Below, one piece after another: positions 1 through 64,000 of a stretch of 64,000 bases of DNA (position 1 is the first letter of the stretch; every line of letters starts with the position of its first letter). This stretch comes from Raillietiella orientalis. Lineage: Eukaryota. The notes under the pieces were generated by a model. That model saw only the letters and a program-made list of their open reading frames with translations. It did not search any database and was not told the DNA's origin. The position numbers were made by a program, and so were the translations under genes. The stretch is from NCBI GenBank assembly GCA_036172245.1, contig JAYWIR010000006.1, positions 5,456,001-5,520,000 on the forward strand, read 5' to 3'.

Positions 1-2630
1 CTTTCTTCAGTGTTTCAATCGGAGAATCTAATGACACGGTCTCGAGTAGATGAGATTTATGTGGGTAACTTTGCAGAGGACTGCTCTTCGGTTCCGAAGA
101 CCACAGGATGCCCTTGTGACGATGACAGCGACTGCTTCAATCACTGCATCAAAGGATTGTGTGACAACAGAAAGCGAATCCCTCGTTATTCGTGGTCGTG
201 GGGAAATCTGGAAATCTTTCTCTTTCGGCATCAGCGAGTTGAAAGCGTTGTTTTTAGTTTGGACGCTCATTTGTGGATCGGGCGAAGGGAATTCTCTCCT
301 TCTTTCGATCTTATTTTCCGTGAAATTCGTGACTTTGTTTGTTGTTTTGCCTGAAAATTCATCGTAAAGAACAGCTGAAACGAATCGAAATCAGCAACAA
401 CCGAATGTCCGTTGTCTACACAGACGAGCGCTGAAGATAGTCCGATGGAAGCTGTGCCCTTCATAAAGAGACCTTATCCTAGACGCCGCTTAAAAAAAAG
501 ACATTTCTCTTTAGGAAAGCTGATTCGCCTGTTCATTTATTTATACAAAAAATAACGAGGCGCCTCACGTACTGAATAAAGAGGAAAGCAGAAATGGAAT
601 CATCGTGCACCATCTCGGACGATTGGAATTCGCCAAGAAAGACCGGGAAAGGATACTCAAATACTTGCCAAATATTTATCCATCATTGCGAGATTCCGTC
701 GTTTCATTCCTGCCTTTCTTTCCATGCAAGATTCTTCATTCTCGCACACTTTCCGGGAAGAGTGTGAAAACGAATACGCGCACCGCTTGACCTCACTCTC
801 ACTGAATTTAGGTTTGTGCTCGGGGTCGAATCGTCCAGACGGCTGCTCGTGTGAGTGCATGAATGACGCGTGCATCAGCCGCGCCTGCTTGGTGGTTTTC
901 ACGACAGGCTTCAAAAAATGCAGTGAGCATCTCTCAATCATCCCGTGGTTCATTCGAAAGGGTGATGATGGGAATGATGTCTGTCTCACAGCTTCACTCC
1001 AGCCGGAAGCCTCATCCTCATGGTTGCGGGTGCGAGAACACAGAAGATTGTAGGCACTACAATTGCCTCAAAGATGAGGTCACAGCGTTCACGACTTGCG
1101 GTAGGTCCCTCCTTTGTAGAGCCAAAGCGCAAACGCTCGCGTGCAGTAATCATCCGCCAAGTCTTGCATCTGCAAAGCAGTAGGCATTAGAAGTGGCAGT
1201 GGCTGAGCTGATGAGCTTCCTGCGAGACACACTTTGCAGCGAAGAGTCGCGCGCCAGCACGAGCGCATGCGCTCTTTTTGTATCCAACACGACCACGCGG
1301 AATGTTTACAGATGCTGCTTTCTGGCTAAGATAGTGTGCCTAAGATGATACGCCTCCCAAATATGTCAAAGCTGGAAGTTTCTGCTCTCACGAGCTCAAG
1401 GACAGCTGCTTTTCGGTTAGAATGCCCGTGCCTGAACGGCGGTGAAGTTCCAAAAGCAACTTTCCTGTGCGTGCCCTCGGCAGTATTACGGATCTCTTTG
1501 TGAATGGAAAAGATGGAGTGAGTACTAAAGAGCTACTTCTTTCCTCCCCTCCGATGTACAGCATCGTGCCGCTTCGTACGTAAATCGACGAATTCCGAAT
1601 CGTTCACAATATTTCAGCCTGGTCAATATTGTGGATACCGCTCTGACCGCAAAATTTCGCATTTTCCAGGGATGGGTAAGCTTACCACGATCATCCTCAT
1701 TACCATTGGGATGCTCCTGTTGCTCCCTTTGGCTGGTTTTGCTTCACATCCCATGTTGTTCAAAAGCTTTGGCGAAAAGGTTTGTACATTGGCGAATCAG
1801 CTTATCCGACTCGGTTTCGCGTGCTGAGATTCTTTCGTGGTCACATTTCGCAAGAACGCGAGCGTTTTTGCATTGTGCACCTCCCGTCGCCCACCCGGGG
1901 TCGATCTGTCCGTCTCGAGCGAATGGGAACGAATGCAGTAATTAAGTTCTCTGCCGGCGCAGTCGTCGGAACGTGCCTTTGCAAGTGAAATCGAAATGCA
2001 AAGGTGAACCGGGTGGGCGTAGCTGCGTGCACCTACGGAGCACTTGCATGTGTCTGCGGTGCAAGTGACGCGCGGCGCTTCCTCCCCCCGGCAAATGGTC
2101 ACCTTCGTGGTCAGCTCCCGAACGGACGAGGAGGTGCGGCGTGCAGGGGATGCCGCAACCGATCACAATGGCTGTTCCCGTGGTGACGTCACGGCACCGG
2201 CAAATCGTCGCAGGACTGGCCGAGAACTGGGAGAACGCGTTTTCCCTTTGCTGTATTTTGCGGTGACCGCACGGTGCCAAATGGAACTCCCCAACCCACT
2301 TGGTCGTTGCCCCGCTCTCAAAATCCTCAATTTCCACTCCGACGACCACATTGCACGGCGGAAGTCAGCGTGTGTGGGCGGCTACCTGATGAAGATGGGT
2401 CCACGTGTATAGGATTTTTGCCGATTCTCGACACGCGCCGGCAACTCATTCCCCAATCCTCTTGAAGAGCATACGCCACAAGCTGAATGCGATACTTCCC
2501 AAGGCGAATACGCCGTGCTTATCGAAACGAAGTGGGCTTTTGAGTTTCCTCTGCACGTTGGCTGGTCGTGTGCTTTTCCTCCATCACAGGCGAAACAGCG
2601 TTTCCAACACATCGTTTTGCGTACGTGTGT
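1..2630 (+). pseudogene. 3' part of a multi-exon cysteine-rich repeat type-I membrane protein gene (probably degenerate); runs off the left edge
   Basis: Cys-module exons, mostly bounded by GT-AG: EDCSSVPKTTGCPCDDDSDCFNHCIKGLCD (~76-165), GLCSGSNRPDGCSCECMNDACISRACLVVFTTGFKKC|gtgag (~811-922), PHPHGCGCENTEDCRHYNCLKDEVTAFTTC|gtagg (~1010-1100), EGF-like ECPCLNGG (~1420-1443) and a hydrophobic TM exon LTTIILITIGMLLLL (~1670-1780). Apparent frameshifts occur relative to the paralog at 21-23.6 kb. Confidence 0.7.
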
Positions 2631-3479
2631 GAGGGAAGCCTCGTTCCCTCCCTTTTTCTCGGGTGGAGCAGCCATACTCAATTAATAAATAATGTTTGAT
2701 GCTGCGGTTGGCTTTCCAGTCATCATCAACATTATTCTTCTCTTGTTATTCCTGCCTACTCTTTCAAGTGTTTCCAAGAAGAGCGCATCGATGATTACCA
2801 ACTCTTGTACCAATGAGGACAGTTTTGCAAAGCAGACATGTACTATTTGCAAAGTCCATTTTGTACATTACGTTTGTGTGACTTTTTCCCCCGCATCGTC
2901 ATTTCTTTGTTTCTTGAATACACTCTTGCATTCTGAAAGCATGCCGCTCCATGCTTCATAAAAGGTAACAAAGAAGCACAAAACGTGCAAACACTAATTT
3001 CAAACTACTCGTAATCTCCGTAATACTTCCGTGACTCTTTAATAGGACCTGTGGGAGATCAATAAAGATTCAAAATTTCACATTGGTCACGATTCGAGTT
3101 GTTTCTTTATACTTAGAACCGATCGAATCAGATGCATTGAAATAAGTGGACAGCTGGCATCCTTGCGCCGCGCCACCAGGTCCTTCAAGCTGATCCGGGA
3201 CCTCGCAGAGTCCCACGAAGCTTTTCCCGACCGGCGTTGCGGCCGCGAATCGCTGAAAGGTCGACAGCCTTCTGAAGCCAGCAGTAGAGAGCGCGGTGCG
3301 GGACATTCGGTTCGACGAAGAAGACCGAGACGGGCAGCCCGTTTCCCAGTGGCCCGACTCGATCGATCTCCAGGTTCACGAACGTTTACGCTCCGACAAA
3401 CGAAGGGCCAGAAGAGAATTCTTCCACTCCCTGAAACGCGAATGGCTGGCCGACGCGGGATGCGGAGAGGTCACCTGAC

Positions 3480-3900
3480 AGCGGGCGAATTTAACGTGCG
3501 CCCATTCAGGCATCAACTCCAGCGATTGGATACCTTGGCGGAGCAGAACGGCTGGATCTCCTGCATCCCCACGAGCCGTGGTGCCTGCCTAGAGTTGGTG
3601 CTTAGGGGATGATCAACGCCACGAGTCCGGGTCAACCTTAATGCCCGTAATGCTTCAACTACGCTTGCTGCAGGCTGGAGGAGACTGCGATCCGCACTAG
3701 GAAGAAACGCGTAGTCTTCAAGAACTCCCCTTGCAGCAACGCCTCCCTTTCTGAGGAAGCCAAACGGCAACTGTCATCCACAAAGATGCCAAGTCTCCTG
3801 CAGAATCGCGTGCAGGAGTAACCCGCATGCTGGTGGACCGCGGAGCACTACAACAACCTCAACTGCTCCACCTAAATCTGCAGGAACTGATCCGCTGGGT
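3480..3900 (+). mobile_element. Decayed C-terminal ORF2 fragment of an L1/Tx1-like non-LTR retrotransposon
   Basis: RHQLQRLDTLAEQNGWISCIPTS aligns with FLLRQLDTLVDAQSWISCHPMS in the LINE at ~10.3-10.4 kb (-). Confidence 0.55.
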
Positions 3901-4858
3901 CTGGTTCCTGCAAATTCTCACCGAAGACCTTGTGCTTCCCGTGGGTCATAGACTTCCCCTAAATCGGTAGGAGTTGGCGCTAGCTGCGCTGCTGTGGTCT
4001 CCCGTGCAACGCCCGCCGGCATCATTGATACAAGGGCAGGCTGACCCCGAGCTGCCTCAGATACGGGAAAAAGGATTCTCTCCCGCACCTGCTTGTGGAC
4101 TGCACTGCCCTCTGGTCCCTTCGGAAGCGTTTCGGAACGACCCTTCAGGCCCCGGTGGACAACCCCAGCATGAAGTGCCCTCTTCACGGGGAATGCATTG
4201 CTGCCGGTCGTGTTCCTTGCAGGTGTTTGCTGGTTTCGCGGGGTGATGGAGTTCTGGTGAGCCGCCAAAAGAGGCGGGAAAAACAGGGACGCCATTTACT
4301 TCGCCGTTCGCTTCATGAGGATAGCAACGAGATGGCTCTATCCGGGAAATGTTCAGGTGAAACTTGCCAGCCTTGACGAGTGGAGGCAAAGGACTCCTCC
4401 CACCCCTTTTTTTTTATTCTGTTTATCCGATCCATCTCCATTTATGCCAATGTACCCACATTCATAACAATAATCAGCACATTACACCTTCATTTCCACC
4501 ACGCAAAGCTTTCCACGTAAACCCCCTAGGGACCAGAAAAAAACTCGATATCTACTTTTCCGACCATTCCCCTTTCTTGAAGATTCAAGAAACCTCCTAT
4601 CATACATTACAAACACTCACATCCTTCTCTCTTCCATACACATTCATACGCGAAGGAAACCACTCATCCTCCAACCCACTCGTTACCCTTACCCATATCC
4701 AACACGAATAAGATTTCCCTTTTGCTTCCACCATCCCACGCTGAGTACCCAACACGCTAGGAGGAGGAGGAGTTCTACTCACAATCCTAACTTAGGCATC
4801 CTTCCGATTTGCCAACAAACCCCATACCAGACTCACGCCGTTGCCCCTTGAAAAATAC

Positions 4859-4880
4859 ATATATATATATATATATATAT
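4859..4880. repeat. (AT)11 microsatellite, followed by tttggaga x2 right at the inverted-repeat breakpoint
   Basis: Directly visible in the sequence. Confidence 0.95.
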
Positions 4881-5219
4881 CTTCGTCAAATACATCCTTT
4901 TCGATTTGGAGATTTGGAGATTTGCGCACGAGCCCAGAAGCCCACGGCACTGGATACGAGCATCTTCCTGCCCCCACAGTAGGGCGATCGGTCCGGTCTC
5001 CACGGGGACCCGGATTCGTCCCGACTGCGCCTCAAGCAGAGGACGGCACCCTGGTCTGCCGTGAAACTCCCTTCCGGCAACTCGGACAAACAGAGCTCTC
5101 GCGTCGAAGGGAATTCGTGGCCGCGCGTTCCTTTCGACCTGACGGATTCGCGCCCAACCGCAATGGTCAGCACCGATCTTCGCCCGGACATGCAGGGGCG
5201 TTTGTCCAAATTTGAAAGA

Positions 5220-5950
5220 AACTCACAGATTGTGGTGGGACACGTGATCTGTCCTACCATACTCGCCTAGTCCACGGACCTGCCGGGTCGCCGGTACGCA
5301 GACCGGCGGGGGTCACCTCGGCAGCGGATGGGGAGGTGGAGAAAACAAGAAGAAAAAGAAAGAGTGAACAAAAATAAATTAGAATCCTTGGAAGATCGGT
5401 ATGGGACCATTGTCCACTGGAGAGAGTCTGCATCCTTCCTAGGATGCCTACTAAGTCCGTCCGAATAGGTTCCAGGTGGGACCATCTGTCCGCCATGCCC
5501 AGAAAGACTGGATGGCATCTCTCCCGTTTCTTCCTCGGTAGGCTTCGCTACAAGCCGCCGCGATGCCTGCGGATGCAGCAGGGTGCTGCTGGGGCTGCAG
5601 CTGACTGCAGGGCGCCCCTCACGGAGAGGAGCCGTCAAACATACGATAAAAACAAATAACAACATCCGCGATCCGTAAGGTTAGTCGTTTTGAAGCGTTC
5701 CGACAGGGGCCAGAGGGCAACGCAGTCCACTGGCAGGCGCGGGAGGGATTCCCGTTCCCCGCATCCGAGACAGTCCGGCTCTCCTTAGCCAGCGTCGGCG
5801 ACTGTTGCAGGGAAGACCGAAGACCCCCCAGTGCAACAACAGAAGCTCTCCGACTCCTGCCACTTCAAGGGGAGGGCACTGCTGTCCACGAACACTGGGG
5901 GGCACTTCAAGTCCTCACCGAGAACGCTCAGTAGCACGCCTCAGCGTTGA
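5220..5950 (-). mobile_element. 3' end (ORF2 C-terminus, T-rich 3' UTR and stem-loop) of an L1/Tx1-like LINE inside the IR arm
   Basis: cagtgcaacaacagaag...cacttcaaggggagg (~5829-5878) is homologous to ~12606-12650; the GGQMVPP motif matches GSKMAPL and GNKMVPL in the other copies; stem-loop at 5291-5306. Confidence 0.7.
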
Positions 5951-6720
5951 AGGTCAAGTGGAAGGGAACTTGGGATGCGCGCAGTCCGCCCTTCGGCACT
6001 CACTGCGGAAGGTGCTCCGCCTGTTCTCGTGAAACCTCAGGTCTTGCGCTGTGCAGGTCGGTTTGCGGCCGTGAAGCCCGCTAGCGAGGGCACTATCCTC
6101 GCGCACCGCGTGAAGCGCCCGCACCAACGGCGCCGCGGCCGCTCGCCGGCGAGCTGGCGCCACGTGATCCGCTTAGCTTCACTGCAGCAGGCTAACCATC
6201 GGATAAACGGGCACGTGCACGAGGTTACCGCATGTTTTGACCGCGAGCGGTGCTAGAGGACCGCATCGGTTCCCCGGAGACAAATTCACGAAGGCCCTCC
6301 CTCCGTCCGTTTCCCGTACCTCGCCATGCTCAGCAGTTCCTCCCAGGGGCTCAGCGGAGATCGCCATCTCCGCTCGCGGAAACGCGCTGCATCCAGGCAG
6401 CGGCCGCGCGTCGAGGGCGTACCCACGGAAGAGGTCCCAGGGCAGTCGCGATGCGGCGGATGCTGGTGCGAGAGGGCGCGGCAAGCGAGCGACGCTGACG
6501 CTGATGGTCGACCCCTTGCGGAATGACTCGACCCTCCTCCCCTCCATCCCTCACGCACTGCGCCGTGAGCTGCGCCACTTCGCAGCCTCCACCCTCCGAA
6601 GGAACACAACAAGTGCAGTACGCAGAGCCTTTTTTATTCAGGGATGCCCCTCCCTCTTTCGCAGGCGCACGACGTTGCCTTCTCTCACGTCGGCTGCATC
6701 GCGGTCAGCGTAGAGATGAT

Positions 6721-8051
6721 TCACCGGCAGATTCTGCCCACGCAGCGCGGGGCTGACCGTGGACAGTCTCTGTTACTCCTACATATCGTAATTGAAGTGG
6801 GCCCCTCGATTATCGTGTACCTCTGTCCAGGTTTCTTCTGCCTCCTGCAAGAATCACCGAGGCGTCTCGGTGTACCAAGAGGGGGAGGGGGAAGGGGGGG
6901 TCGGCTCAACTTCCGAGCTTCGAGGCGCGAACCACGACACGCCCGCAGCGGCGGGCTGTGGGAACCTTCGCAACGACCGCAGCGTGCAGCCTCCGTTCCC
7001 AGCCCGGCATCGGAAGGGCGCGCAGGTCAGCGTACATGCAAACGACGGACCCCGCCGCGGACGCTCCTCCGCGCCCCATCACGAGGAGGACGCGGCCAAA
7101 CATAGCCCGGGGCGAAGGCTGACCTGGCGACCTCGCAGGGAGGCGCTGAAGTGCTCGGTGGCAGGCGGGCAAGAAGGATGCGGCGGAGAAAAGGAAACGA
7201 ATCTCCCGCGCGCCGAAACACCAAACTTTCCCCGCGCATCTTCCCGGAGAGGCTGTGGGAGACACCGCCTGCTTCCCGAGCGAAGGGCGGAAGGCGGTGC
7301 CCCCGCATCCTCCGGACCGCCCCACCGGCGCGAGGACGCCGCGCAGCAAACGTGGAAGGAGAAGCCGGGAAGCGGCGCGGGGAAGCCGAGCGCATTGCCG
7401 CGCCTACCGACACCCTCCCTCCCTCCGGAGGGGAGGGTGGCGGAGCTCTATCCGGAAGCTCGCGCGTCGCGGAGTAACGGAGGCACGCGCACCTCCGAAT
7501 GCGCTTCGTCTGCACTTCGGCCGCTCGGAAGGGTGCAGGCGGCGTCTTGCGCCGAACGTTGCCGTCAAAGGACGCCGCCCCAGGCGCACCCGGAAACGGC
7601 GCACGAAACACGCGCGGCAGCGGCCGCACAAAGGCTCGTCTTACGATGGGCCTTGCTTCCTCAATTCATTATCCGAGTCGTCGCCGCCGTCATCGCCGTC
7701 GTAGCCATTCCTGTCGCCCTCGTAATCATCCTCGTCGTAGTCGTCGTCGTCGTAATCGTCGCAAAGGACTTGCTTGGGGACCGTCACTGAAACATCCACA
7801 GCTGCGGGTCGCGGCCAACCACTCCCGGGGCCGGCCGGCCACCGCCGGACGCCGCGTCTGCTCCCACCGGGCACCCGAAGCGGAGCGAGTCGCGCTACTC
7901 GCCGCGGAGGTGGGCGCTGCCTTGTTGGCACGCGTCGACTTCCGCTCTTCGCCCCGGACAGGAGAGGTGGCGGCTCCGCGCCCGCTCCGCCTCACTTACG
8001 CAGCTGTAGAGCCACCAGTCCAAGGAGGAGCCAACCCAAGAGCGCTTTCAT
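6721..8051 (-). CDS. Small secreted acidic/cysteine-motif protein, spliced (exons 8051-8000, 7801-7645, 6844-6721); IR copy 1
   Basis: Mirror of 16604-17934; the mismatches noticed between the arms fall outside these three exons. Confidence 0.65.
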
Positions 8052-9739
8052 CGCGGCGGTTGCCTGGTCACCTTCGGGAGCGGTCGTGCGGGGAACAGAG
8101 GAACGGGCGATGCTTTTCCGATCGGAGCGGGAAGTTCGGGAAGGAGCGCTCGGTCCCGGCGGCCACGGCGGCTCCATTTATACCGCTCTGCCCCCGGGCA
8201 ACGGCGCGTCTCCCCGCCGCCGCTGACGCCGCGGTCTCGGATTTCGCGTGGAACCGGCCGGAGGCACCCGGAAATGAAGACCCCGAATCGCCCGCCGTGC
8301 GTGCGAGTGGCGCCTGGCGCGGGACACGCGTCCCGTTCCCTGAGGTCACGTCCGAATCTCACGCGCGTGGCCCGCGGGAGTGCGGATCCCTCTCCGAGCG
8401 CGGTCTCTCGAGCGGCGCAGAGGTGCGGGAGATCCCCGTGGCCGCGCTCCGTGAACGCACGAGTCCTTCCGCGTCCTTCTCGCCTGTCTGATCGCGCTAC
8501 AGCGGCCTGCGGGGATCCGGCGTGGCGGGTCGAGGAGGCGAAGGTTGGCAGAGCTGGCCTCTGCCCAGCTGCCGCCTGGCGTCCAGTTTTTCGTCCCGAG
8601 CTGCTCTTTGCCGGAAGCGCGGCGAACGGCTCGCCCGTCTGCAATGACCTCGAGGGGGGCGCGGATCGCGGCGCAGCGAACATTCGTCCAGCGCGCACGC
8701 ATCTGGGCGCCTCCTCCACCCGGCGCGTCCACCGGACCTCCCCGACAATTTCTGCTGCCCCGAGCAGGGCCGCGAGGCGGGCCCTTCAGTAGAGCGGTCC
8801 TTGGGTCCATCGTCCCGCAGGGTACGCCCTCACGATGCCGCTCCGCGAGCTCTCGCCCGCGAGTCGTTTCGCCTGCGAGGGGAGGCGTCCGCCGCCGGTC
8901 GATCGGAGGGAGAGGGGCAGCGGCACCGCCGACTTTCGCCTGTTGTCGTGTACGGAGGCCCGCCGGGCCGTTTCTGCTGCACTCCTGAGGAGGACGGATG
9001 GCCTAGCCTGGTGGTGGCTGCCACTCCCAACGTTGCCCTCTACTTCCGTTGCCCTGAAGGCGTGCACATTTGGGGCCCTCTGCCGGCGGCTGCATCAAGC
9101 GGAGTCGGGGGACGAGAGAGGTTGCTACAAGGTGGAGCCCGCGCGGGAGTTTCCCCGCTGCTACGGATGGGGGGAAGGGGGGGGGGGGGAGAAGCATCAA
9201 TTCGGTTCGCGGCCGTCGTCGCACCTACAGAACGCCGTCCTTGGAGTTGGTCCTTCCAGTTGGTGGAGGAAGTGGGGAGGGGGGTGACGCTGATGCCATA
9301 TTGCAGCACGCAGCGACCTTCCGTGTCCCAGCAACCCTGCCGCTCGAGCGCTCGCGAGTGCGCGCTGCCGCCAGGCCAACTCCCGGCGAGCTGCCCCAGC
9401 CACGAGGCGCAGCGCCTCTTGCGGAACGTCGCCGTTTGAAAGGATTGAATGGATCTGCCGTACTCATAGGTGTATGTGCATGAGTACATGTACACATGTG
9501 GATGCACACGATAGCAACGTGCACGTTTGTTGTGATCCTTCGAGGCTTTGCGCTCCAGGATACTTCGAACGCAACCCAGAGCGAAAAAATGGGGCAACCG
9601 AGCATGGGCGTCCGAGAAGGGACTTGTGACCTCAGGGTGATCTCTCACGTTCTCTCCCAAGCGAAGGAGGAGGGGGTCGTTTGCGCGAGGCGCGGAGGGT
9701 GCGCGGTTCCTCCCTTCTCGGCGTGATTTCTGGACACGT

Positions 9740-11985
9740 CACGCCGGGGCGTTCACTCCACAAAAGGATGCTAGCGGGGAGGTTATCCAGAGTCTAGCTC
9801 GGCTTCCAGCAGAAGACGAGAGGAGTTGATGGGAAGGGCCCACCGACACGCAAATCGGGATATCCAAGAAAAGTAGGGTACGGAAGGGAGCGAGCCATAA
9901 ATGAATAGGTGGAAGGTGGGACACGGGTCTTTGGTTTGTTCCGTTCTTCCTGGACGAGAAAAAAAAAGGGGAAAGTCCACAACGGGTGGAAGGAGACAAA
10001 AAGCAAATAATAAAGGGGTGATTGGGGATAAGGGCCACCGTGTCTACTGTTCCTTCTTTTCGGAACCGGCGAATCTCCGGCCTCAAAGTTCTCTTCCTGG
10101 TGAGGCCACTTGGCAGCCTCATAGGCAGCTGCCATCCTGGCGACCTATCTTGGCTGTGTCTGCGTCTCCATAGCATGATGGGTCGCCATGACAATGGCGC
10201 GGACGCAACACACCGTCACTACCACCGCACAAGCCGAGGGTCCGCCGGGCATGAAGAACTGCCGCAGCAGGTCGTGGGCTGTGTGTCCTGCCGCTGGGGC
10301 AGTCTCCCACCTCCAGGCATTGAAGCTCATTGGGTGGCAGGAGATCCATGATTGGGCATCCACTAGAGTATCGAGCTGCCTCAGGAGGAAGCCGAAACCA
10401 CGCATCCTGTGACGACGGGTGCTCGGCATCGGTCCTTTGCTGCCGGCGCATCTCCGCAGGATGAGACGCGCAGGTGCCAAGCTGTGGACTCTTCCGCAGC
10501 TTGGCGCAAGGGGCGAGAAGTCGGAATTGCACCATCTACGGCCGAATTCTCTCCAGTGCCAGGAGGCTCAAGCCGGCGTCCCGATGCGGAACCGTCAAGT
10601 CTTTGAGGAGGAGCCTGGAACTCGAAGGAGGCGTTCCTCAGCAAGCTCTGAGCTCGCAGCTTCGCCTCGTAGGGGAAAGGGGAGAGGACAAACAAAAAAC
10701 AGGGGGACGGGGGGGGGGGGCAGGAGTCACGAAGGTGTTTGCATCTTGTCCTGGCAAGTCGAACCTGTCGTGGAGGAACGGGCTGAGGGTTAGCTCAGCC
10801 TTCTGGAGGCACGGAGACACTGAAGTCGCTGCACGGAACGCGAATATATTTGAAGTACTTGCCCATGGGGATCCTCAGGCGGATGCAATCGGACTGCCCC
10901 TCCCACGACGTACCACTGGAACGCCCACGCTCTTACTCCTGTTCACGCTCACGCCCGCTCTCCGACGAACAGCTCGAAGAAATCCTCGATCCTGGATGCC
11001 AGGGTGGACACGGGCAGCAGAAGAAGCAGGTCATCTGCAGAGGCGGCCACAGCCGGCGTTCATGGGAATGACCTCGGCAGGTTGGCGAGCGTCAGCCTGT
11101 ACGCTCTCAACACCAACTCGAAGATGCTGAGGAGCAGAGAGGGCTTAGACTGTCTCCTCGCCTGATGCCACTGCACACGGGAATACTGTACACGCGGTAG
11201 CCGCTGAAAAAAATCGAAGTGATCGCGTGGTGCCAGCAAGCGCTCAGGTAGACGACGAGGTGCGCCAAGAGATCGAGGCGTTCCAAGAGCTCCAGAAGGA
11301 GTTCCTGGTTAACGAAGCTGAACACCTTGTGGATATGGACTGCGACCACCCAGGCATCTCCCCCTGCCGTCTATGCCTACGTTTGCCTGCCGCAGCAGCA
11401 CTTTCTGCCTTGCTGCGCGACGCAATCCTCCATTGCGAACCATGTGCGCGCGAAAAGGAGGTTCGCGTCCATGGACCACGTACATCTGCTTCGGACTTAC
11501 CAAAGACTCGGAGATCCGCTCTCGTCTCGCGACCCACAGCTCCGAGAACGACTTGATGTCCGAATTCACCAAGGCGATCGGACGCAAGTTGATGAGGAGA
11601 CGCCTTTTGGCAAGAGACTCTCCTTCACTGAGCAGAAGGTCTCCCTCATCAGCTTCTGGAGTCCTGGGTTGCCACTTTGGAAGTGATCCCAGAGGAACTG
11701 TGACCACTGCAGAATCTCCTTCGCAAACCGCTGGGAGATTTGTAGGACTGGAACCATTGGTCCCGGATAGCCGTCGCACCCCTTGCCGCAGTGCTGCCTG
11801 ATCTCAGGGAGAGCGACGACAGCAGCCAGCCGGATGGCTGGGAGTTCTCCTGCGAGATGACAGGAGTCGGGAAACTCTTGGATGGCTGCAAGACGAGCGG
11901 GTTGGTTGGTGGATGGCACCACTCCTCGTTTCCGCCTTAGGTGGAACGACCTGCTTGGTTTAACACTCGGTCGTGCCGAGACGTT
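9740..11985 (-). mobile_element. 5'-truncated decayed L1/Tx1-like LINE (RT domain to 3' UTR)
   Basis: Frameshifted RT motifs NLRPIALVNSDIK, HKVFSFVNQELL, SGIRRGDSLSPL, DDLLL and KYFKYI; purine-rich (+) tail; stem-loop at 9843-9858. Confidence 0.85.
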
Positions 11986-14960
11986 TATTATGAAAATAAT
12001 AAACATAGGGGTGTAGGGACATAGGCCTATGTCGTCCAAAAATGGCAGTTACCGGCACGCAGGCCGGTTACTCGGCAGCAAAGGTGGGGGGGAGACAAAA
12101 AAAATAAAAATAAAACAAAATAAAACAAAAAAAATACGAAAAAAATTAACGAAAAAAAATAAGAAAAAAAATTGGGAGTGTGGGGGAAGGGATCACCGGA
12201 AGCTGGAGGGCGTCCTCTGCATCCTTTCCCGAATGACGGCAAGTTCCATCTGGTATGCCTTAAGTGGGGCCATCTTGCTGCCGTCCACAGGAAGTGCAGG
12301 GCGAAGCAGATGGCGTCCCTATTGCGCCATCCTACCTTTGCGTAGCTCCAGGCCGCCACAATCCCACGTAGGCAGAAAAGAGCTGCTAGGGATGCGGTAG
12401 GCGAAAGAGCATCGCGCACGAAGAGGAGGTTCATCACGTACCTGGGATTGTCCGTCGGTGCACCAAGGACCGTTGCGTGACGCAGCCACAGGGGCTGGGG
12501 CTATAAGCAGGTGTAAGAGGAATTACCATTTCTTCCACCTGCAACAGTTGGGATCCACTGCACCCCGGGTCCAGTAAGACCGTCAGGCGTTACACAAGAG
12601 ATCCCAGTGCAACAGCAGAAGTGCCAACTCCTGTCACTTCAGGGGGAGGACCCGGTTCTTCTCCAGAACTGGGGGGGGGGGGACCACTAGTGGTCTTTCT
12701 GCGGGATTCCCAGCAGCTCACCCCAGCACAGTAGTCCCTTCGGTGGGGCAGTTGGTGTCGTAGCATCCGTGATCCAACTACCTAATTCCTTTGCACTTGC
12801 ACCAATCTCACATCGGACCTCACATCTGGTCGGATGGTTACTGCCCAAGTGCTCCCTGAGGGAGGACAGTGCCACTGCTAGGGGAGGTGCTTTGCGCCCA
12901 CGCACACGTGGTGGGCGGCACGATCACGTCCAGCAGCGAGAGGTTGCTGTAGGAGTGAAGCAGTCGCTGCCGCATCTTCGGGCTCGCTTCGTTATTCTTG
13001 GTCCATGTGCGAACGGTTTCCTGAAACCAGGCATTACCGTTCGTAGGCCGACAGAAGATCCAGTTGTTAGTCCTGATTAGCTTGGCCACTCACCGGAGCT
13101 CCAGTTCGCAGCAGGACATGTTGCATTGGCGCCTCCGTGCCAGGTACGAAGACAGTCCCGCGTAGCCGGTGGCTCGCTTGAACAGGTATCGTGCAGGCTC
13201 GCACCAGTTAGTGACCTAAATCTTCGCCATTAGGGCAAGCGTCTTACGCTGGAATTGCTGCTCCAGGCGCTCCAGAGTCAAGAGGAGGAGACCTCCGTCG
13301 CGACACTCAGAGCACAAGTCCTTCAGAAGGAATCGGGGCCTCCCTCTGCTCCAAAGGGCGATCCTCAAGGGATCCTTTACACCGCAGGGAGGGGGGCAAA
13401 CAAAAAGCAGGTTGTGAAAAAGGGGGAGCCACGAACGTGTTTCATACCGCGGCCCGTTCCGGAAAGTGGAACTTGCCCCCCAGGAACGGGCCGATCGCCT
13501 TCTTGGCCTTCTGGAGGCAGCTGGACCACGCCTCCGCCGGAGAGTAGTCCCCCAACGACACACCGAGGTACTAAAAGTATCGCACCGTGGAGATCCCCTA
13601 GAGGAACCAGTCCTGCTGCCCTGCCCACGTCGCTCCAGCTGCCACCACCGATGACTTTGCCTTGTTCACCCGCAGCCCAGTCCCGCGGCTTAGCAGATCG
13701 AAGAAAGTTTCGACTGGGGCTGCCGGGGAGGACATGGGCAGCAGGAATAGAAGATCGTCGGCACATGCCGACACGGCAGGCGTGCCGCGGCACGAGCTCG
13801 TCAGGGCAGCCAAAGGCGCCCTATACGCTCTCAGCACCAACTCAAAGTAGGTGCTAAAGAGCAGGGGACTGAGGCTATCGCCCTGCCGTATCCCGCGGCG
13901 CACCGGCACGCCGTACACGTTTTGTCCCCTGAAAGAGATGTTCGTCAGCGCGGCTCGCCAGCAGGAGCGCAAATACGCCGTTAAGGAGGGTGGGAAGCCC
14001 ATGCGATGCAGGAGCTCCAGAAGAAGCCCCTGGTCTACGCAGTCGAGCGCCTTATGGAGATCGACTGCGATCGCTAGGGATCCCTTGCCCGCCCGACTGT
14101 CCCCACCTTGACCAGCGGTCTCTCCAAATTGGGGTTGCCGACAGTTCCCTTCCGCTCTTTAACTTCGCATTGCACATGAAACCATGTGCTGACGAAGAAC
14201 AGATTGGCCCCCATACTTCGCCCGGGAACGGCGTAAGTCTGCGCCCGGGCTGCGGGCTAATTACGGATTCGCCTACCTGTCCGAGCCGCGCAGCCCACAG
14301 TTTCGCGACCAACTTGACGTCCGTGTTCACGACCGTGATCGGACGCCAGTTGTTTAACTTACGGAGGTCTCCTCCCTTGGGAAGGAGCCTCATTCTAGCT
14401 GACCGGAACGAGGCGGGAACATCGGCTTTTTCCCGGATCAGCTATGTCAACCTAAGCACCAAGGGGGTCATCTCTGCAGCGAAGCCTTAAAAAACTCCGC
14501 GGGTAGGCCGTCCTCCCCTGGAGCCTTCCGCCTCTTGAGCCCTTTTATGAAAGTCAACTTCCGATCCCTGCCGGTCAACGGAGTAGGCCGGGGTCTCCCA
14601 CCAGTGCCGCAACCGAAGTCAACCGAGGGGACCACCATTGGCCATCTTGCGCTCCCCATTTCTCGGCGTCGACCCTTGCTCCCCCACGAGAGGGATTCGA
14701 AACCACGACGCCCGATACTACGGCCGCCGACGTTGGCGCACAGCCGCGCGCAGGAAAGCACGACGGGCCGAAGTGGCCCGTCGAGCTGCGCAGAGCACAA
14801 GCAGAGTGAGAGAGACCGAACGGCTTCGCGGGAGAGGCCGGCTGTGACCACAGCCACAATGAAGACATGCGAAGAGAGGGACGATGGAGACGGCCCCCTT
14901 CCGACAGCGGCTCGTTCACGGAGCGAGCAAAGTTGTCATCCGGCGCCTGGGGGCACATAT
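11985..14960 (-). mobile_element. 5'-truncated decayed L1/Tx1-like LINE ORF2 (reverse transcriptase) with 3' UTR
   Basis: KAPGEDGLPAEFFK; LLPKGGDLRKLNNWRPITVVNTDVKLVAKLWAARL; RGIRQGDSLSPLLF; ACADDL (YADD position); GLRVNKAKS; TF*YLGV. Stops and frameshifts are present; T-rich tail at 12097-12172. Confidence 0.93.
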
Positions 14961-14964
14961 CCGA

Positions 14965-15719
14965 CATAAAAAAAAAATAAACACACACAATCTCTGTGCT
15001 GGGACCGGTGGTCCAACCACGCCCATTTCAAAGGGAACCTGCCAGGTAGCCTGTGCGCAGACCGATGAGATCCGTCACGGCATCACAGATGAAAGGGGCA
15101 AACAGAAAGAAAAGAAGGGAATAAAAATTAAAAAAATAAATAAATAAACTTGGTGGGGTTGCAGGAAGCAGTCACATCATGCTGGGGGGGGGGGGGAAGA
15201 TCCTCCGCATCTTTTCGAAGATGCCGGCAAGCTTTTGCTGCATGCTGTCCTTCAAGTGGAACCATCTTGTTACCATCCATCCTCAGGAAGCGGATGGCAA
15301 AGTGGATGCGGCAACCCTATCGCTCGGTCCTCACCCTTGTGTGACTCCACGCCGAGGCGATCGCATGTAGTCAGCAGGGGGCTGCTAGCGAGAATGCCTG
15401 CCAAAGGGTGTTTCGTAGGAGAAGGGGTCATAAAGCGTCGTTGCAGTTGCCACCGGGGGCTATAAGTAAAGCAGCAAGGCGTTCCCAGAGGGGTCGCGAG
15501 GCAGCCCAGTCCACAAGCAGTTTCTGGAGGGATTCCCACTTTTCTAACCTGCCACAGCTTGGGTGCACAAACCCCCCGTGTCCACTGATGCCGGGCATTG
15601 CAAAGGAGACCCAGGTGTGGCAGCATCAATGTCCGCTATTGCCACCTAATAGGAAAGGTGAGGGTGTACAAAAGCACTGGGGACCACTACAGAGAACAAA
15701 GGCACCCACCAACCGGCAG
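14965..15719 (-). mobile_element. Short 3' fragment of the same LINE family, cut at the right IR arm
   Basis: GLLCNARHQW and DGNKMVPLE are homologous to the other 3' ends; T-rich tail at 15100-15150. Confidence 0.65.
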
Positions 15720-16603
15720 AAGTCGGCGGTGCCGCTGCCCCTCTCCCTCCGATCGACCGGCGGCGGACGCCTCCCCTCGCAGGCGAAACGACTCGCGGGC
15801 GAGAGCTCGCGGAGCGGCATCGTGAGGGCGTACCCTGCGGGACGATGGACCCAAGGACCGCTCTACTGAAGGGCCCGCCTCGCGGCCCTGCTCGGGGCAG
15901 CAGAAATTGTCGGGGAGGTCCGGTGGACGCGCCGGGTGGAGGAGGCGCCCAGATGCGTGCGCGCTGGACGAATGTTCGCTGCGCCGCGATCCGCGCCCCC
16001 CTCGAGGTCATTGCAGACGGGCGAGCCGTTCGCCGCGCTTCCGGCAAAGAGCAGCTCGGGACGAAAAACTGGACGCCAGGCGGCAGCTGGGCAGAGGCCA
16101 GCTCTGCCAACCTTCGCCTCCTCGACCCGCCACGCCGGATCCCCGCAGGCCGCTGTAGCGCGATCAGACAGGCGAGAAGGACGCGGAAGGACTCGTGCGT
16201 TCACGGAGCGCGGCCACGGGGATCTCCCGCACCTCTGCGCCGCTCGAGAGACCGCGCTCGGAGAGGGATCCGCACTCCCGCGGGCCACGCGCGTGAGATT
16301 CGGACGTGACCTCAGGGAACGGGACGCGTGTCCCGCGCCAGGCGCCACTCGCACGCACGGCGGGCGATTCGGGGTCTTCATTTCCGGGTGCCTCCGGCCG
16401 GTTCCACGCGAAATCCGAGACCGCGGCGTCAGCGGCGGCGGGGAGACGCGCCGTTGCCCGGGGGCAGAGCGGTATAAATGGAGCCGCCGTGGCCGCCGGG
16501 ACCGAGCGCTCCTTCCCGAACTTCCCGCTCCGATCGGAAAAGCATCGCCCGTTCCTCTGTTCCCCGCACGACCGCTCCCGAAGGTGACCAGGCAACCGCC
16601 GCG

Positions 16604-17934
16604 ATGAAAGCGCTCTTGGGTTGGCTCCTCCTTGGACTGGTGGCTCTACAGCTGCGTAAGTGAGGCGGAGCGGGCGCGGAGCCGCCACCTCTCCTGTCCG
16701 GGGCGAAGAGCGGAAGTCGACGCGTGCCAACAAGGCAGCGCCCACCTCCGCGGCGAGTAGCGCGACTCGCTCCGCTTCGGGTGCCCGGTGGGAGCAGACG
16801 CGGCGTCCGGCGGTGGCCGGCCGGCCCCGGGAGTGGTTGGCCGCGACCCGCAGCTGTGGATGTTTCAGTGACGGTCCCCAAGCAAGTCCTTTGCGACGAT
16901 TACGACGACGACGACTACGACGAGGATGATTACGAGGGCGACAGGAATGGCTACGACGGCGATGACGGCGGCGACGACTCGGATAATGAATTGAGGAAGC
17001 AAGGCCCATCGTAAGACGAGCCTTTGTGCGGCCGCTGCCGCGCGTGTTTCGTGCGCCGTTTCCGGGTGCGCCTGGGGCGGCGTCCTTTGACGGCAACGTT
17101 CGGCGCAAGACGCCGCCTGCACCCTTCCGAGCGGCCGAAGTGCAGACGAAGCGCATTCGGAGGTGCGCGTGCCTCCGTTACTACGCGACGCGCGAGCTTC
17201 CGGATAGAGCTCCGCCACCCTCCCCTCCGGAGGGAGGGAGGGTGTCGGTAGGCGCGGCAATGCGCTCGGCTTCCCCGCGCCGCTTCCCGGCTTCTCCTTC
17301 CACGTTTGCTGCGCGGCGTCCTCGCGCCGGTGGGGCGGTCCGGAGGATGCGGGGGCACCGCCTTCCGCCCTTCGCTCGGGAAGCAGGCGGTGTCTCCCAC
17401 AGCCTCTCCGGGAAGATGCGCGGGGAAAGTTTGGTGTTTCGGCGCGCGGGAGATTCGTTTCCTTTTCTCCGCCGCATCCTTCTTGCCCGCCTGCCACCGA
17501 GCACTTCAGCGCCTCCCTGCGAGGTCGCCAGGTCAGCCTTCGCCCCGGGCTATGTTTGGCCGCGTCCTCCTCGTGATGGGGCGCGGAGGAGCGTCCGCGG
17601 CGGGGTCCGTCGTTTGCATGTACGCTGACCTGCGCGCCCTTCCGATGCCGGGCTGGGAACGGAGGCTGCACGCTGCGGTCGTTGCGAAGGTTCCCACAGC
17701 CCGCCGCTGCGGGCGTGTCGTGGTTCGCGCCTCGAAGCTCGGAAGTTGAGCCGACCCCCCCTTCCCCCTCCCCCTCTTGGTACACCGAGACGCCTCGGTG
17801 ATTCTTGCAGGAGGCAGAAGAAACCTGGACAGAGGTACACGATAATCGAGGGGCCCACTTCAATTACGATATGTAGGAGTAACAGAGACTGTCCACGGTC
17901 AGCCCCGCGCTGCGTGGGCAGAATCTGCCGGTGA
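16604..17934 (+). CDS. Small secreted acidic/cysteine-motif protein, spliced (exons 16604-16655, 16854-17010, 17811-17934; extra internal exons possible); IR copy 2
   Basis: MKALLGWLLLGLVALQL|gtaagt...cag|PVDVSVTVPKQVLCDDYDDDDYDEDDYEG...KQGPS|gtaaga...ttcttgcag|RQKKPGQRYTIIEGPTSITICRSNRDCPRSAPRCVGRICR*. Intron phases (1, then 2) join in frame; AATAAA at ~18017. Confidence 0.65.
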
Positions 17935-18704
17935 ATCATCTCTACGCTGACCGCGATGCAGCCGACGTGAGAGAAGGCAACGTCGTGCGCCTGCGAAAGA
18001 GGGAGGGGCATCCCTGAATAAAAAAGGCTCTGCGTACTGCACTTGTTGTGTTCCTTCGGAGGGTGGAGGCTGCGAAGTGGCGCAGCTCACGGCGCAGTGC
18101 GTGAGGGATGGAGGGGAGGAGGGTCGAGTCATTCCGCAAGGGGTCGACCATCAGCGTCAGCGTCGCTCGCTTGCCGCGCCCTCTCGCACCAGCATCCGCC
18201 GCATCGCGACTGCCCTGGGACCTCTTCCGTGGGTACGCCCTCGACGCGCGGCCGCTGCCTGGATGCAGCGCGTTTCCGCGAGCGGAGATGGCGATCTCCG
18301 CTGAGCCCCTGGGAGGAACTGCTGAGCATGGCGAGGTACGGGAAACGGACGGAGGGAGGGCCTTCGTGAATTTGTCTCCGGGGAACCGATGCGGTCCTCT
18401 AGCACCGCTCGCGGTCAAAACATGCGGTAACCTCGTGCACGTGCCCGTTTATCCGATGGTTAGCCTGCTGCAGTGAAGCTAAGCGGATCACGTGGCGCCA
18501 GCTCGCCGGCGAGCGGCCGCGGCGCCGTTGGTGCGGGCGCTTCACGCGGTGCGCGAGGATAGTGCCCTCGCTAGCGGGCTTCACGGCCGCAAACCGACCT
18601 GCACAGCGCAAGACCTGAGGTTTCACGAGAACAGGCGGAGCACCTTCCGCAGTGAGTGCCGAAGGGCGGACTGCGCGCATCCCAAGTTCCCTTCCACTTG
18701 ACCT

Positions 18705-19435
18705 TCAACGCTGAGGCGTGCTACTGAGCGTTCTCGGTGAGGACTTGAAGTGCCCCCCAGTGTTCGTGGACAGCAGTGCCCTCCCCTTGAAGTGGCAGGA
18801 GTCGGAGAGCTTCTGTTGTTGCACTGGGGGGTCTTCGGTCTTCCCTGCAACAGTCGCCGACGCTGGCTAAGGAGAGCCGGACTGTCTCGGATGCGGGGAA
18901 CGGGAATCCCTCCCGCGCCTGCCAGTGGACTGCGTTGCCCTCTGGCCCCTGTCGGAACGCTTCAAAACGACTAACCTTACGGATCGCGGATGTTGTTATT
19001 TGTTTTTATCGTATGTTTGACGGCTCCTCTCCGTGAGGGGCGCCCTGCAGTCAGCTGCAGCCCCAGCAGCACCCTGCTGCATCCGCAGGCATCGCGGCGG
19101 CCTGTAGCGAAGCCTACCGAGGAAGAAACGGGAGAGATGCCATCCAGTCTTTCTGGGCATGGCGGACAGATGGTCCCACCTGGAACCTATTCGGACGGAC
19201 TTAGTAGGCATCCTAGGAAGGATGCAGACTCTCTCCAGTGGACAATGGTCCCATACCGATCTTCCAAGGATTCTAATTTATTTTTGTTCACTCTTTCTTT
19301 TTCTTCTTGTTTTCTCCACCTCCCCATCCGCTGCCGAGGTGACCCCCGCCGGTCTGCGTACCGGCGACCCGGCAGGTCCGTGGACTAGGCGAGTATGGTA
19401 GGACAGATCACGTGTCCCACCACAATCTGTGAGTT
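18705..19435 (+). mobile_element. LINE 3' end, mirror copy of 5220-5950
   Basis: Lies inside the right IR arm; stem-loop ccggt-ctgcgt-accgg at 19349-19364. Confidence 0.7.
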
Positions 19436-19739
19436 TCTTTCAAATTTGGACAAACGCCCCTGCATGTCCGGGCGAAGATCGGTGCTGACCATTGCGGTTG
19501 GGCGCGAATCCGTCAGGTCGAAAGGAACGCGCGGCCACGAATTCCCTTCGACGCGAGAGCTCTGTTTGTCCGAGTTGCCGGAAGGGAGTTTCACGGCAGA
19601 CCAGGGTGCCGTCCTCTGCTTGAGGCGCAGTCGGGACGAATCCGGGTCCCCGTGGAGACCGGACCGATCGCCCTACTGTGGGGGCAGGAAGATGCTCGTA
19701 TCCAGTGCCGTGGGCTTCTGGGCTCGTGCGCGATCCCGA

Positions 19740-20600
19740 CTGCGAACCTTCGCTTATCTTACTTTTCTTCTTCTGAGGAAGCCGCAGACGGAGCTGCTGG
19801 ATCCGATCTCTCGGTTTCTTCGGTGAGGAGCGCATCAGCTGGAGATCGCTGTTTTCTCCCGAAGAGATCAGAAAATGCCGCGTTCGCGTCCCGGTGCACC
19901 CGCCCAGCCACTGGCTAACGACGCGAGGCCCTCTCTTCAGTATGACGGTGGGCTTGGTGGATGCAAAGAGGTTTATCCAAAACCACGGGCGGGAGGGGAG
20001 GGGGGAAGCGAAGAAGGTGGTTTTGCTCTGTCTACGACCCCCCTGTGCGACCTGCCGGTACTCTAGACCCACTGTCAACCTGCTTCGGAAGGCGGGTTCG
20101 CAAAACGCGCGTTCAGGAAGACTGCTTCGGGTCCCGGTGGCGTCGGGGGTCCGACCGGAGTTCGTCACAAGGACCCTGGAGAGAGAAACGTACACGCTTA
20201 GGAGAGGCTCGGGAGCACGCCCACGCGCCAGCTTCCCTTCCGGGAATGTTTCCGCTAGTGGACTGCTCCGCTTTGGGACGCTCCAGCCTTTCTTTCGCGG
20301 ATCGCTTGTGAGCCTCCTAGTCGTCCTGCAGGCGCGAGAGGGAAGGAAGAAAGGGCGAGGACCGCTCATCAGGATCCCGTGTCCAGACAAGAAGATTCCC
20401 GAAAGCCGCAAGAGGAAACAGATGGGATACGTCTCCACAGGACCGTAACAGAAACGATAGAGGGAATCTGCGCTGTGTATTTCTTGTGGGAGCCCGCGCG
20501 TGGCCCGCACATGACTTTCGTTTCTCAGCCAGCCCTTCCTCGTGAGCAGGGAGGCGCTGGTGACAGCACCAGGGAGTTTACTGGTGACCGGCGGGAGCAG
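19740..20600 (+). mobile_element. Possible decayed APE-endonuclease region of a LINE
   Basis: Weak: WFCSVYDPP resembles the 'VYAP' motif; GC-rich and adjacent to LINE debris. No clear GDFN or SDH motif. Confidence 0.25.
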
Positions 20601-20841
20601 TTACGTGCCCACGGAATGCCACAGGGAAGCGGCACTGCTGAGGTCGGCTTCCGGAACACGCTATGCTAAGAGGCGAATAAAACAGTAGCCCTTAACTAGA
20701 AGGGAGGTCACGGGTCCCTCAGCAGCCTATTCTGGGTCATGTAGCTGAGCGATGGGCGCTGCCAACGTGTGGCTTTCCTTCTGCGGGTCTTTCGTGCAGG
20801 GTGGGATTGACTTTTCACCCTATCCCATTTCGGTCGCCTCC

Positions 20842-23800
20842 TTACCCAATCATTTTCCAGTCTATGTGGAAGCACGGTAGAGGAGTGCTTTCGGGAGCAG
20901 GCGAAACGCTTCCCGAAAGCGATTCAAAACCAGCGAGGCAGAAGCCGTCATCCAACGCTTCACGATACTGCTCGACGTAAGACTTCGCCTCGTGACTGCG
21001 GGTCAGACAGGAACACCCAGCGGCCATCCCTTGTAGGCCTCGTTTTGCTTTTTTTTTTTCTTCTTCGTTTCGTTTCGTGTGAAACGGCTGTCAGGAGGAG
21101 TGTGTTTTTCCCGTTCCTCCCTGCGAATGGATTCGACACAGCTGAAGCGGTTCGATGTTGCCTGGAAGTCGTGCCTTAGAGACTGACGCCAAGTGTTGTT
21201 TGTCGAACGACGAAATGCAAAAAGAAACCGGAAGCTTCGAGACGTGCAAGAAGGTCAAAGTGAAGCTCGGATCTGTTGATCCCCTTGTGGATTTGCTTCC
21301 ATCGGAATTCGCTGGAAGTGACCGTGGCACTGCGGGGATTGGTCTCTGGAATATTCGAGTGATGCCGGGCAAACTGGGCCCGCAACTGGTGACGCACTGC
21401 ATCGCGAGCTGCCGGCAGTCATCGGTGCACTTTGCAAATGCCCTAAGTGCACCTGGATGCATCCAGGAGCAAATTGGAATCGGAGGCGCTGTTGGCGAGC
21501 TTCGTTCAGGAGGGCACAAGAGCAGGGAAAGCCCGGATGCTTGCCTCTGGACTGTGGGTCCAGCCAGACATTGGGCGGACGCGTTTTGTTCATCCAGGAG
21601 TACGAAAGGCGCGTGGAAAATGCCCACGAGAATGGATCCAGCTTGCCGCAAGCATTCCGAGGGATCCCATCCGCTTCCACCGGAACGGGCAGAAGGTGTG
21701 TGACCAATGTGGGATGGAAGGGAGGGGGAGGAGGGACTCATCTGACTTCCAACAACACCTCGTATTCATCGTAGGAAGGCATGCTCACCACGGGCTTGCC
21801 TAGAACGGAGAATTCAGCAGGAAGCGATTGCAAAGAAGCGCCGACCGGAAGGTCTTCCGCACTCCCGGGAGACGGAAAACAGAAACGAAGGGGCAGAGTC
21901 GCTGGAGACTCTTCCTCCCGCTCGAGCCGCGCACCAAAGGCGCTACCACTGCCGTGCGAATCACCGCGTACGATGCCTGCCTCCGGGTTGCGGCTCGACT
22001 TCCCGAACATGTGTGTGTGCGGGAGCGTCAACTGCGAATTTTCCGGTGAGTCGGGAGCGAGCGCGCATCGTTCGCCTGCGCTCCCGACTTTTGGGGGATC
22101 CGGCGAGAGCGGCCAACTTACCTAAGGAGAAAACGGACAAGCACAGGAAGGCGAACAGAAGGAGAAACCAGAACACCACTGCGAGGAAGATGAGGAGGAG
22201 GATGGTCACGGTGTCGAGTCCTGGAAAGCACGGGATCCCCCGTCAGCAAGTCCGAAGGGTTTCCGCGGGTTCTCAGCAGCGAAGGACGTGACGGCGCACG
22301 AAACGAAGCGTGAAACGGCGAGCGCCTCTTGGCTACTCACTCCATCTCCGCGACTCGCAGAGCTTGCCGTAGTACTCTTCAGGGCACACGCAACGCACGA
22401 CGGAATCGTATTTGAGCTTGCACTTGCCTCCGTTCAGACATGGGCACTCTACGAAGAAACCACCAACAGCGACTCTTTTCCTTTTCTCTTCTTGGGAGAA
22501 ATTCTCATCGTGAAAAGCAAAGCTGAGCTATCGGAGTCGAGGAGGCGATGCTCCAGGAATGTCGCCCTTGGAGCGCACCTGTCGTCGACTGGCAGTCAGT
22601 CGCTGGCAAGCGGAACGGGACAACCAGTGCTTACTGGCACGTGGCTGCTCCCCGTCAGCAGTCGTGGTGCGTGTTGTCTTGAGGCCGACCTGTGTCTGGT
22701 TCGGGGGTAGACTTACTGCACACAAGGGATCCGGTGACGGCGTCTATCAAGCAGTAGCGCTTGCAGTCCTTCGAACTCCTGCATCCTCACCCGTCGGGGT
22801 AAGTTTTCGACGACACTGGACTGCAATTAGATCAGTGAGTGAGCACGGAGGCCTTCTTCGGTACTCAGAACGGACAGAAGGTGATTACCGCATTTCTTGA
22901 AGCCTGTCGTGTACACCACCAAGCAGGTTCGGCTGGCGCACTGATCACTCGTCTCGCAGGAACATCCGTCCGGGCGATGGTTTGTGAGGCACAAACCTGG
23001 AAAACGTGGGACCTGTAGGGAGGGACGCGAGTCCTCGGAGTCTTCCCGTCGCCGAGGAGCTTCGCGGAGCAACATATTTCTCGGAGCTCGCGATTCTCGA
23101 GCATTCCCGGGTAGGCAAAGAGCCTTCGGAGCAGCCTCGAAAGGCTCCCTTTTCCCCTTCTCCGCGCGTGGAGTGAAGCTCTCGTGGAGCTGCTACCTTC
23201 GACGGAGGTGTCAGCTCGAGGCTGCCCTGTAGATGTTCTTCCTGAACCTTTACGCGGCAGTCTTGGTGTTGACGTCGACGGAATGGTCTGCTACCAACAT
23301 TCCAGTCAGGTTCAGGTACCAGAGCAAAGTGTGATGCAAAAAGTGCCTCCCTGCGATCACCAACGAAAACGACTCAAAAATATCCCGAAATTTTTCCTGG
23401 TCAGGAAACGAAGGAGCGTCTCGGCAAAGTAGACCTGCTGTCGGCGCAGACGACACTCTTCCAGTGCACGCCGGGCGGAACCGAATAGCAAGCAGGCGAG
23501 AGCAGCGGCATACTCACCGTCGTTGCACATTCCTTTGGTGCAGTGGTTGAAACAATCGCTGTCTGCCTCGCAAGGGCATCCCACAGGTTTCGGTACAACA
23601 GTGCAGTCCTCTGCAAATGACATGCCATTGAATTCAGGTTACGAGGAACCAACTTGTTTTCTAGGTCCGGAACTTGGGAACAAGCCGCGGGAAAGGAGTC
23701 AGCCGTCCACTTCCCTCTGCCCCTTTGCGGACGCACCCGTCGGCACTGTCATCACGAGCTCTACTTCGTCGTAAGCTGTCAGTCATTCCCGTTCTTATTC

Positions 23801-26800
23801 CGAATGCGAATGATTGAGAGCTTCCGTGGTGAAGTCTTCATTCGTCTCAACGGGAAGCGGGCCCGTCGCGTCGGATTCGGGAATGGAGCACCAGGATGAT
23901 GATTCCTGCACACAGCCCGTCCGTCCAGAAAGTGGTATTCCGGGGAATTCTTAGAGAGAGCGCTCGCGCGCGGCTACCGTGCAGCCGTCCACCGAGTTAC
24001 GACGATCCCAGCAGGGAGGCGCGGGATGAGGGGAGTTCGCATCCATCCCAAGGCTCTGCTTACAATGAACAGTGAGGAGGGAGGGCACCAGTAGGGAGAA
24101 GCGTTTGAAAGTATGCAAGCGCATTCGAAGAGCGGTTCAAAACCTGCGGGAAACGGAAGCACAGTGCCATCTCGCGTGCGGCTGCGTGAAACTGGGATGG
24201 ATCGCACCAGGGTTGAACGGATGGATGTTGGTTGCTGCTGACAAAGGCCCGTTGCTTCCCGCCGAGTTGTCGCTTGCACGGCAGCCAAAGTGAGAACGCA
24301 GGCAGAAAATTTCCATCCGGAGGAGCAAACGGGCTCGAAGGGCAGCGTCACGTCCGAACAAGGCGCAACTAGGAGAGTTGTGTCAGATGCCCCCAGCATG
24401 GCCATTGCGAAGGTCAGTCCCTCAAGGTGTAGGCTGGGAATCGGGACATCGTGGTTCTGCGAACGTGCTTTTCTTTCCGCAGCTGCATTTCTGCTGAAAC
24501 TTTGGGATGATTCCCATGTGTGCATCGCTTTCGTGCGGCACTACCGAAGCCAAAAAGAAAGCAAGGAAAAAACGGAAACACACTGAGAAAAAGACGACGA
24601 CGGGACAGCAGCAGACAGAAAGTCTGGAATTTTGTTTCCACAGAAAGCAGTTTTTGACGGAATGTTTCCCCAGAACTGCGATCAGAGCCACCGGACGCAG
24701 GACAATCAGCAGGAAAACCTCTGCTGCTGCCTGGGTGTCAGCACCACTCGTCAGTAGTGTGAGAGGATGCTCCAGGAACAAAAACAGTAGCGGGCGAGAG
24801 ACGAATGGGCTGCAGACGGGCAATTCGGGCGGCCGAATGAAAGAGTGACGACTCGGAAACAGCGATTGCACATGCTACCAGCGCTGGGTCAACTGATGCT
24901 CAAGTCTCACTCAGCATTGCAAATTTGCTTCACAGCGCCTTTCCTTGTGGTCCTCCCCCGGTGACGCATAACGGCAAAAAAAGCCAAGAGTGGAGTGGAA
25001 CCGTAAATTTGATCCTCACGATGCGTATCCGTAAAGTGATGTGTTTGCTTGGACGCAGGTGCAGCAGGTTTATTTATTTTTATGTTTTTGGCTTTCGAAG
25101 AATGGAAGTGGAACCCTACCGCAAGTCTTGGTTGTTTTCTGACACTTCAACCAGTTTAAGCACTGGGAGTCATGGGAGCAGGGGCACCCTGTGGACAAGA
25201 GTACGGAAAGATACTTCCCGATGAGCACACAGTACGCTGGAATGGAAAAAAAAATTAAGCGATGATCGAAAGTTGTGCAGTCTTGGAGGGATGAAACGGT
25301 CCAGAGAGTTGCTGAGTGCAGACCAGCTGGACCACTCTACCTGCACAACTGAAACCTTTCCCGGATTCTTCCTGGACGCATTTTTTGGATATGCACTGGT
25401 CCGATGCTGTGCAGGGACACCCACTGGGGCGCAGCCATCTTTGGGAGCAGCCAGAATCTGGAAAACGAGAGGCATTTCTCCACCTTGGCTTCCGTGGAAA
25501 CGAAGGAAATGGCGCGTCGGAAGAGGAACGACCGGCACCGTGGCGGGCAGTGGCACTGCCGCACGAGCGGGCAGCGAGGGTTGCCTCCGAGATGGTGGCT
25601 CGCCCGAAACGCAGCCAGCTCGGAACGGGGGCGTCGTACAAACAGGGAACTTTCACGACAAGGTCCCGCGTTTCCTTGGCCTTACCTGTGCAGCGGTGTT
25701 TCCGACAGTGGTCCTCGCAATCGCGGTTGGCAGAACAGGGGCAGCCGGGCAGTCTTGGGGCAGTCAGGCAGTTCACTGCAGTTGAAGAAAGAGATGAAGA
25801 CTTGCTCTCGTCAACTCAGCGCACGTTCTTAAAAGCATCGGTGCACAAAGGTCCGTACCGCATATTTTATTCCATCTTTTCCTTCCGCAAACGCCGTGCT
25901 TGCAGTCCCCTGGAGAGCTGCACTTGCAGAAAGGAGCCTTTGGTTTCAAATTGCAAGAAGAATCTACACAGTGACATAGATGGATTGGAAGATTTTGGCG
26001 CCTTCTCCGTCATATGCAAAAAAAACGTTTCCGCGTTTCGCGCATACGCCGCAAGCAAAACCGACCAGAGGCACCGGCGAATCGCTGCTGCACATCGCAC
26101 GCATGCGACAGCTCGCCGGAACGCGAAGAGCGGATTACGAAGAACACAGAAGAGGAATGGCGACGAAGCCAAATGAGTTCCGCCGAACCGAAGAACGGTA
26201 ATCTTCTTTGCACGATCGAACTCTGAGGCGGGAAGGGATGGGGGGGGAAGAAAAGCCATTAGTCTCCTCAGCTTTGCCTCAACGGTCTGGTCCACACCGA
26301 AGCGCGCATCGTAACCCTTTCTGAAGCACTCACAGCATGTTCCGAATGTTGCTCCTGTCTCCAGCTTCACGCAGAACTTGGACTCGCAGTGCTCGTTGGA
26401 TACGCAGGCACAACCGTCGCCTTTCTCTCCGGAACACAAGTCTACGAGAAGAAAGGAGGATCAAGAGAGTTTCCTGAGAAAAAGTCGACCGGTGAACCCA
26501 TCCCAGGAATTTCACGACTATTGCTGGAGAGGTCTGAACCGCGTTCGCACAACGTACCTTCGCCGCCACCGCAAGTCAGCCCTCCTGTTTCCGGGTCCCT
26601 CTTGCAGATGTTGAAGCATTCTTCGGGAAAACTACAGGGGCATCCATCCGGAGAAGGTACAAGACAACCTGACATCGCACTCTTTCTTCAGCGTTTCATG
26701 AAATTAAAGACACACCGCAAGCTTTCCCGCTGCAGAAGTGCTGTTCGCACTCCTCGTCTTGGGTGCAAGGACATCCGGGAGCCTTTATGATTTGCTGGCA

Positions 26801-29800
26801 AATTCCTGGTCCAGGAAAAGCATTCGGAAGCAGAGTCAGGGTGAGAGATGAAAGGAAACGAAAGCGTGAAAGCAGCAGGTCGGGGGTCACCTTCGACAAC
26901 CTCCATCGCACACGTATCCTCCTTTGTCGTGAACTATGCAGACTTTGCATCTGGGATTGCAAGGACAGCCTCCACCGCCAGGACACACTAAACCGAGCGT
27001 TGGGTTGGATCAAAAATTTTCACAGCAATACCGGAGCACTTTTTGAAGTCGTCGAGAACAGCGAGGCATTCCATGCCCGCACAGCTTGTCGCGTCGTCGC
27101 AGGGGCAGCCCTCCTTGTTCCCAGGGACACACGCGTCCGCGAATGCTGGAGGCCAAACGAGCGTGTTCCGTGGCAGATTAGGTCAGATGAGCCAACAGAA
27201 CACTTACCGCAATTATTCTCCACACAGAGAGAGTACAGGCAGTGGCTCGGGTGCCCGCATTCGCACAAGGGCGGCTTTGCAGCCATTGCTTCGCACACCT
27301 CTGATTGGGAAGACGGGCGTTGCATTCCGGATCGTACGTTGCAAACAGTGTCGTACTGACCGTTTACTGGGGCGCAGATATTCTTGATGCATTTTAAGCT
27401 GAGGCAGGAATATTTCCTATCGCAGGGACAGACAGCGCTCATGGGCGCCTTCATGCAGTTTCCTGCAAAGTACGGTTCGGGTCCGAGCGTGCTCGTACGC
27501 TTGCTGTTTCCGTGCACTTTCTTTCAACTGCGTGCCCGACAGATCGCACTGGCAAGGTCGAACAGTGGCGACGGCCGTAATGGAAGCGCAAGGGAAACGC
27601 TGCTCACCGCAGAAACCGAGTCCTTTGTGGGATATGCAATGGCCTCGGCAAAAAGTTCCTTTTCCTTCTCAAGGGCAGCCAGGGGCGCCGACGAATTTGC
27701 AGAGTGTATCTGGAAGTAATCATTCCGCGATCGGATAGGTCCAACGCCTCTTTCCGCTTCCAGGAATCGAGCAGTGGCGCGGCGGTCCCGTGAGCAAGCC
27801 CGCCGCCGCTCTGGCGTTCCCGGAGTGAATGTGCTCGCTTACCTGGAACGCACTCCATTTCACTCAGGTTGCACGCTCCCTCGCAGCGATGGGAGCTGCT
27901 GCAGGAGCAGCCTGGCGCGAAGGGCAACTCGCACTTTTCTGGAATCCCACCGAAGCAGGCGTGGGGGAGGGGGCACACACCAAAGGGAGCTCAATCCACG
28001 CACACGCTTCCGCTCTTGCAGCCGTCATCACGCTTGCAGTCGCAGCTTTTCTTGCCGCGCGCCTTCGTAGCCGTCACTGCTGGGAAAAAGAGGAGAGTCC
28101 CCCGGAAGGCGCAAAGAGGACCGGCGCTCTCGAGCTCTCGCGAGGGCATTTCGGATTCCGCAGATGTGTGAACGCGAGCCACACACGCATGCCGAATGCG
28201 AACTGAGACACAGTATTTTCGCGTGCCTTGTTTCTTCTCAGAATTTCACGATTCTGAAAATCAAGAGCATACTTGGGGGTTTCATGGGAAGGTTCGAAGA
28301 GGAAAATTCATCATTGAAGAAGTGGCCCACACGGTCTGGGAGCAGAGGGCATGCGGCTATTCGACTTCACTTACCGCATCTTCCTTTGAAGCACATCCTG
28401 CAAGCACACTGATCATGTGCCGTGCAACCGCACTCCGGGGGGAACGGCGGGTTTGGTGGGCACACCAAGCGACCTACGGCATCGTGTCTTTAGTGGTAAT
28501 TCCAAACTGGTGAGCAACACGTTTACAACGAAGCTGCTTGCAAGCGGAGCGCATATGGCCTCTTGAGGATACGCAGTCACAGAAGAATAGAACTGAATGT
28601 CCGAATAAAGGGAATGTTCCTTCCCTTCGGATGCATAAGAAAGCTCAGCATAAGCACGAGAGCACGCGTTTCTAACCGGAGGTTTGTGACCTTTGAAGAA
28701 GCATTCTTGACTCTCTCTTGGTCACTTTGCTGTTGTAGACGAACCTATCTGCAAACATCGACTCTCAAAACATCGATGATCGTGTCCGTCCGGACCCGAA
28801 CTCTGGAAGATACTCACTGCATATTCCTTCTATGCATCTGAGAGATCGATCGCAGTCCTCACGCTTTTCGCATTGGCAGTACTCTCCACGCAAATCCGTG
28901 CGGCAGATATCTAGAAGGAAGGGGACAACTTTCATTTTCATCAGGAGCAACTCGGGCGGGTCATTGGGAGGGGCGCTTAAGGAACCAGGTCAAGGGATGC
29001 GCGCATCCGTTCGTACCACAGGCTCCTCCAATGCACGTTCCGCTGGCGCAGTGGAAACTCGAGGTACAAGGGCAGTGGGGGAAAAGTACTTTTTCTGTGC
29101 ATGCGTCTTCTTCACCGTCAGAGAAACTTATCCCATTTGGTACTTTTTGGTTACCATCTCACCGCAAACTCCGCTGAAGTCGTCGTGGTATTTGCAGACC
29201 AGCCTCTCCTTGCAGCTTGAAGGAACTGCGCACGGGCACTTTAACGGTGCTGGGTACTCGCAGCTTACCGGTGGAAAAAATATATCTTTGGAATTTTCGA
29301 CAAACGGTTCACGTACTGCATGGACAACCTTTACCACAGTATTTGGGATGAGGACAGAGGCAGGTGCTCTTCGTAGACTCGCACGAAGCTGATGGTGCTT
29401 TCGGAAGGAAGAAAGGATTACAAGGGTGAATTCAAAGAAAGATTGCGTGTGGGAACACTCTTTGCTGTACTTTGGTGCGCGAAGAGGAGATTTTCTTGGA
29501 TGGATTCAGAAGACACGTGACAACCACTAGCATGAATTCGACAGTTGGTTCTACATTTCCGAAAATCTTCGGAATCTGTGCAAGGAGGAAAGAATTATGG
29601 AAGTGATCCAAAGATTCCAGACAGCCGAAATCGAAGCTGATTGATAGGGGGAGAGAGAGGAAAAAGCAACGCAATCGGCGACGACTTTGAAAAAATTTTC
29701 TTTCTTGTTCACGGTTGGTGAGAGAAACCCTTGGGCACCTGCGGATGTGAAGCAATTGTGAGAGCATCGACTCTACGCATCCTACGCAGAACTGCACTTC

Positions 29801-31085
29801 TGTAACCGCTTGTAACGTGTCAAGCGTTTAGCTATTTTTCAGAAGCTGAATCGAGAATTTCAAAAAGAATAAAAGCTCACCACATATTCCTTTCATCGCA
29901 GTCTTCACGCAGGTGTAGTTCGATGGACACAAGTTACCTACATGGGAACCTGGATCCGCTGAACAGTAGTTTACTAGAAAAAATGGGACAGACACCGAGT
30001 TGGTTAATGCATGTACTCTTGTCAGCACAAAAATCCGAAAACGCAAGCAGCAAAGAGCTGCAGCATTTGCCAACTACTAGCTGTTAGCATCTCACACAGC
30101 ATGCGTGAAAGTCACCAAGGACGTGGTGGGACTTGGAGATGACCCATCACGACCGATGGCGTTTTCAGCTTCACTTCTGCCGCTGGCAGCAAGTTTCATT
30201 CAAACGGGAACCGCGAGCCATGCCTTCAGGCAAACAGGAATCATCCGACCCCCCTGGAAGCAGGGAAGGACTGCCGCTGCATCTGTGAATCTCATGATCC
30301 ACTCTGCAAATGGGAGCATAGCACGTGTGCATCGCTATCTTGTAGAGGTTTCCGCGGGACGGGAGGGATCGCGGGCGAGCTCTCTTCGAAAACTTGGCCA
30401 TCTTACTGCACATTGCTGCCTTTGAGTCGCACTTCCCATGGCAGTTATCAGGAACAGTGCATGCGCAGTTACTTCCTCCTGGCTCTTCGTGACAGGGCAC
30501 TGGCAAAGGAATACACACACACTGTGTGAAAAAGACGTCAGTGAATCGGCAGCTTTTGCGTTGAGCGCATTACAAGTTGTCGCATTCATCGCACCGCCTT
30601 GTTGCGTGCAGAACCCTATCGTAACTGTCGTGCCAATCGCGCTCCCTCAACTCAGTTTGGCCAGATTTCAACCCCCATCCCACACCACCTTCGTACCGTC
30701 CACAGCATTTATCCGATTCACGAAACCTTCAGAACTATTGAATAGGCGAGGAGCAGGAGGCATCGCGTCCCTGGAAAACGAGGGGCGGGAAGCCGTGGCG
30801 CTCGGACTGCCGCTTTACACCGAAAAGGTGTGACTTTTGCTGGATCAAGTTCGGGAACATGTGCTGCACAGCTTTCCGCGTGAGCGGGATCATACGGACG
30901 TTTCACGCGAGCGCTACCCCATCCCCCAAATATGCGTGAATGACTGAGAGCGAAAATCGAAGGACAAGAAATGTGTGTAATGGCTCACCGCATCTTTTTT
31001 CCTTGCACATGTGAGATGCACAGTCCTTGGGAGAAGAACAAAGGCAAGAAGGCGGCTTATACAATGGGAAAAATGCACACTCTGA
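20842..31085 (-). pseudogene. Large multi-exon cysteine-rich repeat type-I membrane protein gene (about 20 Cys-module exons, EGF-like exon, TM exon, tail) with in-frame TGA codons
   Basis: Phase-1 exons such as ECAFFPLYKPPSCLCSSPKDCASHMCKEKRC (~30990-31085), SCEYPAPLKCPCAVPSSCKERLVC, DICRTDLRGEYCQCEKREDC, GICQQIIKAPGCPCTQDEEC, CSGEKGDGCACVSNEHCESKFC, NCLTAPRLPGCPCSANRDC and EDCTVVPKPVGCPCEADSDCFNHC; ECPCLNGGKC (~22420-22450); TM TILLLIFLAVVFWFLLLFAFLCLSVFSL|gtaag (~22122-22206). Confidence 0.8.
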
Positions 31086-31099
31086 GGAGGGATACGCTG

Positions 31100-31243
31100 G
31101 AAAGCAACGAAACTCGAATCACATGAGCGAAATTACGTTGAAATCTTTTTATACTCTAACCAACTATTAAATGATGTCAACGCCCAAAAGCCTTTGGTCA
31201 CAAAGAGTAAGTCCCTTTAAGATTCAGTCTTTACGTTATCCAA
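31100..31243 (+). repeat. ~140-bp AT-rich direct repeat, copy 1
   Basis: gaaagcaa(c/t)gaaactcgaatcaca...aaagagtaagtccctttaagattcagtctttacgttatccaa recurs at 33310-33444. Confidence 0.9.
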
Positions 31244-31399
31244 AAGGAACCGTTCTCCATGTTCCGTTTCCATGCCACGCTCTTGAAAGTTTCCCCTGTA
31301 CTCTGCAACTCGGATACGCAGATCAAGCATCTGGATAGGTGCTTTTTGGGGCGAAAGTAGTAGTCTTGAACGGTTCAACGCTGCCGTCCTCATACCACT

Positions 31400-32330
31400 C
31401 TTGCAAGCCCTGGGCAAAACCTATGGCTTAAAACCAAACAGAAACGAACCCTCTTCCAGATCTCTGACAGAAGATCTGAGAGAGGAATAGTTCGAGGGTT
31501 GCAAACAAATTCTTAAAGGAGCCATCACTTCTCGGTAGCTAGGGAAATGGAGACGGACCTCTTTCTGCGAAAGAGAACGGAAACAGAAGGACTGAGATCT
31601 GATCGAAAGGGCTTCTTCAGCTGCTACTGGGAGATGTACCGCACTTGCGAGAACGAAACGATGCGAACGGTCTGTCCAAGCTTCGAGCTGCAGCGGCACC
31701 GTTTCGAAAAGCTTGAATTTCCCATCACCCTCACCGGATTCTTCGCCGAGACATTGTGGCATCGAGAGTGCAGTGATTTTTATGAAGGGACGTTGACACC
31801 ATTTGCCTGTATTGTGTTCACGGTGTGGAAGACCCGAGACATGGTGCATATGGCAAGAGAGAGAGTTCCTCACAGACAGTCCGATGGATTCCGCAAATTC
31901 TCTTCTTGTGGCTAAGGACCATTTTCCGACTAAGCCCATTTTTCCTTGAGTCTCTTGCTATGCGGAACCTGACGGCAAACTTGCACAAAAGAAGAAACAG
32001 TGTCAAAACGCTTGCGAAACCTGACAGCAAATTTCCCTGTACGCTGTGCAGGAGAATCAAATGTTCCCCATCAAAGGTACTAGCTGAATCCCTTTCATGC
32101 GAAGATTCTATCCTACACTGTCGAGGATTTGGGCCGCCCTTCCAAGGAGATGGTTGCCTCGTAGACGTGGTTATTCTTCGAGTTCCAACTGCCCAACTGA
32201 AAGCGCTTGTAAGGAGGAGTTCTGTCCTGAGAATGCAGGGATCAGGAGCGCGTGCTGATACCGAATTCCAAAAGGTTCCAGAGCTCAGATCGATCAAAAA
32301 ACTCGGTTGGCTCATCCTTCAGATGTGACG
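31400..32330 (+). pseudogene. Intronless BTB/BACK-family-like remnant
   Basis: SHHFSVAREMETDLFLRK...FFSCYW resembles the BACK pattern 'S..F..L....LL...F.A..W'; two long overlapping frameshifted ORFs. Confidence 0.3.
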
Positions 32331-33309
32331 CCCTTCGTTTACGGAAGGGTATAACTTTTTTTTTTTTTTTGTAGCAAAAGCTAAACCATTCCTTCTTGAG
32401 AGCTGCCGAATGCGAGCACCTTTTCTCATCTGCTTTCTTGTCTTCCGGAAAAAACTTTCTTTCTCCCCCTTCTGCTTCATCTCGACGGGTCGGTGGTCGG
32501 TTTAAGCCGGAGAATTTACGCAGAAGCTGTACGCAGTCACGTGAGATGCAGACCTCCACAGCGAGCGGTCTCATACGTCCCAACCACGGAGCGATTCGCG
32601 TGCCCTCATCGAACGAACGAATCACTCACTGCATTTTCCATCTCTGCATTCCAGTCCTGAAGTGCATCTTCCCAGTTCATTGCAAAGACAGAGCACAGAA
32701 CGTTCAGATTTTTCGCACTGCGGTCTTCTTTCTAAGGAGGACAGAAGTGATTCTTTGAACAGGCAAACTGGAACTTGCGAAAGGAAAACGGGGATTCAAA
32801 GTTTGCAAGGCATGGCGCGAGCCAAGTGCTCTAGGCGATTAGATTAGAATCTTCGGGTGCTTCGAGCGCGGCTCATTTGAGAGACAAAATGTCACGGGAA
32901 GCGAGCGAAGCTTCAAGGCATGTTCCACTAACCACAGAATCCTGAGGAGCATATCAGGGATGAGTCGCAATCCATGTTGGAATGACAAGGGCAATTTTCA
33001 GCTCCTAGAAAGCGGGTGCAGCTTTCTACGGAAAGAGGAAAAGGATTATCGAGTCAGTTTCGTGGAAACGCACGGGTCTTGCGAAAAAAAAAAAATAAAA
33101 AGTCCCCCCTTCCTCTCGCTCGGTGTGCTCTGAGAGGGAGGCAGCATCTTGGAGAATGGAACGAGTGAGTTTTCAGCAAGCTGGGTTTAGTTCGTGAATG
33201 ATGTAGCACAGAGCGACGTTAGGAGCTACACAGCGAACGATAATAACGGGAAATATGAGATCGAAAAATGTTGGGAAAATCATTCTTACACAAATCTCTC
33301 ATCAACAGA

Positions 33310-33444
33310 GAAAGCAATGAAACTCGAATCACACAAGCAGAGTTGCGCTGAAATCTTTTTATACTCTAACCAACTATTAGATGGTGTCTTGCCTTTGGTG
33401 ATAAAGAGTAAGTCCCTTTAAGATTCAGTCTTTACGTTATCCAA
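33310..33444 (+). repeat. ~140-bp AT-rich direct repeat, copy 2
   Basis: Matches 31100-31243. Confidence 0.9.
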
Positions 33445-34971
33445 TGAGTCTCTCTTGACGCGTGAGCATCTGTGCGGCCATGAGAAGCGTACAAGAGCTC
33501 CCGTTCACCAGCGCCTCGACAAAGTCCGCATTCACGATTGAGAGGAGGAGACGCAAGAGCATTTCCTCAGTCTTTTTGGATGCAGTTCCATACGTAAGAC
33601 CGAACACTTAAACTGTGTGCGTGCGTGAGCGCGCGATTTTTCTAATCGTAACTGGATAGCAGTTTTCATGACACTTACCACAGTATCCCCGGAGGCAAGT
33701 CAAGCTATGGCATTCTCTTGGGTGCCTGCAATTACAGCCGATGTGTTTTATTCCAACACTGCAATCGGGAACTGAAAAGCATAAGTTTCAGCCTCCTAAG
33801 AAGGAGAGCGAGGCAAAATCTTAGTTTTGACCAAAACTGCACTTCTGTTGCTCTCTCAAATTCCTTCTGGACGCCGCTCTCGAAACCTCCGGGACACCTA
33901 TCTCGAAGCTCTGTTCGTACGCCTTGCAATACAGCGTTTCAGCGTCCAAGCGAGACATCCTCGTGAAGGGTCTGCTTGTTTTGGATGCGAAAGGGAACGC
34001 GCTTTTCACCAGCCCAGCTCGTTCCGTTATTTTGGAAGGAACGAACTACTACTACAGACGCACTACTTTCTGCGTGGTGGAACGGTGAAAAACTTCCTGT
34101 GTCGTGGAGCTTCTCCGCCCCACGCTCTCAGAGGTTCAAACAGAAGTTTGAGTTTCCCGTTCAAAGAATCGTTCGCTTGAGGAGGATCTGTGTTCCGAGT
34201 TGCCGCCGATCGCCGTTTCTTTTGCTCATCATGAGTGGAAGGGTAAAGTGGAAAAGCAGCTGGGAGAAAATTGCTTGACCGTTTCCTGCAGCCTTTCTCG
34301 AACCCTCTCCCGTTTCGGTGGCACTCGCAACGAGATGCTACAGTCGAGGAACACTGGAAATCAAGGTGAGCGCGAGATTCCCGATTCGCCTGAGGAACCC
34401 CGACTTTGAAGAGAAAGTGCGCACGCATATGTTCCACGGACATGTTGTCCTGGCTCTGTCACTTGTGGATTGCACACTCGAACGTGTAGCAAGTTTGGAA
34501 GCAGTGTTTCTTAGCAGAAGAAACACTGCTGCCCGTGATTCTTGTGAAGAATACCAGCTAAAGAATCATTAATTTTCTGGATTGGGCTTTAAACAAATGC
34601 TGTATGTATTTCACAAATGAATTTCCTCACATTCCTTCCTTGATTTTCTTCGCATGCCTCTAGCTCTTTCTGCGACCGCAATCCTCCTGGGAGCCGTCTA
34701 TTGTTTGGGCGCATTTCCGTCTAATGTGAATATGCGTTCCTTTCTTCCCAGCGGCACGGGTGGACTTGAAGAGGGGCGGCATCTCGCAAAATAAAATTGC
34801 CCAATCTTCTTCGACTGGATGCTCGCGAAAAATCTTTCTGCGTGATCATCGGATGGTTTGCGGGATCTCGAACATTGTTCACGGCAAATTTCGATGAGAC
34901 GGCTATCGCTCTCCCGTCAGTTACCAAGCGTTTGGAGGCACGGGTTGGGGCAGGCAAGAAAATGGGGCAGT

Positions 34972-35019
34972 ACTCGGAAAAGTACTTGCCCGAATTCCCG
35001 GGCAAGTACTTTTCCGAGT
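34972..35019. repeat. Perfect 21-bp inverted repeat with a 6-nt loop
   Basis: actcggaaaagtacttgcccg-aattcc-cgggcaagtacttttccgagt. Confidence 0.95.
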
Positions 35020-37929
35020 TTCAGCGTTCTTGGAGTGCTGGCCGCTTGATGCGCTTTCCGATTCCGTTTAGAGTCTCGAGTTTAGAGCCTTCGGTGCCCG
35101 TAAGCACTGTTTTCAGCTCTGCGCTCTTTTTAGCACCCACGCTATTCATTTCAATTCTCAGGAGTTCGGATAAACTAACCAATCTCACGGAGAATTAGGA
35201 CAAGTGGCCTTTCGCGACTCGCAGGGCCTACGCAAAGCTTGGATGAGAGGAAAAACGGAAGCTAGTCTTAGAGTGTCCACTGCGTGAAAACAGCGCCTAG
35301 AAGTGAAGTGCCATGGCAAGGGGAAGTGGCCTTGGTAATTCCTTGTTTCTTCTTTCCCCATTTTGCGGGCGACGGAGCAGTGGATGAATCTCAGGCCAAC
35401 AACGAACTGTCCGAGACTGAGAGCAGCTCACTACTAATGGTAATTGCCACTGTTCTCCTTTGTTATTCTGACACACGGGTTGACTGTCCTGATTTTTCCG
35501 CATTTCACGCGCCCTGAGGGTGAATCTTCCCTTGATCAGTTCGGTGTAGCGAAACAGTCGCAACGTTGGCAAAGTGACAAGGGCACTCCCCTCTCTACGG
35601 CTGCCAGCCTCTTTGCCACGATCCAAACTCTTCGTGAACCTGAGAGCGCCTGTGCAGGCGGTCTGCTGGAAGTGCCTGCCACCGGACATTCCGAAGGACC
35701 TCCCCCTCGTGTTCAGTTACAGAGGTATCCTGAGCGGCAACCGACAAGTTCTGCAAGGCACGTGGAGACGAAGCAACCCGGCTCGACGTGTTCACCTGCC
35801 CAGCGCAATGCCTGCTTGCAAATGCAGGCAAAGATGGAAACACCGCGGGGGCATGTTAGGAGGAAACAGCATCGCGTCCCCGGCACTCACGGTAAGAACG
35901 CCCACTTTCCATCTTCATCACCAGCACGGTGATAAGAAGAGACGAGAATGACGGGCAAGCTCAACAACAGCAGGCATAGAGATTTTAAGCGGCCTGATGG
36001 GAAAGGAGATAGCCATCACCAGAGCTGCGGCGAAACCCCATCCTGGGCATACCTGGGAAAGCTAGATGATGATGTCCTTCTCCAAGACACTCTCAGTAAC
36101 CCCCAGTGGAAATGAATTTCACGGAACGAGTGCCCCGAACAGCTCCGAATGGAACGGACGCTCTCCCTTTTCGTAATGTTCTCGTAAATAAGTAGCCACC
36201 GCAAATTTACCGCACCGCTTGTCTCACCTAAAGAAAGTTGGAGTGATCGGATGTTCACTCTTAAGCTGAAAACCGGAAACGGCAACGAGGTGAACCCGGA
36301 CACGCGGGGAAAACGAGTCTCTTGCCCTTGCGCGCGCAAGTACGAAAGATCAGCTTCAAAAAACGAACTTTTTTCCTTGGCAAATAGTCACTTACCGCAT
36401 CTGAGCATGCCATCAACGTTCCAACATTTATAATCCGGTGCACACGGGCATGGGCAATTTTTGCCTCCCCAGGAAGGAATGCAAACATCTGTAATAATAA
36501 TAATGCATGAGAGTGAAAATCTAGAGCTGGGGTGCATGAATGCAGGCGCTGAGGGCAAATGAAAAAGGGAAAAAAAATGAATTCAATTCGTCCTTTGTGT
36601 GGCTCTTTTGCTTTCGCTTTTGCTTCTCTAGAAAATTCCAACGCTGCAAGACTCTGAGAGAAGGAAAAGCAGGATCCCATATTCATGAGACTGCTTTGAG
36701 CGAGAATAGCGGGAGACACAGAATACAAGTGACCAAAGTCGGGGTCATCGCTAACGCTGACGTTTTCAGACAACACGAGGATTTGACGGCAAAACAAAAA
36801 CTGAAATGCAAGCGGGAGGCAAGCACATTCACAACTGCCGTTCTTGCCAGATCGTGACAACAGAAATCATTATATTCTCTTTCCGTTGCTGCTGTTGTTG
36901 TTTTGCTCTTTCTCAGTAAAACATGTCTGGTTCTTTGATTTTCCCTCGAAATCCGACTTTCAGAAACTCCCGGAACGCGCGCCAACAAATTCGATCTCTT
37001 CCAGAGGAATAAAGCAAAGTGGAAACTCACCGCACTTTCTCGCAGAACATGATTTGATGGTACAGTCCTTGGGTTTCGAGCATGGACAAGAAGGTGGCAA
37101 AGGTATCGAAGTACAAGTGACTTCTGGTGTAGAAAATGCACATGCATCAGGTCTCGAAGAAATGAAAACAAATTCACTAAAAGTCGCACAGAGGCTAAGC
37201 ATCTTAAGCCCCCATCGAAACTCCGTGAAGCTCGAACAAGCAAATAATTACAAGTTTGCTCGCGGTCTTTCAAAGACTTACCGCATTCCCCGCTCGAGCA
37301 GCTGTAACCTGGGTGGCAGTCCAACTCTGTACGACATTTTCTTGTGGCTTCATCTGGAAAACCGAACGTCTGCTATGCACGAAACACTTTTAGGTTGAAA
37401 TCAGGCAAGCCTGTAAACGAAGCGGCTTTGTCACTCCTACTACTGACTAGCTTGCAGCATCACGCCTTTTCGCGATTGTAATCAATCCTTTTCGCGATCC
37501 TCAGAATCAAAACTCACGTACGTCAGGAACGGCAACGGAGTCGTGACTGCTGGTGATGGAGAGCGGATTGGTTGGTTGCTAAGGCAGCACACATCAGTTC
37601 AACTCAGAAGTGCTCCTCGTCCTTATGAGTCGAACGGCACGTCTCTCTTCCAAGATCTTGGCAAAAGCTTTTCCAGCCTCTGCTTTGAACGCACACCCCA
37701 CACCGGGCATAGTAAGCCATTAATTAGCATGCAGCATCAACAGACGGTAGAGTAAGATCTTTCGATGGGAGGTTTCTATCCGATTTCCTTTAACCGACTA
37801 CCTCGGCTTTCCGATTCGCCTCTGGACTTCCGCTTAAATCTAAACGCGCATTTTTTTTGTTTCCTTGCTACCCCACCTTGGAGTTTCCGTGAGAATTATC
37901 AGAACCGGGAACGAGTTACCGAAGTACCG

Positions 37930-38434
37930 TCCGCTCCCTTAGCAAAGTAGCCTGATATGCAGCAATGTTCGAAGAATTGTCAATCAGATCTTGGCACGAA
38001 ATTTGGATGATGACAGATTGCTGAACACGTTTGACAACACAGGCACAGCGTTCCGAGACATAATGACCCACTGTTCGCGTTTCGACGACCGCTCTTGGTT
38101 GTCCGAAGAGTTCGTAAACCTTTCGGATCGATTCCAATCGGTGACCGTAGTGCCACGCCGCACTCCATCGGTCCATCAAAGCAACGCGGTGAAGTACATA
38201 CCACATTTTAGATGGATGCAATTCTTGCTTGCGCACCATGAAGGAGACCTGCACGGGCAGTGGGGGTATCTGGGGAATGTCTCGCAATCCATTGCTGAAA
38301 GGGAGAGCACGATTAATGAAGGTGCCTTCCAAATATGCCTTCTCACGACGGAAGGCCTTCTTTCCCCATTTATTTCACTTGGATGTTCTTACTGCAAACT
38401 CCGGCAATGCACTTTAATCCAGAGGCACACATAG
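37930..38434 (+). pseudogene. BACK-domain-like intronless remnant lying antisense between Cys-module exons
   Basis: HCSRFDDRSWLSEEFVNLSD resembles the BACK 'C..I...F..V..SEEFL.LS' helix; followed by AVK...W. Confidence 0.45.
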
Positions 38435-40833
38435 CATGAGAATCGCATTGGCAGCCCTCTGGTTTAGACGTGGGCGGACAATCAGCTAGCTCGCAAAAAG
38501 ACAACATGTTAGTTTGTGCACCATGCCACTAGTCTCCTTCCGTCTTTCCATAATAAACAAAAAAAACACACACGCACGCATTTCTTTTAACTCGGCTTAC
38601 GCTTCTCGTAAGGCACGTCTTCCTCCCGTTGCAAATCCACGTTGATCCAGTGCGTCACGAATGATTTATCAAGAGGGATGATTTTCGCTTTGAACGTTGG
38701 CGATTACGCAAACGGTTCGGCGAAACGATCCACACGAATCTCAATACGAACCGAATCCTGCATCGAATTCTCACAGAACAAGTGTACCTCAGGGTGCACC
38801 TAATTTTCCTCGTGTTAAAAACTGCACATTCATAAACACAGGATCACCACCACTACTACTACTACGACCATTGCACTGTAGCGACGAAAAAGTATGTGGT
38901 GATGGATTGGCCGCATGTTAAGCACGAGCCCTACAGCGTGTGTACGTTTCCAAGATTATTGAACAGATTATTGAACGTGTCAGGACAAGCAAATTTCTTG
39001 AGAAATCGGGTTGCAGCCTCTCGCCGTTCAACTCCAGAGATCCTCTTACTCCAAACGATCAGAGCGAGTGTTGCTGTTGGAAATGTCAGTTGGCTGAATG
39101 GCGGCAAGTGCCGCTGTCTCGGACGGTAAACGCGATACGAGTTTGCTCTCTTTGCCGTGCGAAAGTTCAGATCAGACGTTTGGTAGCTGGCATTCTAGGA
39201 AAAGGCGCGAGCCCAAGGGCGAATACATCGGGAAGCCAATCAGGATGCCGAACAGAACCACGGTAAAAATCCAACGAAATGGATTAAAAGAACGTGAGAA
39301 GCATCAGCAGCCACCACAAGTCGAAAGGACCTAACCATAAGATAGCTTTCCCATCTGTCGCTGCAAGGATAAATCGGGGAAGGAGGAGGGAGGGGGGTTC
39401 CTGCCGAAGCGATACGAGCATTTCAAAAATCGGCACAAAGAACGAATCCGTACTTTTCGCAAGATCTGTGACTGAAGGAACGACGAGCCGATTTCCTTGG
39501 TATACTCCGAGCAAATGAAGAAGGGAAGCGCCAATGAACTCACCGCAGTGCCCGTCGCCGCAGATTCCACTTCATGCATTTATCGCCGGACAAACAAGAA
39601 CATCCTTCAGGCTGCTTGTCTCTAGGGCACATCAAATCTTGGAGGATTTCTCTCCGAGTCCGGACAGGTCAATACTCACTGCAAATGCCTTCCATGCATT
39701 TGTATGGAAAAGTGCAATTGCCCAGCTGGGAGCACGGGCACCTATATCCTCCGATCACCTTATTGCAGACTTCTTCGATTGGGATGATAATTAGGAAGAA
39801 GTCATCGTCATCTGAGTACACATTTACCGCATTTCCCACTGGCACCACATTCCAGACCGTCGATGCAGGAGATCCCTTCTGAACAGGAGAATCAAACGGA
39901 GCTTTCCCGGCTCTCGACATGCTAGAATTCATCCGAGGACAGTTTGTAGTAAGGACTTCAAGAAAGTAGCAGCAGAAGAGGAAAAAACAGGAAACTTGCC
40001 TTACGTTACTTTGAAAAGAATTCTTGCTTGTAATCACACTCTTTTTAAGAAAGCAAATCGGAGCAGCATTGTCATTTATTGAAAGCACAAAGAGCTTCAT
40101 GGCCCATAGCATTCCGCCACACTACATTATCAATGCAACCTGAGCACTAACTGCTTATCGAGAAAGGCAACCAAAAGACTGAGATACTGACCTTCAATTT
40201 CTTTGCTTGGACCTAAAATGCAAAATATGTGATCAAATTGATGATCATCGCCATCTGACAGCAATGATTAAAGTTTTGCTTTCAGACTTCCCATTTCTCG
40301 CTTTTGCTCTCTCGAAGCACCCTTTCACGCAAGCGAATGAAAAAGCGGAGGGTTGCAGTACTCTTTAAGTTTGCTCCAACCAACCCAGTGCTCAGAAAAT
40401 CCATCTTTCCATCGAAAAGCAATGAGACTCTAATTGTTCCGGCTCGAAATCTTCCCAAGTAGGGACATGGGTCTTCTGCAATCGTAGATTGCCAGGTCTA
40501 TTCAACACGTCTCGGCAGGAAAACATGTCTTTGACCTGTCAGTGTCGTCCCGATCAGATGACTGGATATGTTTTCTACGTAAGTTGTTGAAACTTTGCAC
40601 GAGATGCCCCTCAGCCAGCATAGAAATGTCTCGTTGAAATCTTCGAGTTCTCAACGTGCAGTTAGGGACTTTCCTGTTAATCGCTGACTTGAGTGGACCC
40701 ATTCATAAGAATCATGATGAATAAAAAGCTGCAAGTTCCACGCCGGCACGAGCCAAACTACTTTCCTTCCGCTGAAGGGTGATTTTCGCAGCAGGGTGAA
40801 CAGCTGCGAAATTCAAGAAGCATAGAAATCAAG

Positions 40834-41043
40834 GTGAGGTATATGGAGAGAAGGGGAAGAAGAAAGGACTTGTTATGGATTTGCATTAGGGATCCATGGC
40901 TGGACTCGGTCGAGGAGCAACTCCAAGAAAAAGAGTTTGGTACAAAGTCAGCGCAAGCAAGCAAGGTGAAGGGGAATCTGAATTTTCTTGAATGCTCTTC
41001 CAATGCTTGCCTCATTAATGTAAAGACTCCCGCGCACTCTTAG
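40834..41043 (+). pseudogene. BACK C-terminal-like remnant
   Basis: ERRGRRKDLLWICIRDPWL resembles 'R...L..LL..IRFPLL'. Confidence 0.3.
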
Positions 41044-42225
41044 GCGTACCGATCGTTCTCATCTCAACGGATCTCACGTTCAACGATGAGCAGCACGCGC
41101 ACGCGCATACGCATGCAGGTGTCTCGAGGTGCACCTTGTTTCTGAAGAGATTACGTATTCTTTAAAAGGAGGAATTCTAGATGTCGCCTTCATGAATATG
41201 GAGTGACGAAGAAAACGGAAAAAGGAAGAAAACGTACATGCATTTGCTATGCACTTGTTATCAGGTCCACAGCAACCCCAGCACTCGTTCCCTTTCCCTT
41301 TCGAACATGGGCAGTCGGGTTGTTTGATTGCTTGCTTATCGCAAGGGAGAGTTTCTTTGGGTTCTGGAAAGGTAGAATTATTCAGATACCATTTGGATTG
41401 TCGGCTGCATCCGGCAGCAGCATCTGCACCATTCAAAGAAAATGAAAACTTTCAGCTTCGCAAGTCAATCAGCACATCGGGATCTGTGAAGGATAGCGCT
41501 TCGAAAGGTACTCACCAGAAAGTGCGATGCCGTGATCAGAGAGGAGTGTTTAACCGGCCCCGAAGGAGGATCAGAGTGAATTCGGTTCGGACACGATACG
41601 GCATTCTAGTGAATACAAGGGTTGAATTCTTGCGGCAAAGCAAGTGATTTGTTCGAAAGCGAGAACGATCCTCTAAATCCCTTCTGATTGGAACCTCCTC
41701 GTACCTCAGAGATCACCCGGAGTGCCTCTTCTCTAAACAATCCGTGAAAGGCGAAACTTCAAACCCTGGCAACTGTAACGACGCAGATGCTCCTGCATCG
41801 TCCAGCACCCAAGGTCGGTGCGTCGTCGTAAGTACAGCCTATGCTGTTGGTCCAGACAAGAGAAGCCCAAATATGCCAACCCGAGGGTTTTAGATCGCTC
41901 CGTGGAGAGCGATGATCCCACCTAGCACATGTGCAGAAAGAAGTAACGTCTGGGCTTGAGGTGCAGATGCTGCTTTACAGATGCCGTGGTGTGCCTCTGA
42001 TTGCAAGAGGTGAAACAGGTTCTTCTTACGTAACAGAATCAAAAGTTCCGCACAAAAGAAGGAAGGACTAGCAGTAGCCATATGAAGAACGGACTTAACA
42101 TTTGATAATAAGCCGATATATCCTTAAAGACGCGAGGAAAGGCGGAAGATGCCCAAGAGTTGAAATTGAGGAAACGTAGCATAGATGGAAAGTCGGAAAA
42201 GAAAATCTCCTCACCGTCGGGGCAT

Positions 42226-43030
42226 TCACACTGGAAAACATCGAATTTGAGTCCGAATTTCCTGACGAAGGTTGATGTAGAGATGGTGGCTCCTTGCGTT
42301 TAGGGTATCAGTACTGAAACCAAAGAGAGAGGGGATCGGCTCGACCGATCGAGAGCAGAAAATGAACATCTTCAATTGAGTATCCCAAAAATTGGCGATG
42401 CATCCCAAGAATGGTTCCAGTTTTGCATCAATGATGATCACTCGCAACCGTTTTTCATGAAACGGTTGCGAGGAATGAGTTCCGATGCCGCCGTTGCTAA
42501 GCTGCTGCGAGAGTGCGACGGACGGAGCAGCAGGCGATGCGATAAAGTGCATTGTCTGGAGCAGCGCTGACGCAGCGGACAGCAAACGATTCCCTTCACG
42601 TCTTGTGAAAGGCAGCGAATTTTGAAATTAGAATGGCTGCAGCAGCATTTTAACCTCAGTCACGGCCTAACGACTCGTTAGCGTTCAGTGTGATTTCCGC
42701 GTCCAACACATCTTCCACACATTCTTTGTGGTGGCAGCACGGTCCTATTGCAGTGAACGGAAAAGCAACTGCGACATTGGTATCCGCTGATCTCGGAGAC
42801 CATTTTCGATGATTCCTTCTCACATCTCAAGACATTTCTGTGATGTTTCCAGCGATGTCCCATGCAGTCGAATGCGTGAGCTTGAGAGAAACTGCCGCTT
42901 GAAAAGATCTTGCGGCCTCACACTACAGCCTTTTTCCTCGACCCGATGTATTTCATGTGTAACAGAACAGTACGAGACAGAGAAGGTCATCCTAATGTGC
43001 AAATCAGAAGTGATGATTGAAAAATAAACA
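42226..43030 (+). pseudogene. BTB/BACK-like remnant
   Basis: SPNFLTKVDVEMV and IGDASQEWFQFCINDDH...AVAKLLRECD...HCLEQ show the helical pattern; stops are present. Confidence 0.35.
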
Positions 43031-46000
43031 GGCGCGGAAGAAAATCGTTCTTTTGCGTTTGCTTCACTGATTCTACCTTGTGGATCTATTCTCGATGCTG
43101 GACCGATGGGTCTGGCAATGTTGCGCAGCAAAATGGCAATAAGATCATACTATATCCACTGATAATCCATTCCAACTGCATTAGAATCATGCACTTCCGT
43201 ATTTTATTTGGTGCCTTCCTCATTCCTTGAAGCCATGACACTCAAGTAAGGACCACGCTTCCTCTGCAGCATCGAACGCTTTTCTAGAGGGTCAAACTGA
43301 ATTCTGAGCGCTTTTCTAGCGAGATCTTTCCGCCTGGAATTCTGAGTTTCCCTTCACTGAACGACGGCCCTTCTTTAAAGTTACAACTGCGGAGACTTCT
43401 TTTTGCCAAGAGCTCCCTGTTTCCCTAAAATTTCTTTCAGAGTAACTGCATACCCCCCTCCTCTTCGAGGTGCTACATGAGGAAGTCGTAGTAACTGCTT
43501 CCTTCATTCCCTTTACTACACGATATGCAAGCGTTTGCAAAAAATTGGATCCGGCGCCGATTCTGAGAACTACTCCTGAGATGTGATTCGCACTTATCAA
43601 GCTGTTGCCAACTCGAGAGTTTCCCGGGTGAACTTGCAAACGATGTTTCTGTATTCCGAAGCGAAGTTGGTCCATCGAGAGTAACTCTCCTTAGGGATTA
43701 GCCTTGTTTTAGGTGGCATTCGTGAGTTCGATCACGAATAGTGGCAGACAAAAGGCATGGCATGAAGATTCACCTCAAAGCAACTCGATTGCTACTTCCT
43801 CTTGCAGGTTTCGTCTCTTCTAGGGGAGAGACCTTGGCTCGTGTCGGCTCGTTGTTTGCAGCCTTGACTGTTTTTGGTATCACAGTAGAGTGTAAGTTTT
43901 CTCCTTCATTACGTCCTGCTTCTAGGGAAAAGGGTGAGTGCGAACGCGACTATACACACGTATCGTGTTCGCCCAAAGCTATCCTTCATACTCCTGAGCT
44001 GCAAGCACCCTACGAAGGCACCCCACCCCCCTCTCCTTCCTAATCAGCAACAGGTCGCCGCTCTGTGCTCCCGAAAATCAGTTCCGAGAAGGCTCCTGTT
44101 CGGAAATGCTCAGCTTCAATTTCTGCGGAATTCGCTTGTGTTAAGACCACGTGCAAAGTTGCTGAGGGTGGAAAGGCTGCTGTATTCTCTTCCAGTGGCG
44201 ACGTCATTCCGGAAAAACGTCTCACGCTTGGTCCAGGGATCAATCTTCTATTCGTTTTCTTCGAAGGCAAATCCATTTCTCCTTGAATCATCTTTTGCAT
44301 GCTTCAAAGCAGCTGACGACAAACCCGCTCCTGTGAGACCGGACAAGTTTCCTTGTCCGGTCAGAAAATACGGAAGTGCGAGTTAACCAAAACGGTCTTA
44401 TTATCAGCACGAAGACGGATGACCAAAAATGCAAAAAGGTTTTTTGCTCGCAGCTCCGCTCGAAACAAAACTTTGGTCCATTCCTCTTGCACACAGCCTG
44501 TTCGCCGAATCACCCGTTCTTGAGAGAATTCGGGGTTTTTTCCTTGGCTACGAAATTCGCCTTCGCCTCGCACATGCACAGCGGAAAAGGCAATTACTCG
44601 ATGCTCCTATCGAATAAAGGAGATGTAGAAATAGCTATTGGAATTGGGAATCGGAGACTAGACATCCGTCAGCTTTGGGACCCTCGCCTCTTCCGTGGCA
44701 TGGAACATTCCTTTTGCCTCGAATCCACATAACCACTTACTCCTTCCTGTCTTGCGTTTTCATTCGGCTGGTTTCATTCTGTCTGTGCAAAGAATCGTCC
44801 AAGCACTCAAATACATGATTTTCCTAAACACGCCCAAATGTTCGCATCCTTCGATCAAGAGAAGCTATTTAGGCAGACACTACTGCAGCAGCAACAAAAG
44901 CATCCATGGCCTGCCGCATAAAATGGCTTTTAGCCATCCAATTGAAGGAACAAACAGGAAGGGAACGAGCAGATGAGCAAATTACTGTGGGCATCTAAGT
45001 ATTTCATTGTTTCGTGACAACTGGCTCACCTTTGCTGGACGAGTCTTCCGTCCGTTGAACTCCTCTGTGCTTAGAAATGCACGCCCCAGTCTCTGTTTGT
45101 CTCCTCTCTTCTGCCTGTTTTCAACTTTCCTCGACAGTCCTCAGTGTAACGTTCTTCCCAAATGACGTGAGTGAATTCAATAAACCATCCAACAAACGTA
45201 GCAGTTTCCGCATCACCTTGCTGACGAAGCAAAGTGCCTATTCCAGAGTTTTACTTGCAGCAATAAATCCACAGTCCGCATTCAGTTCACGCAAGGCATG
45301 GGATCCGCCTTTCCGAACCCGTTCGAAGAGATGATTGCATCGAGATCTGGGCTCACGGAACGCATACAATTTGCCACTAAGACAGAGACTGACTGAGACT
45401 TCCGTATGCATTCCCACTTGAAACGAAACTCACAGACAAATAGTACATATTTTTTGTTTGATTTCGCTTTGGCAGGAATGGTTCGTTTGTCCTGCAGTTT
45501 GTGCTGGCGCACAGGAGTTCCAAGTTGACATTTTATCCTGCTTTTGGCCAAAAACACTTTCTCTTCCTTACTCCCTCCATAGGGATTTTCGGAATGTCGA
45601 GATCGCGCATTCGACATGTTCTCTTCCTGAGCCCGCAAATCCTAAAAGTTGAATTTCGACAGGGCCCGCAGCCTCTGTCATCAGGTTCTGGCCGGAGAAA
45701 TCAGACATCAAGAACATCCAAAATCCCAATCTCCCAGGCGATGGACGGAATACCATGAAGATTGCAAGACTGTGGGAAAGAAAGCATCCACGAAGGTATA
45801 CATCGTGTTCTCCTCCGCGAAACTGCCCGTTTTGCCGTCAGGTTTCAGAGAGTACGTTCCGGACTGAAGGGCGAATTCTTGCTCGGACTTGGTTTTGCAT
45901 CAGGAGAGGCCCTTCTGTTCTTTTCAAAGGCGAAGTGTGTGAACTGTGCAGACGAGAACGAACACTGACACAGTGAAATGCCTTGCGGAGCCGATTGAGT

Positions 46001-46079
46001 ACTAGGAACGCACATTCAGTTCAAAGAATGAAATGATGACCCAAAGCTTTGTCGCGATGGGATTTTTCACCGAGTGTGA

Positions 46080-46800
46080 AATTCCGCTTTCATACTTTGA
46101 AGCACAAAGTGTCTCTCCCACCTCGGTCAGTGCGAGATGACTAAGCTAACATCTGGGTAGGCAGGCACGCGCGCGCGCCCATCTTATTTGCAAGCCCTGT
46201 ACCTTCTTCACCGCTTTTGTTCCCGCAAAGTATGTGCTGACTCTGCATCTCTGAGACTTTGTTCAAAGTTATCGAATGTGCTGTGAAGCACGACATGGTC
46301 TCTTGAGTCCCTTTAGCCATTTCTGCATCCAGGAATTGGACTCTGAAACATCATCACAAAGGAAAAAGTCTCGATAGTCGTCCGTCAAAGGTCTTCACCA
46401 TCGGTGAAGTGACCAAAACTGCACTGCACAATTTCATAAAGACATTGCAGAATGCTTGAATGTCTACGGGTTTCATGATTCGCCAGCTATTTCAGCTCTT
46501 AGGAAGCGGTGGGGAGATGTTGCATCAGCAAGAAAAAGCAGATGTGCTGAAGCTACAGGCTGAAGAGAAAGCACTACAGGTTTACGTTGATAGCAAGATT
46601 AGCTAGAAGTGCCTCCAAGGAACACGAACGATGCTAATACTTTCGCTTTGCAAACGAACGGCGATGGATGGCAGAAGAAAAAAGTACGACGATGAAAAAC
46701 GAGGAACAGAATGCAATTCATTAAGGAATTCTCTTCCAATGTTGCTTCGTAAGATGTTGATATCTAAAAGATTCCGAAAAGCACTTCATCAATCGTTTTC
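46080..46800 (+). pseudogene. BTB-domain-like remnant
   Basis: KVFTIGEVTKTALHNFIKTL...*...LFQLLGSG resembles BTB 'I.I.DV....F..LL.Y.Y...L.LL.AA'. Confidence 0.35.
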
Positions 46801-49800
46801 TACCACTTGGTAGGAGTTTTCCAACAGAATGAGCTGTCTTTTCAAGATACTATTGGTTGCCTCATCACTGTGGACATGGATTCTGCTATGAACCAATTAC
46901 AGACCAAATTCAAATGCTGTCTTGTAGAGAGGAAAGATCTCAGCGTTCCTATATTGCGGGGCACTAGAAGTCCCTCTCCAATGTGGGCGAGGATATTAGG
47001 AGATTCCCGTGACCACCGGATACCCCACGTTTGCTTGACTGGTGAGAAATCCAGAGCGTATTCTCAAGCGTTAGAGTTTCAAGTGCGTTGACTTCCCCAT
47101 TACAAATACAGGTTTTTCGTCGTCTTTTTCTCATTGATACGTGAAGAGAGCGAGAGAAGGAAAGGAGGAAAAGGAGAAAGGGGGGGGGGGCATATGTACC
47201 TTGGGTCGACGAGAAAAAGATGCTTCCATTAGCAAATAGACCATTTACTGATATGATTCAGACATCACGATCCCACCTTTCTTTCGGTATTACAACCACT
47301 GCACGGGCGATGATCATCCACTTAACACAAACGTATTAAGCATTAAACGTCGCCGAAAGAATAGCTGGCAATGAAAGAGTCGTTGGTCAGCATGACCCCG
47401 TTTATTTTCATTGATTATCTTTTATGCCGAGGTTCTCTGCGAAAGGAAAGTATGTGCTACGTCCAAACCAGATAGGCAGTACCTGGAGGGAAGAATGAAT
47501 AAAGAGACTACGGCACTGCACACATTGCATTTTGCAAGGGGGAATTAAAGCATTCTAGTTTCTAGATTCGTTTCCTGCCGTCTCCGAGTGAGCACTGATG
47601 GAAGAATATGGAATCATTGTAAAACTTTCACTAGTCATCCGAGCGAACGCAAGCGACTGTAAAAAATAAGAGCTTTCCGATTTCACAGGACTGCATGCTC
47701 CGCCTCTGTCAAGCATCGCAGAGAAAACTGGCAAACGAGGAAGACTCGCTTTCTCACCTGACGGAACACGTGTGCTGGGGGAATGTCAAAGAAAAGTGAC
47801 AAGGCTTGCCGCAACCCTCCGTTCCATGTGATGATGTCCACTCGAAGGTTTCCTTGCAGCCCTCGCCGAATTTCACCTTTTCTTGTCTGTAGCACCCTTC
47901 GTCATCTGCAGAGTACATTATATTCATTTCACAGTGTGGAACAAATTTCTGTTTTACATGCTATTGCAAAATGCCTTTCTACTTCCTCGATCCCACATGC
48001 ATTCTGCGCCTTGCAGTAATACGTTTTATTCATGAGAGTTTGCAAATTTCCAGTTATCTTCAAACGAAGAGGCGACTCCTCGGCTCTGCATGCATGTTGG
48101 GAAGGATGCATGTGAACGCCATTTTGAAAACAATAGGTTGTCTTACGCATGCTTTAGCATGGGACCTTCTTTGTCTTTTCCAAAACTGGCATTGAAAGGC
48201 CCATTGGAGTTGATGACGCAGAATATGCTTATATGCCTGGCCTCAATTTGAGAGGGGAAAGACTATTTTCACCCTCGCTTCAGCTAGAAATGCAAACAAA
48301 TGGAACTGCAGCATCTTATTTTCTCAAAAAGAGGGGGAAAAACATGGTACAGTTGATGAGAATCAGTTTTTTTTTATTTCCAGTCTATTTTATTTTTTCT
48401 TCACCTGAATCAGGTGAGAGCTGTTTCAAAGTGGTGGTCACAGCAGAAAAATGTTTGGAAGTTTTACCAGCACAAGGTTTGCATTGGGAAATGACTCCGA
48501 CAAACCACTTCCAGTCAACGGCGAATTCTCATGAGAGCAAAGAACGTATTTATCCAAATCAAGATGGAGGAAAAAAAAAAACATTTCCCTGATTCTCACT
48601 CAGCCTCCCACGCTCTCGAGTCTTCTGCACAAATACTTTCCGAAACACTTGTGGGCATGCAGAACGTTAAGGAACATACGACCGTTTTCAGTACCACTTT
48701 TAAGCACATCTGAAGCTGTCGGGACTCCTCTCGGACACGTAGCAACACGAATACTTACTTCAGTGCTACAAATTGCTAGCGCATAGCCTTTGCCACTCTG
48801 ATAAGGCTACCCACACAGCCAAGCTCATAGAGTGTTCAAGATCGAGCTCATTCAGAGAGATATTGTGCGACTCCCGAAGCTGAAAAGTGCTGGAGACTGA
48901 AGCTCTCCGACGATCTTTTCTGGAGAAAGGACATGGACTACAGAAAGGTGCACTAGAGCTCCAAGTACCAGAACGAAGGGTAAGAAAGGGACAGTCAAGG
49001 GAGCGAAGCTACAGAGAAAGAAAAAACCGCCTGTGTTAAACTCTGAAAAGGCCCTTAAAAACGACGAAGTTGTATCATGAAGGTGTATGTCTCTAATCGT
49101 CGACACGCAAGCTTAATTGCAGTGAAATCCTATCCTTTGAAGAGAGAGGATAGAGAGAGAATGCCACTTCCATTGGAATAAAAGTAGGAGGAACGAGTGA
49201 ATGAAGGCGACCCTGCTCATCATAGAAGGATCTTAACGTTCGATAAAAGATTTGGCTATTCCCACCCACTACATGAAATAATTCGCGCCTGTTTCAATCC
49301 CTGATCGCAACGCAAATCAAAGATTCACATGGAAAACATGCCTCAGCAGCAACAAATTTAGATAACAGGAAATGAACTCCTTAAAGACCTCAAGCAAAAA
49401 GGCACACCACCAACTGTGTCGAGCGTGGGTGCTCATTAGGCAGAAATCATGGTCAGATGAACAAAACGTCTCTTGAAATCAAACTCACATTCTTGGGATA
49501 AAATGCGCACAGGAGCTTCTACTTGGCGTACAAAGGGGATTCCCTCGGTAGTCAAGCCTTTGACCTAGAATGATGTTTATGATGAGAGCAAAGCCGCAGT
49601 AGTGACAGAAGATACGATGAGATGCATGAATAACATTTAATAATAATAACATTCATTCTCTTCGAAATATTTCGAAAGCAATTTGCTCCTGCTCGGCAGC
49701 GCTGATCTCAGTAGAACAGAGCGGTCCAGAATACAAGTCTCCAAGCTCCAAGAAAATGGCGAAACAAAGGAATATATGGAAGTCGGAACAAGAATTTATT

Positions 49801-52163
49801 TGTTTAAATTTGCACTTATTTCATTTTGTTTTATTTTTCATTGCGATTCCGAATAATGAGAGTATTATTGCAAAGGCGCACGCATTGTTTTTGGCAAGAC
49901 CACTATAAAATTTGATGCTGTATTAGATGCAGCATCATTTCTTCGAGAGCGGCGTTCATGTGTGAAAGCCAGCATGCACTCGCGAGATTCGGAGAGAAGC
50001 GTTTCCAGCAACGAATTCAGGACTGCTTCCATTTGAAGAGTCATTTTCTCGAAACTGGGCGATTCTCCATAGCCTGGAATCAGCCCGGTTTCCGAGATCT
50101 CTCTTGGAATGTGAGTCGATGAAAAATTTACAGCATGCGAACCTATCCAGCCAGAGTGCACCCTAAAGACGGTTTTCATGATGCAAGAAAGGAACCAGCC
50201 GATGTCTGTGCGAGGAAATGATTCTTTATTCCAGGTCAAAGACCATAGATATGATTGGATGGATGCAGTGTTGTGACACGATTTTTGAGTAGCTGTCGAA
50301 CTTCTGTGGCGAAGTTGATAGAGTGGAAATTGGATACTCAAGAGATCGGATATGCTAAAGAGATTCCTTCTGCCAAACGGTAGATCAGCAAAAAGGCAAT
50401 CTTTCAGAAAAGCAAATGACAATAAAAGTAGCGCGAAATTTTATGCAATTGTCTGTTTTCACAGTCAGTTGCATTACTTTTCCTGAAGCTTCTTGAGCCA
50501 TTTTCATTCTGCTTTGGAAAAAAAGTGTAGAATCGCAACTCCAATTCTTGGATGAGGTATACTTATCGAATTCGAGTTTTGAAGAGTTCAAGTTTAAAAA
50601 AAAAATCCCACCATTGGAATGAGAATCGAGACGCGGATTAAATTGTAATCACTTCCGAATTTCATCTTATTACCACCTACGGGGAGTACCATGTACAAAG
50701 AGCAACACGGAAAGCACCTAAAGAAAAAGTGACGTTTCCTGAGGTCAAAGTTCATCACGATTTGATAAGCGTCAATTTCAGGTCAGATCCAGGCTGCAGT
50801 GCCATTCAAATACTCAAAGTACCTTTGCAAAACCATAGTCTATCAAGACTGCTCCAATTCCGTAAAGAGAAAAGTTAGGATTCTTCAAAGGCCTCTCCAC
50901 CTCCAGTTTCTTTATGCCTGTTCGATCGACGAAGTGAACTGAATTTATAAATTTCACAGTGTCAAATGGAATCGGGTAGAGGAAGTACTTCAAGTCTGAG
51001 ATTCCTGAAAATTAAAGTAATCATGGATTAAAGCTTGCAATTTTCATTCAGCTGAAAATTTCTAGATGAAAGAATGCTTTTCTGAATTCTTCATTGGTTT
51101 CGCATTTTCGCTTGTTCTGACAGTTTTTCTACTTTTAAGCTCAAACCAAAAAAAACATTCTTCCATCATTCTTCCTCTTGTTTATGTTAAAATTTCTGCA
51201 GCAGTAACTATCGGAGACTCGAATTCGTATCGTGCCTCGTGTTTCAAAATATGTTTCAGTACAACCGCTGCTGTTCGCTTCAAGAAAAAATGGCGCTGCC
51301 GCGGTATTTTTTAGGAAAAATGAGCCTTCCTTCTGCATGTGGCATCTCTATGACCGACCGTCTTGTGCTTATCGGAGTGAGCGTTTCTGAACGAAGGAGA
51401 TTCTCCCGTTTGTCTGTAACATACGTGAGTGAGTTTCGATGCATCAAACACGGGGATAGAGCGAAGAAGCGAATGCTGTGGACGACATTAACTGAATTAT
51501 GCAGCACAAAAAAAAAGCAGAAACAACAACAGGGACGACAAAGTTCTGAGGATCATTTATTACGTTCTCATCTCACTGGTCCAAAAAAAGCCGCTATCGT
51601 GGAAGATTCTTTTCTTTTCAGACACGAAACATGAAGATTTCGTTTCGCATGATACACCCGCATTCAGCGTTCTTACTACCATCATCAAGAGCCCCAAGAG
51701 TCCAACATGAAGATTCCTGCTGATCCGTTATTTTTAAGGCAGTCCCGGAGATAGCTGCGAGCATGTGAAAGCTCTCTCTGCATATGTTCTCAATCACTCG
51801 CGTTACTTTCCCGAAAATGTTCCGCTGCTGCTGTCAATGCGGGACCTAGTAGTGCCTCACTTTTGTTGGAGAGGAAGAAAATTTCCCGATTCTCCGATAG
51901 GGGTTGGTTTCAATCAAACTAACACCGGTTCAATGGTTGCATTTACGCGAGGCATTGATTTAAGCGCACGTTTGGTTCAAGACTGGATGTTCAGCCCACC
52001 AAGGACACCAATGTAAAAGCTGATGATGTGAATTTGAAAGGTTTTAATGTCTCTGAACGGACAAGTAAAGACCTGAAGATGGGAGAGAACGCTCATAACC
52101 AGATGTGAAGGACGTAAACTACGTACTAGACGAACCAAGAAACCACCCTTAAAGCACGTCCTT

Positions 52164-52256
52164 AACGAGCTCCTATCTGTTTGTCTGATTTGCTTGTTTA
52201 TCTGATTCTCAACGATTTGTTTGTCTGATTATCCTCAATAAAGTAGGGAGCTCGTT
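52164..52256. mobile_element. Tiny MITE-like element: 10-bp terminal inverted repeats around an internal tandem repeat
   Basis: aacgagctcc...ggagctcgtt, with tgttt(g/a)tctgatt x3 inside. Confidence 0.45.
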
Positions 52257-55200
52257 CGCATTCTATTTACGGTGTCTCTGCATCTTACCCATAAGAACTC
52301 AGAAGGGAATGCAAAAGTTCTTATGGTTTCTGTTTGCAAGATTTCCATTCCGTTAAACTTATGTTCCGTCATGTTTGGTGTCTGTTGTTTCCAACACTGG
52401 GGAACATCACCGACATTGGGTTCCTTGATTAAGTCTTCTTATGCCAACGAGAATAGTCGTAGCAGTTTTCAGACAGCTGTTCGTCTCCGTATCGTCGAAG
52501 GGACCATCTTGAATGACCAAAGAAAAGCAGTACGCTATTAAACGTTTGTTGTGAACTATCGATGTGTACTCTGATGATGATTTACTTTGCGAAAGTCCAG
52601 TTTTGCACCATATAGATGATCAGGGCATGTTGTTGTACATGTATCACTATGGACAATTATTGTGCTCATCTTACCTCAGAGCAAAACAAGCGTTCTTGGG
52701 GTGGACAGACAGAGACATACATGAATACATGAAGGATTCATCCATTTGTCAAATTTTAGTCTTTCGCTAAAAACTTCTTAAAAGAAACTATTTTATGCAC
52801 AAAATTAGGACAACTTTCAAGGAGAGCTGAATTCTTTGTATTGAACTAGGACATAACCCACATTGCTTCCATGTTTTGTTTACAGCGATCAAAGAGTGCA
52901 AAATTGTATACATTATTTTAGCCACTGAAAATAATATATATCCACTGAAGCTTTAGCGATTCACATAGAAGCTTTACTCATGCGTAGTTAGTCGGCTGCA
53001 CAGCATTCTTAGCATTTGAATGCTACACGCAACGCGCACACCAATATTTGATTGAACCGAGCTTTTCACGAAAAAAACGTACTCTCCGAAAGATGATGAC
53101 CTGCTTATTTCGGAAAAATCATTGACAATGTACTCGAATTAGTATAGAGGCAATCGCAATCTCGAAAAGCATCCATAGGAACAGAAAAGCTGGTTTTTTG
53201 TTTGTTCACCGACATACAAAGTGCCAGAGGAGTCACATTTCTCACAATTCATACCTGCTGCAAGATAAGGGGAAGAATTGTTGAAAAAAACGGGCGACTT
53301 TCCAAATCCTCCTTCGATTTTCAATCCTCCATGACCTCTTACTTCCATGAAGCACATGTCCCCCTCCCCTGACACTAATATGAGTGAGTGTGCTCCAACG
53401 ACTGGAGACTTTTCAGTATAAATCGCCTTGCTGCCGGAAGTGTCTATTTCTTTAGGATCAGAATTCGGTACGCTCAATTCGATTTCCATCAAAAATACAG
53501 ACAAATGGGTTACACCTTCGGGGAATAGAGCCGCGCGAGGGTGATAGGAACCATAACCGTTGCCACCGAAATAGTCCAGATTCACACATGAGAAGATGAA
53601 TGTGTAATTTTTAATGGTTGCATCGATATGAAAAGAAAACTTCTTATGAGGGACTCTTTCGTAATGCAATAGTTCCGTATACAAATGGTAGTTACGCAAG
53701 TAATAAAGAACAGGCTAAAATTATACAAACAAATGAGAAATACAACAGTTGCTAACATGAATGTTGACAGACATTTCAATTTACACATCAAAAAATCGAG
53801 GATTCGCGTAACATTACTAATATACGAAATGGTTTTCTCTTATTCGAGCCTATGTCAGATGGTTGCTATTTACGTTCTTCAAGATATCCCAGGGTGCTCA
53901 GAGACCAATCTGCATTCGAGCACTCTTTCAATGACCTGAAAGTAAAAGAAATTCTCCCTGCTGGACCTTTTTCTACAAGTGGGAATGTTCCTTGTGGCTT
54001 CGAATGGAAGGCAATGATCTTTGTTTGCATTGGAGCTATTCTTTGAACTCGTTTCCAAAATATCGTGCCAGATTTACCCTCGCATTCATATTATGGTATT
54101 TGATTTGAAATTGAACCCATTCTCATTGAACCCAGTCTCATGGTCAAAAAAATTCCTTTGTAGTCATTTTCTGTTTTTGACAGTTTGGGAGATGTGCTAG
54201 TTCATCGTTCTTTTTAATACGACCCTTGAATGGTGGCGGCAGCCATTTCTAGCAAGACTGTGAACCTTTTTGTCAGCAACGAATGGAAAGAAATCCCATT
54301 AGTGAGGAATTGTGAGAACTGACTTTTGGAAGCAAGCGAAAATGTGCCCGCACCAAATTACGGAACTGACATCCATTAAGCGAATCAAACTTGACTTGGT
54401 ATGGCAAACATACAAGAGAAACATGCAAACATCGAAACGAGGACCCGGATGACACCTCTGAATTAGAGCCACTGACAAAGAATGGGTGAAATGGGTGACA
54501 CAAAAAACACGAACATTTCTGATGCAGTCTTTCCCTCACGGGCAGTTCCTCCCTAATTCCAAAAGATTCTTGCCTCGTATAGCACAGAAAGGATCAGAGG
54601 AAGCACAAGACAATCAGAGAAAAACCGATATGAAATACCCAAAAATGCAGAAAGGCTGTACCACATAGATGCGAGGATGGATCATCTCCCTCGAATTTGT
54701 TTTAGTTTTTATGGGCTTCTCTCTCGTAACAGCGAACCTTTCGCATCCGAAAAGTCTCCATTCGGCTTGCGCCACTGAAGTGTTCTCTTTTCAGTTCGAC
54801 TACTACTTATTGCATATATATTTTCCATGAAGCTTTGATGCGAAGTGCGCGCAAATCAGAGGGGGGCATCAAGAAATGAACTGAATCTTTTTCACTGAAG
54901 CCTTACACAGACACACACACAAACACAGAAGCATGTGGGAAGCCATGTCACAGTGTCACAGTGCCAAGAGTGTACTGACTTGTGTTGTGTTACTTGTACT
55001 CTGCATCTTCAATGAAGGCTCTTGACAATTTTGTTCCCATGTGAATGGAAACTTTGCCAGCAGTTAACACTGCCATCTGAGAGAGAAAAATGCAAGAGTT
55101 CAAAAGAGGCAGCACAATAGGAAGGAAAAACCCCTTCAGCTCGTGTATTGGTGTAGTGAAATGTGCGAGATCACAAATTTGAATCAGTGAGACACCAAAG

Positions 55201-55849
55201 TTTTGAAACTGCAGTTCTGATCCACTCAGAGAACAGGGAAGATTAACGCCTACGATTAATAAATTCTCTGAACTTGATCGGCCTTCCTTCCACTTCCAGG
55301 CGACTCCATGCTAACTCTTTTGCTAATGCCCCCAGTCAACAGCTTCTTCATCTTTTAGGAATTTCAGGACAGTTTACCACTGAAGATGACACTAGAGAAG
55401 TAAATCACTTTGTTCGAGCATCGAGAACTCAACTTTTTCATTGATGGAGGGAATTTAGTGTTCACATCCGAACCACAAGCATTTGACTGTAGCTGCAGTA
55501 TTTGCTTGGGTTAATGCCTTCTACAAATTTTGTACTAGCAATTCAGTAAATTCTTGACAAGGAAGAATAATGTCTTGATAATAATATCAGTATCATGGCA
55601 TCTCCAAAGCTACGCCAATTTCACAATCTTATTCTGCGGCCCGATTCACCGAGATTGTGGCTCCCCGCGTGCTGGAAGGGTGGCTTTCCATTGCTGCATC
55701 GCATTTTGGCATTGTTCTTTCCGTCTACCACATCGTGACACCCCTCAATCGGTCCATAACGAGCCTCCCTTCTGAAACCTGGAGAAAATCACTTTCTCGT
55801 AACAAGGGGCTTCCCAATTCACGCTCATGACAAACTTGCACAAGTATCG

Positions 55850-56070
55850 GTGACGCATGCGTCCAGTAACCACATGGCCACAATCATGTACTTGGATGAA
55901 AATGTAATGACCGGTGTAACATTATTTTTCACTGTAATTTGCCCGACTTATTCTCAGCGTACTTTTTCGGCATATGTTTTATCTCGTGGCAGTGATTTCA
56001 ACCGGCAGAGCAATCTTCAAAGTTTTCTCGAACACGTTGTGGTTGACCTGCTGGCGAAGAATTGTTGAAG
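55850..56070 (+). pseudogene. BTB C-terminal-like remnant
   Basis: MATIMYLD...VTLF...Y...LQSFLEHVVVDLLAKNC resembles 'L.Y.Y.D...C..FL...L...NC'. Confidence 0.3.
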
Positions 56071-58512
56071 AATGCACACACTTCCCCTCCTCCGCCAAAA
56101 CAGAAGGTCTCGAGGACTCGAGTTGCTCCTTTTGGTGTCACAAAACACCACAGGTGTTCACGATTATTTAATGATGCGGATTTCTCAGACTTCCATCCAT
56201 CTAAACTTTGGAATGGATTGCTTGCAGTTGTACCCAAACGTTGTAATCTAGAAATCTAACCTTGCCATCAGAGCTACCATGCATCACTTTCCGCGCCTAG
56301 GATATGCCTTCCGCAACTTCGACCTGACCGACTCATTAAATGAACGAAATGAAAGCGCGTTCTGTCAATTTTTTGAACAAAGACGTTTCTTGCCAATTCG
56401 TTGGTACTTTACTCTGTACTTACTTACTACTGTACTTACTATTCGTTGGTAAGTACGAAATTCCAAATAGCATGGAAGACGTAGAATCCAGCAGGTCGAT
56501 AATCTCTGGTCCTAGAGAACTAAGGCTTAGAGCAGTCACTTGGATATAAAGGTACTGAAAGAGAACAACAGATGTTAATGAATGAATTGAATACTCCATT
56601 CACAGTGAAGCACTGTGAACCCAAAAAAAAAAGTTGATTATCACTCGAAGAGAAAGTAAATAAGAAGATCGATCGAGGGGATTCTTTCGTAGTGCAGCTT
56701 GAGCTAACTTGCAGAGTTTATTATTATTTTTTTTGAAAAAAAGAAAAAAAGCATGGGGGATAAGGATCGCCGCCGTCAAAGGCGAAAAGTGCAGAAATGC
56801 GAATGAAATTTCTGTTGTACGAATAAGCATATGGGAAATTTGCAAACGAATAAGCCACGTTCGGAATCTTTATCTTCGCAAAGGTGTTCTTTCTTCTTTG
56901 CGGAAGGCGAAGAAAAAGGACCTGCGAACTTGACACAAATCTACGCGCTTCCATCGTTATATGAAACGGTTAATCTCAGGATAGAGCACTGATCTCCGAA
57001 TATCAGTCTAGTTCCGCTCGGTCCGTTATACAAAGCCATTCTGACCTTATCCATCCTCTGTGTAAGCTGAGTTCTCTGTACCTTGAGTCTCAATTCCATT
57101 GATTCCTCCATGACGCTTTGCATTAGAAATTCATGCCTGCCAAATGCATCGGAGTATATCCCAACGAGAGACCTGCAAAGAGACCTGCGTTAGTGTTTAT
57201 GCTCTTCGAGTTGCACGAAAACATGCAACATCATGTTTTACAAGCTCATTTAAGCGTCATTTGTGATCATTCATGGCCACTCGTGCGAAAAGACGATTTT
57301 CCTGACAGGGATGCCTGCTTATCACTGAGCAGTGGGGATGAAGCATTGTTCTTACAGACGATTCCTCCCTTATGGAACGAGAAGAAGCGGAAATGAGCGC
57401 CACTGTGAATGTCTGCCCATTCTGTAGGGAATTAGCCTGGACCTGATTATTTATTACCACATTTCCAAATCCGAGCTGAGGGTCGATTATGAAAACATTC
57501 GCTTATCAACTTGAGAGAGAGATATGAGAAAGTTCCATCTCCTCAAACGCTTCAATACAATGGAATTCGGAAGTATCCATTGCTCCGAAACGTTTGTACA
57601 CTCGCACATTTCCTTAGAAGCGCAAAAATGCAGAGTTCTCCTCAGCTAGTGATCGGGTGTTTTTGTTTCGATGGCCGCTGTCCTCAGTATTAGATGGGAG
57701 CAAGAATCAAAGAGTAAAGGAACCAGCCACATCTCCAACAAGGCACAGCGGGCGCAAGAAAGAAGACAGCCAATAGTCCGTATGCCTAACCTCTTGTATT
57801 TATGTTTTTCCTCGTTCACTGCGAGGGGGCGATGCAAGACCAGAGAAGTGGGCCTCCGAATCCTCCGCACCCTTCGTAGTTGGCCGCAGATCTGCCTTCC
57901 TGGAAATGTTGGGGTACATACTGTAAAAGTGTTTTGGGGTAAATTCTCTAATTTCATCTTCCTTCCCTGCACCGCAGAGGACATTCCTCAAGACCGACCT
58001 GCGAATCGACAGTGCTCCTAAGAGTACTTTTCCGACCACATAGTAGGGCCCATTGTTCCATCTATTATGCCATTTTTTTCTTCCTTTTTTTTTGCATTTT
58101 TGTCGTACATTTTCGATTAGCAGTAAATGCTTCGCTAAATGATATTGCAGTTAAGAATTTCTGTCGCCATGACTCTGCCATACGAGTTGTTCAACCATCG
58201 GCGCTTTTTTAGCTACAGATCTTCCGCCTGGTTGCTAGCCTGAATCTTTCGGAGCGCATCTGAAATTTTTCCGTCTTCTTTGTAAAAAACTTCTCCGCAA
58301 GTATTCCTCTGGAAAAAGTCTGTGTCTCCTCATTTCGCATCTGCCGTTCCCCTTGGCCTTTCACTTTTCCTCCATGTTTCCTGACCATCTGACCAATCAT
58401 TCTTCGAGGAGAGCTTTTTTCATGTGAATTCTTGATATTCAGCCTACGTAACTCTATGAATTTTCGTGGCACTATAAAAAAATGTCATGCGGAAATCCAA
58501 ATAAATACGCTT

Positions 58513-58562
58513 TGTGTGTTGTGTGTTGTGTGCGTGTGTCCGTGTGTGTGTGCGTGTGTGTA
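58513..58562. repeat. Imperfect (TG)n microsatellite
   Basis: Directly visible in the sequence. Confidence 0.9.
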
Positions 58563-61500
58563 TGTCCACAATTGCTGACACTTGTTGCTGACAGGCATAG
58601 TTCATGCGACAGTTGCTAAGTTAATTGGTAGCAGGGACGAAAGGTGTTATGGAGTTCTTTTTTGTGCCTTGTCTCATCATGGGAAAACAAACATCACTTC
58701 ACTACATCATAGCTTATAAGAAGATGGAAACGTAGCTTTCCCATTCTCTCCGACTTGCGCCATTTTCGTATGCTTCACTTCCCAGATGCACCGGTAAATG
58801 CCCTCTTGCAGGGGTTCCTTTTTGGCACATGAAATATGGCAGTGCAGTGCTGTCAAATCCAAAATCACAAAAAAGATTGGCCACACGCTCTTTGTCATTG
58901 AGAACAGCATGTGGCATAGGAAAGTAAGCATCACTTTAAGGCATGGTGATGTTCATGAGCGCATGAAACCGCCAATCCAGGAGTTATGCGGAAAACCAAG
59001 GGAAGAAGCTTCAAGAATATCCGTGGAGATCAAATACTTGCGTCAGCAAGAAGCTAGTACGAAGCTAGCAAAATATCTTGAAGGTCCGGACAGGAATTCA
59101 GCCAGAGTGAATTTCCAGAGACACACTTCCAAAATTCGTCGATACGAAACGCTACTCACATCCACATTGCACACGTAAGAGTGAAAGACCCTTTTAAAAG
59201 ATGATCTGCGCAAATGTCTCGAACCGGATGGAGGAGCACCCTGATGCGACGAATAACCGACCTCAGCCTTTTAGTTTACTTTAGGAAATCTGTACAAAAG
59301 ACTTTTTTTAACTATGAGTGCACAGATTATGATGAGTGGGGAAAGTCACTCCTTGCAGGATTCCTTTTCCACCATTGGGATCATCCGTGGGCTATTTCCG
59401 TTATAGGGTTAGAGAGGTTCACCTTGAAATCTTGTCTGCCTCCTCTGTTACGCACCTATGATGGGAACAGGCGGAAACGAAATTGTAACCAAGGAGTTCA
59501 TTATGACCCTCGAAAAATCTGATGACGTTACTCAGATTCCGCTCACATGAAAAAAGATATCGTCAAATTCGGACACGCAAATGGAAAAACGAATTTCTAA
59601 GGAGCAAAAAGAAGAAACATTGCGCGTAGTTGAAAATTCGTGGAATTGCGCTTTTCCGGTGATGAGGGTAATCAGCATTTTCGAATCGATCTCCGTTCTA
59701 ACGAATTTAAAGAAAACGAGGATTCTTGAAAGTTATACAGACTCTTTTTGGAACAAGTGGATCACAGCTTCCATTGTATGATACAGCGTTTCTGGAAGGT
59801 CACCCCCATCGAATCCTTCGTCTCCAAAAGCTTTCAGTAAATCAGCCAATTCCTCGTTTGTATCAGCCACTGCAACTGAAGAAGAGGGGGGAAAAAAAAA
59901 GCTAGGATGCATTTTCTCCCTATTTCTTGCTTGCTTTTTTCTTTCATGGATATTTTCACTAAACCGGTTGAAAACAATCGACGGAATAATTCGTTTCGCG
60001 CAATACTTATTCGGATTAGGGAAGTACGTGGACCATGCGTAGGCATAAGAAGAACGCAGGAGAGATCAGACACGGAGCACCGGTGAAATCGTCGCGCACA
60101 TACGCTGCTTGCTTGGTACTTTGTTTTCACTGTGAACTTGTACTATGTTTTACGCTTTCTTCTTGCTCTCTTTTCTTTTTCTTTTTTTTTCCGACTCATG
60201 GCCCGGTTTGTGGATCTGAGTTCGGTCGTCTCCAAGGTCCACTCTCACCTTTTAGCTTCTGACTGCTCTAACCAACGGTTCTTCTTGATTATTTCATCAA
60301 AGAGTATTATCACCTATGGGTCCAAGAACCTCCATGTGTCGGAGAGAGTAGACACCGAGAAACCGACTTAGAATTCGAAATTGTAAGACGTCGATCACAA
60401 AGTAAGTCATTATTTCTAAATCTGCAATCTTATACTTTTCATGATTTCGTGATTACTGTCCCAAATTTCCGGATCCTGCCGATAGTTCCCAGGGGAACAG
60501 TGAACAAGCAGCACGGTGACATCGGTATTTCTCAATTCTGGCTTTCCTACGGAAACGCATCGACGCTGATAGGGGGACGGGGTTACCCCCCCCCCCTCCC
60601 CTAAAAAAAAGGAAAAGACCTATTTTCGACGGATTCATGCTCCTATTTTACATTTGATGCAAATGCGAATGAAGGTAAGCAAGCCGTTGCGTTGATAATG
60701 TACTCTTGAGATTCCATAAACGAATCATCAGTGGAGTGTCATATCAATCGTTAGTTCCAACGTTACGAGTGCTCACTCGTCTGCAGACTCCAGAGATTTT
60801 GATTCTAACGTTGAAGAACAGATGCTATCAACTTGGGAAACTCTTTCAAGCGCTAAGAAAAGAGCATCGCGCTTTTAGTGAGCTTTTCAATCTACTCCCA
60901 TCTAGCCTAACCTTGAAAAACTAGCTGAATGCACAGAAACTGCGGGTGCAGGCACACGATTCTAAACATATGAATTGATTAATCATCACTGATCTGTAAC
61001 CGGTGATGATGTGGGTAAAGTGCATATAGTTGTCTAAACTGAGACGATGCTCGAATGGAGGAAACTCTTGCGGAATTGTTCCTAAAAAGATGTGTAAATA
61101 TGAGAAGCAGTCTAATGGAACTTTCCTGTTCCATTAGACTGCTTCTCATGTTTACAGAGAAACCACCATCTGAAAGTGTACGCAAGTTCCGATATACCAG
61201 GTAAATTTTTAAATCAATCATCGCGTCATTCGGGTTCCGTGCGCCCGTGATATTCACTGTTATCATTTGAGAATGCAAAAAAAATGGAAGGCATGCTTCA
61301 TAACAGATACTTGTCATGAGTTTGAGCTACAACTTACTTTGAGGTGCCTCGTTCATATCAACGTCACCGGACAATATTAAGAAAAAGGGGAAGAATTGCT
61401 AATCGTGCACCTTGTTCAAAGATTGTGCAATCCTAAGAGCCGAACCAAGAACAAACTCGATTCCTATAGCCATAGATCCTGTCACATCCATTATTATGCC

Positions 61501-62893
61501 AAATGTTTTATATCCACTCCCTTGGTTTGCGAACGCTTTGTCATATTCTCGGGCTAACGCTTCGCTTTCAAAAGGCAATGGGCATCGTGCTGACGACAAC
61601 TTTGCCTTTGCCGAGAGCATCAGCAGTAATACAATCAAATTCTCCTAGAAAACAACACAAAGAGTTAGAAGAACACATCAACAACACACACATTGCTGCA
61701 TTTCTTTGCATGCAATAAAGGTTTTTCCCATTTGTGTGCGCATGCCGGCAGTGAGAAAAAAGAAAAAAGGCAGCAGCAGCAGCAACACCGGTTCCTTAAA
61801 AGACTTGCGCAAGATCACTTGCAAAAAAACAAAATGGCGCGGCTGAACCGTGCAGAAGCGAAACTGGAAAAGGCAACAACAATAGAAGGCAATCAATATC
61901 ATACATATCATACATAACAATGGAAGGAAATGCGTCACTGCCAGGCTCTCTCTCTCTCTCTCTGGATTTCCCACGGGTTGCTCTTAGCGTGAAACGAAAA
62001 CGATTTTGGAAAATTAAAAATCCCGAGGGAGCCATCACTGTGTGTGGTGACCCCGGTAAGATCCGAACTTGCTTCCGATCTCACTTCCCCCTCCCTATCT
62101 GGGAGTTCTTGAGATTCTGCATATCTGCATCTTCGGATCCCCCCGCCCATCCCAGGAATGGAACCTTAAAAAAAAAAAAATAACATGCGCTCATTCATGC
62201 GAATTCCATATGCAACCGAAGCATATGAGAGTGAGTATCCAATTACAAAAATATGGAAATTTAAAAAAAAGGAATTTTTTGTTTTGTTTCTTGTTCAAAT
62301 TTCTTGTTTCCCTTCGTTTCCGACATTCAAATGGGAACGAACCTCAGGAAATGAAAAATTGCATTTCGCATATCCAATTTCCAATCCGTCAAGTCAAGAT
62401 CACTGCTGTCTCTCCCCCCCCCCCCTCCTCCTTCCTTTTTTCAAGTTTCCTGGAAGTATATTGCAGGGATACCCAGGCATCTGTGATAAATGTCTCTGAA
62501 GAGTGTGCCGAATAATCTTGGCCTATATAACGCCCAAGGGGTGAAATATCCCACTGATAAGATTCGCTTCCTTGATGACAGAAAAATTACGGTTGAAACT
62601 GTTGCAAACACACGACTTCGAAGTAGGAGTATGCATGATGTGCTTTATTATAAGCTCCTTCGTTTGTTAGGTTATGGTTAATGTACTTTCTGCTTCCAGT
62701 TATGTGTTCACAGGCAGAATAAACGTTACATATATCCTCAGATAGGCACTTTTGAAATAGGGATTTCTATCCGCAGATAATTTGATTATCATTTCGCGCA
62801 ATTTATGCAATTCTCTTATTTCTGTGGCCATTTTCTGCAGTCCTTCCGTTAATGCCGCTTGAGATATTAGTAGTGCTTGCTTAAATGTTATAA

Positions 62894-63265
62894 ATGGTCA
62901 TAATGAAACGAGTGGATGTTTCACTATTATGGTATTTTGGTGTACGTGGTATACGTTTTTATTCTCGAGCTTATATTCGAAGAACGGAGAATTTATATGG
63001 TGGTTACGTGGAGAAGTATTTCCGATGTCCGTGGTTAGACAGTGGTTCTGGTGTAGGTCTTGACCATGAGTTGAATTGTGAGATGTTTATGAATCGTTTG
63101 CATGTGATGAAGCATATGTCTGGTGTGGATAGCATCAAATCGGGTTGTCAAGGTGGTGTGTGTCCAAAAAACGGCTCGATGACTCAAGGATATCCAATAT
63201 TCAGACTGACGAGAAAGTACTATGTGCAATTTAAGCACTTGAGAGACCCTTCCTTGTATAATTGA
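62894..63265 (+). pseudogene. cap: Endogenous CRESS-DNA virus capsid C-terminal fragment (circovirus/cyclovirus-like)
   Basis: YFRCPWLDSGSGVGLDH...YPIFRLTRKYYVQFKHLRDPSLYN* parallels the circovirus capsid ending (PCV2-type WL...VDH...YNIRVTMYVQFREFNLKDPPL); intronless AT-rich island. Confidence 0.7.
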
Positions 63266-63374
63266 ATATAAAAAAACTTTGTCAACAATGTTTTATTGAT
63301 CAATACTTTGTGAAGGGGGTGATAATGTGGAGCATGAGGGGTCAGGCGAGTCGCGGGCTTGAAGGGCAAGCCCA

Positions 63375-63550
63375 CTATTGTCCAAGTATAGAAGCATCAA
63401 ATCTGGAGATGTCACGTACATTCCATCGATCATTGGACATTTTATCATAGTTGGAGAATATGATGTGGGGTGGTTCAAAGTACTTGATACTGCCTTGATA
63501 TTTGGAGGCGAAGATGATACCACTTTTTAGTACTAATTGCTTTTTCAATT
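63375..63550 (-). pseudogene. rep: Endogenous CRESS-DNA virus Rep, SF3 helicase C-terminal fragment
   Basis: LKSGIIFASKYQGSIKYFEPPHIIFSNYDKMSNDRWNVRDI matches the K.G.I.S.KY...K.F.PPH...F.N...S.DRW signature (motif B', motif C, Arg finger) of nanovirus/alphasatellite-type Reps; 5'-truncated. Confidence 0.8.
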
Positions 63551-63589
63551 GCGACTGATTTTCTGTGTTTGTTCTCTCGTTCAAGCGCC

Positions 63590-63780
63590 AAAAAGGCCAG
63601 TAGCGACCCCACGAGGAGATCGTTACTATTGGCCTAGGACGATGGTAATCCTTGGGTTCTTCTTTTTCTTCTGTCTTCGCTGTTTTCCTTCCAGCTTTTT
63701 TTTTTAAGAGTTTTCTTTTTTTTGGTTCGCTAAGTACCTCAGAGCCGGTCGCGTGCCTCGCGGCGCGCGTGGCTCTTTTT
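63590..63780 (+). mobile_element. Possible LINE 3' end abutting the viral fragment
   Basis: T-rich tract followed by the hairpin agagcc-ggtcgcgtgcc...-ggctct, the same order as the LINE 3' ends at 5-19 kb. Confidence 0.3.
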
Positions 63781-64000
63781 AAACATTAACACACTGTTTT
63801 GTTTCCACGCCTGTCCGCGGCAACCCGCAGGGGGGGGCGTGTAATTCTTCAGTGTAATATTCTTCAGGATAGGGGGCACCCCGGGATGGGGTCCGCCCTA
63901 TTGAATCCAGGAAGGGCTCGGAGTCCGTTCCTCTCACGCTTGGGGAGGGGATCCCCCCCGGAAGGGGGGGATCTCACCTCCCACCCTGGTTGTCTCCGAA

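What the first reader, a model, noticed from the sequence alone, without database searches (positions are those of the whole stretch)
62480..63560. Endogenous ambisense CRESS-DNA virus: circovirus-like capsid converging on a nanovirus-type Rep
Seen: an intronless AT-rich island in which a + ORF ends ...FRLTRKYYVQFKHLRDPSLYN* (63265) and a - ORF ends ...KSGIIFASKYQGSIKYFEPPHIIFSNYDKMSNDRW... (stop at 63375). They are separated by a ~110-nt 3' intergenic region with opposing polyA-like signals (aatataaaa on +, AATAAA on - at 63292-63297) and a 7-bp hairpin (63355-63373). Known: this tail-to-tail layout is typical of ambisense CRESS genomes, YVQF is a circoviral capsid C-terminal motif, and KY...PPH...DRW is a nanovirus/alphasatellite-type Rep tail. 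Inference: this is an integrated fossil of a Rep/Cap combination that may be an unclassified lineage, and it would link that lineage to a host.
Basis: partly seen in the sequence, partly recalled or inferred. Interest (0 to 1): 0.85.

Follow-up and report, generated by a model that had tools for sequence, protein, structure and literature searches.

The report
Short fossil of a CRESS-virus Rep gene
A roughly 150-base remnant of the tail end of a small circular DNA virus's replication gene sits in this eukaryotic-looking DNA, but the neighbouring "capsid" reading frame shows no sign of being viral, so this is an ordinary viral fossil and not a buried whole virus.

Summary
The minus-strand frame that stops at 63375 is the C-terminal ~46-54 codons of a CRESS-DNA virus Rep. 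An exhaustive phmmer search of 1.84 billion proteins gave 17 hits at E<=1e-3, the best at 1.5e-10, and 9 of the 17 carry Pfam Viral_Rep. A Rep profile built from 81 relatives hits the window only here (E 4.5e-13 among 2,514 six-frame segments). The tail is not the circovirus type. The one named relative belongs to Mulpavirales, the order that holds the nanoviruses.

Only the tail survives. The 84 codons upstream score like shuffled sequence. No HUH or Walker motifs were found, and there is no in-frame ATG before codon 116.

The plus-strand ORF read as a circovirus-like capsid got no support from any test:
- Pfam and PDB searches.
- Word search and a viral-contig scan.
- 3,357 ORFs from 151 related CRESS contigs.
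- Capsid-cluster HMMs and hhalign.
- ESM Atlas and AlphaFold, with pLDDT 40.

Stop-free frames of that length are common locally.

Verdict: an endogenous CRESS Rep fragment, which is a known kind of element. An integrated ambisense Rep/Cap genome is not shown.

The parts
63396..63533 (-). Rep-derived segment: the C-terminal end of a CRESS-DNA virus replication protein, from just before helicase motif C to the DRW tail. These are residues 85-130 of the 136-codon frame.
   Evidence: phmmer against 1.84 billion proteins gave 17 hits at E<=1e-3, best 1.5e-10, and 9 of the 17 carry PF02407. BLASTP to P0001 covers residues 85-130 and to P0002 residues 86-126 (52% identity). My own Rep HMM aligns residues 86-129 to profile positions 242-290 of 317, E 4.5e-13.
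63375..63377 (-). Stop codon (TAG) of the Rep frame, 15 codons after the DRW motif, about where the relatives' proteins end.
63534..63785 (-). Upstream continuation of the open frame (84 codons) with no detectable Rep similarity. It is partly a T-poor (on the - strand) K/E-rich tract in which stop codons cannot easily arise.
   Evidence: Scored against the Rep HMM at -0.3 bits; 196 of 497 scored shuffles did at least as well. Base counts for 63640-63735 on + are A 9, T 53 of 96. AT skew is -0.33 to -0.44. The only in-frame ATG is codon 116.
63353..63375 (.). GC-rich hairpin directly after the Rep stop (9 bp including one G-T; perfect 7-bp core at 63355-63373; 5-nt loop). Its role is unknown. 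It is not an origin-type stem-loop.
   Evidence: z -3.42, 0 of 200 shuffles. It is not a lineage feature: 11 of 132 relatives (8.3%) and 6.5% of 660 control windows fold as strongly in the 45 nt after the stop.
63292..63297 (-). AATAAA hexamer 78-83 nt downstream of the Rep stop.
   Evidence: Read. No test of use was possible.
62894..63265 (+). 123-codon ORF converging on the Rep tail. No support was found, and it is most likely a chance ORF.

Best explanation
A piece of a circular Rep-encoding ssDNA (CRESS) virus genome was captured in this chromosome, and only the last ~46-54 codons of its rep gene (window ~63396-63533, minus strand, stop at 63375-63377) remain recognisable.

Shown:
- The segment is homologous to the C-terminal end of the SF3-helicase half of Reps from uncultivated CRESS viruses whose one named member is in Mulpavirales.
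- Nothing else in the 64-kb window matches a Rep profile.
- The 84 codons upstream in the same frame are indistinguishable from shuffled sequence.
- There is no in-frame ATG ahead of the homologous part.

Inferred:
- With no endonuclease domain, no Walker A/B and no start codon, the stub cannot act as a replication protein. It is an inert molecular fossil, left by illegitimate recombination of viral DNA in the nucleus and later truncated or deleted.
- The converging + ORF (62894-63265) is most likely a chance open frame in host or unrecognisable DNA, not a capsid gene.
For: Rep homology:
- 17 proteins at E<=1e-3 among 1,835,955,588, best 1.5e-10.
- 9 of those 17 carry Pfam Viral_Rep PF02407. 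Of the other 8, 6 are shorter than 200 aa.
- In the alignment the window keeps the invariant K, G, K, Y, P, F, N, S, D, R, W columns.
- A Rep HMM from 81 relatives hits only this frame (E 4.5e-13; the next best of 2,514 six-frame segments has E 0.94).
- Against 71 stored relatives the match always falls on residues ~81-135 of the frame.

Truncation:
- The upstream 84 residues score -0.3 bits, and 196 of 497 shuffles do at least as well.
- The only in-frame ATG is codon 116.

Lineage:
- P0026, named by its source as Rakkovirus canuewis Rep, aligns at 36% over 50 aa with pairwise E 8e-9.
- Its lineage is Mulpavirales/Anicreviridae.
- Profile A1 matches the 314-aa PCV2 Rep chain 7lar_A only at chain residues 11-173.

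Capsid negatives:
- Pfam at E<=10 gave nothing viral.
- PDB phmmer at E<=10 gave 4 unrelated chains.
- The word-index search of longer proteins gave no hit among 46 candidates.
- The viral-contig scan gave none.
- phmmer --max against 3,357 ORFs from 151 related CRESS contigs had best E 3.2.
- 29 capsid-cluster HMMs against window 61800-63400 had best E 0.089, and that was not on this ORF.
- hhalign against 10 capsid alignments had best probability 0.3%, and 17 of 20 shuffles scored higher.
- ESM Atlas recognition was 1131 with no usable hit.
- AlphaFold mean pLDDT was 40.

Background:
- 15 stop-free frames of >=123 codons lie in 40-64 kb.
- Literature: in a survey of eukaryotic genomes, 302 of 305 CRESS-like endogenous matches were Rep and 3 were capsid, and many were gene fragments (PMC3198968, passages).
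Against: - An ORF of >=123 codons ending within ~110-300 nt of the Rep stop on the opposite strand has a local chance of only about 0.03-0.09 (my estimate). That is the layout expected of an ambisense genome.
- GC skew is positive over ~62500-63500, unlike the left flank, so a ~1-kb block including the + ORF could have one foreign origin.
- The spacer holds an unusually stable hairpin.
- CRESS capsids are so diverse (77 candidate capsids of the relatives fell into 29 clusters) that failing to find similarity cannot exclude a capsid.
- The two deletions in the tail relative to all relatives are both in frame, which could hint at some retained constraint.
- Integration itself rests on the assembly alone. 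No genome is held and no sequencing run was listed.
- The window ends 215 nt beyond the open frame, so further Rep pieces outside it cannot be excluded.
Confidence: 0.75

Rival explanations
1. The whole ~1.2-kb block (~62450-63650) is the remnant of one integrated ambisense CRESS genome. In this reading it holds the Rep 3' end, the 3' intergenic spacer with a hairpin and polyA signals, and a capsid gene of a lineage too divergent to recognise, of which the 123-codon + ORF is the C-terminal half.
For: - Tail-to-tail layout with a 109-nt spacer.
- The local chance of such an ORF so placed is about 0.03-0.09.
- A positive GC-skew block covers both frames.
- Hairpin z is -3.42.
- Ambisense order is common in the relatives: the longest non-Rep ORF of >=200 aa lies on the opposite strand in 38 of 69 loci.
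- Capsids of the relatives are very diverse, forming 29 clusters from 77.
Against: - No similarity at any level to any capsid.
- Atlas recognition of 1131 is in the range of shuffled sequences.
- pLDDT is 40.
- No basic N-terminal arm appears in any + frame upstream, and those frames are full of stops.
- Two equally long + frames lie just upstream (61800-62180 and 62060-62512) that nobody would call viral.
- Capsid-derived endogenous elements were 3 of 305 in the survey read (PMC3198968).
- The hairpin is not a feature of the relatives.
Confidence: 0.12
2. The Rep tail is the last exon, or the coding end, of a host gene that has co-opted part of a viral helicase and is expressed.
For: - The frame is open for 136 codons, and both deletions relative to relatives are in frame.
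- An AATAAA lies 78-83 nt after the stop.
- Co-opted, expressed Rep-like genes are reported in eukaryotes (PMC3198968, abstract and passages).
Against: - There is no in-frame ATG before codon 116.
- The upstream codons are not Rep-like, and their openness is explained by a T-poor tract.
- The nearly invariant Y and E columns just upstream of the match are lost.
- No Pfam family was found in any of the 184 other long frames of the window that were scanned, so no gene context is visible.
Confidence: 0.06
3. Assembly chimera or contaminant: viral reads were wrongly joined to host sequence.
For: Junction-spanning reads could not be examined. No genome is held.
Against: - Only ~140-160 nt is viral-like. 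It is flanked on both sides by non-viral sequence, truncated, and lacks the rest of a 2-4-kb genome.
- A contaminating CRESS virus would assemble as its own small circle, like the 151 loci fetched.
Confidence: 0.04

Closest known systems
CRESS-DNA-like endogenous viral elements (Rep-derived fragments in eukaryotic genomes; Liu et al. 2011, PMC3198968; Rosario et al. 2018, PMC6186406)
   Same: A Rep-derived, truncated piece lying in non-coding DNA. [quoted passage not shown]
   Different: This one is very short (~46-54 codons, C-terminal end only). Its host is not identified. Whether this locus is already listed in those papers' supplementary tables was not checked (supplements not opened).
Reps of uncultivated CRESS viruses related to Rakkovirus canuewis (Anicreviridae, Mulpavirales) and proteins P0002-P0017
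   Same: It shares the C-terminal block K(N/D)GIxF(S/A)xKY....(F/Y).PPH(V/I)I.F(A/S)N.....(L/M)S.DRW.(I/V)..I, at 39-57% identity over 41-51 residues.
   Different: It lacks the HUH endonuclease domain and Walker A/B. It has a 1-residue and a 4-residue gap relative to all 16 aligned relatives.
Nanoviridae / Alphasatellitidae Rep
   Same: Same order as the one named relative. A tail ending in S.DR is recalled for nanovirus M-Rep; this is recall and comes from no call.
   Different: No nanovirus or alphasatellite sequence was compared directly here, so family-level membership is untested.
Circoviridae genomes and endogenous circoviral elements (Cap, Pfam PF02443; Rep as in PDB 7lar)
   Same: Converging Rep and second ORF with a short spacer. 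The C-terminal letters R.T..YVQF...(K/R)DP.L resemble the PCV2 capsid end as I recall it (recall, not a call).
   Different: There is no Pfam Circo_capsid match at E<=10 and no PDB capsid match at E<=10. The Rep-tail clade does not align to the circovirus helicase half.

Membership tests
CRESS-DNA virus Rep (Cressdnaviricota) | Significant sequence similarity to Rep proteins | tested here: met
   17 hits at E<=1e-3, best 1.5e-10, and 9 of 17 with PF02407. Own Rep HMM E 4.5e-13.
CRESS-DNA virus Rep (Cressdnaviricota) | HUH endonuclease domain (motifs I-III) | tested here: not met
   No other segment among the window's 2,514 six-frame segments matches the Rep HMM (next best E 0.94). Sequence beyond base 64000 could not be seen.
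CRESS-DNA virus Rep (Cressdnaviricota) | SF3 helicase Walker A and B motifs | tested here: not met
   The upstream 84 codons score like shuffles (196 of 497 at least as good). The by-eye 'GRKT' remnant is unsupported.
Mulpavirales / nanovirus-type Rep tail | Closest named relatives lie in that order, and the tail is unlike the circovirus helicase end | tested here: inconclusive
   One named relative (Rakkovirus, Anicreviridae) at 36% over 50 aa. Profile A1 aligns to PCV2 Rep only in the N-terminal domain. No tree with reference Nanoviridae or Alphasatellitidae was built, and ~46 residues would resolve little.
Circovirus capsid (Pfam PF02443 Circo_capsid) | Match to the family profile or to solved circovirus capsids | tested here: not met
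   hmmscan at E<=10 returned only DUF1563 at E 0.24. PDB phmmer at E<=10 returned 4 unrelated chains. That the PDB holds circovirus capsids is recalled, not checked.
Circovirus capsid (Pfam PF02443 Circo_capsid) | Arginine-rich N-terminal arm and jelly-roll fold | tested here: inconclusive
   No basic arm appears in any + frame of 62400-62900. The AlphaFold single-sequence model has pLDDT 40 and is unusable for fold search.
Integrated ambisense CRESS genome | Both Rep and Cap recognisable, plus an origin stem-loop with a NANTATTAC nonamer in its loop | tested here: not met
   Cap is not recognisable. The spacer hairpin loop is 5 nt, CCCTT on the - strand. The only nonamer-like site nearby, GAATATTAC at 63854-63862 (-), is unpaired between two hairpins and not in a loop. 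The nonamer consensus is recalled.

The most novel reading that the evidence does not exclude
The ~1.2-kb block 62450-63650 is one integrated ambisense CRESS genome remnant. Its Mulpavirales-like Rep tail is paired with a capsid of a so-far unrecognised lineage (the + ORF). This would tie that virus group to this unidentified eukaryotic host and give a first sequence for its capsid.
Probability: 0.1. Interest if true: 0.45.

Novelty: new member of a known kind. Interest (0 to 1): 0.25.

Why it matters
Endogenous Rep fragments are one of the few ways to tie uncultivated CRESS viruses to hosts. Papers seen only as abstracts in a search listing use Rep-like host sequences for exactly that (PMC7493932, PMC9615429). 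This fragment shows that a virus of the clade with the KNGIxFSxKY...PPH...S.DRW tail once had access to the germ line, or the clonal line, of this organism. Its value is limited because the piece is ~46-54 codons long, inert, not datable from one copy, and the host is not identified here. The more exciting claim, a new Rep/Cap combination, is not borne out.

Tried and rejected
- **Upstream helicase remnant.** By eye I aligned the upstream frame to a helicase (Y.RP, WGRY, 'GRKT' as a Walker A remnant, 'EPKKRKLL' against 'EPDDRKII'). Rejected: the upstream 84 residues score like shuffles.
- **Pfam on the Rep frame and 16 neighbouring small ORFs.** Nothing viral.
- **PDB phmmer on the Rep frame.** Only MACROD2 at E 0.19, which is chance.
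- **Word-index search of longer proteins with the Rep frame.** No hit among 230 candidates.
- **Viral-contig scans with each single ORF.** None.
- **ESM Atlas on the Rep stub.** Recognition 2424; best hits were RepB-like primase fragments at 0.87. Treated as a lead only and not used.
- **Inverted or direct terminal repeats around the block.** Only low-complexity matches.
- **Hairpin as a conserved post-Rep element.** Not enriched in relatives (RNA parameters were used there).
- **Origin nonamer.** 4 matches in the window against 2.0 expected. The nearby one is not in a hairpin loop.
- **+ ORF as a reversed Rep motif II piece (YVQF).** The Rep HMM gives no hit there.
- **Host identification.**
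  - No genome is held.
  - No Pfam family in 34 + 150 long frames.
  - No Rfam family.
  - Frames of 1-20.6 kb shorter than 150 aa were not scanned.
- **Sequencing runs.** None was listed, and no RNA holder was listed.
- **The listing of cluster members.** Could not be made.
- **Earlier findings of this scan.** Nothing.

Full report
**What is there.**
- The + ORF 62894..63265 (123 aa) ends ...FRLTRKYYVQFKHLRDPSLYN*.
- The - frame stops at 63375-63377 (TAG) and reads ...KSGIIFASKYQGSIKYFEPPHIIFSNYDKMSNDRWNVRDISRFDASILGQ*.
- The - frame is open stop to stop for 136 codons, up to 63785.
- The spacer folds better than all 200 shuffles (z -3.42).
'AT-rich island' holds only against the right flank.

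**The Rep tail is real.**
- First-pass searches found nothing: Pfam at E<=10, PDB phmmer, a word-index search and a viral-contig scan with the single protein.
- An exhaustive phmmer search of 92 residues (63378-63653, -) against 1,835,955,588 representative proteins gave 17 hits at E<=1e-3, the best at 1.5e-10.
- Nine of the 17 carry Pfam Viral_Rep (PF02407), four of them also RNA_helicase. Of the eight without it, six are fragments under 200 aa.
- In the alignment the window keeps every invariant column of the relatives' C-terminal block: K, G, K, Y, P, F, N, S, D, R, W.
- I fetched 80 viral contigs (140 of 175 pattern matches confirmed, best 80 kept) and 71 metagenome contigs (72 of 274 confirmed) that encode such Reps.
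- A Rep HMM built from 72 of their ORFs plus 9 full-length proteins (317 positions) hits the window in one place only. That place is residues 86-129 of this frame, aligned to profile positions 242-290, at E 4.5e-13. The next best of 2,514 six-frame segments has E 0.94.

**Only the tail is there.**
- BLASTP and phmmer alignments to all 71 stored relatives fall on residues ~81-135 of the frame, that is window ~63396-63533.
- By eye I had aligned the upstream part to Walker A/B and the 'EPxxRKII' lead-in. That does not survive a test: the upstream 84 residues score -0.3 bits against the Rep HMM, and 196 of 497 scored shuffles do at least as well.
- The openness of the upstream frame is largely compositional. 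The + strand of 63640-63735 has 9 A in 96 bases, so the - strand has almost no T for stop codons.
- The only in-frame ATG is codon 116, inside the homologous part.
- The stub therefore has no endonuclease domain, no nucleotide-binding motifs and no start. I infer it is inert.

**Which kind of Rep.**
- The relatives share K(N/D)GIxFSxKY...PPHVIVFAN...S.DRW.I..I.
- One relative, found through P0001, is named by its source as the Rep of Rakkovirus canuewis. NCBI taxonomy places it in Anicreviridae, Mulpavirales. It aligns to the window at 36% over 50 aa.
- A profile of alignment A1 (16 relatives plus the window row) matches the 314-residue PCV2 Rep chain 7lar_A only over chain residues 11-173, not its helicase half.
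- This agrees with the statement in PMC3198968 (passages) that nanovirus-like Reps part company with circovirus-like ones in the C-terminal region.
No nanovirus or alphasatellite sequence was compared directly.

**The capsid claim fails every test I could run.**
- Pfam at E<=10 gave only DUF1563 at 0.24.
- PDB phmmer at E<=10 gave four unrelated chains.
- The word-index search of proteins of 217-2000 aa scored none of its 46 candidates.
- The viral-contig scan gave none.
- phmmer --max against 1,349 ORFs of the 80 viral contigs had best E 1.7. Against 3,357 ORFs of all 151 contigs the best was E 3.2.
- Thirty six-frame segments of 62300-63300 against the same ORFs had best E 0.012, and that was not on this ORF.
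- The 77 longest non-Rep ORFs (>=150 aa) of the viral contigs clustered into 29 groups. Their HMMs against 61800-63400 gave best E 0.089, again not on this ORF.
- hhalign against the 10 multi-sequence clusters gave at best 0.3% probability, and 17 of 20 shuffled queries scored higher.
- ESM Atlas recognition was 1131 (shuffled-like) with no usable hit.
- AlphaFold without an alignment gave pLDDT 40, so no fold search was made.
- The + frames upstream (62400-62900) are broken by stops and show no basic arm.
- 'YVQF' occurs in the 346,026 residues of the relatives' ORFs only twice, both in Rep motif II, HLQGYVQF.
- Frames this long are common in this part of the window: 15 in 24 kb, two of them just upstream on the same strand.

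**What still speaks for a larger viral remnant.**
- The ORF's placement has a local chance of roughly 0.03-0.09 (my estimate).
- GC skew is positive over ~62500-63500.
- The hairpin is unusually stable, though such hairpins are no more frequent after the Rep stops of relatives (11 of 132) than at control positions (6.5% of 660).
- A NANTATTAC-like nonamer, GAATATTAC, lies at 63854-63862 on the Rep strand, but it is one of 4 matches against 2.0 expected and is not in a hairpin loop.
- No terminal repeats bound the block.
- CRESS capsids are diverse enough that a negative cannot be final. I put this reading at about 0.1.

**Context and limits.**
- The host is unknown. No genome is held, no Pfam family was found in 184 long frames, and no Rfam family was found.
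- Integration rests on the assembly alone. No run was listed, and the listing of cluster members could not be made; both are recorded under Tried and rejected.
- Reps of this clade also sit on long contigs elsewhere (333,537, 396,535 and 5,389,944 bp), so integration of this clade is not unique to this window.

**Comparison with what is known, and verdict.**
- Rep-derived endogenous elements of CRESS viruses are well documented across eukaryotes. They are mostly Rep (302 of 305 matches against 3 capsid), often fragments, and lie in non-coding DNA (PMC3198968, passages; PMC6186406, passages).
- This is a new, very short member of that known kind.
- Interest is 0.25.

Noticed in passing
window 4924-8945 and 15710-19731: A 4,022-nt inverted repeat, 100% complementary, with 6,764 nt between the arms, in the GC-rich (0.59-0.70) part of the window. 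Its long ORFs have no Pfam family. It could be a recent palindromic duplication or an assembly artefact.
   Followed up: no
P0001 (354 aa; best hit): This protein consists of two tandem copies of the helicase half of this Rep clade, with no endonuclease domain and no Viral_Rep hit. It sits on a 3,901-bp contig that its source labels as a bacterial MAG, which looks like a mis-binned or rearranged CRESS contig.
   Followed up: partly
window 63840-63867 (- strand nonamer at 63854-63862): GAATATTAC, which fits the recalled CRESS origin nonamer NANTATTAC, lies on the Rep strand inside a 13-15-nt tandem direct repeat (CTGAAGAAT(AT)TACAC x2). It lies 69 nt upstream of the open frame. It is unpaired between two GC-rich hairpins, not in a loop. 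The region 63800-63910 folds with z -3.67.
   Followed up: partly
window 20696-58018 and the frames of >=150 aa across the whole window: None of the 150 + 34 long stop-free frames scanned has a Pfam family at the thresholds used, and no Rfam family reaches its gathering score in 64 kb. The window looks gene-poor, or its genes have short exons.
   Followed up: partly
P0028, P0034, P0031, P0037: Relatives of this Rep clade are encoded on contigs of 333,537, 396,535 and 5,389,944 bp. They are presumably integrated copies in cellular genomes, and could serve for host linkage of the clade.
   Followed up: no
window 62158-62180, 62410-62440, 63640-63730: Long homopolymer or homopyrimidine tracts (A13, C12-rich, T-rich) bracket the block that holds the two ORFs. 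No target-site duplication or terminal repeat was found.
   Followed up: partly
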